Shown: piece by piece, positions 1 to 64,000 of the stretch
How positions within the stretch are numbered: position 1 is the stretch's first letter
How the letters are laid out: every line of letters begins with the position of its first letter
Origin: Nitrospirota bacterium
GTDB taxonomy: Bacteria; Nitrospirota; Thermodesulfovibrionia; Thermodesulfovibrionales; UBA9159
Length of the DNA stretch: 64,000 nucleotides
Reading direction: 5' to 3'
NCBI GenBank assembly: GCA_963699545.1
Contig: CAVOUE010000004.1
Coordinates: forward strand, 143,410-207,409
Position numbers and translations under genes: made by a program
Notes under the pieces: model-generated
Seen by the model: only the letters and a program-made list of their open reading frames with translations
What the model was told of the DNA's origin: nothing
Databases searched by the model: none

Positions 1-778
1 CCGACCTGGGCGCCTAAGGTTGAACCGATCAGAAGGAGTACTGCGAGGATAAAATCCACGCTGTGGTTCGTATAAGCCTGAAGAAAGGTGACCTCAATGC
101 AGTTAAAGAGGATCTGAAAAAGACTGGTGCCGACGACAACATGCATCGGCATCCTGAGGATATAGACCATCACAGGGACCATCAGAAAACCGCCTCCTAC
201 GCCCATGACAGCAGCAAGGATTCCGACAAAGCCTCCGAAGATGACCGGGACGAGCACGGAATGGGTGACCCCTGATTTTTCAAAACGGGTCTGCAGAGGA
301 AGAGACTTAAGAAATTTCGCCATGCGCGATTCCTTCTCAGGTGCCGTGTCCTCGATCTTCTTTTTCTTCATGCTCTGAGGCTCTCGATAAACATATAGGT
401 GCCCACAATCCCGAGCATCAGCACATAGGTTATCTTTATGACAAAGTCCGCATTGCCCATGGCCTTGAGGATCTTTATGCCCTGGACGCCTGCAAGACCG
501 CCGGCAAACCCCCCGACCAGGAGATAAAGCCCCATCTTGAAATCAACATTGCCGATCTTCCAGTGGGCATATGTCCCTGAGGTCGATGCAGCGACGATCT
601 GGTTCGAATCCGTTGCAGCGGCAACGGTTGAGGGTATACCGAACATTATCAGAAGCGGTGTCATAAGAAAACCTCCGCCTACTCCGAAGAGGCCTGAGAG
701 CAGACCGACTGCGAGGCCCAGCCCCACAGGGATTAAGACGTTAATACTTGTTAATGCTACCGGCAGATAAAGATACAT
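1..778 (-). CDS. TauE/SafE (DUF81) family sulfite/organosulfur exporter, paralog 1; one frameshift near 375; 3' end beyond the window
   Basis: ORF 368..778 has GLLSGLFGVGGGFLMTP. Another frame continues past ~375 with the second repeat GILAAVMGVGGGFLMVP to the window edge. RBS AGGAGG upstream. Confidence 0.85.
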
Positions 779-800
779 TTATATTCCTCCTTTTTTCGTT

Positions 801-1291
801 CTATGCGACATGCGCATTCTTTGCCATGGTGACAATCGGCCGTGACGCTGTTTTTACCAGCTTGTTAAGTACCTTTGCGTTGACATTCCCGTCATTGGTG
901 ACGCTCGGACTTAGAAGGACCATGTCGATTTTCGCGTTCTGTCTCAGGATATTTTTTATGGCTGAGATCGCGTCCATGGCTGCTGTGCTGAAATCAACGG
1001 CAATGCCTGACTTCGTGCACTTCTCTTTCAAAGGCCAATCTTCTTTTCATAGTCTTCGTTATTCTTTTTGTAGTCCTCACTGATCATTTCCCTTGCGGTT
1101 TTGTGCATGCCGGCCTCGGCAAAGGTGATTGCGGTCATCATGTCGTCGAATTTTTCGAGGACCTTCCTCTTGTAGATCAGCAGTATCTCGATGCCGTCAT
1201 TCATCGTCTTTGCGAGGTCCAGCGCATAGGAGAGACCGTCATCAAAGTTCTCGTCATGATACGTAACAAACAAAAGCTGATTTCTCTTCAT
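801..1291 (-). CDS. USP-like protein with an internal TAITFAEAG motif; frameshift near 1030
   Basis: ORFs 1028..1291 and 801..1031 join into one ~160-aa protein with USP-like layout (LLFVTY...ALDLAK...IEILLI...DMVLLSP...RPIVTM). Confidence 0.65.
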
Positions 1292-1302
1292 TGTCTTCTC
1301 CT

Positions 1303-1722
1303 TTATGCTCCAACTACCAGGACAGGGCAGGGGGCCAGGTCAATGACTTTTTCGACGATATTTTTGCCGAACAGTCTGCTGAACCAGTTTGTCTTGTTGG
1401 TTCCCATGACTATCAGGTCGCATTTTTCATCTTCTGCAACCTCGACGATCTTCTCGGGGACCTCGCCTTCCTCCAGACGCGTCTTCACCAGGGCGCGTTC
1501 GGCCTTTGCAATATCACCTATTACGTGCGATCTCCTTTCTTGCCCCGTTGTCCAGCACGTCACCGATATTCCTGATACCGACAAGATTGAGATCTCCCTC
1601 ATTGGCGGGAACCACCTTTACCACAGTTACCCAGCATTTTTCGTCCTGGGCAAGCTTAATCCTTGGGTAAGGACGTCTTTTGAACCGTTTACTGCTATAA
1701 GAATTTTTCTATAACCCTTCAT
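1303..1722 (-). CDS. Universal stress protein; two apparent frameshifts
   Basis: ATG at 1722 with GAGGAGG RBS gives MKGYRKILIAVNGS. The C-terminus is CDLIVMG...EKVIDLAPCPVLVV. Resembles the N-terminal half of 12888..13742. Confidence 0.8.
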
Positions 1723-1756
1723 TTCGGCCTCCTCGCTAAATCTATGAGATGTAATT

Positions 1757-1771
1757 GCAATGCTGATGCCA
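1757..1771 (-). promoter_or_regulatory. sigma54 (-24/-12) promoter
   Basis: Minus strand TGGCATCAGCATTGC, exact GG-N10-GC spacing, ~35 bp upstream of the USP start. Confidence 0.8.
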
Positions 1772-2040
1772 AGATGTAACTCTATGATTTATAGTGATAA
1801 AGTTGATTATTGCCTGACTTCAGCGTTTCATATTGGAACTGCGTTGAACAGCTGCTGATCGAAGCTTTGACCGGGCTTCGGTTTAAAAACCTTTTCATAC
1901 CGGTGACTTGGCGACGAGGAAGTTCACGCTTCAAAAGGCACTTTAGCGGAAGTTCTGCCAAATTACCGTTTCAATTATGAACATCGTCCTGTCAGCCGGA
2001 AGGGTTGAGTCACATGCGTGATCTACGATAAGATAGACAA

Positions 2041-2586
2041 ATGATCATGACAGGTTCGCAAGGAATTTTGAGGCGTGCGACTTCTCTTTTATCCGGGATA
2101 TGCGTAACCGTTCTCTGTCTGTCCTGTTCGCAGGGGATCGACAGGGAAAGATTTCGGAATGCCGACCGTGTTGCCTCTGACGTGCAGCGTGCGGTTGTCG
2201 ATCCTGCCGGCTACCAGCAGGTCGAGGAATTGGTGCAAAGGCTCTCGGACGAGGTAATGGCGCTCCAGGCCAGGGTGAAGTCAAAGAAAGAGCAGGAGTT
2301 GGCAGGGGAATATTCGGCGCTCCTGGGTATGTACCGGGACGGGTTGACGCTGCGGAGGTACCAGACTGAATTCTCCGGCCACGACTTCGTGCCCAAGGGA
2401 CTCATCTATGTGGGTCAGGACGTTGAGCCTATCGTGACGAAATACCGACTTCAGACGGAATCGCACGTATTCGGACCGACCCAACAACACTGGAAGAGCA
2501 TATCAGAGGATTCGATCCAGGTGATCTGGTATAACGCGGACCAGCAGTTGAAGAGGATAGGGGCGCTCCTCAAGGGAGAAGGCTAG
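2041..2586 (+). CDS. Hypothetical protein, probable lipoprotein
   Basis: 181-aa ORF with a basic then hydrophobic N-terminus ending in lipobox-like CLSC. Confidence 0.55.
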   Translation: MIMTGSQGILRRATSLLSGICVTVLCLSCSQGIDRERFRNADRVASDVQRAVVDPAGYQQVEELVQRLSDEVMALQARVKSKKEQELAGEYSALLGMYRDGLTLRRYQTEFSGHDFVPKGLIYVGQDVEPIVTKYRLQTESHVFGPTQQHWKSISEDSIQVIWYNADQQLKRIGALLKGEG

Positions 2587-2678
2587 GGAGTGTTGATTTC
2601 TTTCGGTGACTATTCTTTGTGAGGCAACTCATTGCGACTAATATGTACAGATTTTCATTATTTGCTGTATAATATTGT

Positions 2679-2954
2679 ATGAAGTTCGCTTGGGATGCTC
2701 GAAAAAGCGTTGCCAATAGGAGTAAGCATGGCATTGATTTCGAAATCGCTAAAGCACTCTGGCATGACGAAAACAGGATCGAGATCGAGGCGCCGCATCC
2801 TGTAGAGGATAGAAGAATCCTGATCGGGCGTCTTCAGGAGAAGCTCTGGACCGCCGTGTATACTATTCGGGGCGCGTCCACCGTCAGGATTATTTCGGTG
2901 AGGCGTTCGAGGGATAAGGAGGTTGCATTATATGAAAAAGGAAAGATTGGCTAA
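2679..2954 (+). CDS. brnT: BrnT family (DUF497) type II toxin
   Basis: MKFAWDARKSVANRSKHGIDFE...EDRRILIG...VRIISVRR matches the BrnT pattern. Confidence 0.9.
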   Translation: MKFAWDARKSVANRSKHGIDFEIAKALWHDENRIEIEAPHPVEDRRILIGRLQEKLWTAVYTIRGASTVRIISVRRSRDKEVALYEKGKIG

Positions 2955-3201
2955 GAGCGTAAGGGAGTTCGACCGGCGTTTCGATGCGGGCGAGGATGTT
3001 CATGAACTGATCGATATGGAGAAAGCAAAAGTAGTGCGGCACGGGAAGAAAGTCCGGCTGACGATCGACGTCGCAGAGTCCCTGGTGAATGAACTCGATG
3101 AGATACGTCAGAAGATCGGAGTGGACAGAGGCGCCTTAATAAAGATCTGGCTGCATGAGAGGGTGACGCAGGAAAAGGCGACGCGGAAAGCCAATACTTG
3201 A
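2932..3201 (+). CDS. BrnA/CopG-like (ribbon-helix-helix) antitoxin
   Basis: Overlaps the toxin 3' end. EFDRRFDAGED N-terminus and RLTIDV...LDE...GVDRGALIKIWL RHH-like C-terminus. Confidence 0.8.
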   Translation: MKKERLAKSVREFDRRFDAGEDVHELIDMEKAKVVRHGKKVRLTIDVAESLVNELDEIRQKIGVDRGALIKIWLHERVTQEKATRKANT

Positions 3202-3210
3202 CACTACATG

Positions 3211-3252
3211 GTTGGGAAATACGATTGAGAAAGTGGGATGTGTCCCCAGTTA
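3211..3252 (+). repeat. 42-bp direct repeat, copy 1
   Basis: GTTGGGAAATACGATTGAGAAAGTGGGATGTGTCCCCAGTTA; 39/42 identical to 4390..4431. Confidence 0.9.
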
Positions 3253-3275
3253 ATTTACACTGCATTGTGGCACCA

Positions 3276-4370
3276 ATGAAAATAGATAATATTAAGACCA
3301 ATATCTTCTTCATTTTGCCAATTGCTATGTGGTCGGCATTTTGTGGAAGCCTTCTCAGGAAGCCAAGCCAATTCTCTTCCACAGCTACCCATCGGAATGA
3401 TGTCCTTTTCCCTCTCGTTGTTTTCGCAATAGTCCTGCTTCTCGCCTCTGTAATTGCGATTGGCTGGGCGGGACCTTCGGACGCAATCCAGAACCCTGGC
3501 GTTATCACTTCGCAGCCATCGAATCCGAAGGCAGAAGGCATGAATATAGAGGATGCGAAGCGTGTTCAGAAGTGTCGCGATAAGATTGACAAGCTGGAAG
3601 ATCAGATCAAACAGCTCGAAAGAGGCATCGAGCACATGAAGAAGGTTGCGGAGAAGATCAAGCTTGTTGATCGTAAGATAGAAGAACTGCTGCCGATCAT
3701 CATACCTATGGTCGGAACCGACCCGCAGAATGTCATGGGCAGGAAGCGCAAAGAGTTTGCAGATATGTTGGCCAACAAGCTGAAGATGGTGGGCATCAGG
3801 CTCGACCCGGGGCAGCTTGAGACCCTGACCAAGTCCATAATGCGCGGTGGTCAAAGCGGCATAGCTGATGCAATGTCTATCTGCTTCCAGATTGCCGAGC
3901 TATCTGCCGTCCAGGCTATCAAGAACCAAGTCGCCGCGGACAGGGCTTCCGGCAAGAGGGGCGACAACTTCACCGAGGAAGACGCCAGAACCGTCTCCGG
4001 CGCCATCGACCACTTCAAGAAGGAAGGCACGGTACGGGGTGACCATCGCAACGATCCAGCACACGCGGCCGGCGACCATACTTACGCCAGCCTGAACAAT
4101 TCCAAGTCAACCGGTGATTTGGCTACCGCGCAAAAGGACGGCATTGAGATCAGGGGCTTCAGCATCTCACCCGCTGACATTAAGACCGCCTCAAATATGA
4201 GTGGCCAGGGCGCGGTGGTGTACGTATCCGGCGTCATGAACGGCCAGATGAAGGCGAGGCTCACCCAGGTCAACGATGCAATCGACAAGCTCAAGGGAGC
4301 GATTAAGAGCCTGCGCGGCGGGATCCGCAAGCTGGAGCAGGAAATCGAAGATATCGAGAAGGCCAAGTAG
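3276..4370 (+). CDS. Hypothetical membrane-anchored or secreted coiled-coil protein (start uncertain)
   Basis: Long ORF with a hydrophobic segment (LFPLVVFAIVLLLASVIAIGWA) and heptad-rich stretches at both ends. Confidence 0.7.
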   Translation: MKIDNIKTNIFFILPIAMWSAFCGSLLRKPSQFSSTATHRNDVLFPLVVFAIVLLLASVIAIGWAGPSDAIQNPGVITSQPSNPKAEGMNIEDAKRVQKCRDKIDKLEDQIKQLERGIEHMKKVAEKIKLVDRKIEELLPIIIPMVGTDPQNVMGRKRKEFADMLANKLKMVGIRLDPGQLETLTKSIMRGGQSGIADAMSICFQIAELSAVQAIKNQVAADRASGKRGDNFTEEDARTVSGAIDHFKKEGTVRGDHRNDPAHAAGDHTYASLNNSKSTGDLATAQKDGIEIRGFSISPADIKTASNMSGQGAVVYVSGVMNGQMKARLTQVNDAIDKLKGAIKSLRGGIRKLEQEIEDIEKAK

Positions 4371-4389
4371 GTAAAAAAGAGTCAGAATA

Positions 4390-4431
4390 GTTGGGAAATA
4401 CGATCGAGAAAGTGGGATGTGTCTCTAGTTA
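4390..4431 (+). repeat. 42-bp direct repeat, copy 2
   Basis: GTTGGGAAATACGATCGAGAAAGTGGGATGTGTCTCTAGTTA. Confidence 0.9.
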
Positions 4432-4538
4432 TTCTCTGAAACACGCGAGCCTGAAACAAGCGCCGGAGAATCGCGGGTCATGGCAGGCATAACAATTTCT
4501 GCGGACGTTTTGAACACACCACTAAGGAGAGACAGATT

Positions 4539-5450
4539 ATGGGCATCTTGACTTCGAAATTATTTACAAATGCCGACCAAGCCACTGTAACAAAGCTTGA
4601 GGATTGTGCAACCGGACAACCCAACGAGGCTCAGAGCCACTTCACGATCGGTCAGACCGGCGAGCACATCAAGAAGGTTCAAGAGGCGCTCAAATCGGTT
4701 CAAGAAGAAAATCCAGGCCTTGGTATACCGGAATTCTCAGTGAATGGAGTTTACGATCAGGAATTCGCCAACGCGATACGCGTCTACAAAACGAAGAGAG
4801 ATATCCGAAACTTCGCGAACCAGATTGACGACATTGTCGGCGTAAAAACGATCCGCAGCCTCGACGAGGAAAACAAGAGCGATCCGCCGAAAGTCAATCC
4901 AAGTCCATCACCGACGCCAAGGAAGCCGGGCGAATTTCCAAGGCCGCTCCCAAACTGTGTGCCTGATTCTGATTGTCCATCCTCAAGAGACTTTGATGTG
5001 ACCCTGTTAACCGGTTTGTCTGGAGGGGAGGTCGTGGAAATTGGTAAATTCTTTTTTACAATCCGAGATACAACGAACGGTTTATCTACAACTTATCTCC
5101 TCATGGTTGGTGGTTTCGGGGCCGGTAGCCCAATCAGCGTGGCCGTTGGGGGCGGCACAAAGCACTTCACAACGAGCCAACCGGTTCGGGTCACCCGATT
5201 CGGACCATTTGGCAGCATCGGCTCCGCCACAAACGTTGCGGGAGTTCCAGTGAATTTTGCACTGCTAGTTTTGGGCTTTCATCCAGATGGCCTGGTTCCC
5301 CGCCCGACTGCACCGATAATGATCGATACGGGACCAATTCCAATACCAGGTGCCAGCATCCTCGCAGGACAATTGAAGATCCTAAGCCTTTGCAACGGGC
5401 AGCCCGGAGCAACGCGTCGGGTCCTGGGCATCAACGACCTTCCATCATGA
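4539..5450 (+). CDS. Protein with N-terminal peptidoglycan-binding-like domain, Pro-rich linker and unknown Gly-rich C-terminal domain
   Basis: GQTGEHIKKVQEAL...NGVYDQEFANAIRVYK...DDIVGVKTIRSLD fits the PG_binding_1 pattern. RBS AAGGAG. Confidence 0.65.
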   Translation: MGILTSKLFTNADQATVTKLEDCATGQPNEAQSHFTIGQTGEHIKKVQEALKSVQEENPGLGIPEFSVNGVYDQEFANAIRVYKTKRDIRNFANQIDDIVGVKTIRSLDEENKSDPPKVNPSPSPTPRKPGEFPRPLPNCVPDSDCPSSRDFDVTLLTGLSGGEVVEIGKFFFTIRDTTNGLSTTYLLMVGGFGAGSPISVAVGGGTKHFTTSQPVRVTRFGPFGSIGSATNVAGVPVNFALLVLGFHPDGLVPRPTAPIMIDTGPIPIPGASILAGQLKILSLCNGQPGATRRVLGINDLPS

Positions 5451-5535
5451 CGGCAGCGTGAGGAGAGGATCGCTGCGCGGGTGCCAGTGCTCTTCGATTT
5501 GCAGGCAGGGAAAAACACTGAAGACAGAAGACCCA

Positions 5536-5662
5536 GCCCAACAAGCGGTTCAAGCCGACACGAACAAGCGGCGGGTTTTCGGCGTGCGAAGGTCTTTCGC
5601 TTCGTTGATCGTCTTTCGTGGTTCGCGCCGCTTGTCCGTGCGGCTTAACCTGGGCGCTCCCC
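5536..5662 (+). mobile_element. Integron attC-like recombination site with degenerate right core
   Basis: Inverse core GCCCAAC (RYYYAAC). GGTTCAAGCCG pairs with CGGCTTAACC leaving one extra base, and there is a long inner stem ACAAGCGGCG/CGCCGCTTGT. The expected GTTRRRY reads GCTCCCC. Confidence 0.7.
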
Positions 5663-5859
5663 ACTCGCTCCGCTCGTGGGGACGTATAAACGCTGACTAG
5701 ACACCGTTCGGTCGGATACTCTTATGAGCGACGAGGTCGATCTAGCGCTCAGGCGTGTCGCGGCGCATTTGAGCGAGACGCTGACGGCGCTCGACGGTCT
5801 CAACGACTTCTATCAATCTAGCGGACATTTTACTGGTAACTGAAAGGAGGAATATAACA

Positions 5860-7380
5860 ATGAGCATTGCCGCGCGTGCCTTCATGGATCCAAGGAACAC
5901 GTACATCGTCGACAACAACGATCCTACAGCGTTCGACAAGTCGTTTGCGGGGATCACTGGTACCCATCCAGAGCAGCGGTGCTGCGGGGACTGGGCACCC
6001 TACTGGAAGACCTTTAGCGGCCTTTACGTTCAGGTCCCAGATAGACCCGAGGCGCCATACTGGAAGCGGATCCCAGAGGGAGGATATGCTGAGCTTTGGT
6101 GTCACGAGTGCAGCACCGCCCTCGAAAGAGGGTGGTCGGAGTTCCTTGGCGGGCTTGAGTTCTCTCTCCAGCAGATAGCTCCAGCCCTCAGGGCCGTAGC
6201 GATGGTCGCCTCGTACATGCCCGGCGCCGGAACGGCCGTCAGCGTTGTCATCAACACGTCCCTGACCCTCGCGGAAGGGGGTTCTGTCGAGGAGGCTGCT
6301 GTAAGCGCCCTTCGAGGTGCCCTGCCAGGCCAGCCCGCCTCGGGTGCAGCCTTCGACGCGGCTCGCTCGATCGTGAGGGGTGACTCTATAGGCAAGATAG
6401 CCATCGACGGGCTCATCGGAGGGATTTCTAACGATCCATCCGTTAGGAAGCACATCGGTACTGCCATCGACATCGCCAAGGACGTGATCGATGGGAAGCG
6501 TATAGACACCCTAGCTCTGGAGAAGATCAAGGAGAACCTTCCCGACTCGGCCAAGGGCCTGCTGGACGTGGCCCGATCCGTGGCCGAGGGAAAAGACGTA
6601 GAAGACATCGCCATCCGAGCGGCAGATGCGGCATCAGGGATCACGGGCGCGGGATCTCTGGAGGCCGCACAGGCTCTTCGTCGTGCGGCAGAAGAAGCGC
6701 GCAGCAAGGGACAGGCCGCCGTCGACCAGTTCATGGCTCAGGTAGCTTTCCATGGAGTGCTCAGCCAAGTGCCCGGAGCTTTCCGCGAGGCTGTCATGGC
6801 AGGCCTGATCACGGGCCAAACAGAGAAACTACAGTTTATCGGCACATTCGGATCGGTGCCCGAGAAGAACGTGCCGGTCAATGACAGCTACTTTCAAACA
6901 GGGCAGAGGCTCATCGATTCGGGTGCGAAGTACAAGGGCAATCTCATCTCCGACATTCTCAACGGCGGTGTGTTCACCATCGACATCGACCAGCTCGATG
7001 CCCTGAATGGTGTGTGGGGCAAGCGAACGGTTACCTACAAGGCGAATGGGCCTTGGACTTCCAGTGAAAGGCCGTTGACGGACGCATGGCGCCGAGGCTT
7101 TACCATCGCCTTCGGAGTTTGCGATGGTTCGTCCGAGCGAGATCCCGGTCAAACGGCGGTCTACCAGACGATGGCCGAGGCGGGGGGGCGGGCCGGATTC
7201 GACGCCGGACAAGCGGTGCAATTTGCCCGTACCAAAGCCGCCGCCAACTCCATCATAGACAAGCTTCAGGCCCAAGAAGGGTTCGCGGCGGAACAAGCGG
7301 CCAAAACCGACCGTTCCGTCAGAGACAAGCTTAAGAAGTTCGGGGACCAACGTACCTCAGCCCGGAAAAAACCGCATTAG
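5860..7380 (+). CDS. Hypothetical protein, 506 aa, Ala/Gly-rich helical
   Basis: Long ORF with strong AGGAGG RBS; no family recognised. Confidence 0.75.
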   Translation: MSIAARAFMDPRNTYIVDNNDPTAFDKSFAGITGTHPEQRCCGDWAPYWKTFSGLYVQVPDRPEAPYWKRIPEGGYAELWCHECSTALERGWSEFLGGLEFSLQQIAPALRAVAMVASYMPGAGTAVSVVINTSLTLAEGGSVEEAAVSALRGALPGQPASGAAFDAARSIVRGDSIGKIAIDGLIGGISNDPSVRKHIGTAIDIAKDVIDGKRIDTLALEKIKENLPDSAKGLLDVARSVAEGKDVEDIAIRAADAASGITGAGSLEAAQALRRAAEEARSKGQAAVDQFMAQVAFHGVLSQVPGAFREAVMAGLITGQTEKLQFIGTFGSVPEKNVPVNDSYFQTGQRLIDSGAKYKGNLISDILNGGVFTIDIDQLDALNGVWGKRTVTYKANGPWTSSERPLTDAWRRGFTIAFGVCDGSSERDPGQTAVYQTMAEAGGRAGFDAGQAVQFARTKAAANSIIDKLQAQEGFAAEQAAKTDRSVRDKLKKFGDQRTSARKKPH

Positions 7381-7389
7381 CCCTGAGAA

Positions 7390-7911
7390 ATGAATATGAA
7401 TACGATGAAATGCTGGCTGTGTGATCCAGCTCAATATGCCTGGCTTGAATATGGTGACTTGCGTGTCCCAAGGTTGCTATTCGAGGACGAACATACTTTT
7501 GTTATCATCCCGCGTGAGTCCCATGTCAAGCATCATCTTCTAGTCGCTCTGAAAGAAAAGAGAGGACAGCACAGGCGGGGTTTGATTGACTGCTCAGCTG
7601 AAGAGTTGGCTTATCTTGGTTCAACAATCTCATATTGGTGTGTCGTTCTCAAAAGAATGAAATATGACACCATGTATGCTGGTTGCTATTCTGACGAGGG
7701 TCACATGCATTTCCATCTTATCCCGCTGAGTCATACAAAGGATAAAGGATCGGCTGGTAGCGCGATGCAATGGCTTGCTGAAAAAGAGAAGTTATCCGAT
7801 CTTAATCAATTTACTGAGATGTCTGATGCTCAAAAACGAGAAAGACTAACCACCGTGGAAACGCTCGTATATGAAATAAAGAAGATTGAAAAGGGCGAAT
7901 CGGTTGAGTGA
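7390..7911 (+). CDS. HIT (histidine triad) family protein
   Basis: N-terminal CWLC and the triad HMHFHLIP. Confidence 0.75.
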   Translation: MNMNTMKCWLCDPAQYAWLEYGDLRVPRLLFEDEHTFVIIPRESHVKHHLLVALKEKRGQHRRGLIDCSAEELAYLGSTISYWCVVLKRMKYDTMYAGCYSDEGHMHFHLIPLSHTKDKGSAGSAMQWLAEKEKLSDLNQFTEMSDAQKRERLTTVETLVYEIKKIEKGESVE

Positions 7912-8220
7912 GCCGACGATGAGGAAAAGAACGCCACTTACGCAGGCCATTGCGAAGGAAGTTCTGGAGGATTTATATCTCGTCAAGGGCCAAATCTTTG
8001 GAAGATATCGCTCGTCAGTTTAACTGCACCAGACCAATGATCCAATTTATTATGGAAAAGCACGGCATCGAAAGACGCAGACGCTCTCAGGCGCGTGTTC
8101 TGGCAATAAAACATGAAGAACAGAAAAGGGGACAGGCTAGTTTATTTGAATGAATGATGGCAAGCGATGAGAAGACAGAGAATCACGAGGAACTGTCACC
8201 GCAACTACTGACTATTGAGG

Positions 8221-9552
8221 TTATTCCTCCTTGAGCAATCTCCAGAGGCTCGTTCTCGATATACCGAGGATCTCTGCCGCCTTTGATCTGTTGCCACCGA
8301 CCGTCTCAAGGATCTTCTCGGCATAGTCCTTGTTCAGTTCGTCAATAGTCAGCACCTGGCCCGGCTCGCGAGTTTCGATCTGGAACATGGTGAGGCTCTG
8401 GGGCAGACTCTCCGGTGTGATCACAGGGGTCTTCTCCAGTATTATCGCCCTTTCGATGATATTCTCCAGTTCCCTCACGTTGCCGGGGAAGCTGTAGCGC
8501 ATGAGGATCTCCATGGCCGGTTTCGCCATGCCCGTTATCTTTTTGCCCGACTTGGGAATGTGTTTCTGGAGCAGGTACGATGCAAGGGGTTCGATGTCGT
8601 CTTTTCTGTCCCTCAGTGCGGGAATGAATATCTCCATGACGTTCAGTCGGTAATAGAGGTCTTCCCTGAACCTGCCCTCTGAGATAAGGTTCTTTACCGG
8701 CTGATTCGTGGCAGCGACGAACCGCACATTCACCCTGATCGGCCTGGTCCCGCCCACTCTGTAGAATTCTCCCTCTTCGATCACCTTCAGGAGCTTTGCC
8801 TGGAGGTTCGGCGCCATCTCGGATATCTCGTCAAGGAAGAGGGTCCCCTGATCAGCGATCTCCACCAGTCCCTGTTTCGTCCTCACCGCGCCGGTGAAGG
8901 CCCCTTTTTCATGCCCGAAGAGCTCGCTGGCGAGGAGGTCTTCCGTCAGGGTCGCGCAATTGATCGAGAGGAAGGGCATGTTCTGCCTTCTGCTGGTAAA
9001 ATGTATGATCTTGGCGAGGAGGCTCTTGCCGACCCCTGTTTCGCCGGTGAGCAGCACATTGCAGTCCGAGTCCTTTATCCCTTCAATGACCTCCAGGATC
9101 TTCTTCATGCTCTCGCTCTTGGCGATGACGGAGATCGTCTTGTTCATTCCGAAGTAGGCCTTCAATGCCACGTTTTCTTTCCTCAGGACCTTTCGCTCGT
9201 GGATGTTCTTGACCTTCAGGATGAGTTCGTCAAGGTCAAAGGGTTTGGTGATGTATTCGTAGGCGCCTTTTTTCATCGCCTCCACCGCCGCACCGATGCT
9301 GCCGAAACCGGTCACGATCATTACCTCGATCTCCGGGTCTTTTTCCTTCGCCCTTTCGAGCAGTTCGATCCCGTTCATCTCGGGCATCCTGACATCAGTG
9401 ATGAGGACGTCGAAATCATCGCGCGTGATCTGCTCAAGGGCCTCACGTCCGTTGCGGGTGCCCGTCACGTCGTATCCTTCTCTCTTGAGAGTGTTGACGA
9501 GGTGCTTGAGGGTTATTTCCTCGTCCTCAGCGATAATTATCTTGAAATTCAT
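8221..9552 (-). CDS. sigma54-dependent NtrC-family response regulator
   Basis: Receiver (AEDE, TDVRMP, KPF), Walker A GETGVGKS, GAFTGA, Fis-type HTH. Confidence 0.95.
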   Translation of the reverse strand: MNFKIIIAEDEEITLKHLVNTLKREGYDVTGTRNGREALEQITRDDFDVLITDVRMPEMNGIELLERAKEKDPEIEVMIVTGFGSIGAAVEAMKKGAYEYITKPFDLDELILKVKNIHERKVLRKENVALKAYFGMNKTISVIAKSESMKKILEVIEGIKDSDCNVLLTGETGVGKSLLAKIIHFTSRRQNMPFLSINCATLTEDLLASELFGHEKGAFTGAVRTKQGLVEIADQGTLFLDEISEMAPNLQAKLLKVIEEGEFYRVGGTRPIRVNVRFVAATNQPVKNLISEGRFREDLYYRLNVMEIFIPALRDRKDDIEPLASYLLQKHIPKSGKKITGMAKPAMEILMRYSFPGNVRELENIIERAIILEKTPVITPESLPQSLTMFQIETREPGQVLTIDELNKDYAEKILETVGGNRSKAAEILGISRTSLWRLLKEE

Positions 9553-11119
9553 TACGGCCTTTCCCCCGACGGCAGCACGATGGTGAATGTTGTCCCCTTG
9601 CCCTCCGTGCTCTCCGCCCTGATGTCGCCCCCGTGCTTTTGTATGACGTTGAAGACAATGGCGAGACCGAGCCCCGTGCCTTTGTCTCTTGTAGTATAGA
9701 ACGGCTCAAATATCTTTTCTATGGTGTCCGACGGGATTCCCGCGCCTGAGTCGGACACCCTGATTTCGACCACCTCTCCTTTTCGCTGCACCGCAACCTT
9801 CAGTTCCCCGGAGCCGGACATGGCAGCGACGGCGTTCGTGAAGAGATTGATGAAGACCCTCTCCAGCTGCTCGCGGTCAGCAGAGACTCGTATCCCTTCA
9901 GGCTCAGTTCTCCATGGTGAACGTTACCCGATAGGTGTCTGTGGCGGTACTGACAAGCTTGTACGCCCCCATGATCAGCTCGTTCAGTTCCACTTCCACG
10001 AAGACAGGGTTCCTTCCCCTGGCGAATTCCAGGAGGTCGCCCACAATGCCCTTTACCCTGATGGTCTGGCCGACAATGTCGCCCACTGTCTCCCTGATCA
10101 CGGGAGAGGGGGTCTCCCCTTGTTTCCCGGGCAAGTATCTGGGCCGAGATATAGATGTTATTGAGGGGGTTGTTCAACTCGTGGGCAACCCCTGAGGCCA
10201 GGGTCCCGATGGCTGCCAGTTTCTTGGTCTGGAGAAGTTCCTGGTTCTTCTTCTCTATCTCTGCCTCTCTCTCGGAGAGCTGCTCTTCCATTCCATTGAA
10301 TTTCCTCATCAGCATTCCCACCTCGTCACGCCCCGAGGGAACGGGCATTCTGGAGAAGTCCCCCTTTCCGGTCCTTTCCACCAGATCGATCACTTCTCTC
10401 AGACGTTTTACCACATTGTTGCTTATCACAAAGAGCGTGCCGATCCCGAGTATCAGGAAAAAGGGGAAGAAGATGAGAATGGCGACCTGCGAGATGCGGA
10501 TAACCCTTTCGACGTTCTCCCTCGCGACCTTATCGAGTTCCTTGGAAAAGACCAGGATGTCTTCGCCGTACTTTCTGAGGACGATTATGTCCGAATCCAA
10601 TGTCCTCAGCGCTGTCAGCGTCTCATGATCGGGAGCGAGGGTGAAGACTTCTTTCAGGAACTCTTCAACCTTAAGGGGCTGTTCCAGAAACGTTGATTCA
10701 AGGAGAGGAAAGACTCTGGCGTAACTCTTATGCGTTACCCTGAGATTCCGGAAATGTTCCGAGACACCCGCAGCGAGCAGCTCAATATGATTAAATCGCC
10801 ACTCATATTCGTGCAGGCTTTTCTTTAGCTGTGACAATTCGCCGGACTTATCCATGAAAAGATTTTCATTGATGATGCTGTTCAGCTCTGCGAGGTATCG
10901 GTGAAGTGCCTGTGATTCTCCCGGGGCAGGGCCGTAGAGGAAGAAATTCTTTTCATGTCTCCTGAGCTGAAGCGATTTGCTTCTTATGGTGTCAGTGACC
11001 TCCAGATACCTTATTTCGTTCCTGATCTCGATAAAATTGATGTATTCGAACACTGCAAGGGCGCCTATGACGAATGCACTGATGACAAAGCTGAGAGCTA
11101 TCTTCTTCTTAAGTGACAT
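9552..11119 (-). CDS. HAMP sensor histidine kinase; frameshifts near 10130 and 9900
   Basis: Two TM segments, HAMP and H-box GVAHELNNPL. HATPase boxes (DSGAGI, FEPFYTT, GTGLGL) lie in adjoining frames. Confidence 0.9.
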
Positions 11120-11180
11120 AGGATTCAGAGTCTCCGCACGCTATTTTATACCATTTCTCCCTGTAAAGTATAAGCAGGGC

Positions 11181-11834
11181 TTACCGGGACGCCCTGCGTG
11201 CGTACCTGATGTATCTGAAAAGGAAGTAGAGCGCCAGGAAGGTCACGGCAAGGAAAATCGCAACGTGTTCAATTCGGGAGATGTCCTTTTTAATGATCTG
11301 GAGACTGTTCCCTCCCATGTAGCCGGCACCGACCATGAGCGCGATAGTGAAGGATGCGGAGACAGCGTCTGTCAACAGGAATTTCAGTACGGACATCCTC
11401 ATCACTCCCGCCGCGAGAAGTATCTGGGCCCGTAACCCGATGAGATGCCTCCCGAAGAGCACGACAAGAACTCCTCTTTTCGTAAACTTCTTTTCCAGGA
11501 ACGAAAGCTTTTCAGGGGATATGATCTTCTGGAACCGCTTATGGGTGACGATCATGCGGCCGTATTTCCTTCCCACGAAATAGAGGAGGAGATCGGTGAG
11601 CAAGACCCCGGCATAGACGACAAGCAGGGCAGGGGCCGGTCTTACCACATCAGTGGATATCAGAAATCCGCACAGAATGAGGGTCGTATCTTCCGGAAAA
11701 GGAAACCCGATGCCTCCGAGAACAAGAAGGACAAGAAGTCCCAGATACGGGAATTGCTCGATGATGGGTGTAAGCTGAAGCATGGGAGCAGCACAGTCGC
11801 CTGCAACAGGAACCGCGACGCTTGTTGCAGGCAT
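11181..11834 (-). CDS. DedA family membrane protein (start uncertain)
   Basis: GFPFPEDTTLILCG, YFVGRKYG, FGRHLIGLR and AGVMRM motifs. Confidence 0.9.
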   Translation of the reverse strand: MPATSVAVPVAGDCAAPMLQLTPIIEQFPYLGLLVLLVLGGIGFPFPEDTTLILCGFLISTDVVRPAPALLVVYAGVLLTDLLLYFVGRKYGRMIVTHKRFQKIISPEKLSFLEKKFTKRGVLVVLFGRHLIGLRAQILLAAGVMRMSVLKFLLTDAVSASFTIALMVGAGYMGGNSLQIIKKDISRIEHVAIFLAVTFLALYFLFRYIRYARRASR

Positions 11835-11838
11835 TATT

Positions 11839-12288
11839 TCATTTTCTCACGACGAGCACAGGTATCTTGGCGTCTTTATGCAGCACGCCGTAGGTCACGC
11901 TTCCGAGTACTGCTGCCCTCATGGCCCCCCTTCCGCGGGAACCAAGGACGATGAGGTCGGCCTTTGATTTCATTGCCTCCTTGACGATTTCATCCACCGG
12001 GTGTCCCGACCTGATAACTTTCCTGAATCTGACGCCGCTCCTTCTACACAATTTTTCAGCCCTTTCCAGGTACGCCTCTGCAGCCTGTCTCAAGTAATCT
12101 TCTACCGGCTCTATGAGCCTGGTCGGTGCAGAAACGGCGGGGATTGACTGGGTCAATAAAGGACTTCTGTCGATCACGCTGAGCACGGTGATCGCGGCGC
12201 CTGCCTCGTTCGCAAGCCCGACTGCATATTTGACCGCTTTCCATGCGGTTTCAGAACCGTCTGTTGCTGCGAGTATTTTAGAAATCAT
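11839..12288 (-). CDS. Universal stress protein
   Basis: KILAATDGS...DLIVLGSRGRGAMRAAVLGSVT...IPVLVV. Confidence 0.95.
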   Translation of the reverse strand: MISKILAATDGSETAWKAVKYAVGLANEAGAAITVLSVIDRSPLLTQSIPAVSAPTRLIEPVEDYLRQAAEAYLERAEKLCRRSGVRFRKVIRSGHPVDEIVKEAMKSKADLIVLGSRGRGAMRAAVLGSVTYGVLHKDAKIPVLVVRK

Positions 12289-12368
12289 ACATCCTCCTTT
12301 TGCTGCGGCAATACTCTTCCTCCTTTAGTCACTGTATCACAAACAGAGACTCCGTCAAACTGTACCTT

Positions 12369-12881
12369 TCAGAGGGAATTCCTCTCCAGACGTTTTCCCA
12401 TGGTCCGTATGCCGCCCATGGAGCCCAGTTCCTCAAATCCGAGCTTTTTCCAAAATGAGATGGACGGATGATTATCAGCTTTGATCGAGACGACAAGTTT
12501 CTTTATGAATGAAGAACGCCAAAGGTTTGTGGTAAACGCGGTGTAAGCCTTACCCCCGTATCCATGACGCCTGTCTCGGCTGTCGGATACGATGAGGGTG
12601 ATCTCAGCAGATTCCTCGCCTAGATTATAGAGTCCGATGAAGCCTATGCACTTTGATTCAACTTCTATGCAGAACAGGATCGTATACGTTCTTTTCAGCC
12701 ACCACCAGACCGAAAGACACCCTCCTGACAGCAGCTTTCCCGGTCCGGCAGTCCTCAAGACATCTTCACTGCATAACCACTCCCGGATGAGAGGAGCGTC
12801 AATGATCTTCAGAGGCCTCAGTCTGACGCCGTCATGCTCAATGCGTCTCGGGATCCTGAAAGAGAGAAGTGGCGGTCTCAC
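12369..12881 (-). CDS. GNAT family (RimJ/RimL-like) N-acetyltransferase
   Basis: VRLRPL, IGFIGL, RRHGYG and NHPSISFWKKLGF motifs. Confidence 0.8.
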   Translation of the reverse strand: MRPPLLSFRIPRRIEHDGVRLRPLKIIDAPLIREWLCSEDVLRTAGPGKLLSGGCLSVWWWLKRTYTILFCIEVESKCIGFIGLYNLGEESAEITLIVSDSRDRRHGYGGKAYTAFTTNLWRSSFIKKLVVSIKADNHPSISFWKKLGFEELGSMGGIRTMGKRLERNSL

Positions 12882-12887
12882 CCCGAA

Positions 12888-13742
12888 CTACGACCTTACC
12901 ACCAACACCGGACAGGGTGCATGACCGATGACCTTTTCAGCGACACTTCCCATGAGGAGTCTCTTCAGCCCGGTCCTGCCGTGAGAGCTCATGACAATGA
13001 TATTCACACCCTCTTTTTTCGCAAGGTCAGTAATGATCTGGTACGCGTCGCCTTCTCCCACAAAGCTCTCCGCCTTTATTCCCTCCGTTTCTGCCTGGAG
13101 CCTGATATCCCTAACATACCCCTTTGCCTTGCTGATCATCTCGTCCACGGCATTGGGGGCCTCCGCGTAAAACTCGGAAGGGACATCAACTACTGACACC
13201 ACCCTCAGTTCACCTCCATAAGACCTCGCAAAGTCAATGGCCCTCTCTGCCGCAATCCTGCTGTACCGGGAACCGTCAGTGGCGATGAGGATCTTTTCCC
13301 ATCCGACACGTGAACCATTGGGAACGACGAGGACATCTCTCTGACTGTGGCCGATGACCCTTGCCGTGACGCTGCCCATCAGAGATTTTTCGAGATGACG
13401 CGTCCCTTTTCTTCCCATGATGACCAGGTCGCAGTTCTCAGCATCCGCGAGGTCAACAATCCTCTCGTAGGGCTCGCCTTCTTCTTCGATGGATTTTATC
13501 AAAGCCCTCTCGGTATTCGCGATTTCCTTCGCGACCCCAAGGGCCTTTTCAAAGGGTTGTCTCAGGGCTGTCCGTATATCCGGCACGCCCACAAGTTCCA
13601 GGTCCCCCTCGAAGGAGGGTATCACCGAGACGACAGTGATCCAGCTTTTCTCGTTGGAAGCAAGCTTAAAGGACTCCCGGAGAGCGTGGAGGCTGGATTC
13701 TGAGCCGTCCACGCCAACGAGTAGCTTCCGGTATCTTCCCAT
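12888..13742 (-). CDS. Tandem-domain universal stress protein
   Basis: Two USP domains, each with DGS and (G/S)xxG...LMGSV motifs. Confidence 0.95.
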   Translation of the reverse strand: MGRYRKLLVGVDGSESSLHALRESFKLASNEKSWITVVSVIPSFEGDLELVGVPDIRTALRQPFEKALGVAKEIANTERALIKSIEEEGEPYERIVDLADAENCDLVIMGRKGTRHLEKSLMGSVTARVIGHSQRDVLVVPNGSRVGWEKILIATDGSRYSRIAAERAIDFARSYGGELRVVSVVDVPSEFYAEAPNAVDEMISKAKGYVRDIRLQAETEGIKAESFVGEGDAYQIITDLAKKEGVNIIVMSSHGRTGLKRLLMGSVAEKVIGHAPCPVLVVRS

Positions 13743-13745
13743 GCC

Positions 13746-14834
13746 TTATATCTTACCATGCTCCAGAACTTCCTGTGCCGCCTGACGCTCCGCCCTGCGT
13801 CCCTGCCACATGGCCTTCAGGATTATAAAGGCTCCGGAAAGGAGGGCAAATGCCATTATAGCAAAGCTTGTGCTCTTCAATATTTTCACCGCAGACTCAC
13901 TTAGTGTCCCTATGATCCCCAGTTGTGACATATAAACCGGTACCATCAATCCGCGGCTGAAAAGAACAATAACCATTATTACGCCCATGACCATTTTAAT
14001 CATGACGGGCTTTACGTAAGTGGTTCCCATGGCGCCCAACTGGATGCCGAAGAGAGAGCCTGCCAGGATGATCATGGCGAGTCTGATGTCGACCAAACCA
14101 TGCATAGCATATTTGAATGATCCCCCGAGGCCCATAACAAACGCTATCACCAGTTCCGATGCAGAGGCCATCAAACTTGGCGCGCCAAGGACATAAATCA
14201 TGGCGGGGACGCCGATGAAACCTCCCACCGCAATGGTCGCTGCCAGCATGCCTGTTGCGAAACCGAGAGGTATAGTAAAGAGCACGGAAATCTTCGCATT
14301 CAAGCACTTGAAATAAACCATAGTGCCGGGAATATTTATGGACTGCACCCAGTGCGCCAGTTTGGTAACCGTTTCTTCCTCATGCGAGGTTCCTGACCTG
14401 TTGGTCTTCCATGCATCCCGAAGCACAAAGCCGCCCACAACCGCCAGTATCACGACGAAAGCCGCGCTCACGTAAAGGTTTGAGCCTGCTTCTCCAAATG
14501 CCTTCTTGATGCTCTCCTGGATATGGGCGCCATAGAGAACGCCTGCCTCAGCAGAAATGCCGAGGACTATGCCCATCTTGACGTCAACCTGTCCGTATTT
14601 TGCGCGCTTGAGAGCACCGATAAGCGCTTTCGGGAACTTATGGCACATATTACTTGCCACGGCTACAAGTCCGGGCACGCCCATGCTCATCATCGCAGGC
14701 GTGAGAACAAAAGCGCCACCTGAGCCGATAAATCCACTCACAAGACCCCCGACGAATCCTACGAAGAAAAGGTAGATGATATGTGCGGTATCGAGATTGA
14801 TGAAATTGGATGCCTGATTTACTATGTCGTGCAC
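13746..14834 (-). CDS. TauE/SafE family exporter, paralog 2
   Basis: GLVSGFIGSGGAFVLTP and GMLAATIAVGGFIGVP repeats; multi-pass hydrophobic. Confidence 0.9.
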   Translation of the reverse strand: MHDIVNQASNFINLDTAHIIYLFFVGFVGGLVSGFIGSGGAFVLTPAMMSMGVPGLVAVASNMCHKFPKALIGALKRAKYGQVDVKMGIVLGISAEAGVLYGAHIQESIKKAFGEAGSNLYVSAAFVVILAVVGGFVLRDAWKTNRSGTSHEEETVTKLAHWVQSINIPGTMVYFKCLNAKISVLFTIPLGFATGMLAATIAVGGFIGVPAMIYVLGAPSLMASASELVIAFVMGLGGSFKYAMHGLVDIRLAMIILAGSLFGIQLGAMGTTYVKPVMIKMVMGVIMVIVLFSRGLMVPVYMSQLGIIGTLSESAVKILKSTSFAIMAFALLSGAFIILKAMWQGRRAERQAAQEVLEHGKI

Positions 14835-14835
14835 G

Positions 14836-15081
14836 TTATTTTACCTCCTTTCTCTTTTTTGAGGCCTCGATACCCAAAACTGTCCAGAAATTGCCTGTAA
14901 ATGAGCCATGAAAGAAAGAGAAGATGAACGCCGTCAGGACCGGCAATATGGCATATAATCCGCCCCTGCCGACATATTCATTCACAAGATCTTGCTTCAC
15001 TAACAGGATTGTGTACAGCGCTAATGAAATAACCCCCATAAGTATCAACTTGCCTATGGGCTTTTTCTTTGTTCTTCCCAT
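14836..15081 (-). CDS. Small two-TM membrane protein adjacent to TauE
   Basis: 81 aa, AGGAGG RBS, two hydrophobic helices, FFHGSFTGNFW; ends 1 bp before the TauE start. Confidence 0.8.
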   Translation of the reverse strand: MGRTKKKPIGKLILMGVISLALYTILLVKQDLVNEYVGRGGLYAILPVLTAFIFSFFHGSFTGNFWTVLGIEASKKRKEVK

Positions 15082-15130
15082 GTCTGCCTCCTTTTAGTTA
15101 TGGCACTGAAAGTGCCCGATTTATTTTTTC

Positions 15131-15600
15131 TCAGACACTGTCAGCCACAACTACCAGCGGGCACTGGAGATTCCGCCATGCATCGGAAAGCCCTGTGCCT
15201 TTCCCCTTGCAGTCAACCTCCAGGTTCTCTGTCGACTCGATGACCGCAAAGAGGATCTCTTTTTCAACGCGGTGTAGTCGATGATCGCCTGTTTCAGACA
15301 CCCGCTTCTCTGAACCAGCCGGTGGCTGATCCCTTCTTTCCCTAATTCTGAGATGCATTCATCAAACGCCGTGTCCGGAGCATCGGTGGATGAGACATAC
15401 AGAATATCCAGACCCGCTCCGATCCTTTTACAGGTATTCATGGCGTATCTGAATGTTCTTCTGTCCACCTGCCCTTTCATGAGCGCGAGCAGGACCCTTC
15501 TCTCGTCCTTCAGGAATTCCCTGGCTGTTTCAAACTCCCCTTCCTCTGCAAAGGAAACCGCAGACATCAGGTCTTCTATCTTCTTCTTCATGCTCCTCAT
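15131..15600 (-). CDS. USP-like protein with N-terminal SAVSFAEEGE motif; frameshift near 15265
   Basis: ORFs 15151..15600 and 15131..15358 join; RVLLAL...YAMNTCKRIGAGLDILYV...CPLVVV. Confidence 0.7.
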
Positions 15601-15608
15601 GGTAGCGG

Positions 15609-15782
15609 TTACCTTTTCGCTCCGGGTGCCGAAATCCGTGCCGTTTTCCGTGCAACCTGGGTATCACGCTTCCGATCCCTTGCCTCCTCCCGCATGATTT
15701 CCCTGGCTGTTTCAAACTCGCCAGCCTCCGCAAAGGTGATTGCTGTGAAGATCTGTTCAAATTTCTTTGTGAATCCTTTCAT
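15609..15782 (-). CDS. 57-aa small protein with TAITFAEAGE motif
   Basis: ATG at 15782 with AGGAGG RBS; MKGFTKKFEQIFTAITFAEAGEFETAREIM. Confidence 0.75.
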   Translation of the reverse strand: MKGFTKKFEQIFTAITFAEAGEFETAREIMREEARDRKRDTQVARKTARISAPGAKR

Positions 15783-15819
15783 TATCTTGTTCCTCCTTTT
15801 ACTGATTACCTTTCTTATT

Positions 15820-15834
15820 ACATGTTTCGTGCCA
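15820..15834 (-). promoter_or_regulatory. sigma54-like promoter with variant -12
   Basis: Minus strand TGGCACGAAACATGT: perfect -24 element, GT instead of GC at -12. Confidence 0.55.
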
Positions 15835-16127
15835 AGCGCGTTCACAGACCTAACCAGCTGAAATTAAGTGGATATTATCTTCTGTCAGACGTGAGCAGAA
15901 AATCTTGGAAGATGCAAAGTGCAACAGGAATAAGATCGCGGTGAGAGGATGGCGCCATAAATCGGCCTGCGGGCTACCGGCAGGACCAAAAAATATACTG
16001 TTGATATTTGCAATGGCAGCAGACTATATGAAACGCCACGGGAGAGAGAGACCAAATCTTGTTCAAGACGGAGAACATGATACAATTGGGTAGTAAACTC
16101 CAGGAACAGGAAAGGGCAGGTTCCTTT

Positions 16128-16574
16128 ATGCCGCATGCCGGATTAATGGATGAGAGTGCCATGGGACCAGAGGAAGGACCGTTACAGCGGGCGAGACTTC
16201 ACATTCGGGGTGGCAGGAGAAGGTTGCGACAGGGGAAGCTGCCCGCCGGAATTGTCACCCTTTACGATGCAGTTTGTTCGGCCCTCGAATGGTATTTTGC
16301 ATCCCCCGGGCGAAGGGAGGGGCTGATTATCAATGAAGATGATGACCTCCGGGATGATAAAACCCTTTATGAGATATTAACTCGCTCCGGGGTGCTCGAC
16401 GGTCGTTTTGATTACAAAGCGTTTAACAAGCTGATAGAAAGGGTGTTGTATACCGACTCTGTGGATTTTGATCACCAGGAGATGTTGCATGAAGTTGAAT
16501 CCTTCATGACCCGGCTTGGCGTCATGCCCTTTGATGAAGGAGAGCTTCCCCCGGAGGACCCCTCAACGTTCTAA
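16128..16574 (+). CDS. Hypothetical protein (start uncertain)
   Basis: Protein-like ORF MPHAGLMDE...LPPEDPSTF filling the gap, convergent with lon. Confidence 0.7.
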   Translation: MPHAGLMDESAMGPEEGPLQRARLHIRGGRRRLRQGKLPAGIVTLYDAVCSALEWYFASPGRREGLIINEDDDLRDDKTLYEILTRSGVLDGRFDYKAFNKLIERVLYTDSVDFDHQEMLHEVESFMTRLGVMPFDEGELPPEDPSTF

Positions 16575-16604
16575 GGAATCCAGGAGTTTCTCCGGCATAT
16601 ACAA

Positions 16605-18605
16605 TCAGTTATTGCCCAGGACCAGTGCAACAGCTTCCTCAATCCTGTCCACCAGGTGGATTGAGATATCTCTTCTGACATCTTCGCCGAGGCTGTCGAT
16701 ATCGGCCTTGTTCCTCAACGGGAATACCACGGTTCCTACTCCTGCGCGCCGCGCCGCCAGTATCTTTTCCTTAACCCCTCCAACGGGGAGTATACTTCCG
16801 CTCAGCGTCAATTCACCGGAAATTGCTACGTCCCTTCTTGCCTGTTTTCCCATGAGAAGGGAGAGGAGTGCTATGGCGATGGTGGCTCCTGCGGAGGGAC
16901 CGTCCTTCGGGGTCGCTCCGGCAGGGACATGAATATGGATATCGTGGGTATCAAAGAAATCATCCCTGATATGGAAAAAGGAGGCATTGCTCCGTATATA
17001 GCTCAGCGCTGCCTGGGCCGACTCCCGCATAACGTTCCCCAGAGAGCCGGTCAGGATGAGTTCCTTATTCCCCTTCATTTTCGCCGCTTCCACAAAGATA
17101 ATATCTCCCCCTACGTCGGTCCGCACGAGACCTGTGGCAACCCCGATCCTGCCGGTTTCATCAGCAACTTCAAAGAAATATTTTCTCGGACCGAGGAATT
17201 TCTCCACTTCCTCAGAGGTGACCGTGATATTCTCTGCGGCTTTGTGGTGGACGAATTGAGAGGCGATCTTGCGGCAGACCGTGGCGATCTGTCTCTCAAG
17301 GTCTCTGATGCCTGCCTCCCGGGTATGTTCCTGGACGATTTTCAGAAGGGCGTCGGCGGTGAACTCGGGCGGATAATCCGCCAAACCCTGCTCCCGTATC
17401 TGCCTTGGCACAAGATACCCCAGAGCGATCTTTACCTTTTCATCCTCGGCATAGCCGGTGAACTCCATGATTTCCATGCGGTCTCTGAGAGGGTCTTGAA
17501 TAACGTCAGGGATATTCGCAGTTACGATGAACAGAACGTTTGAGAGATCGAAGGGAACGTCGAGGTAATGGTCAATGAAGCTGTGGTTCTGTTCCGGGTC
17601 AAGCACCTCCAGAAGGGCAGAGGCAGAATCACCCTTGAACTCCTGCCCGATCTTGTCCACCTCATCCAGCATGATGAGCGGATTGATGACCTGAGAGCGG
17701 CGTATCTCCTCAATGATGCGTCCCGGCATCGCCCCGGCATAAGTCCTCCGGTGACCCCGTATCTCAGCTTCGTCCTTTATTCCGCCCAGGGAAATACGGG
17801 TGAATTTTCTTCCCAGGGCATCGGCCACGGCCCTCCCCAGAGAGGTCTTCCCTGTCCCAGGGGGTCCCGCAAAGCACAGGACAGAACCCCGTGAGGATAT
17901 GGTGGATGTTCGTTTGCTCACGGCCTCCCTGACCGTCCCTCTCACCTCGTCCAGTTTAAAGGGCTTCGTGATGTAGTGGAATGCCCCTTTCTTCATAGCC
18001 TCGACAGCCGAATCCACCGTTGCATACGCGGTTATCATGATGACCTTGGAATCAGGGTATCGAACCCTCGCTTTTTCGAGAAGTTCGACCCCGTTCACCT
18101 TCTCCATTTTCAGGTCGGTCATGATAACATCGAAATCCGAGGTGCGCATTCTTTCCAGGGCTTCCATGCCATTGGCCGCAGTGACAACAACGTAGTCCTC
18201 TTTCTTCAGTATGTGTTCCAGATTCTTTCTTGCAATCTCCTCGTCATCAACCACCAGGATCCTGGGTTTCTTGTTCGCTATCAATATCTTCACTGCGAGA
18301 TGATCCAGAATTCGTTCCTTGATCCGGTCCAGACCGTAATGCCGCTCATTCAGGATCCTCTCCGCCCTGCCGATGTCCAGATTGTCTTCCGTCTTCTTGT
18401 TCCAGGGAATGCTCAGGAGATATTCGAGATAGGTGAGCCCAATGGCATACTCCGCCGCAGATGGACTTATCTTCGACAGAGTCTCAAGTTCCCTGTGGGC
18501 GATCTGGAGGACACGGTCGGGCATTGCCGACGAGGTGAACATGTCCCTCAGCCCGTCGATGGTTGATGCCGGGAGTTGTTCCCCTGTCTTTTTAAAGAAA
18601 CTCAT
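16605..18605 (-). CDS. lon: Lon protease lacking the N-terminal domain and carrying an inserted receiver (REC) domain
   Basis: HYGLDRIKERIL, then REC (aa ~114-230), Walker A GPPGTGKT, RRTYAGAMPG, Walker B LDEVDK, catalytic PKDGPSAG and GGVKEK. Confidence 0.95.
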   Translation of the reverse strand: MSFFKKTGEQLPASTIDGLRDMFTSSAMPDRVLQIAHRELETLSKISPSAAEYAIGLTYLEYLLSIPWNKKTEDNLDIGRAERILNERHYGLDRIKERILDHLAVKILIANKKPRILVVDDEEIARKNLEHILKKEDYVVVTAANGMEALERMRTSDFDVIMTDLKMEKVNGVELLEKARVRYPDSKVIMITAYATVDSAVEAMKKGAFHYITKPFKLDEVRGTVREAVSKRTSTISSRGSVLCFAGPPGTGKTSLGRAVADALGRKFTRISLGGIKDEAEIRGHRRTYAGAMPGRIIEEIRRSQVINPLIMLDEVDKIGQEFKGDSASALLEVLDPEQNHSFIDHYLDVPFDLSNVLFIVTANIPDVIQDPLRDRMEIMEFTGYAEDEKVKIALGYLVPRQIREQGLADYPPEFTADALLKIVQEHTREAGIRDLERQIATVCRKIASQFVHHKAAENITVTSEEVEKFLGPRKYFFEVADETGRIGVATGLVRTDVGGDIIFVEAAKMKGNKELILTGSLGNVMRESAQAALSYIRSNASFFHIRDDFFDTHDIHIHVPAGATPKDGPSAGATIAIALLSLLMGKQARRDVAISGELTLSGSILPVGGVKEKILAARRAGVGTVVFPLRNKADIDSLGEDVRRDISIHLVDRIEEAVALVLGNN

Positions 18606-18781
18606 CCTTCACCGGATTTCATCGTTATTCCGCTGCATGCCTTCTATAAGAATAGCATTGTTTCTCCGTGTATTCCAGCGACGAGGTTCTTTGTCTTGTG
18701 CGTGAGACAATTGTCCCCTGCATTGTTGCATGAGTTTTACCTGATGTTGCTTATTGCAATATCACCTGTTAGAATAAAAAT

Positions 18782-20305
18782 ATGCTCAGATATCAGTCGA
18801 GTATCCGGCAAAAGATAACTCTCGTATACTACGGCACGGTTGCCGTTGTTGTTGGTCTCTCTCTTTTTGCCTTCCTTGAACTCAGGTTCCTGGAAAAAAA
18901 GATAATGTTCGGAGAGGTGATTTCGGAATTCTTTGATACGACATTGGAGGTCAGAAGATTTGAGAAGAACTTTTTTCTCTACGCGAAGCAGGACGACTAC
19001 CGGGAAAATGCCCGCTATGTGGAAAAGGCCCAGGAACTGCTCGATAAGAATCTGAAGGGTCTGAGCACCATTACCGAGCTTGGGCAGATCATCTCTCTGA
19101 GAAGCGACCTCAGACGCTATCAGGATCTCATGAGAGAATACGCGTCCGCCGTTCCTGAGGTGGTGAGACCAGCACGGGGCGGCGGTCCTGAACAGCACGG
19201 AATGGAGAGAACGATCCTGGAGGGAAAAATAAGGGAAACGGGCAAGAACATTATAGCGGTCTCAGAAGAGATATCGAAGACCGAGCGGAAAAATCTTCAA
19301 TCCATACTCTACAAGTCCCAGAGAATGCTCATTCTCTCCATTTTCTCCCTTTCACTTCTGGCCCTTCTCATCGGCCAGGTGTTATCGAGGATGGTTGTGC
19401 GGCCCCTCAAATCCCTGGAAGAGAGCATGAGTCGGATTGCCGAGGGAAGGTTTGAGAAGGTATCCATACATTCCCATGACAGGGAGATCGTATCCCTCGC
19501 CACCGCCTTTAATAAGATGCTCAAGGAACTGGAGTTGAGGCAGAAACATCTTGTCCAGTCAGAGAAACTGGCATCCCTTGGAACGCTCCTCTCCGGGGTG
19601 GCCCATGAATTGAACAACCCCCTGTCGAACATCTCCTCGTCATGCCAGATACTTATGGAAGAGATCGGAGAGGCTGACGGGGAATATAAGAAGGAATTGC
19701 TCTCACAGATCGATGAGCAGACGGACAGGGCCCGGAACATCGTCCGTTCCCTGCTTGAGTTCTCGCGGGAAAAGGAATTCAGGAAAGAGACGCTGCCGCT
19801 CAAGAGTCTTTTCGAAGAGACCCTCCGGTTTGTGAAAGGTCAGGTGCCGACGAAGATTTCGGTCACCCTCGATATTCCCGAGGATATCGCCATACGTGCG
19901 GACAAACAGAGAATTCAGCAAGCATTTCTCAATCTCGTGAAGAATGCCATAGAGGCGGTTGCTGACGAAGGAGAAGTGGTCATCAGGGCGAAGAAACACA
20001 GGGCCATGGATAAGACCGGGGAAACAGCTGAGCTCTACAGCACCATGAAATATCGCGGCAAGTGCACCATCGAAGGAGATACCGTTGATATCGAAATAAG
20101 GGACACCGGTGCCGGGATAGCCCCGGAGATCCTTCACAGGGTCTTTGATCCGTTCTTCAGCACGAAGGATGTGGGGAAGGGATCCGGTCTTGGGCTCTTC
20201 ATCGTCCACGAGATCATAGAAGAGCATGATGGTTGTATCGCCGTGGAGAGCGAAAGGGGAAAGGGAACGGTCTTTTTTATAAGTCTTCCGACCAGGGTCG
20301 AATGA
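18782..20305 (+). CDS. HAMP sensor histidine kinase
   Basis: Two TM segments, HAMP, GVAHELNNPL, NLVKNA, DTGAGI, GSGLGL. Confidence 0.95.
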   Translation: MLRYQSSIRQKITLVYYGTVAVVVGLSLFAFLELRFLEKKIMFGEVISEFFDTTLEVRRFEKNFFLYAKQDDYRENARYVEKAQELLDKNLKGLSTITELGQIISLRSDLRRYQDLMREYASAVPEVVRPARGGGPEQHGMERTILEGKIRETGKNIIAVSEEISKTERKNLQSILYKSQRMLILSIFSLSLLALLIGQVLSRMVVRPLKSLEESMSRIAEGRFEKVSIHSHDREIVSLATAFNKMLKELELRQKHLVQSEKLASLGTLLSGVAHELNNPLSNISSSCQILMEEIGEADGEYKKELLSQIDEQTDRARNIVRSLLEFSREKEFRKETLPLKSLFEETLRFVKGQVPTKISVTLDIPEDIAIRADKQRIQQAFLNLVKNAIEAVADEGEVVIRAKKHRAMDKTGETAELYSTMKYRGKCTIEGDTVDIEIRDTGAGIAPEILHRVFDPFFSTKDVGKGSGLGLFIVHEIIEEHDGCIAVESERGKGTVFFISLPTRVE

Positions 20306-20373
20306 GCAGGGCGGCCATAAGGTATCGTGGGATGGATGTGCGAATGTACCTCAGAAGACATCGGAAATAAGGA

Positions 20374-21747
20374 GTGATGCGAATGCAAAACGGTGCAAGA
20401 ATATTGATCGTGGACGATGAAAAGATCGCCCTCAGGAACCTCGAACATGTAATGAAAAAGGAGGGCTATGCAGTAGCGGCCACGCAGAGCGGCCAGAATG
20501 CCCTCAAACTCCTGGAAGAGCAGCAGTTCGATGTTGTTCTCACCGACCTTAGAATGGAAAAGGTCGACGGGATGCAGATACTGAAGAGATGTCGCGAACT
20601 CTCTCCGGATACCGAGGTGATCATGATAACAGGCTTTGCCACGCTGGAGTCGGCGGTGAATACAATGAAGCACGGGGCCTTCTTTTACATAGCAAAACCT
20701 TTTAAGTTGGACGAGGTGAGGAAAGTGGTGAGGGAGGCTGTGGAAAAAGTGAGGCTGAAGACCGAGAACAGACAGCTGAGAGAGCAGCTCGAGAAGTATC
20801 AGGGGAAGGTGAAGATCATCACCCAGGATGCCAACATGGAGAGACTCCTGGATACGGCGCGGCAGATCGCTCCCACTGACTGCAATGTCATCATTACGGG
20901 AGAGAGCGGCACGGGCAAGGAACTGTTTGCCCGATACATTCATTTCAACAGTAAACGTTCTGAGGGCCCCTTTTCTGCAATAAATTGCGGGGCGTTTACT
21001 GAAGAACTTCTGGGGAACGAGCTCTTCGGCCATGAAAAAGGCGCTTTTACCGGCGCCTCCACGATGAAGAAGGGATTGATAGAGACAGCCTCGGGAGGCA
21101 CGCTTTTTCTTGACGAGATCACAGAGATGCCCCCTTCCATGCAGGTGAAACTGCTGAGGGTGGTGCAGGAGAGGGAGGTTCTGAGGCTTGGCGGAACAGA
21201 GCCGGTGCGCGTGGATGTGAGATGTATCGCTGCGACCAACAGGGATCTGCAGGACGCGACAAGAACGGGGCACTTCAGACAGGACCTCTATTTCAGACTG
21301 AATGTGGTGTCGCTGCATATACCGCCCCTTTCGGAACGGAAAGAGGACATACCCCTGTTGGGCTACTATTTCCTGAAGAAGTATTCCTCCCTGATGAAAA
21401 AGAATGTCACGGAGATATCCCCTGAGGTGATCACGCTCCTCATGAACTACGGTTTCCCGGGGAATGTGAGGGAACTGGAGAATATCACAGAGCGGGGTGT
21501 TGCCCTTTCCAACGGGACGACCATTGAGGCGGCACATCTCCCCGAAGACCTGAGGGAACTCAGCATTCGGACATTCAGGAAGAGAGAGGGGAAGATCCCT
21601 TCCCTGGAAGAGCAGGAAATGGCGTATATCCAGTGGGTGTTGAATGAGGTGGGTGGCAACAAGACACTGACCGCCCAGATACTGGGAATAGACAGGGTCT
21701 CCCTCTGGAGGAAGCTGAAGAGGTACGGATTAGAGTCCCAGCTGTAA
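20374..21747 (+). CDS. sigma54-dependent NtrC-family response regulator
   Basis: REC, GESGTGKE, GAFTGA, HTH. Confidence 0.95.
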   Translation: MMRMQNGARILIVDDEKIALRNLEHVMKKEGYAVAATQSGQNALKLLEEQQFDVVLTDLRMEKVDGMQILKRCRELSPDTEVIMITGFATLESAVNTMKHGAFFYIAKPFKLDEVRKVVREAVEKVRLKTENRQLREQLEKYQGKVKIITQDANMERLLDTARQIAPTDCNVIITGESGTGKELFARYIHFNSKRSEGPFSAINCGAFTEELLGNELFGHEKGAFTGASTMKKGLIETASGGTLFLDEITEMPPSMQVKLLRVVQEREVLRLGGTEPVRVDVRCIAATNRDLQDATRTGHFRQDLYFRLNVVSLHIPPLSERKEDIPLLGYYFLKKYSSLMKKNVTEISPEVITLLMNYGFPGNVRELENITERGVALSNGTTIEAAHLPEDLRELSIRTFRKREGKIPSLEEQEMAYIQWVLNEVGGNKTLTAQILGIDRVSLWRKLKRYGLESQL

Positions 21748-21766
21748 AAGACCAGGCGCAGATCCC

Positions 21767-22552
21767 TCAGACCGGGTGGACGAGCACAAGCGGTTTGTTC
21801 GTGACCCCCGGCTCCCTGTCCGAGAGGATAGCTGCGGCTTTGCTCAGTTCTGACGGTTCGTTCCCTCCTGCCGGCATGATGATCATGGAGACGGAATATC
21901 CGTCTGCGACCCTCAGGATCTCCTCGTCGGGATACCCGGAGCGGATGACCTCTTTTGTCTCGACCTGCCGCTCGGTGAGGTTCTTTTTTACTTGTTTGAC
22001 GAGGACAGAAGTTTGCCGTTTGACCTTCTCCAGTTCTGTCTTCTCCCCTGCGCTGTAAATGTGTATCGGCACTATGCCCAGAAGAATGACCGCTGAACCG
22101 GTAGCCTTCACCTCTTCCGAGATAAGATCCAGCGTGGCCGGTGGAACATCCGTATTGTCCAGCGGAACAAGAATGTTTCCAGGGATGATTGAGACCGGGC
22201 AGGGCGCGCTTTTCACTATCGATTTGTATCGGGGAGGAGAGAAGATGATATCCGCGTTTTCCGCGCCTGCCAGTTTTACGATCTCCTCGGCGGGGTCGCC
22301 GTCCTCGACAACGATGCGGCTCTTTGTGTCTGCCGCTCTTTCAAGGACCCTCCGTGCATCTTCCACATACCGTGCAGACTCTATTCGTGCCATCTGCTCC
22401 GCTCCCGGACCTGCATCGTAGTCAACGAACATGTTCGCGTTGAATACATGAAGCACAAGAAGTTCCCCTCCCTGTTCCCTCACTTTTTGTATCCCGTACT
22501 TCAAAGCTGTTTTTGAATTCAATGATCCATCATACGCCACCAATGCCTTCAT
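21767..22552 (-). CDS. Tandem USP-like protein (PPRY variant)
   Basis: ALVAYDGS...GDPAEEI...SPPRYKSI...APCPV, followed by a second degenerate USP domain. Confidence 0.85.
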   Translation of the reverse strand: MKALVAYDGSLNSKTALKYGIQKVREQGGELLVLHVFNANMFVDYDAGPGAEQMARIESARYVEDARRVLERAADTKSRIVVEDGDPAEEIVKLAGAENADIIFSPPRYKSIVKSAPCPVSIIPGNILVPLDNTDVPPATLDLISEEVKATGSAVILLGIVPIHIYSAGEKTELEKVKRQTSVLVKQVKKNLTERQVETKEVIRSGYPDEEILRVADGYSVSMIIMPAGGNEPSELSKAAAILSDREPGVTNKPLVLVHPV

Positions 22553-22586
22553 ATCACACCTCCATGATGAATATATGACTTACAAA

Positions 22587-22630
22587 GCATAGACTGTGCC
22601 AAAATAAGAATGAGCAATATCAATGAGTTG
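22587..22630 (-). promoter_or_regulatory. sigma54 promoter (22587..22601) with adjacent IHF-like site (22618..22630)
   Basis: Minus strand TGGCACAGTCTATGC; plus strand TATCAATGAGTTG matches WATCAAN4TTR. Confidence 0.8.
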
Positions 22631-22870
22631 TTCCAGACATGCAGCCGTTTCACTGCAAAGCAGCATGCAAGGAATTACTGCGCTCCTCAATTTTCGACCG
22701 CTTGGGGCAATAATAAACCAATAGGCAACATATAGTTGCATCAGAGTTTTCTTGATGACCTCGTAATGTCGCTCATTTTCTTTGCAATTAGCGAAATAAT
22801 GTGCATCAATAAATTGCTTCATAGCCGCCCTTGCAGACAATATATGTTTCAAAAACAATATGTTGTACGC

Positions 22871-22885
22871 TGGCATGGCTATTGC
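22871..22885 (+). promoter_or_regulatory. sigma54 promoter
   Basis: TGGCATGGCTATTGC, 45 bp upstream of the ATG at 22931. Confidence 0.75.
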
Positions 22886-22930
22886 CATTAATACATATGG
22901 TTCTCATTCTTTCTCATGCGGAGGGCGGAA

Positions 22931-23146
22931 ATGATAGAACACTGGTTATCAGATTCAAGACTTATAATTCTTATTGCCATGACTTTCATGAGCTATTTGG
23001 CCTTTCCGGGAATTTCTGCGGATCTTTGGCAGGGTCTCAGGGGGAATTTGACCGCGCGCAGAACAAAGAAGATCTGCAGAAGGAAAAAAGAGAGAGAAGA
23101 GAGGCTGAAGAAATACTGGGAGATCGACATGAGGAACTTCAAGTAA
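22931..23146 (+). CDS. 71-aa single-TM protein with basic C-terminus
   Basis: GGAGG RBS and sigma54 promoter upstream; hydrophobic LIILIAMTFMSYLAF. Confidence 0.55.
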   Translation: MIEHWLSDSRLIILIAMTFMSYLAFPGISADLWQGLRGNLTARRTKKICRRKKEREERLKKYWEIDMRNFK

Positions 23147-23348
23147 GCCTGTAGGACACGATGTAGAGGAGATAAACCAGGAGGGCCACGGGAGAAAAGC
23201 TGTAGAAATAGGGTGCAATGAACGCTGCAAGCCTGCCGAAAATGTTGTGCTTCCTCAGTATCCCTTGAAACAGGATGGACATGCCCAGAAGCATCTGAAG
23301 AGCTGCCACCGCAAAACTGCCGTTCGTTGAAAAATCATGATCCATCAT
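23139..23348 (-). CDS. 69-aa two-TM small membrane protein
   Basis: GGAGG RBS, two hydrophobic segments, downstream of the USP gene. Confidence 0.5.
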   Translation of the reverse strand: MMDHDFSTNGSFAVAALQMLLGMSILFQGILRKHNIFGRLAAFIAPYFYSFSPVALLVYLLYIVSYRLT

Positions 23349-23375
23349 CGCTGCCTCCGTATATCTCTCATTGCG

Positions 23376-23403
23376 TAAGGGCAGCCTTAAGGGGCTGCCC
23401 TTA
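23376..23403. terminator. Stem-loop (terminator or RNA stabiliser)
   Basis: TAAGGGCAGCC-N6-GGCTGCCCTTA, perfect 11-bp stem just after the USP stop. Confidence 0.55.
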
Positions 23404-23411
23404 TGTTTCCT

Positions 23412-23849
23412 TTAGTGAACTGAGATCACTGCCATCTTCAGTTTTTCTGTCCCGTCAAGGATGGTATTCTCGGTTGCCTGTCTTCCCCGGTCCTCCGCCA
23501 TCCTCCTGAATCTCTTTATAATTGATCTATATCGGGGCGGGCAGAGCAGTACGTCTACATCTCTGTCCGTCGCAAACCGTATGGTCGCATCTTCCGGGTC
23601 ACCCTCTCCGGCAAACAAACTCGCCTTCACACCCGACTCCTTCATAAGGTGTTTTGCCTCCTCCATTTGCCTGGCGGATTCCCTCCTCGCCGCCTCAACC
23701 GCACCCGCAACATCATAATCGACAAATTGAGCACTGTTGAATATATGGAGGGCAAGAACTTCTCCCCCGTTTTCCTTCACTTTCTCCATCCCGTATCTGA
23801 GCGCTTCCTTTGCCTGCAATGTCCCATCATATGCTACTAATACCTTCAT
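23412..23849 (-). CDS. USP-like protein (PPRY variant)
   Basis: ATG at 23849 with GGAGG RBS; VLVAYDGT...GDPEDAT...CPPRYRSI; paralog of 21767..22552. Confidence 0.85.
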   Translation of the reverse strand: MKVLVAYDGTLQAKEALRYGMEKVKENGGEVLALHIFNSAQFVDYDVAGAVEAARRESARQMEEAKHLMKESGVKASLFAGEGDPEDATIRFATDRDVDVLLCPPRYRSIIKRFRRMAEDRGRQATENTILDGTEKLKMAVISVH

Positions 23850-23897
23850 CGATCCGTCCTCCTTATAAAGTATTTTTTGATTCCTGACCATACTAAA

Positions 23898-23912
23898 GCA
23901 TCTGCCATGCCA
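23898..23912 (-). promoter_or_regulatory. sigma54 promoter
   Basis: Minus strand TGGCATGGCAGATGC. Confidence 0.75.
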
Positions 23913-24017
23913 GAAAATAGTCTCAATGATTTCCAATGGTTACAATAAGGGTGCAGTATTTGGACTGCAGAGGGACACGCAAGTTCTTACTGCGGTTTTC
24001 TCAGGGAAGGGGTAATT

Positions 24018-25410
<1,393 letters not shown>

Positions 25411-25418
<8 letters not shown>

Positions 25419-27071
25419 TGACCGGCAGCCTCACGATGAAGGTCGAACCCTTGCCGACGGTACTTTTCACCTCGATATCCCCCCCATGCTTCTTAATAAT
25501 ACCATAACTCACCGCCAGACCGAGTCCTGTGCCTTTGGTCGAATCTTTTGTGGTGTAGAAGGGATCGAATATCTTCCCGATGTATTCCTCCGAGATGCCG
25601 CATCCAGTGTCCGAAATGACGATCTCGACGAAATCTCCGGCGGCCCGGGTAGCGATCCCGATCTTCCCGGGCGGGGAGATGGAGTGGATGGCGTTTAACA
25701 GAATATTCAGAACGACCTGTTCCAATTTGATCGGGTCTGCAGAGATCTCCGGGAGACTCTCTGAAAAAGAGAGATTGACCTCGATATCGCTGAACAGGCC
25801 CTGCGCTGAGAGGGTGTCTATCATCTCGTTGATAGGACAGTTGATATTTGTCTTCACCTTCTTCAACTTCGTTTCCTTTGCAAAGCTGAGAAGCTGGCGC
25901 ACGATAATTCTCGCCCGCTCCGTCTCCCTCACCATCATCTTTAATTTTTCCCGGCGGGTGTCGTCCTCGGGCATCTGCTCGAGCATGAGATGGGAAAAGG
26001 TAAGAACCGAGGTAAGCGGGTTGTTGATCTCATGGGCTATCCCCGCCGCGAGAATCCCTATGGACGCGAGCTTTTCCGCCTCGATAAGCTGTGCCTGTTT
26101 TTCATGGAGATTCTTCACCGCATGTTCCAGGGAGTTCATGGTGTCCTTCAATCTGTCCTCCATCTGGTTGAACGAGATATCTCGAGTGAGGTGAGTTCGT
26201 CCCTTCCCTTTACCTCAATGACTTCTGAGAAGTCCCCCATGGCGACCTTCTTCGTCACCTTTTCGAGCTCCCTGATAGGGGCGGCGATGCCCCTGGCGAG
26301 TTTGACATTGATGATAATTCCCACGGCCACGATGACGAGCAAGGCGATAAGGAGCATGTTCATGGACAGCTTCAGAGTATCATTGATCTTTGACCGCTCC
26401 CGCTTCGAAAGCTCTTCCGTGAAAGACTGGATTTCACGCGCCCTCAGCCGCATCTTCTCCACCGCATACTTTTCGTCCCGGAAAAGCTCGAACACCCTCT
26501 CCACGAGGACCCGGTACTCCCCGGCCTCCCCCTCGGCGGAGAGCGACGAGAAGGTCTTCATAAAGGTGCCGTACGTTGTCTGGTCCCGGTACAGCAGCAG
26601 GTTCTTTTCGTACCTCCTGAGTATCAGAAATATCCGGAGATCGTTTCCCCTGAGGTTCTTTTCGATATCCCTTCCCGTGTCTCTCAGCCGAGCAACGATC
26701 TCTTCCTGTGATTTGAAATTCAGCGCGATCCTTTCGATGAGGAATTCGTACTCGGTGATGGCGTTCTTCATCATCGTATAGTTATCGGTTCCTATCTGGC
26801 GTACGATCTCTGTGCTGATGTTCGCGGTGTGTTCTTTCAGGGTGCCGAGATATTTCTTCATCTCCTGAAGGCTCGCGCTGTCCTTGTAGAGAAGGAAATT
26901 TTTTTCAAATCTCCTCACCTCGAGGATGGTGTTGGTCGCATCATCCGCAACTTCAACCAGGGCAAGCCCTGTTGTGATCGTACGCAGTTCATTATAGGAG
27001 AGGGCTCCTGCTACTACGGCGAGGAACATATAAAGGCCGAAACCGAAGAAGAGCTTGTGGCGTATCTTCAC
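25411..27071 (-). CDS. HAMP sensor histidine kinase; frameshift near 26180
   Basis: ORF 26148..27071 (TM, sensor, HAMP) joins ORF 25411..26163 (GIAHEINNPL, HATPase). Confidence 0.9.
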
Positions 27072-27316
27072 CCGACGGCATCCTTCTTAACGTTGAATGA
27101 TGGTAAGAGAGGGGATGGACAGGAGCCGAGGTTCCGATAGCGCGCTGCCGCAGATGGTCTGTACCAGTATTCCATGTCAGATAATTGTAGCCTACAAGGG
27201 CCGGAAAAGTTAAGACTTTTTCGGGGGGATCAGCCTTGGTTGCCTGATCCCCCCGGAGAGTACGTCTTGAAAGGTCCTCTCGAATACGGAGATATTGAAC
27301 CTTACGGGCTTGGCGG

Positions 27317-28028
27317 CTATGCTTCTTTTTTCACCTTTGCCTTTTTCATGCTCAGGCCTATACCCTCGAAAAGGTAGAATATAGCGTATCCCCACCACAT
27401 CGTGTAAACGACGTAGAACACGAGAAGCCCTGACATCATGCCGGCATGTTCGCTTACTTTGTTGGCATCGATCTGATAGAAGTTATAGCCGGGTTCAACG
27501 GCCTTTTTCGTCACATCGGCGACCGCTTTAGCCTCAGCTACTTTTTTCTCTTTCTTCATTCCCTTTTCTATCTTCCCCAGGGCCTGCCACCAGTTCTGCA
27601 TCACTTTTTTCTCGTCATACCCATAACGTTCCGAGACAGCTTTTCCATTATTTTTGTACATTGCGTCTGCGTCCCTAAGGGCGCTCTGGAGAACCGAGCC
27701 GATGTTCTCCTTCCACAGCGAGCTCCTTGTCAGTTGCAGTGACTTTCGCACCTGCCGTGGTGAAAAGCTTAGCAGTGACCTGGACGTCCTCTGCAGTATC
27801 CATCTTTACAAGAGCAGAAAATGGCTTTCCCGTGAATTTTTCCACGGACTTGGATATCTTCGGGATGAAGTACGACGACCCTTTGGCTAGTTTATTAAAG
27901 CTCTCATCCGCGAACTCAAGCCCGTTCTTCCCCATGAAGACCTGGGAAAAGATGAGCAGCAGTACCCCAAGGAATGATATGGCGAAAATGACCCCGACAC
28001 TGAACGGTTTTTTATTTCTTACCAACAT
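27317..28028 (-). CDS. Membrane protein adjacent to TauE, with N- and C-terminal TM helices; frameshift near 27700
   Basis: ATG at 28028 with AGGAGG RBS; ORFs 27675..28049 and 27317..27751 join. Confidence 0.7.
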
Positions 28029-28029
28029 G

Positions 28030-29346
28030 TTATGCCTCCTCCTTTGCAAGCACGGGGTTTTTCTGTTCTTCCTCTCCCCTGAGCGTGTTCAGGTTGATGA
28101 GGAATTTGCTGATAACCCACATCGCAAAAAAACTTACCACGATCCAGAAAATGACGTTGCCGGCGGTCTCTATGCCTTTCACAACTGGCTTTGAAAGGTC
28201 GATGACCTCCAGTTCCACCAGTTTTTTCGGCAGGGTCGCTGCCCTGTTGATGAACCCTGCGAGGATCGACACGGCATAAAACCCGCGGATATGTATGCCC
28301 TTGACCACCTTGGTGGTGAGCGCTCCGACCTGAATGCCGATGAGGGAGCCAAGGAGCATCCCCATGGCCAGGGTATAGAAGACGTAACCATAGATGGCGT
28401 ACTGTGAAATGGCGGCCAGACCCGCGGTGAAGATGATCTGGAGGATGTCAGTTCCGACCGTTGTCATAGAGGACACCCCGAAGACATAGACGAACATGGG
28501 GAAGGTGATGAAGCCTCCTCCCACACCCATGATGGCGGCCATAAGACCAACGATGACGCCCCCCATCGCTACGATCACACCGGAGATCTTCTTTCCGCCT
28601 TCGACGTAATCTTCATCAAACCGTATTGCAGGCGGGATGTTCAGTTTCTGGATCTTGAGGGCAAGGTCCGTGGTCCCTGAACTTCCGCCATGTGCATCTC
28701 CCGTATCCGCACTTTTCCGTGCTTTGAGAAAATCCGCAAGGGCATAAAAACCGAGAAAGCCCAAAAGGACTGCATACACGAGGCTGATGAAGGCCTCGCT
28801 GAGAAGGGGGTCATAATCGTAGAGGGCCTTGTTGAGGGCGCCTCCGATGAAGGTGCCGCCTGCAGAACCCACGAGAAAGGCCATGGCAAGCTTCAGGGAA
28901 ACATTGCCGAGCTTCTTATGGACTGCGGTTCCCATGATCGCCTTTGCAAAGATATGAAAGAGATCCGTTCCTACCGCGAGTATTCCCTTTACCCCTGCCG
29001 CCATGAGTGCCGGAGTAATGATAAAGCCTCCCCCCGCGCCGATGCATCCCGTGATCAGCCCAGCGCAGAGACCGATGGCTATGGATACGAGGAATATGCC
29101 GGTCGAGTAAAATGCGGGAGCGTATGCCGTTTTCCCGCCGAGCATATCCCCTGCCTCCAGGAGCGACACCCCCAGTATGGGAACGAGCATGGCCAGGAGA
29201 ATCAGCATTTTTTTCCGGTTCTTGAGAATCGACATCGAGACTTCATAATCCCATCTGGCATGAGCCATAGAACTCAACTTAAGAAACTCGAAAACCCTTC
29301 TTGTGATACTCATTTTCAAAAACCTCCTTTTTGGTATATTTGCCAC
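28030..29346 (-). CDS. TauE/SafE family exporter, paralog 3
   Basis: GLITGCIGAGGGFIITP and GLMAAIMGVGGGFITFP. Confidence 0.9.
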   Translation of the reverse strand: MANIPKRRFLKMSITRRVFEFLKLSSMAHARWDYEVSMSILKNRKKMLILLAMLVPILGVSLLEAGDMLGGKTAYAPAFYSTGIFLVSIAIGLCAGLITGCIGAGGGFIITPALMAAGVKGILAVGTDLFHIFAKAIMGTAVHKKLGNVSLKLAMAFLVGSAGGTFIGGALNKALYDYDPLLSEAFISLVYAVLLGFLGFYALADFLKARKSADTGDAHGGSSGTTDLALKIQKLNIPPAIRFDEDYVEGGKKISGVIVAMGGVIVGLMAAIMGVGGGFITFPMFVYVFGVSSMTTVGTDILQIIFTAGLAAISQYAIYGYVFYTLAMGMLLGSLIGIQVGALTTKVVKGIHIRGFYAVSILAGFINRAATLPKKLVELEVIDLSKPVVKGIETAGNVIFWIVVSFFAMWVISKFLINLNTLRGEEEQKNPVLAKEEA

Positions 29347-29352
29347 AGTCTG

Positions 29353-30096
29353 TCACCTGATCTTTTCAAATTCTGTCTGGATCTTATACTTTCTTCCGCT
29401 TCCGAAAAGCCGCGTATATGCGAGCGGGACCCTGTCATGGCCGATCAGAAGCCGGTGCAGAAGAAGTACGGGCGTTCCTTCCTTCATTCGCAGGAGAGCG
29501 GCACTGTCGCCTTTGATTTCGGTGACTTCCAGGGTCTGCACGACCTTATGAATTTTTCTCTTGGACTGCGTCTGTATTAAGTCATATAATGAATGACGGC
29601 AGAAATCCTCAACCTGGATATCGGGGACCACAAATAACGGTATAAAGGACTCCTCCAGGTATGCAGGCTCATCTTCGGCGAGCCGTTTACAAAGCACATA
29701 GTAAACGTCGTCATCGAAGCCGAAATACGTTCTGATCTCCTCTGAAGATTTCTTAACGCCCCTCCACACTATCTCTTTCTTTACTCTCACCCCCTCTCCC
29801 AACATGTCTTCGGTTAATCTTGTCTTCATGGCTATGCCAGAGTAATTGGGCAGGGAGTAAGCAACAAAGGTACCCTTGCCCTGCAACCTTCTGAGATAGC
29901 CGTCCCTTGCCAACTCGGAGACGGCGAGCCTTACCGTAGCCTTGCTCACATCATAGGTCTTGCAGAGTGCGTCTTCTGTAGGAATCTGGGTGCCGGCCAG
30001 CCATTCCCCCTTTTCTATCCTTGTCTTAATAATGGCGTACATCTGCACGTAGAGTTTTTGCTGACTTTCCCTGTCCACCACACTTTCTGTCCACAT
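29353..30096 (-). CDS. GntR family regulator, HutC/UTRA type
   Basis: LYVQM...IPTEDALCKTYDVSKATVRLA...QGKGTFV plus UTRA-like C-terminus. Confidence 0.92.
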   Translation of the reverse strand: MWTESVVDRESQQKLYVQMYAIIKTRIEKGEWLAGTQIPTEDALCKTYDVSKATVRLAVSELARDGYLRRLQGKGTFVAYSLPNYSGIAMKTRLTEDMLGEGVRVKKEIVWRGVKKSSEEIRTYFGFDDDVYYVLCKRLAEDEPAYLEESFIPLFVVPDIQVEDFCRHSLYDLIQTQSKRKIHKVVQTLEVTEIKGDSAALLRMKEGTPVLLLHRLLIGHDRVPLAYTRLFGSGRKYKIQTEFEKIR

Positions 30097-30163
30097 ATAG
30101 TCATCCTCTCAGGTCTTTATAATGATAGGGCTGAAAAAAATATGCGAAGCCCCGATATATTCC

Positions 30164-30316
30164 TCAGGCGGTTTCTGTTCCTTCCTCCTGAGCCAGCGGT
30201 CCCTCGTCCTCACTCGCCACTTCTGCCGACATTTTCTTTGCCATTTCATATTCGCCCGCCTCGGCAAAGGTCACAGCCACCATGAGGTCCTCAAACTTCT
30301 GTAGCAATCTTTTCAT
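30164..30316 (-). CDS. 50-aa small protein with VAVTFAEAGE motif (absent from the ORF track)
   Basis: Hand translation MKRLLQKFEDLMVAVTFAEAGEYEMAKKMSAEVASEDEGPLAQEEGTETA; AGGAGG RBS; sigma54 promoter upstream. Confidence 0.8.
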   Translation of the reverse strand: MKRLLQKFEDLMVAVTFAEAGEYEMAKKMSAEVASEDEGPLAQEEGTETA

Positions 30317-30356
30317 GGTATCCTCCTACGTGGATTTCTTACCTCACGGGATAGAA

Positions 30357-30371
30357 GCAACAGGTATGCCA
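30357..30371 (-). promoter_or_regulatory. sigma54 promoter
   Basis: Minus strand TGGCATACCTGTTGC. Confidence 0.8.
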
Positions 30372-30505
30372 AATATATAACTAATGGAAAATAAATAAAA
30401 GATGTGGAAGTGTGCAAGCTATGGTGCAAGTAAATGATGCGCTATTGTAGGTAATTGCAGGATAGTTTACTCATTATGGTGCAAACTTAAGTTGCAGCCG
30501 AGAAC

Positions 30506-31808
30506 TTATGTCGTAATCTTGAGGCTCTTGATCTTCCTCTGGAGCTGCTGCCGGTAAATGCCGAGGGTTGCTGCGGCGTGTGAAATATTTCCTCCCGCTT
30601 CCGCTAATGCCTCCACGATCAATTCCCGTTCAAGCCGAACAATGGCGTCTCTAAGCCGTAGTGTGGAGTTTCTGGTCCTGGGAGGGGAATCAAGAAGGAA
30701 TGAAGGCAGATCAGAGGCCAATATCTCAGAGCTGTTCGTAAATGATATCGCCCGCTCGATTATGTTCTCCAACTCCCTCACATTGCCCGGGTACGTATGA
30801 TTCATCAGGATATCCACCGCATCCTGGGTGATGCATTTGATCATGATATCCTTCCTCTTTGCCGCGTGCTTCTTCATGAAATGCTTAACCAAGGAGGGGA
30901 CGTCCTCCGTCCTGTCCCGCAGCGGAGGGAGGTGGATATTGATGACATTTAGCCGGTAAAAAAGGTCTTCCCTGAATGTGCCGTTCCTGCATGCGGTCTT
31001 CATGTCCTTGTTTGTAGCAGCGATGATCCTCACATCGACCTTTATCTGACGCATGCCCCCGATGCGCATGATTTCCCCTTCCTGCAATACCCTGAGAATC
31101 TTGATCTGGAACAGCGGAGACACATCGCCGATCTCATCGAAGAATACCGTTCCCCCGTCGGCAAGCTCAAGCAGCCCTTTCTTGGTATAGTTCGCACCGG
31201 TGAAGGAGCCTTTTTCAAAACCGAACAGCTCGGATTCAAGGAGGGTATCAGGGATGGCGCTGCAGTTAATGGTCATAAAGGATTTGTCATTCCTCGGACT
31301 CCAGCGGTGGATAGCCCTGGCCACAAGCTCCTTGCCGGTGCCGCTTTCCCCGGTGATGAGAACGTTGCTTTCGCTGACTGCAGCCTTCTTGATAAGGCCG
31401 AACACCTCCTGCATCGGCGCACTTGTGCCGATGATCTCATCAAACCCGTACTTGTGTGTAAGGATCTTCTTCTTATATTTTGCGATGACACCGCTCACTA
31501 TTTCACTTGTCAGCGGTTTTACCAGAAAATCACTTGCTCCCAGCTTCATAGCTTCAACAGCCTCTTTCATGTCGGGCCCGGAAAAGGCTATGACGGGCAT
31601 CTGGAGGCGTAATTCCAGCAGTTTCTGCTGCCAGTCCCTGATACCGAGATCAAGGAATGCGATATCGTACTTGCTGAGCTCTTCGAATTCTCTCTCTAGG
31701 GAAGTGTCTATCTGCGTTGCATCCTGCGCGTGGAAGGTATAACCGCTTGATCTGAACAGGGAGTATATAGCCCTTGCTTCATCGGGAGACGATCAGTAAG
31801 TTCAGCAT
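30506..31808 (-). CDS. sigma54 activator with atypical receiver-like N-terminus; frameshift near 31785
   Basis: GESGTGKE, GSFTGA, HTH. The frame is open upstream of 31600 (YDIAFLDLG), and an ATG at 31808 (MLNLLIVS) lies one base out of frame. Confidence 0.85.
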
Positions 31809-31929
31809 GCTCTATTGTAAAGAGAATCAGATGAAAAAACAAAGAATTTTTCGCCCTGTCCCGGCGCCACCGTGACGCTGGAAATGATGAACACCCAGAG
31901 AGGCTACCCGTCACCCGAGAGGCGTTCTG

Positions 31930-32826
31930 TCACGTCGTCTTGACTATGAGCACAGCGCAGGGTGCAAGGCCGATCACCCTCTCTGTCACACTTCCCATGA
32001 GGAGCTTCTCAAGGCCGGTCCGGCCATGGCTTCCTACTACAATGAGATCGATATTCTTTTCAGTGGCCGCATTGACTATGGCCTCGTAAGGTTTTCCCTC
32101 CTGGATCAACCCCTCTATACCTATCCCCTCTTTTTCAGCAAGACCTTTTATGTTCTGTATGTTGCACTCAGCCGCTTTCTGCTCCTTGTCCGCAATAAGT
32201 CCCCTCTGCATTTCTGAATGGACGATGTCGAAGGGAGAGATGGATTCAGATGGGACGACCGATATCACCGTGAGTTTTGCTCCGCAGCGTTTCGCAATGC
32301 TCACGGCTTCCCTGGCCGCAGCATCGCTATGACGCGAACCATCGGAGGCAACGAGGATACTCTTCATCTCCACTTTGGCAGCTTTGGGAACGACAAGCAC
32401 GTTGCAGGGAGCATGCCCGATGACCTTTGCGGTCACACTGCCCATCATGAGCCGCTTGAGGCCGGTGCGTCCGCGCCTCCCCATGATGATCATATCGGCA
32501 TGTCTTTTTGCCGCCTCGTCAACAACATACCGGTAGGAGTCCTCACCCTGATGGATGCTGATTTCGCAATTCACCTGTTCCTTGGATGCCCGGTCCCTGA
32601 CCGCCTCAAGATATGTCCTTGCCTTTTCGATCTCCTTTTCCACCAGTTGAGGAGCGATCGTCTCGTATTCAGGATTTGTCTCCACGACCGACAGAGCAAA
32701 GAGCCTGCTTGAACATGTTTTCGCAAGGCTGATGGCCTCTCTCACGGCTCCTTCGCTGAATTCGGAGCCGTCCGTGGACAGGAGCAGGTTCTCAATTTTT
32801 GCTATGGGACATGCCTGACCGTTCAT
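31930..32826 (-). CDS. Tandem-domain universal stress protein
   Basis: Two USP domains with GRRGRTGLKRLMMGSVT and GSHGRTGLEKLLMGSVT. Confidence 0.95.
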   Translation of the reverse strand: MNGQACPIAKIENLLLSTDGSEFSEGAVREAISLAKTCSSRLFALSVVETNPEYETIAPQLVEKEIEKARTYLEAVRDRASKEQVNCEISIHQGEDSYRYVVDEAAKRHADMIIMGRRGRTGLKRLMMGSVTAKVIGHAPCNVLVVPKAAKVEMKSILVASDGSRHSDAAAREAVSIAKRCGAKLTVISVVPSESISPFDIVHSEMQRGLIADKEQKAAECNIQNIKGLAEKEGIGIEGLIQEGKPYEAIVNAATEKNIDLIVVGSHGRTGLEKLLMGSVTERVIGLAPCAVLIVKTT

Positions 32827-33243
32827 TTAGTGTCCTCCTGCTCTGAGGATGCCTGACGCCGCGAGCGCCAGGACCAGCACTTCAAGCACCGCAATGATAC
32901 CGTATACCGAATCCTTCTTCCTGAAAAGGATCGGGATAACCCTCATATAGCAGAGGATGGTCACTCCCGCGAGAAAGGCTATGCCGATAAAGTTGAGGAA
33001 GTCCCCCTTGCCGACCATCCAAAGCCATGACCAGCCGGGATGGATATGGGTCGCTTCGAGATATTCCTTCACCGGCATGGCCCAGTACCGCGGAAGATCG
33101 TTCACCGGGACATGGGGGGCAAGGATGCCTGCGGCGTATATAGAAAATGTGACGACGAGAGCGAGCAATCCCGCCTTCATTCCCTTGTCAAGGAGACGTG
33201 CATAAGCGATCTGCTCTTCGGTTGCTTTTACCCTTTTTTCCAT
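32827..33243 (-). CDS. Small membrane protein, DUF1634-like TauE neighbour
   Basis: 138 aa with three hydrophobic segments, directly downstream of TauE; family name is from resemblance only. Confidence 0.65.
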   Translation of the reverse strand: MEKRVKATEEQIAYARLLDKGMKAGLLALVVTFSIYAAGILAPHVPVNDLPRYWAMPVKEYLEATHIHPGWSWLWMVGKGDFLNFIGIAFLAGVTILCYMRVIPILFRKKDSVYGIIAVLEVLVLALAASGILRAGGH

Positions 33244-33334
33244 TTCGTTCCTCCTTTAATTAGCTGACGGTACATGATGCATAGCTCATGAGCCAACGAA
33301 TAAACTGCGAGCCATGAGCGATCAACTCGCCATT

Positions 33335-34339
33335 TCAATTCCAGATGCCGAGACCTTTCAGCAACGCCCTGAGGCCCGCAAAGAGCAGCATGACGATGAC
33401 GATGTAGCGCACCGCCGCAGGTTTTGTCTTCGTGAGTATCTTGACACCGACGATGGAGCCGAGCATGATGCCGATGATCGACGGAACAACCATCATCGGC
33501 AATACCGCGCCGTTGTTAACGTAGATCCATGCAGCCGATGTATCGGTTATGGAAAGCAGGAACTTGGACGTGGCAACAGATACCTTTAAGGGAGCACCCA
33601 TCATGAGATTCAGCACCGGCACGTTTGCCCATCCGGCGCCAAGTCCGAACATACCCGCCATGACGCCGATCAGGATGAAGGTCGCGAGCCCCTGGGGAGT
33701 CCTGTGGATCTTCCAGTTCACCTCATGCCCCGTGGATGCCTCGTGGTAGATACCGTTTATCCTGAGGGCGGTGGAGAGGGCGTCCGCCTGTTTTACCTCG
33801 GGATACTCAGATTTCCTTGCCACGAGCATGATGGCGACAATGCCGAGTATGGTGGCGCCCAATGCTGTATTGACGACCTTGGCGGGAAGGGCGAGTCCCA
33901 ACATTGCGCCGACAATGGCACATGCCGAGGCGATAAGCGCAACCGGGAGGGCGAGTCTCAGGTCAGCCATACCTTTTTTCAGAAGGCCCGGTCCTGCCGC
34001 AAGAGCACCCGAAAGGGCGACGAGAAGCCCTGCTCCCCTCACAAAGTCGATGTGGAACGGGAAGAAACCTCCTATGATGGGGACAAAAAGGACCCCGCCG
34101 CCCACCCCTCCCAGTACCGCCACAATGCCGAGGAAAAAGGTGACCACAAATAAGACGAGGGGCCAAACCCACCAGGGTGTAGACGACCCGGAGGGCGCGG
34201 GAACTGCGGTCGATCCGGTTGATGCAAATGCCGAACTGAGGCACAAGAGCAAGACACACGCTACGGAGATGAAAGCCATCAGGTTCGTGAGCTTTGCATT
34301 CCGGTTCTTGTTTCTTGAGGGTATCGATACCATGTCCAT
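33335..34339 (-). CDS. TauE/SafE family exporter, paralog 4
   Basis: GIVAVLGGVGGGVLFVP and GVMAGMFGLGAGWANVP. Confidence 0.9.
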   Translation of the reverse strand: MDMVSIPSRNKNRNAKLTNLMAFISVACVLLLCLSSAFASTGSTAVPAPSGSSTPWWVWPLVLFVVTFFLGIVAVLGGVGGGVLFVPIIGGFFPFHIDFVRGAGLLVALSGALAAGPGLLKKGMADLRLALPVALIASACAIVGAMLGLALPAKVVNTALGATILGIVAIMLVARKSEYPEVKQADALSTALRINGIYHEASTGHEVNWKIHRTPQGLATFILIGVMAGMFGLGAGWANVPVLNLMMGAPLKVSVATSKFLLSITDTSAAWIYVNNGAVLPMMVVPSIIGIMLGSIVGVKILTKTKPAAVRYIVIVMLLFAGLRALLKGLGIWN

Positions 34340-34362
34340 GATCCTTTCTTCAAAAGAAGTTA

Positions 34363-35124
34363 TTAGCGTATCTTTTCAAATTCAGTCTGGAATTTATACC
34401 GGTCGCTTCTGCCGAGGAATCTGGTATAGGCTACCGGAGTATTGTCGGAACTGAGAAGAAGCCTGTGAACGACAAGGACAGGGACACCGCTCCGAACTTC
34501 GAGCTGCTTTGCGTTCTCCCCGCTCACCGGCGAGATTTCGACGGTCTGAACAACCTTGAATATTTTCTTTAATCCCATTTCCTGAAGTACCGAATAGAGG
34601 GAGTGACGGGAAAAATCGACTTTTTCTATGCCGGGCACCATTCGATAGGGAACGAATGATTCCTCAAGGTACACCGGTTTTCCGCTGACTACCCGTTTAC
34701 TGAGGATAGAGTATGTTTTGTCAGCGGTCCTCAAGTACCCGCTTGCATCAGGGGGAGGCGTCTTTTTCCCCTTGTAGAGGATCTCTTTCTGCACCTTCAC
34801 TTCTTTCCCGAACATTTCCTCCGTGAACCTTGTCCTCATGGCAAGGCATCCCTCCGGCAGGACACCCGTGACAAATGTTCCCTTGCCCTGAACCTTGAGC
34901 AGATATCCTTCCTCGGCGAGATTGAGTATCGCCTGGCGAACAGTGATCTTGCTGACGTGGTATTCCCCGCAGAGGTCTTCTTCGGTGGGAATTCTTTGGC
35001 CCGGCGGCCATTTGCCCGAATTAATTTCTTCCAGGAGAATTCGTGTGAGTTGGATGTAGAGCTTCTCCCTGTTGAAGCGGTCGATAGTTCTATTATGCAA
35101 CTGCGCCGTTTCTCTTTGCATCAT
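34363..35124 (-). CDS. GntR family regulator, HutC/UTRA type; paralog of 29353..30096
   Basis: KLYIQL...IPTEEDLC...VSKITVRQA...QGKGTFV; both paralogs end in QTEFEKIR. Confidence 0.92.
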   Translation of the reverse strand: MMQRETAQLHNRTIDRFNREKLYIQLTRILLEEINSGKWPPGQRIPTEEDLCGEYHVSKITVRQAILNLAEEGYLLKVQGKGTFVTGVLPEGCLAMRTRFTEEMFGKEVKVQKEILYKGKKTPPPDASGYLRTADKTYSILSKRVVSGKPVYLEESFVPYRMVPGIEKVDFSRHSLYSVLQEMGLKKIFKVVQTVEISPVSGENAKQLEVRSGVPVLVVHRLLLSSDNTPVAYTRFLGRSDRYKFQTEFEKIR

Positions 35125-35130
35125 GTCGAT

Positions 35131-35159
35131 ATGATATTATAATGATATGATCGAGTCAA
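35131..35159 (-). promoter_or_regulatory. sigma70-type promoter, probably leaderless, overlapping a candidate GntR operator
   Basis: TTGACT-17 bp-TATCAT, then 6 bp to the ATG; no RBS. Confidence 0.55.
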
Positions 35160-35247
35160 GAAAATATCCCATGAATCTTTTTTATAGGTGAATTACGGGA
35201 GAACTGTGTTGACACTTCCCCGCGTCTACTGCTATAAATATAGGCCT

Positions 35248-36162
35248 ATGATCGAAAAGACCGAAAAAATATGGATGGACGGTGAATTCGTGGCATGGGA
35301 AAGCGCCAGCGTCCATGTCCTTACCCATTCGCTTCATTACGGTCTCGGGGTGTTCGAAGGGATCAGGTGCTATGCCACGGAAAAGGGCCCAGCAATATTC
35401 AGGCTCAAAGAACATGTGGACAGGTTGTTCAGCTCAGCTCACATCTTCCTTATGAAGATTCCTTTCACGGAAAAAGAGATTATGGAGGCCATCATTAATA
35501 CAGTGGCGGTCAATAAGATCAGGGAGTGTTATATAAGGCCCCTCGTCTACATCGGCTACGGCGCAATGGGGCTTTATCCCAAGGACAATCCCGTGAAGGT
35601 TTCCATAGCCGTATGGCCCTGGGGAACCTATCTCGGGGAAGAGGGAATTGCCAACGGCATAAGGATCAAGGTCTCTTCATTCATACGAGGCCATGTCAAC
35701 TCCAACCTTTCGCGGGGAAAGGTCTGCGGGTATTATGTGAATTCCCAGCTGGCAAAGAAAGAGGCGGTATCCTGCGGATACGATGAGGCGCTTCTGCTCG
35801 ATACGGAAGGATATGTTTCCGAGGGGAGCGGCGAAAACATTTTTATCGTAAGGAACGGGGTTCTCAAAACCACTCCCCTGACCTCCATACTGGAAGGTAT
35901 CACGAGGGACAGCGTTATGGAGATCGCACGGAATGAGGGTATCGCTACGGTTGAAGAACGATTTACAAGGGATGAACTCTATATTGCCGAGGAGGCCTTC
36001 TTTACGGGAACCGCCGCCGAGGTTACCCCGATCCGCGAAGTGGACGGAAGGATCATCGGTAACGGAAAGCCGGGGAAAATCACCAGGAAATTGCAGGCTC
36101 TCTTTTTTGATGTGGTCAAGGGAAGAAACAAAAATTACAGTTCCTGGCTGACGCACGTGTAA
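35248..36162 (+). CDS. ilvE: Branched-chain amino acid aminotransferase
   Basis: [55 protein letters not shown] promoter upstream. Confidence 0.95.
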
Positions 36163-36186
36163 AGAGACAACCGGGTTCAGACAATA

Positions 36187-36223
36187 AATAAAAAAGGCCC
36201 GAACCATTCGGGCCTTTTTTATT
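36187..36223. terminator. Bidirectional intrinsic terminator
   Basis: AATAAAAAAGGCCCGAA-CCA-TTCGGGCCTTTTTTATT between convergent genes. Confidence 0.9.
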
Positions 36224-36237
36224 GTAATTCAGTCAGG

Positions 36238-36552
36238 TTACTTCTTGTGGCACTTTCCACAATTTGCCGCATCACTTGACTTAAATGCCTTTGTACCGTT
36301 ATGGCACTCACCGCAATTCTTGCCTGCGTTCATGTCGGCCATGGTGATCTTCGCAGCCTTCTTCATCTGGAATATCTTCGTGTGGCAGTCATTGCATTTC
36401 AGGCCCTTGTCTGCGTGGATCTTACCGTCAAATACAACCTTGCCTGCTGCACCGCCCGCATATTCAACGGTCTTTCCCGGAGGTACTGCCATTGCGCTGC
36501 CGATAAACACCACCGCGATGGCTAATGTTAATAAAACGGTTAGTAACTTCAT
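36238..36552 (-). CDS. Periplasmic triheme c7-type cytochrome
   Basis: Signal peptide (..GSAMA) and three heme motifs CNDCH, CGECH, CGKCH; AGGAGG RBS. Confidence 0.9.
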   Translation of the reverse strand: MKLLTVLLTLAIAVVFIGSAMAVPPGKTVEYAGGAAGKVVFDGKIHADKGLKCNDCHTKIFQMKKAAKITMADMNAGKNCGECHNGTKAFKSSDAANCGKCHKK

Positions 36553-36600
36553 CTTCCTTCACCTCCTTTCATATGAGATTGTTGTCCTTCGGACAAATTA

Positions 36601-36615
36601 GCAATATTAATGCCA
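36601..36615 (-). promoter_or_regulatory. sigma54 promoter
   Basis: Minus strand TGGCATTAATATTGC. Confidence 0.75.
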
Positions 36616-37011
36616 TTGATCAAGACGACAAGCTAGTCCGGAAGTTCCCTTATTTTTCCTTTTGTTTATCCCGGCCTGTATTCGTCCCGTATTTCGAGCC
36701 GCCTCATTCGCATGTACCATTTAGGGAATATCTTCCTTTTTAGGGAACATAAGGCCGAGAAACAGTAAGAACTATAATAAATTCCGGCACGTATGTCAAG
36801 TCAATGTGGCGGCCGTCAGAGAAGAACGCTGAGTGATTACCGTGCAAATCGAGACATCATGAACGATGACCGGCGATCTTCTTCTTGAGGGTCAGGAGGC
36901 AAGTGGGTGAAACCCCTGTTTTACGACCGGCCAAACCAAAAGGAGAGGGGACTGAAATTCCGAAAAATGTACGAATGTGTGATAGAATATTTCCGATATT
37001 GATGGGTAGTC

Positions 37012-38526
37012 ATGATGGAGCGGACAATTTCCTGCGGCTGGAAGGCAGAGACGATCGCGGCTGAAATGTCGAGAACAGTGAAAATAGTTAACATTGCTGT
37101 CTTTTGCATATGGATCTCTCTGCTCGCTCTCCTGCTCTACAGGCAGCATGCCGGCGGGCCCCTGGAAAGGCAGGAGGCATTGAAGGGAACTCTCGGCAAA
37201 GCAACTTACTGGTACGACATTTATTCGGGCCCGAAAAAGATAGGGTTTGCCCGTTACACGTTTGAATGGGTAGGAGATGAGGTTATTATCAGGCATGAAC
37301 GGGAAGTGAGGGTTAAGCAAGAGGATGGAGAAAAACTCCTTAACGAAAGCTACCGATGTCTCAGTAATTCCAATTATGCGATAAAATCCTTCGAGTATTC
37401 GTCCCGTTACAATGACAAAGAAGGGATAAGGGTCGCCGGTGAAGTGGGTTCGGATGAGATCGTCTTTTTCCTCGAGTCGCCGGAAAAAAGGAAAACCTTC
37501 AGGAGATCAATAAGAGGGAAGGCCGTTTATGTCCCCACGACATTTATTCCCGCCATTATCCAGCAAAACCCGTCTCCCGATTCCTTCTTTATCATCCCTA
37601 TGTTGGACATGGGCAATCTTTCCGTCAATAACGCCAGCGTCATGGTGGAAGAGATCAGGCCGGTCAAGGTGGGCACGGAGGTGGTCAGTTACTACAAATT
37701 AAGATTGGGAAATGACATTTTCTGGAGCAACAACAGAGGAATTAGCGTGAAAGAGGAATATCCTTCGGGAACGACCCTTTATTCACAGATCGAGGCAATA
37801 GCAAAGGACCCTCAGGACAGGGTCCTGTTCGATTATCTTTCGCTGCCGTACCTGAGATCCGACAAGATTGTGAAGGACGCGGAGGACCTGAAATTGCTTA
37901 AGGTGAGGATCAAGGGATTCCCTCTGGACCCGAAGCTTTATGAGAACAGTCTTGTTACGCTCACGAACGATCTCCTCAACATTCAGAAAGGAGATGCGGA
38001 GGAGATCAAGAAGAAAAGCTATTCATTGCCCTCTAAAGATCATGCAGTGAGCAATTATCTTGGTGCGGATGAATTTGTTCTTACTTCTCACAAGTCAGTA
38101 AGGGGAAACGCGCTGAACATGGCCACGCTGGAAAAGAATGATGCATTTCGTCTGGCAAAATACCTGAATTCCAACCTCTATTTAACGATAAAGACAGCCC
38201 CTCTGTTCGTGCTTACGAATTCTCTGGATACGTTCAAATCTCACGTGGGCGATCATCTGCAAAGGACGGTCATGTTCACTTCCTTTGCGCGAGCTGCCGG
38301 GCTTCCCACCCGTCTCATCGGAGGGCTTGTTTACCGGGAGGGCTACTTCTATTTTCATACATGGCCGGAGGTCTGGTTCGGCAGGTGGATACCCGTGGAT
38401 CCAACCCTTGCCCAGTTCCCTGCCGATGTGACCCACATCCCCCTGAAGGAGGGAACACTGAAAGACGTTGCTTCGATGGCGAACGGTTTTAAATTGCTCA
38501 ACCTTGAGATCCTGGAGGTTTTATGA
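37012..38526 (+). CDS. Membrane-anchored transglutaminase-like domain protein (start uncertain)
   Basis: ARAAGLPTRLIGGLVY...HTWPEVW...WIPVDPT. Confidence 0.85.
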   Translation: MMERTISCGWKAETIAAEMSRTVKIVNIAVFCIWISLLALLLYRQHAGGPLERQEALKGTLGKATYWYDIYSGPKKIGFARYTFEWVGDEVIIRHEREVRVKQEDGEKLLNESYRCLSNSNYAIKSFEYSSRYNDKEGIRVAGEVGSDEIVFFLESPEKRKTFRRSIRGKAVYVPTTFIPAIIQQNPSPDSFFIIPMLDMGNLSVNNASVMVEEIRPVKVGTEVVSYYKLRLGNDIFWSNNRGISVKEEYPSGTTLYSQIEAIAKDPQDRVLFDYLSLPYLRSDKIVKDAEDLKLLKVRIKGFPLDPKLYENSLVTLTNDLLNIQKGDAEEIKKKSYSLPSKDHAVSNYLGADEFVLTSHKSVRGNALNMATLEKNDAFRLAKYLNSNLYLTIKTAPLFVLTNSLDTFKSHVGDHLQRTVMFTSFARAAGLPTRLIGGLVYREGYFYFHTWPEVWFGRWIPVDPTLAQFPADVTHIPLKEGTLKDVASMANGFKLLNLEILEVL

Positions 38527-39269
38527 TAGAAATACTTGACTGCACAAAGAGATACGGTGAGCTCGTTGCGGTGAATAACCTCTCCCTCAGGGTTGGGGAG
38601 CAGGAGATTTTCGGACTTCTCGGGCCCAACGGTGCAGGGAAATCAACGGCCATCAAGGTGATGGTGGGCCTGTTGAGACCCGACTCGGGGACCATAAGGA
38701 TTGGAGGGTATGATGTCGGCCAGGACCCTGTGAACGCGAAAAGAAATCTGGCATATGTCCCGGAAAAAGGGTATGTTTATGACAAGCTGACTGCCTGGGA
38801 ATACCTCACCTTTATCGGCGGGTTATACGGCATGGACGAAGGGACGTTCAGTAACGCTGCTTCCGGATATCTCGAGTTGTTCAGCCTTTTGGAGTGGAAG
38901 GATGAGATGATCAGCAATTTTTCCATGGGAATGAGGCAGAGGCTTCTGCTTTCTGCCGCATTCATGAGGAGCCCCAGGGTGATCATACTGGACGAACCCC
39001 ATAATGGCCTTGACCCCAAGGGGGTACGGCTGCTGAAGGATGTCCTGTTCAGACTGCGTGATCAGGGTGCCGCGATTATCCTCTCCACGCATATCATCGC
39101 TATCGCAGAAGAGATCTGCGATAAAATCGCCATCATCAATAAAGGGGCGGTCATTGCACAGGGCACAAACGAAGATCTGAGGCATTACGCGCGGTCTTCG
39201 GACAAAAACCTCGAGGACATATTCCTCCGTCTCACATCGGATTACGGGGGCCAAAAGGAGCTTCTGTGA
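38523..39269 (+). CDS. ABC transporter ATP-binding protein
   Basis: GPNGAGKS, FSMGMRQR, ILDEP. Confidence 0.95.
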   Translation: MIEILDCTKRYGELVAVNNLSLRVGEQEIFGLLGPNGAGKSTAIKVMVGLLRPDSGTIRIGGYDVGQDPVNAKRNLAYVPEKGYVYDKLTAWEYLTFIGGLYGMDEGTFSNAASGYLELFSLLEWKDEMISNFSMGMRQRLLLSAAFMRSPRVIILDEPHNGLDPKGVRLLKDVLFRLRDQGAAIILSTHIIAIAEEICDKIAIINKGAVIAQGTNEDLRHYARSSDKNLEDIFLRLTSDYGGQKELL

Positions 39270-41002
39270 AAGGTCTCGCTATCCTTATGGCGCCTGTTCT
39301 CTGGTCCGTAAAAAACGATGTCATCCGTTTTAACCGCTCTTTCTACAGGAACGTATTCTTCTGTGCCGCTTCGAGCGGTCTTTTTTTGTTCCTCAGTACA
39401 AAGATGCTGAATATCGGCATGACAAGATTGCAGAGTTTGTCTCCCGATGTTTTCAGGATACTTCTCATTAAAGGCTACTCCCTTTTTTTTATGATCATTT
39501 TCTTTTCGCAGATGGTGAACGGGATTGTCATTTCGTTCAATACCTATTACCAGTCAAAGGAGATGGAAATCCTCCTGACATCCCCGATCGGCAGAACGCC
39601 ACTATTTTTTTCGAGACTTCTGGAGACTCATATGAGGGCATCATGGATGCTTGTGGTTTTTGGATTCCCCTTGCTCGTTTCCTGTGGTCTTCTTTACCAC
39701 GCAAACCTCTTTTACTACGTTTACGCGTTGGTGCTCTTTGGAGCCTTTTCGACCCTCTCGGTGAATATTGGTGTCGGTCTCACCATTATTCTTTCGAGCA
39801 TTTTTCATGTCAGGAGATTAAAGAAGATGTTCTTCTCCGGTGGTGTCGTTGTCGTTGTCTTCCTGGTCATTCTGATGAGGGTATTTAAACCTGAACGGCT
39901 TGTAAATCCGGAACTGTTTGCAAACCTTGCGCTCTTCATCAACGAGATGAAAAGGCCTTCCTTTATCCTGCTGCCTAACCGCTGGCTGAGCGAGTCCCTC
40001 TTTAATCTGCTGGGAAACGCGTTCAACGCGAATACCCTCATCTACGTATCTCTCCTCGTTCTGACGGCCTATGTGACCACAGTGCTTTCAATGGTAACCT
40101 TCGGGAGATATCATTACAGAGGGTGGGCGCTCTTACAGGAAGGGGGTATCATTCATCGGAAGGAAGCGCTCCTTGATTCACCGCTTACCCGCCTTGCAAG
40201 AAAGATAGCGTGTTCACGGCCGGTGCAGACACTTTCACGGATGTTGGGAGAGGAAAGCAGAACGATGATAATGAAGGACTTCTTGTTTCAGATAAGAGAT
40301 GTGAAGACCGTTCATCAGATGATCATCGTTTTGTCATTGATCATTATCTATCTCCTCAGCGTCGCTGCGTTGCCGCTGAACTGGGAAGGATATGCGGTGC
40401 AACTCAAGTACCTCATTTCATTCTTTAATCTCGGGCTGATCCTCATCATTGTTGCCTCTCTCTGTTCACGTCTTGTGTATCCCGCTGTGACCTCGGAGGG
40501 GACCTCGTTATGGATGGTGAAGACATCCCCCATTACGCCAAAGCGGTATATTGTGACGAAATACCTTTTCTTTGTCATTCCCATAGTTCTCATAGGGCAA
40601 TTGCTTGCCATATCATCTTCACTTATGATCGGTGTTGACGGGACTTTTACCCTCTTGAAATCTGTCACGACTGCCCTGCTCAGTCTCTCCCTCTCGGGGT
40701 TGGCGGTGTTCTTCGGGACCTCTGACATGAGGCACGCAAGAAGTGAGACCCATCGGACGGAAGGCAGGACCGAGAGCACGGCCTTCATGCTTGTCTCGCT
40801 TTTCCTCATATTCTTCACACTGGCGCTGGAGATTGCTCCTGCATTCCTCTATTTCCTCAAGGAATCACAGATGAGCGGCTTCACCACAAAGGCATGGCTG
40901 GTGATCGGAGGGACAACCATTTTCTTGCTTCTCATGAATCTCTCTGTCACCGTCTTTTCTCTCAGATTGAGCATCAAGAAGGTCGAAGAACTTCAGGTTT
41001 GA
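39266..41002 (+). CDS. Putative ABC exporter permease
   Basis: 578 aa, many TM segments, overlaps the ATPase stop. Confidence 0.85.
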   Translation: MKGLAILMAPVLWSVKNDVIRFNRSFYRNVFFCAASSGLFLFLSTKMLNIGMTRLQSLSPDVFRILLIKGYSLFFMIIFFSQMVNGIVISFNTYYQSKEMEILLTSPIGRTPLFFSRLLETHMRASWMLVVFGFPLLVSCGLLYHANLFYYVYALVLFGAFSTLSVNIGVGLTIILSSIFHVRRLKKMFFSGGVVVVVFLVILMRVFKPERLVNPELFANLALFINEMKRPSFILLPNRWLSESLFNLLGNAFNANTLIYVSLLVLTAYVTTVLSMVTFGRYHYRGWALLQEGGIIHRKEALLDSPLTRLARKIACSRPVQTLSRMLGEESRTMIMKDFLFQIRDVKTVHQMIIVLSLIIIYLLSVAALPLNWEGYAVQLKYLISFFNLGLILIIVASLCSRLVYPAVTSEGTSLWMVKTSPITPKRYIVTKYLFFVIPIVLIGQLLAISSSLMIGVDGTFTLLKSVTTALLSLSLSGLAVFFGTSDMRHARSETHRTEGRTESTAFMLVSLFLIFFTLALEIAPAFLYFLKESQMSGFTTKAWLVIGGTTIFLLLMNLSVTVFSLRLSIKKVEELQV

Positions 41003-41025
41003 CATTTCCACTTGCAGCAGGGGCT

Positions 41026-43162
41026 TCACTTCTTTTCTTCGATCTTCTTGAGAAACTGGTCAATGCTGCCCTGTAAGGCATTGTTCCCTTTTACCAATGA
41101 TTTTGCATGAGAAAGATATTCCTTCGCCTTTTCACTCTCGCCGATATTAAAATATATTTTGCCCAGATTGAACGCTGCAAACAAGTTATTTGGATCAAGA
41201 TCAAGGACACGCTCGTAATACTGTGCCGCCTGCTGATATTTGTTCATGGCCATGTAACAGATCCCAATATTTCCTATCGCTCCTATATTGTCCGGCTTCA
41301 AAAGAAGAGATTGTTCAAACGCATGAATTGCCTCTTCGTATTTGCTCACATTGACATAAACGTTTCCCAGGTTGTACCAGGCGTCCCATGCAGCAGGATT
41401 AAGTCCCAACGATTTTAGATAGAATTGTTCCGCCTCGGTATAGAACCCGAGCTCATAGAGAAATGCGGCAAGGTTTGACTGTGAGACCGGGTTCATCGGC
41501 TCAGTCGATGCCGTATTTCGAAGGTCATCCAGTTTTGGCAACAAACGTTCCCTGATACGATGTACCCCTTCTGTCGCCTTTTTCGAGTATTCGTTGAGGG
41601 GGTCCAGGCTTTTTGTCGTAAATACCTTTCGATAGTGCTTCAGTGCGAGCATATCCGATCCCGTTTTTTCATATGCCTCAGCAATGAAGAGGTGCGCTTC
41701 TTTCAGGGCACTCGCTCCTTCCTCCAGCGCCTTTTGATACGCCGCGAGGGCTTCGGGGTACCTGCCTGACTGGAAAAAATGTCTTCCAAGGAAAAGGCTG
41801 TAATTATAGCTACCGGTCCTTTCCCGCTCCTCTTTAAGATAGGCCAGGGCTTTTCCACGTTCTCCCATGTTCCACAACGCTGTAGCAAGATTGCTTCTGT
41901 CCATGTCCGGATTGACTGATATGGCCGCCTCTAATATGGTCACATCTGAACGCCAATCGAGATTTCTCATAAAGCTCATGGAACTCCACACCACTATTAT
42001 TCCCCATGCGAGGAACAGGAATGCTCTCCTCTTTGTTAGGGCAATCTTCAGGAGAGGAGCAAGTATGAGCCCAAACCCCAAAACCGCCAGGTATGCGTAT
42101 CTATCCGCAACCATGGGACTGGTCGGAAAGATATTGAGTACGGGTCCCAATGAAAAAAAGGACCACAGCGCTCCCAGAGCCGGCAAACGATGTCCTTTTC
42201 TCCAGCACACGGCCATGAAGACTACGGTCAGAACAACTATGGATAAGAGAAAAGAGATGAATACAGGCCCTCCTGATTCAAAAGATACGGGGTAATCAGT
42301 GCTCAAGGGATAAGGAACAAAGAGCTTCTTCAAATAGAAGAATGGTATCTGTAATGCCTTCTTGGACACTATGATTATATTGGATGTCCCATAACGGAAA
42401 ATGCTTTGGTTCAAAACAGTTGTTGCCGAGGCTATCTTGAAATGGAGAACAGATCGCAATACCGTTGATCGCAAAAAATAAAAGCAGTATGAGCGACTTT
42501 TTTCTCAGGGAAATGATCTTTTTGGGAATGAGCATAAAGACCACGGTGAGAAAAAAGGGATAAAATATGGCGCTTGCCTTTGAGAGGAGCGATAGAATAA
42601 AGAGGAATGCCGACAGATAAAGAGAATAATTCTTTTTCCCGTAAACGCCATCGATGCACACATTAAAAGAGAGGAACAGAAAAAGAGCCGCAAGGATATT
42701 ATTGCGTGCTGCAACAAAATTAACGACTTCCGTATGCAGGGGGTGGACGGCAAACACAAGCGTACCCCAGAAGGCTATAAAATCTCCTTTTTCTTCCCCC
42801 ACGACGTCAGAAAGGTTCTTAAGCATCTTGAACAGGAACATCAGGCTGGCCAGATACAAAAGGAGGTTTGTCAAATGGAAACCAAAGGGTCTCATACCCC
42901 AGATTCGGGCGTCGAGGGCCAGGGTAATATCCCGGACAGGCAAATATTCAAAGGAATTGGCTTTTGATAGGAATATCCTTGTGAGGTCAAAGGACCTGTA
43001 GACCTCATTGTAAACCATTAAGATCCAGTCATCGCAGACAAAACCATTTCTTAACGAATTGAGGAATATGATCGCAGTTAACGCGAGAATGGGATAGATG
43101 CTGTTCGAAGACAGGGCTCCCTTGATGTCACCCAGTTTCTTAATGAGTCTGTGTTCCGTCAC
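41026..43162 (-). CDS. TMTC-like GT-C membrane glycosyltransferase with C-terminal TPRs; frameshift near 42450
   Basis: GFVCDD, FHLTNLLL, FAVHPLHTEVV, LSLLSK, ADRYAYL, then TPR repeats. Confidence 0.75.
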
Positions 43163-43219
43163 TCGTTGTGCTCCTCATCTGTGAGGGTCATTGTTAATGG
43201 TCTCTTTGTCGTTACTACG

Positions 43220-44989
43220 TTATTTGGTGGTTTCCAGTTTTTGCAGCCATTTCTTTAGTATCGGATTTCCCGGGTCCCTCTGGTAAGCCATTGCAAATGC
43301 CTTTTCAGCATCGGCTCGTTTCCCCATTTTATAGAAGACCTTCCCGAGAGTTATGAGGTAATAGGGATTTGCCTTGTTCTTTGTCGCCAGGGCGGAGGCC
43401 TGAATGATGATCGTGTCCAACGCCTCTGCTTTGTCTTTGGCAAATTGACGGAGGATCGGCAGATTCTCCTCAGTGTTCCTCAAAAAGATCAGGGCGAGGT
43501 GGTCCCTGTAAATCAGTACCCAGTCATCCCGTTCAAGGAGCTCCTCCACAAGAGGAACAATATCACCCCTTGGTAACAGGGTGGGAATAATGATGTAGGA
43601 AAAACGGTACTTGCTCATGATGCCCTCCCAGGAACAGCCCTGTTCGTCTTTTGCCAGCACCATAATGTTATGTTCCTCGTATACGTCGGGTTCCAATGAC
43701 CTTCCGTCAATGAACACCTTTTTCTCCGGATAGAGCCGCCAGAGGAGATAGCCGCCGATACCGTATTCGTTAAACATGTTGCCCTGGATCTTCAGGGGAG
43801 CGATAAAATCGGCTGCATCCTTTGGCGCGGCAAAGGAGGTATCTGCCCTGAACGTATGGCTTGCAAGGGAAGGGATGGAGAAGAAAACAAGGGAGACTCC
43901 GATAAGGAAGGTGATGCCGTACAGGATACCCTGCCTCCGTTCCAGGAACAGGAGAGGTCTTCGCACTATCGTCTCCTCTCCCGCATACAAAAGGATTCTC
44001 CCGATGACCGGCGCAGCGGCGCACATATAGAAAATGAGGTGCCTGATCGCGGTAAAACTCATGAGGGTGAAAACCGACAGGACCAGGAGGGGTGTAAGCC
44101 CGATTTTCTTCAGGTAGCGGAGGGCCCCCAGGGAAAGGAGGAGAAAGAGAATATAGGAATAATCAACAGGCTTGAACATCCCTCGGTACATTGAAAAGGG
44201 GGACATAAATTCCACGATGCCCTCGCTATGCTGTCCAAGGGAAAGAGCCCCCCCGAAAACATCGGTACCCACAGGATTCACGAGGGAAAAGATCATTGAC
44301 AGAGCCCATACTGCAAGGAGGGTCCGGAAGTTTCTTTCCCCGGCGTCCTTCCTGAGAACGGAGAGGATACCTTCACCAACCACATAGAGGGAGATCAGCA
44401 GGATACAAACGATATGTCCGGCATGCAGATTTGAGAGCACCAGCGTGAGGACCGGGACCAGGAATATTGTTTTCGTTCTATGAACCCTGAAATCCTCCAG
44501 AAGGTACAGGATGATGGAAAAAAAGAGAAAGGTGAACAACAGCGGGCGTTCTCCGAGATAGTTTTTGGAGAGGACAAAGACCACCGACACCACTATCAGC
44601 GAGGGCAGATCGGATACGCCTTGTCTCTTGAGGGTGCGGAAGACAAAAAAGAGGAACAGCAGCATCAGAAGGGCCTTCAATACGATGATTCCCTTGAGAT
44701 CCCAGAAACGGTACACTTCATAGAAGATCACCTGGGCAAGCCAGTTGCCCTTCAGTACCATGGACTTCCATTTCGACGGGGTTTCGTGGGAGGTGTAGGA
44801 AAAGGGATCGTTCTGGGGCACGGAGCCGTGCTCTACGATATACTTGCCGGTGGCGAGATGCCACCAGAAATCAGAATTGTTCACGTACCGTTGGAGAAAT
44901 GAGGCGAAAAAAAACAGAAAGAAGATGAACACCGCCAGGAACTTCATCACAAGAACAGGTCTTAAGGAATCTCTCAGCAGGCGTTGCAT
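43220..44989 (-). CDS. Multi-pass membrane protein, GT-C-like, with C-terminal TPR; copy B
   Basis: SDFWWHLATG...DPFSYT...WLAQ, ERP, SNLHAG, VFIDGR; the glycosyltransferase role is inferred. Confidence 0.7.
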   Translation of the reverse strand: MQRLLRDSLRPVLVMKFLAVFIFFLFFFASFLQRYVNNSDFWWHLATGKYIVEHGSVPQNDPFSYTSHETPSKWKSMVLKGNWLAQVIFYEVYRFWDLKGIIVLKALLMLLFLFFVFRTLKRQGVSDLPSLIVVSVVFVLSKNYLGERPLLFTFLFFSIILYLLEDFRVHRTKTIFLVPVLTLVLSNLHAGHIVCILLISLYVVGEGILSVLRKDAGERNFRTLLAVWALSMIFSLVNPVGTDVFGGALSLGQHSEGIVEFMSPFSMYRGMFKPVDYSYILFLLLSLGALRYLKKIGLTPLLVLSVFTLMSFTAIRHLIFYMCAAAPVIGRILLYAGEETIVRRPLLFLERRQGILYGITFLIGVSLVFFSIPSLASHTFRADTSFAAPKDAADFIAPLKIQGNMFNEYGIGGYLLWRLYPEKKVFIDGRSLEPDVYEEHNIMVLAKDEQGCSWEGIMSKYRFSYIIIPTLLPRGDIVPLVEELLERDDWVLIYRDHLALIFLRNTEENLPILRQFAKDKAEALDTIIIQASALATKNKANPYYLITLGKVFYKMGKRADAEKAFAMAYQRDPGNPILKKWLQKLETTK

Positions 44990-44995
44990 CTTACG

Positions 44996-47197
44996 CTACT
45001 TTTTCTCCGTGCGACGTAGTGCCCCGCATGCCTCTTCGCTTCCCAAATGACACGCTTTCTTAAAATCAGAAACAGCAAGTGCCTTATCACCTTTCCTGAG
45101 ATAGAATGCTCCACGGCTATAATAGAGCGTGGCCGAGTTTTGATTCAAGCTGATTGCTTTATTAATGTCTTCTAACGCTCTGCCATGTTGACCAATCAAC
45201 GAATAGGTCAATCCGCGGTTTCTGTATGCGTAAGGATAGGTTGGATTTATGGCAATGGATCGATTAAAATCTGCTATTGCTTTGTCGAATAGACCGGCCT
45301 TACTATATGACCCCCCCCGACTATCATAGGCCCTAAAATAAGAGGGATCCAAAGCAATTGTCTTGCCGAAGTCCTTGATCGCCCTATCGAACTGCCCCAT
45401 CTTATCAAGAGCTACGCCTCGATTATAATACGCCGGATAGTAAGAGGGATTCAAAGCGATCGTCTTATCGAAGTCCTCGATCGCCTTGCTGAGCTGCTCC
45501 AGTTCGCCAAGGGCCGTGCCCCGATTATAGTACGCCAGATAGTAAGAGGGATTCAAAGCGATCGTCTTATCGAAGTCCTCGATCGCCTTGCTGAACCGGC
45601 CCATTTCGCCAAGAGCCGTACCCCGATCATAATACGCCAGATAGTAAGAGGGATTCAAAGCGATCGTCTTATCGAAGTCCTCGATCGCCTTGTCGAGATG
45701 ACCCATTTTGCCAAAGACCGTACCTCGATTAAAATACGTTTTAAAGTAAAATGGATTCAAAGCGATCGTCTTGTCGAAATCCTCGATCGCCTTGCTGAAC
45801 TGACCAGTTTTGTCAAGGGCTACCGCCCGATTATAATAAGCGAAGGGGATCCTTCGGGGCTCCTGTTCAATAACATAACTCCACAAGACAATACTGTCTT
45901 TCCATATGCCTATTTGTTTAGAAGTTAAGTAGGTTATAGAAACCAGCACGCAAGTAACTATGGCAAAACCGGCAAGCCTGTAAACCTGAGCTCCCTTTCC
46001 CAAGATAGCTCCGTTTTCAGAAGCCCATGCGATAAGCAGGCCCGTGACCAGGAATGGTCCAATACTCGGCAAATACGTGTATCTGTCAGCCATTGACTGG
46101 CCTCCTATCTGAACAATACCGATCACGGGAATCAGAGTAATAATATAGTAACCCCAGACTGACAACCATAGTCTCTGTTTTCTTATGAGAAGAACACAGG
46201 TTGCTGTAATTCCGAAGGCGAGAACTATTGCCAAAAGACACTTTAGAGATAACAGTGAGACATCTTTTTGATAGGGATAGAACGGCATGAGCTTCAGAGG
46301 CAACGTCATCTTCCAAAGATATGCCATAAGAGATGTAACCGCTGTAAGCAATCGTGTTGATATGGGGACAGCCTCCATGGATGTTATGGCCCCTCCGGAC
46401 CTCTGAGCCAGAACGCTCACCAGCGATGAGACAAGACCGAGTATGATAAAGGGAAGCTTCCCTGTAAGTGCAATCCAAAATGTCTTAAGGGACTGTATCC
46501 TTTTGAAGGGATACCAGTCTAAAATCAGCAGAACAGCGGGGAAACTTACCGCCATGGGCTTGCTGAGCAAGGCAAAGGTGAAAAACATGAAAGCAAGCAG
46601 ATAGTTCTTTTCCGAGAAGAGTGACAGTGAATTATTGTGTGCCGTATCCTTGTCCGGAAGACCCACGTGTCGCGCATACATTGTGATACTGAGGAGGAAG
46701 AACAGGGCGCACAGAAGGTCCTTCCTTTCCGCAACCCACGCCACTGATTCCACATGCAGGGGGTGAAGGCCAAACAATATGCCTGTAAATCCTCCCGTTA
46801 TGAGCATCGCCCTTTCACTCAGGACCGGTGACGGCTTGTCTTTCGCTCTTCTTTCTCTCAACATGTCCATGAGCCTTATCACCAGGAGCACCACCAAGAA
46901 AGTGTTCCCGGCATGGAGAATGATATTGGTCAGATGATGCCCCAGAGGATTCAATCCCCATACGGCATAATCCAGGGCGTGGGATATCCATGTGTAGGGA
47001 TGCCAGTTGCCCAGGGAGAAACCCAGGAACGCCCATTTGAAAAAAGCCGTATTCAAAGAACGGATAAAAGGATTGTCAAGAAGATAAGGAATATCATCCC
47101 AAACGAAATCGTTGTAAAGAGACGGGCAATACACCACAAATGTGATGAGTGAGACTGAACCCGCAAGGTAGTATCTAACGTGCTGTGTTCTTTTCAT
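44996..47197 (-). CDS. TMTC-like GT-C membrane glycosyltransferase with about 8 TPRs
   Basis: DFVWDD, NWHPYTW, HHLTNIILH, FGLHPLHVESVAWVAERKD, LLSKPMAV, ADRYTYLP. Confidence 0.85.
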   Translation of the reverse strand: MKRTQHVRYYLAGSVSLITFVVYCPSLYNDFVWDDIPYLLDNPFIRSLNTAFFKWAFLGFSLGNWHPYTWISHALDYAVWGLNPLGHHLTNIILHAGNTFLVVLLVIRLMDMLRERRAKDKPSPVLSERAMLITGGFTGILFGLHPLHVESVAWVAERKDLLCALFFLLSITMYARHVGLPDKDTAHNNSLSLFSEKNYLLAFMFFTFALLSKPMAVSFPAVLLILDWYPFKRIQSLKTFWIALTGKLPFIILGLVSSLVSVLAQRSGGAITSMEAVPISTRLLTAVTSLMAYLWKMTLPLKLMPFYPYQKDVSLLSLKCLLAIVLAFGITATCVLLIRKQRLWLSVWGYYIITLIPVIGIVQIGGQSMADRYTYLPSIGPFLVTGLLIAWASENGAILGKGAQVYRLAGFAIVTCVLVSITYLTSKQIGIWKDSIVLWSYVIEQEPRRIPFAYYNRAVALDKTGQFSKAIEDFDKTIALNPFYFKTYFNRGTVFGKMGHLDKAIEDFDKTIALNPSYYLAYYDRGTALGEMGRFSKAIEDFDKTIALNPSYYLAYYNRGTALGELEQLSKAIEDFDKTIALNPSYYPAYYNRGVALDKMGQFDRAIKDFGKTIALDPSYFRAYDSRGGSYSKAGLFDKAIADFNRSIAINPTYPYAYRNRGLTYSLIGQHGRALEDINKAISLNQNSATLYYSRGAFYLRKGDKALAVSDFKKACHLGSEEACGALRRTEKK
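45339..45840. repeat. Intragenic 102-bp tandem repeats encoding TPR units
   Basis: TAAGAGGGATTCAAAGCGATCGTCTTATCGAAGTCCTCGATCGCCTTG at 45441, 45543 and 45645, with diverged copies at 45339 and 45747. Confidence 0.9.
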
Positions 47198-47230
47198 CCT
47201 TAGAATCCCATGTGCCCTAATGTCGTTATC

Positions 47231-49027
47231 TTACCTGCTGTCCTTCAGTTTTTGCAGCCATTGGGTTATGATCGCGCTGTTCGGGTCCCTGCGACGGGCC
47301 ATTTCAAATGCCTTTTCAGCATCGGCACGTTTGCCCATTTTATAGAAGACCTTCCCGAGGGTTATGAGGTAATAGGGGTTTGCCTTGTTCTTTGTCGCCA
47401 GGGCGGAGGCCTGAATGATGATCGTGTCCAACGCCTCTGCTTTGTCTTTGGCAAATTGACGGAGGATCGGCAGATTCTCCTCAGTGTTCCTCAAAAAGAT
47501 CAGGGCGAGGTGGTCCCTGTAGATCAGTACCCACTCATCCCGTTCAAGGAGCTCCTCTACAAGAGGGATAATATCACCCTTTGGAAACAAAGGAGGGGCA
47601 ATAACGTAGGAGATATTGTACTTCCTCATAATGTCCTCCCAGGAACGGCCCTGTTCATTGCCTGCCATGGCTATAATATTGCATTCCTCGTATACGTCGG
47701 GTTCCAATGACCTTCCGTCAATGAACACCTTTTTCTCCGGATAGAGCCGCCAGAGGAGATAGCCGCCGATACCGTATTCGTTAAACATGTTGCCCTGGAT
47801 CTTCAGGGGAGCGATAAAATCGGCTGCATCCTTTGGCGCGGCAAAGGAGGTATCTGCCCTGAACGTATGACTTGCAAGGGAAGGGATGGAGGAAAAAACA
47901 AGGGAGACTCCGATAAGGAAGGTGATGCCGTACAGGATACCCTGCCTCCGTTCCAGGAACAGGAGAGGTCTTCTCACTATCGTTTCTTCTCCCGCATACA
48001 AAAGGATTCTCCCGATGACCGGCGCAGCGGCGCACATATAGAAAATGACGTACCTGGTCGCGGTAAAACTCATGAGGGTGAAAACCGACAGGACCAGGAG
48101 GGGTGTAAGCCCGATCTTCTTCAGGTAACGGAGGGCCCCCAGAGAAAGGAGGAGAAAGAGAATATAGGAATAATCAACAGGTTTGAATTTCTTTGCATAA
48201 GCCGTAAAGGGAGGTATAAATTCCACGATGCCGGCGCTATGCTGTCCAAGGGAAAGAGCTCCCCCGAACACATCGGTACCCACAGGATTGACGAGGGAAA
48301 AGATCATTGACAGAGCCCATACTGCAAGGAGAGTCCGGAAGTTTCTTTCCCCGGCGTCCTTCCTGAGAACGGAGAGGATACCTTCACCAACCACATAGAG
48401 GGAGATCAGCAGGATACAAACGATATGTCCGGCATGCAGATTGGAGAGCACCAGCGTGAGGACAGGGACCAGGAATATTGTTTTCGTTCTATGGATCCTG
48501 AAATCCTCCAGAAGGTACAGGATGATGGAAAAAAAGAGAAAGGTGAACAACTGCGGGCGTTCTCCGAGATAACTCATCGAGAGGACAAAAACCACCGACA
48601 CCACTATCAGCGAGGGCAGATCGGATACGCCCTGCCTCGTAATGGTGCGGAAGACAAAAAAGAGGAACAGCAGCATCAGAAGGGCCTTCAATACGACGAT
48701 CCCCTTGAGATCCCAGACGCGGTACACTTCATAGAAGATCACCTGGGCAAGCCAGTTGCCCTTCAGTACCATGGACTTCCATTTCGACGGAGTTTCGTGG
48801 GAGGTGTAGGAAAAGGGATCGTTCTGCGGCACGGAACCGTGCTCCACGATATATTTGCCGGTGGCGAGATGCCACCAGAAATCAGAATTGTTCACGTACC
48901 GCTGGAGAAATGAGGCGAAAAAAAACAGAAAGAAGATGAACACCGCCAGGAACTTCATCACGGCGCCGAATCGTAGGGAACCTTTTCGCGTAGGGTATAT
49001 CTTCATCATACATCCATTTTCAGGCAT
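47231..49027 (-). CDS. Multi-pass membrane protein, GT-C-like, with C-terminal TPR; copy A (start uncertain)
   Basis: Near-identical to 43220..44989. Confidence 0.7.
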   Translation of the reverse strand: MPENGCMMKIYPTRKGSLRFGAVMKFLAVFIFFLFFFASFLQRYVNNSDFWWHLATGKYIVEHGSVPQNDPFSYTSHETPSKWKSMVLKGNWLAQVIFYEVYRVWDLKGIVVLKALLMLLFLFFVFRTITRQGVSDLPSLIVVSVVFVLSMSYLGERPQLFTFLFFSIILYLLEDFRIHRTKTIFLVPVLTLVLSNLHAGHIVCILLISLYVVGEGILSVLRKDAGERNFRTLLAVWALSMIFSLVNPVGTDVFGGALSLGQHSAGIVEFIPPFTAYAKKFKPVDYSYILFLLLSLGALRYLKKIGLTPLLVLSVFTLMSFTATRYVIFYMCAAAPVIGRILLYAGEETIVRRPLLFLERRQGILYGITFLIGVSLVFSSIPSLASHTFRADTSFAAPKDAADFIAPLKIQGNMFNEYGIGGYLLWRLYPEKKVFIDGRSLEPDVYEECNIIAMAGNEQGRSWEDIMRKYNISYVIAPPLFPKGDIIPLVEELLERDEWVLIYRDHLALIFLRNTEENLPILRQFAKDKAEALDTIIIQASALATKNKANPYYLITLGKVFYKMGKRADAEKAFEMARRRDPNSAIITQWLQKLKDSR

Positions 49028-49154
49028 CTATTCTAAAGGGAAAGCATAATAAAGGACAAGGAGCACGGAGTTTGCGGCTGCGGCTTCCGGGAGCTGTGGA
49101 TGAAAAAAGAGGCCACGGGAACAACTTGAAAGCTACGTTCTCAGCGAAAGCTGG

Positions 49155-49652
49155 TCAAAAGTTCCTGTTGTTGTTGCAGTCTACGGCAAAGAGATCATTT
49201 TCTACCCTTGTCCCCGCAATCCCGGAGGCGGTAGCAACGTAACAGGGATTTGGCAGGCTCGAAGCAGTAGTGGGGGGGGTAGCCACCGTATTCCCGATCG
49301 TATTCGTTATCTGGAAGTTTTGCCGGATCGAGTAGGAATAGTTCAATCCGAAGTCGGGCACGGCAGCGGGATTTCCTCCGGGCTGGAAGCCCGGCATAAC
49401 AGCCTGAATGCTGGAGGCGCCGATTAACGGATTTGCGTGCGATCTGGGCGGGGTTGGGTCAGGAAAATAGAGTGCATTTTCCGAAAAGACCTGCTCTTCA
49501 AGAAGTCGTATGGACTGGAGATTTGCGTAGGCCTCCGCCCGCGCAGCCTTCCTGACAGTGCCTATATACGCAACGCCGGCCATTCCCGCGAGTATGCCTA
49601 CGACGGCTACCGCTATGAGAAGTTCTATCAATGTGAATCCACGGTTATTCAT
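49155..49652 (-). CDS. Type IV minor pilin, PilE-like
   Basis: [23 protein letters not shown] prepilin cleavage motif; RKAARAEA; two C-terminal Cys. Confidence 0.85.
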   Translation of the reverse strand: MNNRGFTLIELLIAVAVVGILAGMAGVAYIGTVRKAARAEAYANLQSIRLLEEQVFSENALYFPDPTPPRSHANPLIGASSIQAVMPGFQPGGNPAAVPDFGLNYSYSIRQNFQITNTIGNTVATPPTTASSLPNPCYVATASGIAGTRVENDLFAVDCNNNRNF

Positions 49653-49728
49653 AATGTCTATTTTACCAGATATAGATCTTTTTGCAATATTTTTTGTGCC
49701 GGAACCTACCCGACATTCAATGAAAGAC

Positions 49729-49762
49729 AGAGAAGGCGATTGAGGTCTCAATCGCCTTCTCT
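49729..49762 (-). terminator. Strong hairpin after the major pilin gene
   Basis: AGAGAAGGCGATTGAG-GT-CTCAATCGCCTTCTCT, perfect 16-bp inverted repeat. Confidence 0.75.
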
Positions 49763-49771
49763 CACGAAAGA

Positions 49772-50410
49772 CTATTCAGACGAGACAACCTTGCACTTGA
49801 GCAACTCCGCGTTTGCGGGATCATTTCCACCAGGGCCGTTACTGTTTGCCCTGATTCTTATGGTGGAGGTAGTGAATGCTGACAAGACCACCTCTCCCGT
49901 TGTAGCCGCGACCACGGAGAGGTTAGTGCATACGACATCAGCCGCCGAAGCAAAAAGTGCCAGATCCGCGGGCCTGCCGCCCATACCCGCCCATGGTGAG
50001 AGCTCGATGCCGTTCATGCCGTTTCCGCCTTCCCTGGCGAGAATATATGCCTCAAATGTTTTGTTCGAAGCAGGACCGCTATTGAACAAAGCGAAATTGT
50101 TTATGTCACCGGCATTGACATTGACGCTTCCGTCCCAGTTTGTATCGACCTCAACAAGTGCGGCGCCCGGAGCAGTGGAAACCGCGCCCTTCAAGGCTGA
50201 GTTGAGCCAGTGCTGCAGGTCAGCCTCGGATGACTCTGCCGCCTTGATGATGTTCGATTTTCTCGCCTTTTCCTGAGCGCCGAGATAGGCGGGGATTGCT
50301 ATGGCTGCCAGGATGCCGATGATTGCAACGACGATGAGCAACTCAATGAGGGTAAACCCTCTCCTGTTTCTCATCTTCATGTTCTGGAGCGTCTGAAACA
50401 TATGATGCAT
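49772..50410 (-). CDS. pilA: Type IVa major pilin
   Basis: [38 protein letters not shown] before the ATG at 50410; own sigma54 promoter and downstream hairpin. Confidence 0.85.
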
Positions 50411-50501
50411 TTGAACCTCCTTTTTTTTCTTCACAGGCTGATGCCTGTGCATTTCTCATTCCAGCAGGCAAAGCCCGCGTGAATTCCTCTCTATGGTGAT
50501 T

Positions 50502-50672
50502 TCATGAACCCTCGTCCGCGAAAAACCAGGCCAGGGAAGCGGATGATGCCGACGAAGCCCACATGGGATCGTCGTCTCCTTTCCCGTTCCCTTGCTGATA
50601 ATCCAATCTGAAGGTCATGTCATCCTGAAGCACCTCTTTGCATTCTTCAGGGATGTCACCATATTCCTTCAC
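50502..50672 (-). CDS. Possible 56-aa acidic small protein upstream of the pilin
   Basis: GTG start 9 nt after GAGGAGG; MKEYGDIPEECKEVLQDDMTFRLDY...LAWFFADEGS. Confidence 0.4.
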   Translation of the reverse strand: MKEYGDIPEECKEVLQDDMTFRLDYQQGNGKGDDDPMWASSASSASLAWFFADEGS

Positions 50673-50734
50673 TGTCCATCACCTCCTCTTTTCAGTTGAT
50701 TATCGCATTAATGATTGTCGTTTGACAATAGAGA

Positions 50735-50837
50735 GCAGGATTCATGCCAGGGAATGGCATTCTGCAATTCATTGATATTTCGTCCTAATCAAGATTGCCG
50801 GAGAGGATGGCAGTTGAATTTGTGACAATTATTGTCA
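50735..50837 (-). promoter_or_regulatory. Pilin sigma54 promoter (50735..50749), IHF-like site (50765..50777) and palindromic activator site (50823..50837)
   Basis: Minus strand TGGCATGAATCCTGC and TATCAATGAATTG; inverted repeat TGACAAT-T-ATTGTCA. Confidence 0.8.
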
Positions 50838-51135
50838 GCACTGCTGGCGAGAAGTGACATTTCGCCGACGCTCCCCACTTTCCAGAGCGCGACATCGTGC
50901 GATTTGACAATAACTATCAAGTCCCGGTTTTGCGATCCTCTCAATCGGTGAGTTTAGATCAAAGATTTTCTTTCAAAAAAAGCTTGACAAAACTTATTAT
51001 TCTTATTTATATTCTCATAATTTTTAAAAATAGATAAAGGCATCTACACATATGGTATTTTTGTGTTTATAGCCTAGCCTGGTCAGAGAGAAGCTTCGGG
51101 CAATACTAAATCATCGGGAAAGGAGTTTCAGGGAG

Positions 51136-51920
51136 ATGCTTATCATCGGGGAGAAGTTGAGCATTATCGCAAAGAGAGTCAGAGAGGCCATGGGCAAGAA
51201 GGACAAAGGGCCTATTCAGGAGATCGCGACGCGGCAGTGGAAGGAGGGGTCAGGCGTTATCGACGCCAATATAGGCCCTGCGGAAGATGGGGGAGAAGAC
51301 CTGATGCAGTGGATGGTCACCACCATTCAGGAGGTGGTTCCTCTTCCGGTCTGTCTTGACACCACAAATTTCAAAGCTATCGAGGCCGGACTGAAGATGC
51401 ATAATAATGAGTGGGGCAGGCCGCTCATCAATTCCACCTCGAATGATCCGGAAAGATTTCCGATCCTCGAACTTGGCGCAAAGTATAATGCCAATGTGAT
51501 CGGCCTTACGGTGGGGAAGGGCGGACTTCCCGCGGATGCCGAGGAGAGGGCGGGCATTGCCGCAGAGATCATGGCGAGGGCCATGGAATACGGTGTTCCC
51601 CTCGAGGACCTCTATCTCGACCCCCTTGTTCTGCAGATAGCAACGTCGCAGGACCATGCGCTTCATGTCATCAAAGCGATCAGGATGTTCCAGGAAATGA
51701 ACGATCCGCCGATGAAGACGGTGGTGGGCCTGAGCAATATTTCCAACGGGTGTCCCAAGACACTCAGACCGATATTGAACAAGTATTTCTTCGTGCTGCT
51801 CATGAAGCAGGGCTGACTTCAGCGATTGCGGATGCTCATGAGATGGCGGAAGATTGATCAAAGACGCTTGATGTGATCATGGGCAGGACCCTTTACGCCC
51901 ATTCATATTTGGAAATGTAA
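51136..51920 (+). CDS. acsE: Methyltetrahydrofolate:corrinoid iron-sulfur protein methyltransferase; indels near the 3' end
   Basis: MLIIGEKL, CLDTTN, LINSTS, LDPLVL, VGLSNISNG; the C-terminus (LYAHSYLEM) lies in a shifted frame. Confidence 0.9.
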
Positions 51921-52008
51921 ATTTAGCTGTTAGCTCCTGGCTCACAGCTGATGAGGAGAACGATCAGCGGTGAACCATGAACTATGAGCTTGAAAACTGG
52001 AGGATACT

Positions 52009-52963
52009 ATGGCTTTCGTTGCACCAACAGAGACGTACCCGGGAAAGGTTTACGCGTCGACCATAGGGACGGAGAAGACCGGTAATTTCGGCGGAGAGAA
52101 TGTTCTCCCGTTCCATTCTTTTGAGGGAAATGCTCCCAACAGGCCGCTCGTTGCGTATGAAATTCAGGACGTGCCCCCTGACGACTGGCCGGAGACGGTA
52201 AAAAAGGTCTTTGCGGCTGTATCGGCTGACCCGGTAACATGGGCAAAATATTGTCAGGATACCCTGAAGGCAAAAGCGATTGCCCTCAGGCTTGTGGGCA
52301 CCCATCCCGACAGGGAGAACCGTTCTCCTGAGGATGCGGCAAAGACAGTCAAGGATGTCCTCGCTGCGGTCAGTGTTCCCGTGATCATACTCGGCAGCAA
52401 TCATGCGGAAAAGGACGCTGCCGTGCTGGTCGCGGCCGCTGAGGCAGCAAAGGACAGGAACTGCATCATAGGGAAGGCGCAGGAGGCCAATTACAAGACC
52501 ATCGCTGCGGCAGCAATGGCAAACAACCACAAATTTATTGCCATGTCGGAACTCGACATAAATCTTTCGAAACAGTTGAATATCCTGATCACCCAGATGG
52601 GATTTGACAAGGAAAGGCTGATTACAGACCCCATGTGTTCGGCGCTTGGATACGGACTTGAATATACGTATTCGGTCATGGAGAGGATACGGCTTGCGGC
52701 CCTTACGCAGAACGATGTCACAATGCAGCAGCCGCTGTTGGGCGATGTGGGCATGTACGTCTGGAAGGTGAAGGAGACACAGGCTCCCGAAGCAGACCTT
52801 CCCCAGTGGGGGTCGCCTGGAGGAGAGGGGAATAGCATGGGAGACGGTCGACCGCGCTCTGTGCGGCGCTGACTCTGATAGCCGGATGCGGAGACGTCAG
52901 TTCATCATGAGGCATCCCGAAGCGGTGAAGGCGATCGAGAAAATTCACTCTGCACTGAGCTAA
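52009..52963 (+). CDS. acsD: Corrinoid iron-sulfur protein small subunit; indels near the 3' end
   Basis: GGENVLPFHSFEG, DINLSKQLN, ALGYGLEYTYSVMERIRLAAL. Confidence 0.92.
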
Positions 52964-52981
52964 TGATAAGGGAGGTTTAAA

Positions 52982-54327
52982 ATGGCTTTAACAGGCGTTG
53001 AGATATTCAAGTTACTTCCGAAGACGAACTGCAAGAAGTGCGGGCATCCCACCTGTCTTGCCTTTGCTATGAAACTTGCCCAGAGGCAGGCCTCTCTGGA
53101 TTCCTGTCCCGATGTTTCTGAGGAGGCGAAGAGAGTACTCGGTGAGGCGTCTGCTCCTCCGGTAAGGCCGATGACCCTCGGCGCCGGAGACAAGGCGTCA
53201 AGATGGGGGAAGAGACGGTTCTCTTCAGGCATGATAAGAAGTTTGTGAACCCCTGTGCCTTTGCGATTGAGATCAAGGACACCCTGGCAGAGGCTGAGGT
53301 ATCGAAGCTGCTGGAGGAAGTGGTGAGCTCGGAGATGGACAGGGTAGGCCAGAAACTGAGGATTGACGCGATCTTGATCATCAATGCATCAGGCGATGCC
53401 GGCAAGTTTGAGGCCGCGGCAAAGACTGTTGCAGCGAAGGCCCCGGAAGTGCCGGTAATTATTAATACCGAAAATCCTGCAGGCTGCCGAGGCTGCGGAT
53501 AAAGCTTTTTGCCGACAAAAGACCTATGCTCTACGGCGCAAATGCAGCCAATGCAGAGGCCATGGCGACTATAGCAAAGACGCACAAGGCCATCCTCGGC
53601 GTGAGCGCAAACGGTCTGGATGAACTTTCAGACCTCACTGAAAAGAGTGAAGGCTCTGGGTGTTGAGGATATGGTCATCGACTCAGGGGCGCGGAAGGCA
53701 AAGGAGATCATCGAGAACAATACACTGATACGAAGGGCTGCGATCAAAAAGAACTTCAAACCCCTCGGCTATCCGGTGATAACTTTGCCCAGCGGGAAGA
53801 CAGCTTCACGAGACGCTCCTTGCTGGTCTCGGGGTATCGCAAAATATTCATCGATTATTGTCCTGAGCAGCATCGAGAAATGGAAGAACCTTGTCGCTCT
53901 TCACTCTCAGACAGAATATCTACACAGACCCTCAGGTCCCGATGCAGGTGGAGCAGAAGATATACAAGATCGGAGAGCCGAAACCGGAGTCTCCGTTCCT
54001 TATCACCACTAACTTCTCCCTGACCTATTTTATCGTCTCGGGTGAGGTCGAAAACAGCAAGGTGCCGTGCAGGCTCGCTGTGATGGATTGCGAAGGTCTC
54101 TCTGTTCTGACTGCCTGGGCTGCCGGTAAATTCACTGCCTCGAAGATCGCCCAGTTCATAACAGGAAAGCGGGATAGAAAAGGATATAAGCAACAAGGAA
54201 TTGATTATGCCGGGGTATGTCGCGATACTGAGCGGCTCTATTGAGGACAAAATTGCCAGGCTGGAAGGTGACTGTCGGACCGCGTGAGGCAAACGCCCTG
54301 CCTGCATTCTTGAAATCAAGGGCATAG
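52982..54327 (+). CDS. acsC: Corrinoid iron-sulfur protein large subunit; multiple indels
   Basis: LPKTNCKKCGHPTCLAFAM, LRQNIYTDPQ, TTNFSLTYF and SVLTAWAAGKF across several frames. Confidence 0.92.
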
Positions 54328-54437
54328 CGAACAACGGTTGCTTTTATAATCAACTGCAAAATATAACGGGACAGAATTGAGTATAGACAATAGGTAATAT
54401 TGTACCTAAGTATCTCATGCCAAATTAGGAGGTCAGG

Positions 54438-56650
54438 ATGTCCAAGTTAATAGCCACAGCGGCTATAAGAGGCGTCACATAACCTTGTAGAACAGGCAGA
54501 TGAGATGCTTGCAAAAGGCCATTGCAGAGAACGGTGAAAGATTTTGTCTTTGAATTTCCGGATACCGCATTTTATCTTCCGATGATATATGCGATGACCG
54601 GCTTTCCGGTCAAGACCCTCGGGGATATGAAGATAGCCCTCGGGTTTGCCAAAGGAACTGCTCCATGACGAACCCGAGGACAAACTCTGGAAGCCCTATC
54701 TCGGCGAGGCGCTGGATTCAGGCATGGCAACACTCTTTGCTGAGGAGATCATGCTGGCCCTCCGTTATATCGAAGGGCCTTGAACCGTGCAAAGACCCTG
54801 AGACAGGTTATGAATATAACGGGTTTATTACCGACACCATCCAGCGTAATCTCGGCATCCAGCTTGTTGACGGCACGATGCCGGGTTTTGCGGCGATTAT
54901 CGGCGCGGCCCCGGACGATGAGACAGCAGCCAAGATTGTCAGGGAACTTCAGGAAAAGAATATTCTCACCTTCCTTTCAGGTCATTCCGAAGACGGCAAC
55001 AGCGTGACCAAACAGCTGCTGAGACAGGGCGTCGCGCTTGGCTGGGACTACAAGGATCGTGCCGCTCGGTCCTGACACGGAGCATACCCTTTATGCGCTT
55101 GACTGGGCGATCAGGGCCTCCCTCATCTTCGGCAATAAAAAGCCCGGTGATTTCAAGGAACATCTCAAATACCAGAAGGACAGGGTCTTTGCCTTCGCAA
55201 TGGTGCTTGGCCCGCTTAACGACATCATCTGGACGACCGGAGCAGGCGCAATCAACATGGGCTTTCCTGCTGTTGCTGATACCGACATCCCGGTCATACA
55301 CCCCACAGGTGTCTGCATATATGAGGAGGTCGACAAGGAATTCGACCACAGCAAGATCGTGCAGAAGGCGATTGAGGTCAGGGGACTCAAGATCGTTGTC
55401 GAGAAACCGCCGATCCCTGTTGCATACGGACCTGCCTTCGAGGGCGAGAGGATCAGGAAAGAAGACATGTTCATCGAGTTCGGCGGCCAGAGGACCCCTG
55501 CCTTTGAGTGGGTCAGGACAAAGGAGATCGAGGAGATAGAAGACAACAAGGTCATTATTGTCGGTGAGAACTGGCAGGAGAGGTATGAAAAGGGCGGGAA
55601 TGATGCCGCTCGGCATGGTCATCGATGTTGCAGGACGGAAGATGCAGAAGGACTTTGAGTCCGTCATCGAAAGAAAGATACACCACAACCTCAACGAGGC
55701 CCAGGGCCTCTGGCATATGGGCCAGCGTGACATCAACTGGGTCAGGATCAGCAACCAGGCAAAAAAGGACGGCCTTACCCTGGAGCATGTCGGGATCTTA
55801 TCCAGGCGACGATGACCCATCACACGGTTCAAGTCCATCGTGGACAAGGTCCAGGTAACGCTTTATGTCGATGAAAAGGACGTGCTCGCAATGCAGGAGG
55901 AGGCAGGAAGTGCGTATAAGGAGCGTGACCAGAGGCTGGGAAACATGACCGATGAGTCGGTGGATACCTTCTATTCCTGTCTGCTCTGTCAGTCCTTTGC
56001 GCCGAGCCATGTCTGCGTTATCACCCCTGAGAGGCTCGGACTCTGCGGAGCCTACAACTGGCTTGACGGAAAGGCGGCCTTCGAGATCGACCCGACAGGC
56101 GGCAACCAGCCGATCAAAAAAGGTGAGGCCTTGACGCTCAGAAGGGACGCTGGACCGGTGTTGATGAGTATATCAAGAAGGCCACAGGCGGCGCGCGTCG
56201 ATACCATGAACGTTTATACGATCATGGACAACCCGATGACCTCATGCGGATGTTTCGAGTGCATCATCGCGATCGTGCCTGAGGCCAACGGCGTCATGCT
56301 TGTTCAGCGCGGTCATACAGGCATGACCCCTGTCGGCATGAAGTTTTCGACGCTTGCAGGCAGTGTGGGCGGCGGCGTGCAGACCCCGGGATTTATGGGC
56401 ATCGGAAGAAACTTTATAACGAGCAAGAAGTTTCTCTTCGGTGACGGCGGCATCAAGAGGATAGTCTGGATGACCAAGAACCTGAAGGAAAGCCTGAAGG
56501 ACGCCTTTAACCAAAGGGCTGCCGAGGAAGCAGGGTTCCTGACCTGCTCGATAAGATCGCGGACGAAACAAATGCGAGGATTCGGAGAAACTCCTTGAGT
56601 TCCTTTCAAGTGTGGGACATCCTGCGCTTGAAATGGAACCGATGTTATAA
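54438..56650 (+). CDS. acsB: Acetyl-CoA synthase; multiple indels
   Basis: EFPDTAFYLP, PGFAAIIG, YGPAFEGERIRK, SCLLCQSFAP, ERLGLCGA, MTSCGCFEC, GGGVQTPGF. Confidence 0.92.
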
Positions 56651-56699
56651 GATAAAGAACCATTTCGGTTCAGATTATCGAAAGCATTGGAGGATTACT

Positions 56700-58701
56700 A
56701 TGGCAAAGAAGAGAAGAAAGACAGAACGTCAAAAAGTGCGATGCAGCGGCAGAAAAGATCATAGAGTGGGGCGAATCCACAAGATAGAGACCTGTTTTGA
56801 CAGGGCCGAGAAGATGAAGCCATGTCCCGATCGGCGCTGTAGGGGCCTGCTGCAAGGTATGCCATATGGGACCGTGCAGGCTCGTCGGCAAAAATGCGGA
56901 AGAAGAGGCAAGGGGCGTATGCGGAGCGACCCTCCCTACCGTTGCAGCGAGGAATTTCCTCAGGATGATAGCAGCAGGGACAGCCGCACATTCCGACCAT
57001 GCAAGAGGCATGGCCTTTACCCTGCTTGCGGTCGCAAACGGCGAAGCAAAGGATTTCAAGATCACTGATGTAAGAAAGCTCTACCGGGTTGCCGGGTATC
57101 TGAATATCGAGTTTGAAGGCAGGGAAGTCAATGACGTTGCAAAAGATGTCGCCACAAAGCTGATAGAGGACTTCGGCAGGCAGAAGGGTGAGAGGAACTT
57201 TATAACCAGGGCCCCGAAGAAGACCCAGGAGCGCTGGAGGAAATGGGGGATCGTCCCCCGGGGTGTTGACAGGGAGGTCTGCGAGTCGATGCACCGCACC
57301 AATATCGGTGTTGACCATGACCCTGATCATCTCCTGCCGCAGGGCCTGAGAACCGCGCTTGCCGACGGATGGATCGGCAGCATGATCTCGACGGATGTCA
57401 CCGATATCCTCTTCGGGACACCGAAACCGATAAAGGCAGAGGCGAGCTTCGGCATATTCAAAGAGGACGAGGTCAATCTCATCGTGCACGGACATGAGCC
57501 CTCGCTTGCCGAGATAATCGTTGAGGTTGTGGAGGAGCCCGAAATGATTGCATATGCAAAAACAAAGGGCGCCAAGGGGATCAACCTCGGCGGTATGTGC
57601 TGTACCGCAAATGAGGTCCTGATGAGGCACGGCATACCGACTGCCGGAGGGTTTACGAACCAGGAACTCGGCGATCATGACCGGACTTGTTGACGCGATG
57701 ACCGTCGATGTCCAGTGCATCATGCCTGCGATTGTGGATGTCGCGAAGAAGTTCCATACAAAGGTCATCACCACCTCCGACAAGGCGAAGATACCGGGCG
57801 CGATGCATATGGAGTTCGATGAGCACAGGGCAAAGGAAGTGGCAAGGGAGATCGTGAAGATCGCGATCGACAACTACCCGAACAGGACTACGAAGGGCAG
57901 CCATATTACGGAAAAGTTCCCTGTCATCGGCGGATTTTCACATGAATATATCGAATACATGCAGGGCGGAACCTGGAGGGGCTCCTTCAGGCCTCTCAAT
58001 GATGCGATCATGGCGGGAAGGGTCCGCGGAGTTGTCGGACTTGCAGGCTGTGACAACCCGAGGGTCCCTTCAACAGGGGTTCACCAGTTTCTTGCCAACG
58101 AACTGATAAAGAATGACGTGCTTATCGTATCCACCGGCTGCGGTTCTGCCGCGTGCGGCGCGGCAGGGTATCTGACCCCGGAGATGGCGCTCGAAAATGC
58201 CGGTCCGGGGTTGAGGGAGGTCTGCGAGGCGATCGGAATTCCGCCGATTCTCCATCTCGGCGCGTGTGTGGATAATTCAAGGATCCTTACCATCGCGAGC
58301 GCTATGGCTGCTGAAGGCGGTCTCTCTGACGAGATAGGCGGAATGCCTGCAGTCGGTATTGCGCCTGAGTGGATGACCGAGAAGGCGATTGCCATAGGGC
58401 TGTATTTTGCCGCGTCAGGCGTCCCGGTATCTTCGGCGGCGATTCGCCGGTGGAGGCAAGCAAGGAAGTGACAAGGATCATGACGGAGGTCTGGTTCGAG
58501 AGATTCAAGGGTGCGTTGCATTTCGAGCCTGATCCGGAAAAGATCCTTGCACTTGCGCTCGACTATATCGATAAGGCGAGGGAGACCCTGAAACTCAGGA
58601 AGTATGAGCCGGGCAAGTTCGCGACCGAGAAGGTCCTGATGGATATGGCGGCACGCCGTGAGATCGAAAAGGCGGCAAAGCCGCATATCGGAATATATTA
58701 G
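56700..58701 (+). CDS. cooS: Anaerobic Ni-Fe carbon monoxide dehydrogenase catalytic subunit; multiple indels
   Basis: CCKVCHMGPC, AAHSDH, VHGHEP, GMCCTANE, VDVQCIMP, GCDNP, GACVDNSR, EKAIAIG. Confidence 0.92.
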
Positions 58702-58729
58702 GAATAAGAAAAGTCTCTGGACGTTCAGG

Positions 58730-58761
58730 AAGCCCTGCAGTTCCACTGCAGGGCTTTTTTT
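58730..58761 (+). terminator. Intrinsic terminator of the acs operon
   Basis: AAGCCCTGCAGT-TCC-ACTGCAGGGCTT followed by a T run. Confidence 0.85.
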
Positions 58762-58906
58762 ATGTCACGCCTGATCGACCTTTTATCATGCCGGCTCATC
58801 CATATCTGCTGTCACTTCCTCTTATGAAGACCGAAAGGGATTCCCTGCCTCCAAACCTGATATAATGATGCGAGGTTGCAGAACGCTGAATATCTGAAGG
58901 AAAACG

Positions 58907-59690
58907 ATGAAGTGCCCGAAGTGCAATTTTGATCAGCCTGATGGGGAAGGCGAATGCGTGAAGTGCGGCGTTGTCTTTGCCAAGTATCTGTCAAAACAAG
59001 AGCGAAACACAGAAGGATCAGCGACGGGACCTCGGCCGCAGCCGGAATTTGCAGTAGACGACACAAGTGACATTCGTGGTCATCTCAAAAACCTGCTCTT
59101 TTACGTTGATCCTGAAGTGAATATGGTTTACTTGATCGGCAGAGCGCTGCTTTTCCTGGTGATAATTATCTGGGGTCTGAAATTCATTTTTTCAGCCGTT
59201 GAAAGCAATTACGCCGGAAACAGTTTTATGCATCTTGTTAACCTGCCCTTTCATGAGGCGGGGCATGTGCTATTTCGCATCCTTGGCCGCTTTATGATGA
59301 CTTTGGGCGGGAGTCTCATGCAGTTGTTGGTGCCGCTGGTATGCCTTATCACTTTTCTTGTCAAGACCAAAGATCCGTTTGCTGCTTCAGTTCTCCCTGT
59401 GGTGGCTCGGAGAGAACCTGATGGACATTGCCCCCTATATCAATGATGCGAGAGCGCTGAAACTGATGCTCCTGGGCGGTGTAACAGGAAAGGAGGTCGA
59501 TGATTTCCACGACTGGGAATTCATTTTGCGAAAACTGGGCCTGCTTGAGTACGACCACTTTCTGGCCGTGGCTGCGCATATCACGGGGATAGCACTGATG
59601 CTATGTGCGTTTGCATGGGGAGGGTTCCTGCTGTTCAAACAGGTGCGTAATGTTCAGTCGGAGAGGGATGGGCATCTGGACGATAGATAA
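58907..59690 (+). CDS. Zinc-ribbon membrane protein with HExxH motif (peptidase M50-like); frameshift near 59395
   Basis: CPKC...CVKC, TM segments, NLPFHEAGH, APYINDA, HDW. Confidence 0.7.
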
Positions 59691-59767
59691 AGGGGACAGG
59701 AGCCTTGTATCGCTGACTTGGCAACTTCAGAAAGATCATTGTAAGCCTAAGATGAGACATCTCCGGC

Positions 59768-59808
59768 ACAAAGAAGCCCCCGTCAAATTCCGGCGGGGTC
59801 TTCTTTGT
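59768..59808. terminator. Probable terminator between convergent genes
   Basis: ACAAAGAAGCCCCCGTC...GGCGGGGTCTTCTTTGT imperfect stem. Confidence 0.6.
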
Positions 59809-59840
59809 TTAAGGCAGAGCGATTCTGCGCCAGCGCTCTC

Positions 59841-61289
59841 CTACCAGGGTGCCTCACCTTTAAGGAACTTGGAAATGTCCGCAGCCGCCCGTTTGCCGGC
59901 ACCCATTGCACTGATGACGGTGGCGGCTCCCGTGACAACGTCGCCGCCCGCCCAGACACGGGGTTTCTTTGTCCGCCCGGTCTCGTTATCGGCAACAGCG
60001 GTACCGTATTTCGTCCTTTCGAGGCCCTCTGCCTCCACAAAGACCAGCGGGTTTGGGCTGGTACCCAGTGCCATGATCACCGTGTCAATCTCCATCTCGA
60101 ATTCAGAGCCCTCTATCGGGATCGGACTTCTCCGCCCAGACTGGTCAGGCTCACCAAGTTTCATGCGGATGCAGCGCATCCCCCGGACATTGCCCTTTTC
60201 ATCCCCCAGGATTTCGAGAGGGTTCGTGAGAAAATCAAAAATGGCCCCCTCCTCGCCTGCATGGTGAAATTCCTCCTCTCTCGCGGGCACCTCCTCCCTG
60301 GAGCGCCGGTATACCATATGGACCTCACCGGAATTATTTCCCGATTTCCCGGCATAGAGGGTCTGAAGGCGGAGGCTGCAGCGGACCGAGTCCATAGCCA
60401 CGTTTCCGGCACCGATCACCGCAACCTTTTTGCCGACCTTCACCGGTGTGTCATATGCCGGGAAGAGGTAGCCTTTCATGAGGTTGACGCGCGTAAGGAA
60501 CTCGTTGGCCGACATTACACCGTTAAGGTTGATTCCCGGGATTCTCATAAAGGACGGCAGCCCCGCGCCGGTTCCGAGGAACGCCGCATCATATTCCTTC
60601 AGGAGTTCATCCAGGGTGAAAGTGCGGCCTATGACATGGTCTACCTTGATATCTATTCCGAGACATTCAGCGGCATAGTTGATCTCACCGGACACCACCG
60701 ATTTCGGGAGCCGGAACTCCGGGATACCGTATACCAGTACGCCTCCGGGGCCATGAAGGGACTCAAACAGAGTCACCGTGTGACCTTCCCTGCCGAGATC
60801 CACGGCACAGGTTATCCCTGCGGGACCTGAGCCCACAACAGCCACCTTTTTCCCGGTGGAGGGCGCTTTCTCCAGGGGGCAGGTGCGGTTAATCAGCTCG
60901 AAATCCCCCACAAACCGTTCGAGCCTTCCTATGGCCACAGGTTCACCTTTCTTTCCCAGGATGCAATTCCCTTCGCACTGGGTTTCCTGAGGGCAAACTC
61001 TTCCGCAGATGGCAGGGAGGTTGTTCTTCACCTTCATCCACTCCACGGCCTTGATCATGTCCCCTTCCCTGAGGGCCTTGATGAACTGCGGGATCAAGAC
61101 GCCCACGGGACAGCCCTGGACGCATTTCGGCTCTTTGCACTGGATGCAGCGTTCAGCCTCTTCCCGCGCCGTTTCCGGAGCGTAGCCCAGCGCCACCTCA
61201 TCATAGTTTCCCCTTCGCACAAACTGATCCTGATTGGGCATCTCGTGCCGCTTTATCTTCATTCGTTCTTTTTGACTCAGTTCGGCCAT
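59841..61289 (-). CDS. nfnB: Electron-bifurcating transhydrogenase large subunit (GltD/SudA-like)
   Basis: CIQC..PKCVQGCP, CGRVCPQETQCEGNC, GSGPAG, GAGNVAMD; adjacent to nfnA. Confidence 0.88.
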   Translation of the reverse strand: MAELSQKERMKIKRHEMPNQDQFVRRGNYDEVALGYAPETAREEAERCIQCKEPKCVQGCPVGVLIPQFIKALREGDMIKAVEWMKVKNNLPAICGRVCPQETQCEGNCILGKKGEPVAIGRLERFVGDFELINRTCPLEKAPSTGKKVAVVGSGPAGITCAVDLGREGHTVTLFESLHGPGGVLVYGIPEFRLPKSVVSGEINYAAECLGIDIKVDHVIGRTFTLDELLKEYDAAFLGTGAGLPSFMRIPGINLNGVMSANEFLTRVNLMKGYLFPAYDTPVKVGKKVAVIGAGNVAMDSVRCSLRLQTLYAGKSGNNSGEVHMVYRRSREEVPAREEEFHHAGEEGAIFDFLTNPLEILGDEKGNVRGMRCIRMKLGEPDQSGRRSPIPIEGSEFEMEIDTVIMALGTSPNPLVFVEAEGLERTKYGTAVADNETGRTKKPRVWAGGDVVTGAATVISAMGAGKRAAADISKFLKGEAPW

Positions 61290-62152
61290 TATTTCCCTCC
61301 CTCATTGATAGCGCCTTCAAGTTTGCACTTGTGTTCCCACTGTTCTACTGCCTTGCGTTCTTCATCACGATAAAACTGCAGGCGGGACAAGAGGCTTCCC
61401 CAATCTACCTTGTGCGCGTCGAATTCCGGGCCGTCAACACAGACGAACTGGGCGCCGCTATCAAGCAATACCCGGCATCCCCCGCACATGCCGGTCCCAT
61501 CGATCATGATGGTGTTCAGGCTGACCGTGGTCGGCACATTGTACGGTTTTGTGGCCAGGGAAACGAATTTCATCATAATGGCAGGACCGATGGCCCAGAC
61601 ACGGGCAACTTTGCGATCCTTATTTTCGAGAAACTCCTTGAGCGGCTCGGTGACCAGAGACTTGCGCCCGTGGGAACCGTCGTCGGTGCAAACAATGAGT
61701 TCGTCCGAGACTGCCCGCATCTTCTCTTCCCAGAAGAGCAGGCTCTTGTTCCGGGCGCCGATAATGGAGATGACGGTATTGCCGGCTTCCTTCAGCGATC
61801 GGGCGATGGGATAGATCGGGGCGATGCCCACGCCTCCTCCCACACAGATAATGGTCCCGTAATTCTCGATCTCGGTGGGGTGCCCCAGAGGGCCGGCAAA
61901 GGAGGAGAGCTCGTCTCCCGGTTCCATCTTTCCCAGCTGCATGGTGGATTTCCCCACTTCCTGGAATATGATAGTGATCGTGCCCGCATCCCTGTTGTAA
62001 TCGGCAATGGTCAGAGGGATCCTTTCCCCCTGCTCGTCGATACGCACGATGATGAACTGTCCTGCCCTTGCCTTCCTGGCAACATGAGGGGCCTGCACTT
62101 CCATCAGTTTTGTGACGCCGCTCAGGACCTCTTTCTTCATTATCTTGTACAT
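61289..62152 (-). CDS. nfnA: Electron-bifurcating transhydrogenase small subunit (SudB-like)
   Basis: GERIPLTIAD, GGGVGIAP, DGTGMCGGCRV...CVDGPEF; ATG at 62152 with GGAGG RBS. Confidence 0.9.
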   Translation of the reverse strand: MYKIMKKEVLSGVTKLMEVQAPHVARKARAGQFIIVRIDEQGERIPLTIADYNRDAGTITIIFQEVGKSTMQLGKMEPGDELSSFAGPLGHPTEIENYGTIICVGGGVGIAPIYPIARSLKEAGNTVISIIGARNKSLLFWEEKMRAVSDELIVCTDDGSHGRKSLVTEPLKEFLENKDRKVARVWAIGPAIMMKFVSLATKPYNVPTTVSLNTIMIDGTGMCGGCRVLLDSGAQFVCVDGPEFDAHKVDWGSLLSRLQFYRDEERKAVEQWEHKCKLEGAINEGGK

Positions 62153-62477
62153 CTTCCTACCTCCCAGTGGGAACATATTCTAGCTGCTAAGGGCGAAACT
62201 ATGTGGTATGGTGCAATTGCGAAAACTGAGATTTCTACGTATCGCCTGCCTCGAAAATCACCTGATTAATCCAATTAATAATAACATAAATTTCTTGAGG
62301 GAGTCCATGGATTTTTCACGGGTAAAGGACATCCTATCATCTTCTTTGTGCATCATACCAGGGTCAAGGATAAGGGCAGCGTCTGGTGCTGCGACTTGGG
62401 TCTGCCGGGGTGACCGGGCGGACGCATTACGGGAACAAGATTGACTAAAATCCTGCACGGGTTTAAACTTTATCCTT

Positions 62478-64000
62478 ATGGAAAAAAATCTGAGGACAGT
62501 TCTGAAGCGTGCCATAGAGAAGCTGGGGGTGGCCGATGCGGTCATCGAAATCGAGATACCCAGGGAAGAGAAGTTCGGAGATTTTGCCACCCCGGTCGCC
62601 ATGGGTCTATCCAAGGTCCTCAGGAAGCCTCCGAGGAAGGTCGCCGAGGAGATCGTGCATTCCATTGAAGTCAAGGATGACTTCGAACGGATAGATATCG
62701 CAGGGCCAGGATTCATTAACTTCACCTATTCAAAAGGTTTTCTCTCCGCGCTGTTGAGGACCCTTCTTCTGGAGAAAGAGCGCTTTATCAGAAAGGATGT
62801 GGGCAACGGCAGGCAGATCCAGATAGAGTTTGTGAGCGCAAATCCAACCGGCCCGCTGCACCTGGGGCATGGAAGGGGCGCTGCCGTGGGTGCTGCCCTT
62901 TCGAATCTCCTGGAAGCAGGGGGATTTGCGGTCGAGAGGGAATATTATGTCAATGACGCTGGCAGACAGGTGAAGCTTCTGGGTTTGTCCGTATTTGCGA
63001 AATATCAGCAACTGCTCGGTCTTGAATATCCGTTTCCTGAGGACGGATACAGGGGCGACTATATCGAAGGAGTGGCAAGGCAGCTTATTGAGAGGTACGG
63101 CAGCACATACTCGGAGATGAGCTTCCGTGAAGCAGAGGATTTCTTTACTGATTTTTCCTACGGGCAGATGCTCAGAGAGATTGAGAACGACTTGAAGGAT
63201 TTCGGGATCGTCTTTGATACGTGGCAGAGCGAGCGGGAGTTGTACGCGAAGAGTGAAGTGGACAAAGCTATAGACGACCTGAGACACCGGAGGCAGCTCT
63301 ACGAAAAGGACGGCGCGCTCTGGTTTAGGGCAACGGCTTTTGGTGATGATAAAGACAGGGTGATCGTGAAGGGTGACGGCGAGTTCACCTACTTTGCTTC
63401 AGATATTGCGTACCACAGGAAAAAGGTCGAAAAGGGATTCAGCGAGATTATCGACATCTGGGGCGCTGACCACCATGGTTATATATCAAGGCTTAAAGCA
63501 GTGATCGAGGCCCTGGGCTATCCACCAGAACACCTCAAGGTTCTGCTGGTTCAGATGGTGACATTGCTCAGGGGAGGAAAACCGGTCCAGATGTCCAAGA
63601 GGGCCGGGGAGTTTGTAACACTCCGGGAGGTGATGGAAGAGGTGGGAGCTGATACCACCAAGTTCATTTTCCTCACGAGGCGTCCGGACAGCCACCTGGA
63701 ATTCGATCTTGAGGTGGCAAAGGAACAGTCTGCGGAAAACCCGGTGTTCTACGTCCAGTACGCCAATGCCAGGATAAGCAGCATCTTTGTTCACGCCGGA
63801 GAAAAAAGGGTGAATACCGCTGGTTTTCAGGACGCGAACCTCGGTCTTCTTTCGACATCTGAAGAACTCAGAATTATCAAGAAACTTCTGACCTATCCCA
63901 TGACCTTTGAGGGGGCGGTCCTTTCACACGAGCCTCACCGGATCACCTTTTATCTCCAGGAGCTCGCAGGGCTCTTCCATCCCTATTACAACAAATACAA
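62478..64000 (+). CDS. argS: Arginine-tRNA ligase, 3' end beyond the window (absent from the ORF track)
   Basis: FGDFAT, AGPGFINF, EFVSANPTGPLHLGHGRGA, WGADHHGY, MSKRAG, YVQYANAR. Confidence 0.95.
   Translation, partial: MEKNLRTVLKRAIEKLGVADAVIEIEIPREEKFGDFATPVAMGLSKVLRKPPRKVAEEIVHSIEVKDDFERIDIAGPGFINFTYSKGFLSALLRTLLLEKERFIRKDVGNGRQIQIEFVSANPTGPLHLGHGRGAAVGAALSNLLEAGGFAVEREYYVNDAGRQVKLLGLSVFAKYQQLLGLEYPFPEDGYRGDYIEGVARQLIERYGSTYSEMSFREAEDFFTDFSYGQMLREIENDLKDFGIVFDTWQSERELYAKSEVDKAIDDLRHRRQLYEKDGALWFRATAFGDDKDRVIVKGDGEFTYFASDIAYHRKKVEKGFSEIIDIWGADHHGYISRLKAVIEALGYPPEHLKVLLVQMVTLLRGGKPVQMSKRAGEFVTLREVMEEVGADTTKFIFLTRRPDSHLEFDLEVAKEQSAENPVFYVQYANARISSIFVHAGEKRVNTAGFQDANLGLLSTSEELRIIKKLLTYPMTFEGAVLSHEPHRITFYLQELAGLFHPYYNKY

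Follow-up and report, generated by a model that had tools for sequence, protein, structure and literature searches.

What does a two-component receiver (REC) domain do inside an ATP-dependent Lon protease? The question is raised by a gene in the stretch of Nitrospirota DNA analysed here (64,000 nt in full, hereafter the window), whose product, which we call REC-Lon, carries a receiver within its AAA+ motor. Regulation of Lon proteases is usually ascribed to substrates, adaptors or nucleotide state. With a receiver built into the motor, a sensor kinase would be coupled directly to protein degradation, and a phosphorylation-gated protease serving as a two-component output, as the original prediction proposed, is the most plausible reading of the sequence. 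It is supported by the adjacent kinase, the twin receiver of a neighbouring regulator and the invariant phospho-acceptor residues.

Domain architecture of REC-Lon

The REC-Lon gene (16605..18605, minus strand) opens with ATG, has no longer reading in its frame, encodes 666 aa and matches homologue cluster P0001 at 100%. The ORF call, Pfam, TIGR00763 and structural alignment together define its product as a LonA that lacks the N domain and contains an inserted receiver. The TIGR00763 model ('lon') matches in two stretches with 694.9 bits (cut-off 608.05), the match to the E. coli-type model NF008053 falls short (552 versus a cut-off of 891), and models of the LonB/LonC type stay below their cut-offs: TIGR00764 (lon_rel) with 95.7 versus 516.6, TIGR02902 with 74.6 versus 723.3 and TIGR02903 with 99.4 versus 678.8.

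The protein begins with a pre-AAA+ helical region (aa 1–113; 18267..18605, minus strand), modelled as helices 14–25, 30–44, 51–65, 78–88 and 93–111, the last of which is the HYGLDRIKERILDHLAV helix. Residues 14–113 align to 249–348 of Thermus thermophilus Lon 7p6u, and since the alignment starts at 249, the N-terminal part of LonA, approximately 248 residues, has no counterpart here. A Pfam search of REC-Lon gives no match to the N-terminal LON_substr_bdg domain (PF02190), which does match the other Lon of the same genome. Both the start at the helical region before the AAA+ module and the loss of the substrate domain had been predicted. The receiver follows (Pfam PF00072 Response_reg, aa 116–225; 17931..18260, minus strand; E 1.9e–30, 105.7 bits against a cut-off of 30.2), then the AAA+ alpha/beta subdomain, assigned by Pfam (AAA) and motif placement (aa 243–382; 17460..17879, minus strand), with Walker A GPPGTGKT at 247–254 (K253) and Walker B at D314/E315, the Lon lid (aa 405–458; 17232..17393, minus strand; Lon_lid PF22667, 61.7 bits) and the S16 protease domain (aa 462–663; 16617..17222, minus strand; Lon_C, E 7.5e–78). 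The Pfam E-values exclude chance matches to these domains. In the protease domain K614 lies 43 residues past S571, and in the structural alignment its numbering runs 108 behind that of E. coli Lon 6u5z, which fits the E. coli dyad S679/K722.

The exact insertion point is visible from the B. subtilis Lon chain 3m6a, to whose residues 10–103 and 103–526 REC-Lon aligns with residues 16–109 and 235–659, respectively. Both stretches join at 3m6a residue 103, so that about 125 residues (110–234) form a clean insertion with zero Lon residues lost. The receiver, predicted to be catalytically competent, sits in the loop between the pre-beta1 helix and beta1/Walker A of a LonA-derived AAA+ core. This is where it had been placed from the letters of the sequence, between the HYGL...LAV helix and Walker A, and the predicted span (nt 17916–18266) does correspond to aa 114–230. 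The phosphorylation residues that the original prediction listed were located as the acidic pair D120/D121, the phospho-acceptor D164 and the conserved T192 and K214. In 43 of 43 aligned relatives D120, D121, D164 and K214 are invariant, as are S571, K614 and both Walker motifs (which the original prediction had called intact along with the Ser-Lys dyad).

In the AlphaFold model (pLDDT 80.6) the receiver consists of five strands alternating with five helices (residues 115–236), mostly at pLDDT 82–91, with one block of 70 at residues 191–200. Helix 93–111 runs into REC beta1 (115–119), and REC alpha5 (218–236) runs into AAA+ beta1 (242–246); the spacing from 111 to 115 and from 236 to 242 predicts very short linkers on both sides. 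With a pTM of just 0.59, the orientation of REC relative to AAA+ is uncertain in this model.

The adjacent kinase, sigma-54 regulator and Usp-like/TauE operon

Divergently from lon lies a gene for a sensor histidine kinase of 507 aa (18782..20305, plus strand), with two hydrophobic segments and the Pfam order HAMP-HisKA-HATPase_c. It is followed by a gene for a sigma-54 enhancer-binding response regulator (EBP; 20374..21747, plus strand), which contains REC, Sigma54_activat and HTH_8 domains by Pfam and the GAFTGA motif; rpoN is present in the genome. Among 42 related loci, a kinase orthologue is found at 20 and an EBP orthologue at 22, or at 10 and 14 of the 21 loci with full flanks (at least 5 kb on both sides). 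Seven of these 21 (L011, L013, L016, L025, L038, L046, L054) have no orthologue of EBP or kinase within 6 kb.

The two receivers of the locus are look-alikes. With 58% identity the EBP receiver is the closest paralogue of the Lon REC among the 29 other receivers that the genome encodes (runner-up 48%), and the pair is 48–64% identical in 23 of 23 loci. In the kinase-docking helix alpha1 the two agree at 10 of 16 positions (other receivers of the genome at 2–8 of 16), and in the beta5-alpha5 segment they share 11 of 12. A quick tree of receivers gave no resolution at its base and did not show Lon-REC and EBP-REC as sister groups.

Downstream of lon, on the minus strand, is the small-ORF/Usp-like/TauE operon. 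It starts with a small ORF (15609..15782, 57 aa) read from the sequence, which has a good ribosome-binding site and a AITFAEAGEFETARE motif seen again in the N-terminus encoded by the following gene. That gene specifies p149 (15151..15600), a weakly Usp-like protein whose Usp match is below the cut-off (E 0.17), as is that of its L051 orthologue (E 0.0012). An ORF for a hydrophobic small protein of 81 aa (14836..15081) and the gene of a TauE/SafE-family anion exporter (13746..14834; PF01925, 123.1 bits) come next. Orthologues of p149 and TauE are present at 25 and 18 of the 42 related loci, respectively, and coding words of the small ORF also stand upstream of p149 in L025, L033, L041 and L051.

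A candidate sigma-54-type promoter, TGGCACGAAACATGTA, precedes this operon (15819..15834, minus strand), identified by its pattern and by conservation across loci. Read in the sense orientation, a relaxed sigma-54 pattern stands upstream of the p149 orthologue at 19 of 34 loci; read in antisense, it does so at 0 of 34. The –12 element of the promoter is TTGT/TTGA where the consensus has TTGC. Throughout the window the strict consensus pattern is not enriched (30 matches versus a shuffle mean of 26.4), so it is solely cross-locus conservation that makes the 15819–15834 site credible. No comparable promoter was found ahead of lon in the window. An inverted-repeat search of two intergenic regions yielded one weak palindrome (18699–18722), and a search across loci for a regulator site in the form of a perfect palindrome upstream of the promoter gave nothing recurrent.

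Possible roles of the receiver

Taken together, REC-Lon, the adjacent transmembrane histidine kinase and the EBP may form a branched two-component pathway, in which the kinase would phosphorylate both look-alike receivers. Phospho-EBP would then turn on the neighbouring, probably sigma-54-dependent small-ORF/Usp-like/TauE operon, while phosphorylation of D164 would act by way of REC alpha5, which in the model is nearly directly joined to AAA+ beta1, and so shift how active the ATPase/protease ring is. We put the probability of this reading, that of a DVU3303-type Lon in a branched pathway with D164 phosphorylation altering the ring, at roughly 0.6, and a single kinase driving a transcriptional and a proteolytic output is the most likely arrangement. 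The parts that we infer are phosphotransfer to the Lon REC and gating of proteolysis, together with the direction of this effect and the identity of the substrates. A narrower version is tentative, its chances being a little short of even: REC phosphorylation would itself be the direct switch for ring assembly or ATPase, in a Lon that has no N domain and serves just a few substrates from its own pathway. Either the sigma-54 regulator may be such a substrate, or the Usp-like proteins and the small ones with the FAEAGEFETARE motif. If this version is true, one sensor kinase commands both transcription and proteolysis, REC-Lon is, as far as our literature search shows, the first case in which two-component phosphorylation gates an AAA+ protease in cis, and the insertion site is a new allosteric entry point into the AAA+ motor.

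The receiver might instead be a module for docking or substrate selection that stands in for the lost N domain and delivers the EBP (or the kinase) to the protease. It would heterodimerise with the EBP on the alpha4-beta5-alpha5 face, or bind the kinase, and cause phosphorylation-dependent turnover of the pathway's own regulator with no allosteric gating of the motor. The absence of the N domain agrees with such a role (four of the longest ORFs from Thermodesulfobacteriota genomes were checked for a REC-Lon that retains it, and none of the four has PF02190), as do the near-identity of the two beta5-alpha5 segments and the structural matches of the Lon REC, whose nearest solved relatives after Spo0F are NtrC-type receivers. 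However, a third of the full-flank loci have no orthologous EBP nearby, and pure docking does not require the phospho-acceptor residues that are invariant in the family, and we consider this explanation unlikely.

Less likely still, the Lon REC could act mainly as a phosphate sink or competitor that tunes EBP phosphate, with the protease constitutively active. Branched two-component pathways with sink receivers are established elsewhere, and the kinase-docking features common to the two receivers would suit one, but a sink need not be spliced into the AAA+ core through what are predicted to be very short linkers, nor would it have to go hand in hand with an absent N domain in all members seen.

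How widely the architecture is conserved bears on the two remaining explanations. The search for it and the neighbourhood survey that had been suggested as checks were run; besides the adjoining kinase and EBP, they revealed the architecture in all 120 of 120 homologue clusters among the matches listed. Among sampled genomes, 51 of 301 from Nitrospirota carry it, and junction-spanning homologues occur in 37 of 301 from Thermodesulfobacteriota, which makes 88 of 602 in the two phyla combined, and the 42 related genome loci show it as well. In a tree of the AAA+-protease part, a branch with an SH-aLRT of 96 separates 22 of 22 REC-Lons from 31 canonical LonA, among them the canonical Lon of the same genome. 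As to remote variants, in a library of 50%-identity representatives just P0121 and four fragments share the architecture; high-scoring long proteins of the same library, considered as candidates, proved to be REC-less Lons that carry AAA modules in tandem, two or three per protein.

That the receiver has degenerated into a structural insert without any part in signalling is very improbable, given that D120, D121, D164 and K214 are invariant, and T192 is kept in at least 90%, of 43 aligned REC-Lon sequences from two phyla, and that the domain scores as high against Pfam as noted above. Misassembly or chimerism, named in the original prediction as a possible refutation and suggested by likely indel errors elsewhere in the assembly (both the canonical lon and rpoN are broken across two frames), is refuted by the end-to-end recurrence of the architecture in clusters from independent sources, at related loci and in sampled genomes.

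Relation to known systems

The architecture is not new, contrary to what the original prediction implied, and its caveat that similar fusions may already be annotated in sulfate reducers proved justified: a member of the family, DVU3303, has been noted in Desulfovibrio (PMC3333781). Rajeev et al. 2011 propose DVU3303-DVU3304-DVU3305 of Desulfovibrio vulgaris Hildenborough as a 'three-component system' with phosphorylation-dependent protease activity, list Thermodesulfovibrio among taxa with orthologues of the regulator DVU3305, and associate a lon-protease response regulator with these orthologues 'in most of these genomes' (PMC3333781). For the three genes, Trotter et al. 2023 report pairwise cofitness above 0.9 (PMC10102598), which could partly reflect polarity since lon presumably heads a lon-kinase-EBP operon there. 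Our literature search found no biochemical or structural work on any REC-Lon member.

The window gene is most likely a member of this DVU3303-type response-regulator Lon family, being matched by architecture and neighbourhood and set beside DVU3303 by description. DVU3303 is likewise a Lon-containing response regulator that adjoins a histidine kinase and a sigma-54 response regulator (PMC3333781). Its neighbouring target operon encodes membrane and Usp-type proteins including an anion transporter, and the Usp-like/TauE operon of the window is a possible counterpart. The D. vulgaris gene order lon-kinase-EBP is also found at many related loci. In the window, by contrast, the kinase-EBP pair is divergent from lon and not downstream of it, the Usp-like/TauE operon is downstream and not divergent, and the transporter belongs to the TauE family, unlike that of D. 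vulgaris. For annotation, the window gene is thus a response-regulator Lon and not a housekeeping 'endopeptidase La', and it belongs with the adjacent kinase, sigma-54 regulator and Usp-like/TauE operon. The family is common in sulfur-cycling anaerobes, with a genetically tractable representative in D. vulgaris.

With canonical LonA, REC-Lon shares the AAA+ module, the lid, the S16 protease domain and the Ser-Lys dyad, at 46–56% identity to LonA representatives aligned in two stretches and 34–38% in Foldseek structural alignments (best match 6u5z_A, E 7.2e–56). It differs in lacking the N-terminal substrate-binding domain and in having the 125-residue REC before beta1/Walker A, and it starts where the engineered N-truncated LonA constructs 3m6a, 6on2 and 4ypl start. 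In activators of the NtrC1/DctD type REC governs ring assembly. Like REC-Lon, they carry a receiver of the same subfamily (PDB 1ny5, 1zy2, 3dzd) directly upstream of the AAA+ P-loop, but theirs stands ahead of the whole module whereas that of REC-Lon is inserted after the first AAA+ helix, and their output is sigma-54 remodelling whereas that of REC-Lon is proteolysis. RssB and CpdR are receiver-domain adaptors that serve ClpXP in trans. They, too, put a two-component receiver over regulated proteolysis, but as separate proteins that bind the protease, while the receiver of REC-Lon lies within the protease polypeptide itself.

A receiver within the Lon chain

The open reading frame at 16605..18605 (minus strand) encodes a 666-aa Lon protease, here called REC-Lon, and cannot be extended upstream. 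The original prediction had placed a complete receiver (REC) domain inside this Lon, and Pfam bears it out: Response_reg (residues 116-225, E 1.9e-30) lies ahead of AAA (243-382), Lon_lid (405-458) and Lon_C (462-663, E 7.5e-78). The acidic pair, phosphoacceptor, threonine and lysine that had been read from the sequence are D120/D121, D164, T192 and K214, and the Walker motifs and Ser-Lys dyad are intact as described (Walker A 247-254, Walker B D314/E315, S571 and K614). The N-terminal substrate domain is indeed missing: a Pfam search of the 666-aa protein gave no LON_substr_bdg match, and REC-Lon starts at about residue 249 of Thermus thermophilus Lon (7p6u), the PUA-like N domain and long helix of LonA being absent by this comparison. 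All factual elements of the prediction are thereby confirmed. Among NCBIfam models, the endopeptidase La equivalog TIGR00763 is matched in two stretches with 694.9 bits (cut-off 608.05), while the E. coli-type model NF008053 scores under its cut-off.

Alignment to solved structures fixes the insertion point. Residues 10-103 of B. subtilis Lon (3m6a) match REC-Lon 16-109 and residues 103-526 match 235-659; since these flanking segments align contiguously, the ~125 residues 110-234 are an insertion that costs Lon no residues. The AlphaFold model, built on a 43-sequence alignment (mean pLDDT 80.6), has a pTM of 0.59, which leaves the orientation of the domains to one another uncertain. In it, three residues separate helix 93-111 from REC strand beta1 (115-119), and five separate the long REC helix alpha5 (218-236) from AAA+ strand beta1 (242-246), the strand that runs into Walker A. 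With linkers this short, the nucleotide-binding core is joined to the receiver via two very short connections, one of which is, in the model, the helix of the alpha4-beta5-alpha5 signalling face. Top Foldseek matches of the model are LonA chains, 6u5z_A (E 7.2e-56) and then 6on2, 4ypl, LONP1 and 7p6u.

Two related receivers and their neighbourhood

Upstream of lon and divergent from it is a histidine kinase gene (18782..20305, plus strand; 507 aa with two hydrophobic segments, HAMP, HisKA and HATPase_c), followed by a sigma-54 enhancer-binding response regulator, EBP (20374..21747, plus strand; 457 aa, REC-Sigma54_activat-HTH_8 with a GAFTGA motif). The genome also has rpoN. On the 3' side of lon, on the same strand, come a promoter candidate, a 57-aa ORF preceded by a strong ribosome-binding site, the weakly Usp-like 149-aa protein p149, an 81-aa hydrophobic protein and a TauE/SafE-family anion exporter (13746..14834). 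In some relatives the kinase-EBP pair diverges from lon as in the window, in others it follows lon directly (lon-kinase-EBP); the position of the Usp-like/TauE operon varies too, being downstream of lon or divergent. Orthologues were found in the fetched flanks of 42 related loci as follows, with counts for the 21 loci having at least 5 kb on both sides in brackets: EBP 22 (14), kinase 20 (10), TauE 18 (10) and p149 25 (13). EBP and kinase orthologues are both missing in 7 of these 21 loci, and linkage of REC-Lon with the pair is frequent, not universal. Four Thermodesulfobacteriota loci carry the receiver at a matching position (116-225 or 120-229), with CitMHS/TrkA_C or TauE transporters, a Usp protein, kinases and single-domain receivers as neighbours; among them Desulfosarcina widdelii has an EBP neighbour.

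The receivers of Lon and EBP are 58% identical over 117 residues. Within the own-genome set of 30 receiver matches (E up to 1e-10, self included), EBP REC is the best match to Lon REC (141 bits), the next reaching 48% identity and 113 bits. Kinase specificity and dimer contacts reside in helix alpha1 and the beta5-alpha5 segment. EBP REC matches Lon REC at 10/16 and 11/12 of these positions, respectively, the next best receiver at 8/16 and 9/12, and the other 27 receivers at 2-7/16 on alpha1. Identity is 48-64% in all 23 loci with both receivers. A quick tree was built from 43 Lon-RECs, 27 EBP-RECs and, out of the genome's 28 other receivers, 10. Its sequences cluster by protein type, not organism: EBP-RECs form one group (support 89), and Lon-RECs fall into two, 36 from Nitrospirota and 7 from Thermodesulfobacteriota (support 98), with the basal branching left open. 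This grouping, together with the pair identities, indicates that the similarity is old and maintained and does not stem from recent duplication. Its simplest reading is that one kinase may be common to both receivers.

A second receiver protein lies ~7 kb from lon, at about 9214-9543 (minus strand; G000:C4:152623-152952), in a 494-aa open frame; its REC ranks third in the genome by closeness to Lon REC (48% identity, alpha1 8/16, beta5-alpha5 9/12). Between lon and the promoter candidate, on the opposite strand, a 171-aa ORF (16059-16574, plus strand) lacks any Pfam match, has a relative in locus L008 alone (64% identity) and may not be a gene.

The sigma-54-type promoter candidate is at 15819-15834 (minus strand; TGGCACGAAACATGTA). 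Its pattern with up to two mismatches gives 30 matches in the window versus 26.4 expected, so that a single match is not significant by itself. However, TGGCAY-N6-TG[ACT]A is found in sense orientation upstream of the p149 orthologue in 19/34 related loci versus 0/34 in antisense, and upstream of lon in 1/46 and of the kinase in 0/27; antisense matches upstream of lon (12/46) are p149-operon promoters where both operons diverge. In most loci the -12 element is TTGTA or TTGAA, versus the consensus TTGCA. The 57-aa ORF (15609-15782, minus strand) carries AITFAEAGEFETARE, and the N-terminus of p149 (15151-15600, minus strand) a near copy of this motif, SFAEEGEFETARE; these coding words are also present upstream of p149 orthologues in four loci (L025, L033, L041 and L051). 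Both products are candidate substrates or regulators of the pathway. Orthologues of p149 align in most loci to its first ~110-114 residues only; in L007, the closest relative, the alignment covers 139. The C-terminal tail may be frameshift-affected or lineage-specific.

It appears most likely, with a probability of about 0.6, that the kinase would phosphorylate both receivers, that EBP would switch on the sigma-54 operon and that phosphorylation of D164 would change the ATPase or protease activity of Lon or its ring assembly. The close match between the two receivers might also be viewed in terms of a docking module, Lon REC capturing EBP, which we consider unlikely; a role of the inserted receiver as a phosphate sink is somewhat less likely still.

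Conservation, descent and canonical Lon

D120, D121, D164, K214, all of Walker A, D314/E315, S571 and K614 are invariant in an alignment of 43 members (the window protein, 33 of 120 homologue clusters, P0121 and 8 locus translations), and T192 is kept in at least 90% of them. Beside this pattern, a degenerate insert is very improbable.

The architecture is real and conserved. Response_reg, AAA and Lon_C occur together in 120/120 homologue clusters, the best 120 of 8000 candidates scored, drawn from NCBI, JGI, ENA and Logan sources (query coverage 95-100%, identity 69-100%; mostly named 'endopeptidase La', one 'response regulator'). In species-representative genomes, 42 of 75 fetched loci have a near full-length REC-Lon in a single alignment, the remainder being contig-end partial copies, frameshift-split copies or ordinary Lons whose match is confined to residues ~216-663. 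A 181-aa probe (aa 85-265) covering both REC/Lon junctions has full-length, stop-free matches in 51 of 301 sampled Nitrospirota genomes, the window's own included; one further genome has a partial copy at a contig end, and two more have in-frame stops in the match (G206:C29:11349-11849 and G209:C12:1252398-1252910), possibly pseudogenes or assembly errors. The probe is also found in 37 of 301 sampled genomes of D. widdelii's phylum, with two copies in one of them. The insertion is no artefact; we give misassembly or a chimera almost no weight as an explanation.

In a quick maximum-likelihood, unrooted tree of the AAA+-protease part, a branch (SH-aLRT 96) separates 22 REC-Lons (20 of the 42 loci, the window protein and P0121) from 31 canonical LonA (30 of the two-stretch representatives and the copy from the window's genome, which falls among them). 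This is consistent with a single origin of REC-Lons, without proving it. Four of the family's longest ORFs (767-849 aa) all lack a LON N domain. Because it has no N domain, REC-Lon is probably a specialised enzyme instead of a general quality-control protease; a separate canonical LonA is also encoded in the genome. The latter (G000:C9:186666-189075, outside the window; loci L001/L006) is divided between two overlapping frames, 244 aa with the N domain and 646 aa with the rest, the switch coming directly after the ...ASNLGL motif. rpoN (C5:192763-193234) is similarly split across two frames, and both splits are probably assembly indel errors, not real pseudogenes. Long Lon proteins (889-1675 aa) in the representative library (P0122-P0125, P0129-P0133, P0135, P0140, P0141, P0146, P0148, P0176 and P0249) have two or three tandem AAA modules and then one Lon_C; ankyrin repeats occur in one, a LON N domain in one and REC in none.

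Relation to published systems

No biochemical or structural study of a REC-Lon was found in full-text literature, from which subscription journals are mostly absent. The architecture, real and interesting, is of a kind already described in print. Rajeev et al. 2011 (PMC3333781) report a Lon-protease response regulator, DVU3303, in a three-component system of Desulfovibrio vulgaris with the kinase DVU3304 and the sigma-54 regulator DVU3305. By their account, Thermodesulfovibrio yellowstonii, Thioalkalivibrio and Dechloromonas have orthologues of DVU3305, which the lon-protease response regulator accompanies 'in most of these genomes'. Trotter et al. 2023 (PMC10102598) give pairwise cofitness >0.9 for the DVU3303-3305 genes, which are detrimental in chlorate, an effect tied to the anion transporter DVU3299; the DVU3305 regulon is tabulated by Kazakov et al. 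2015 (PMC4641369). To these systems our analysis adds the exact insertion point with its short, apparently rigid linkers, prevalence figures for two phyla, evidence for the AAA+-protease part as one group apart from canonical LonA, the EBP receiver beside lon as the closest paralogue of Lon REC across loci, and a sigma-54-type promoter ahead of the Usp-like/TauE operon, conserved across loci and unusual in its -12 element.
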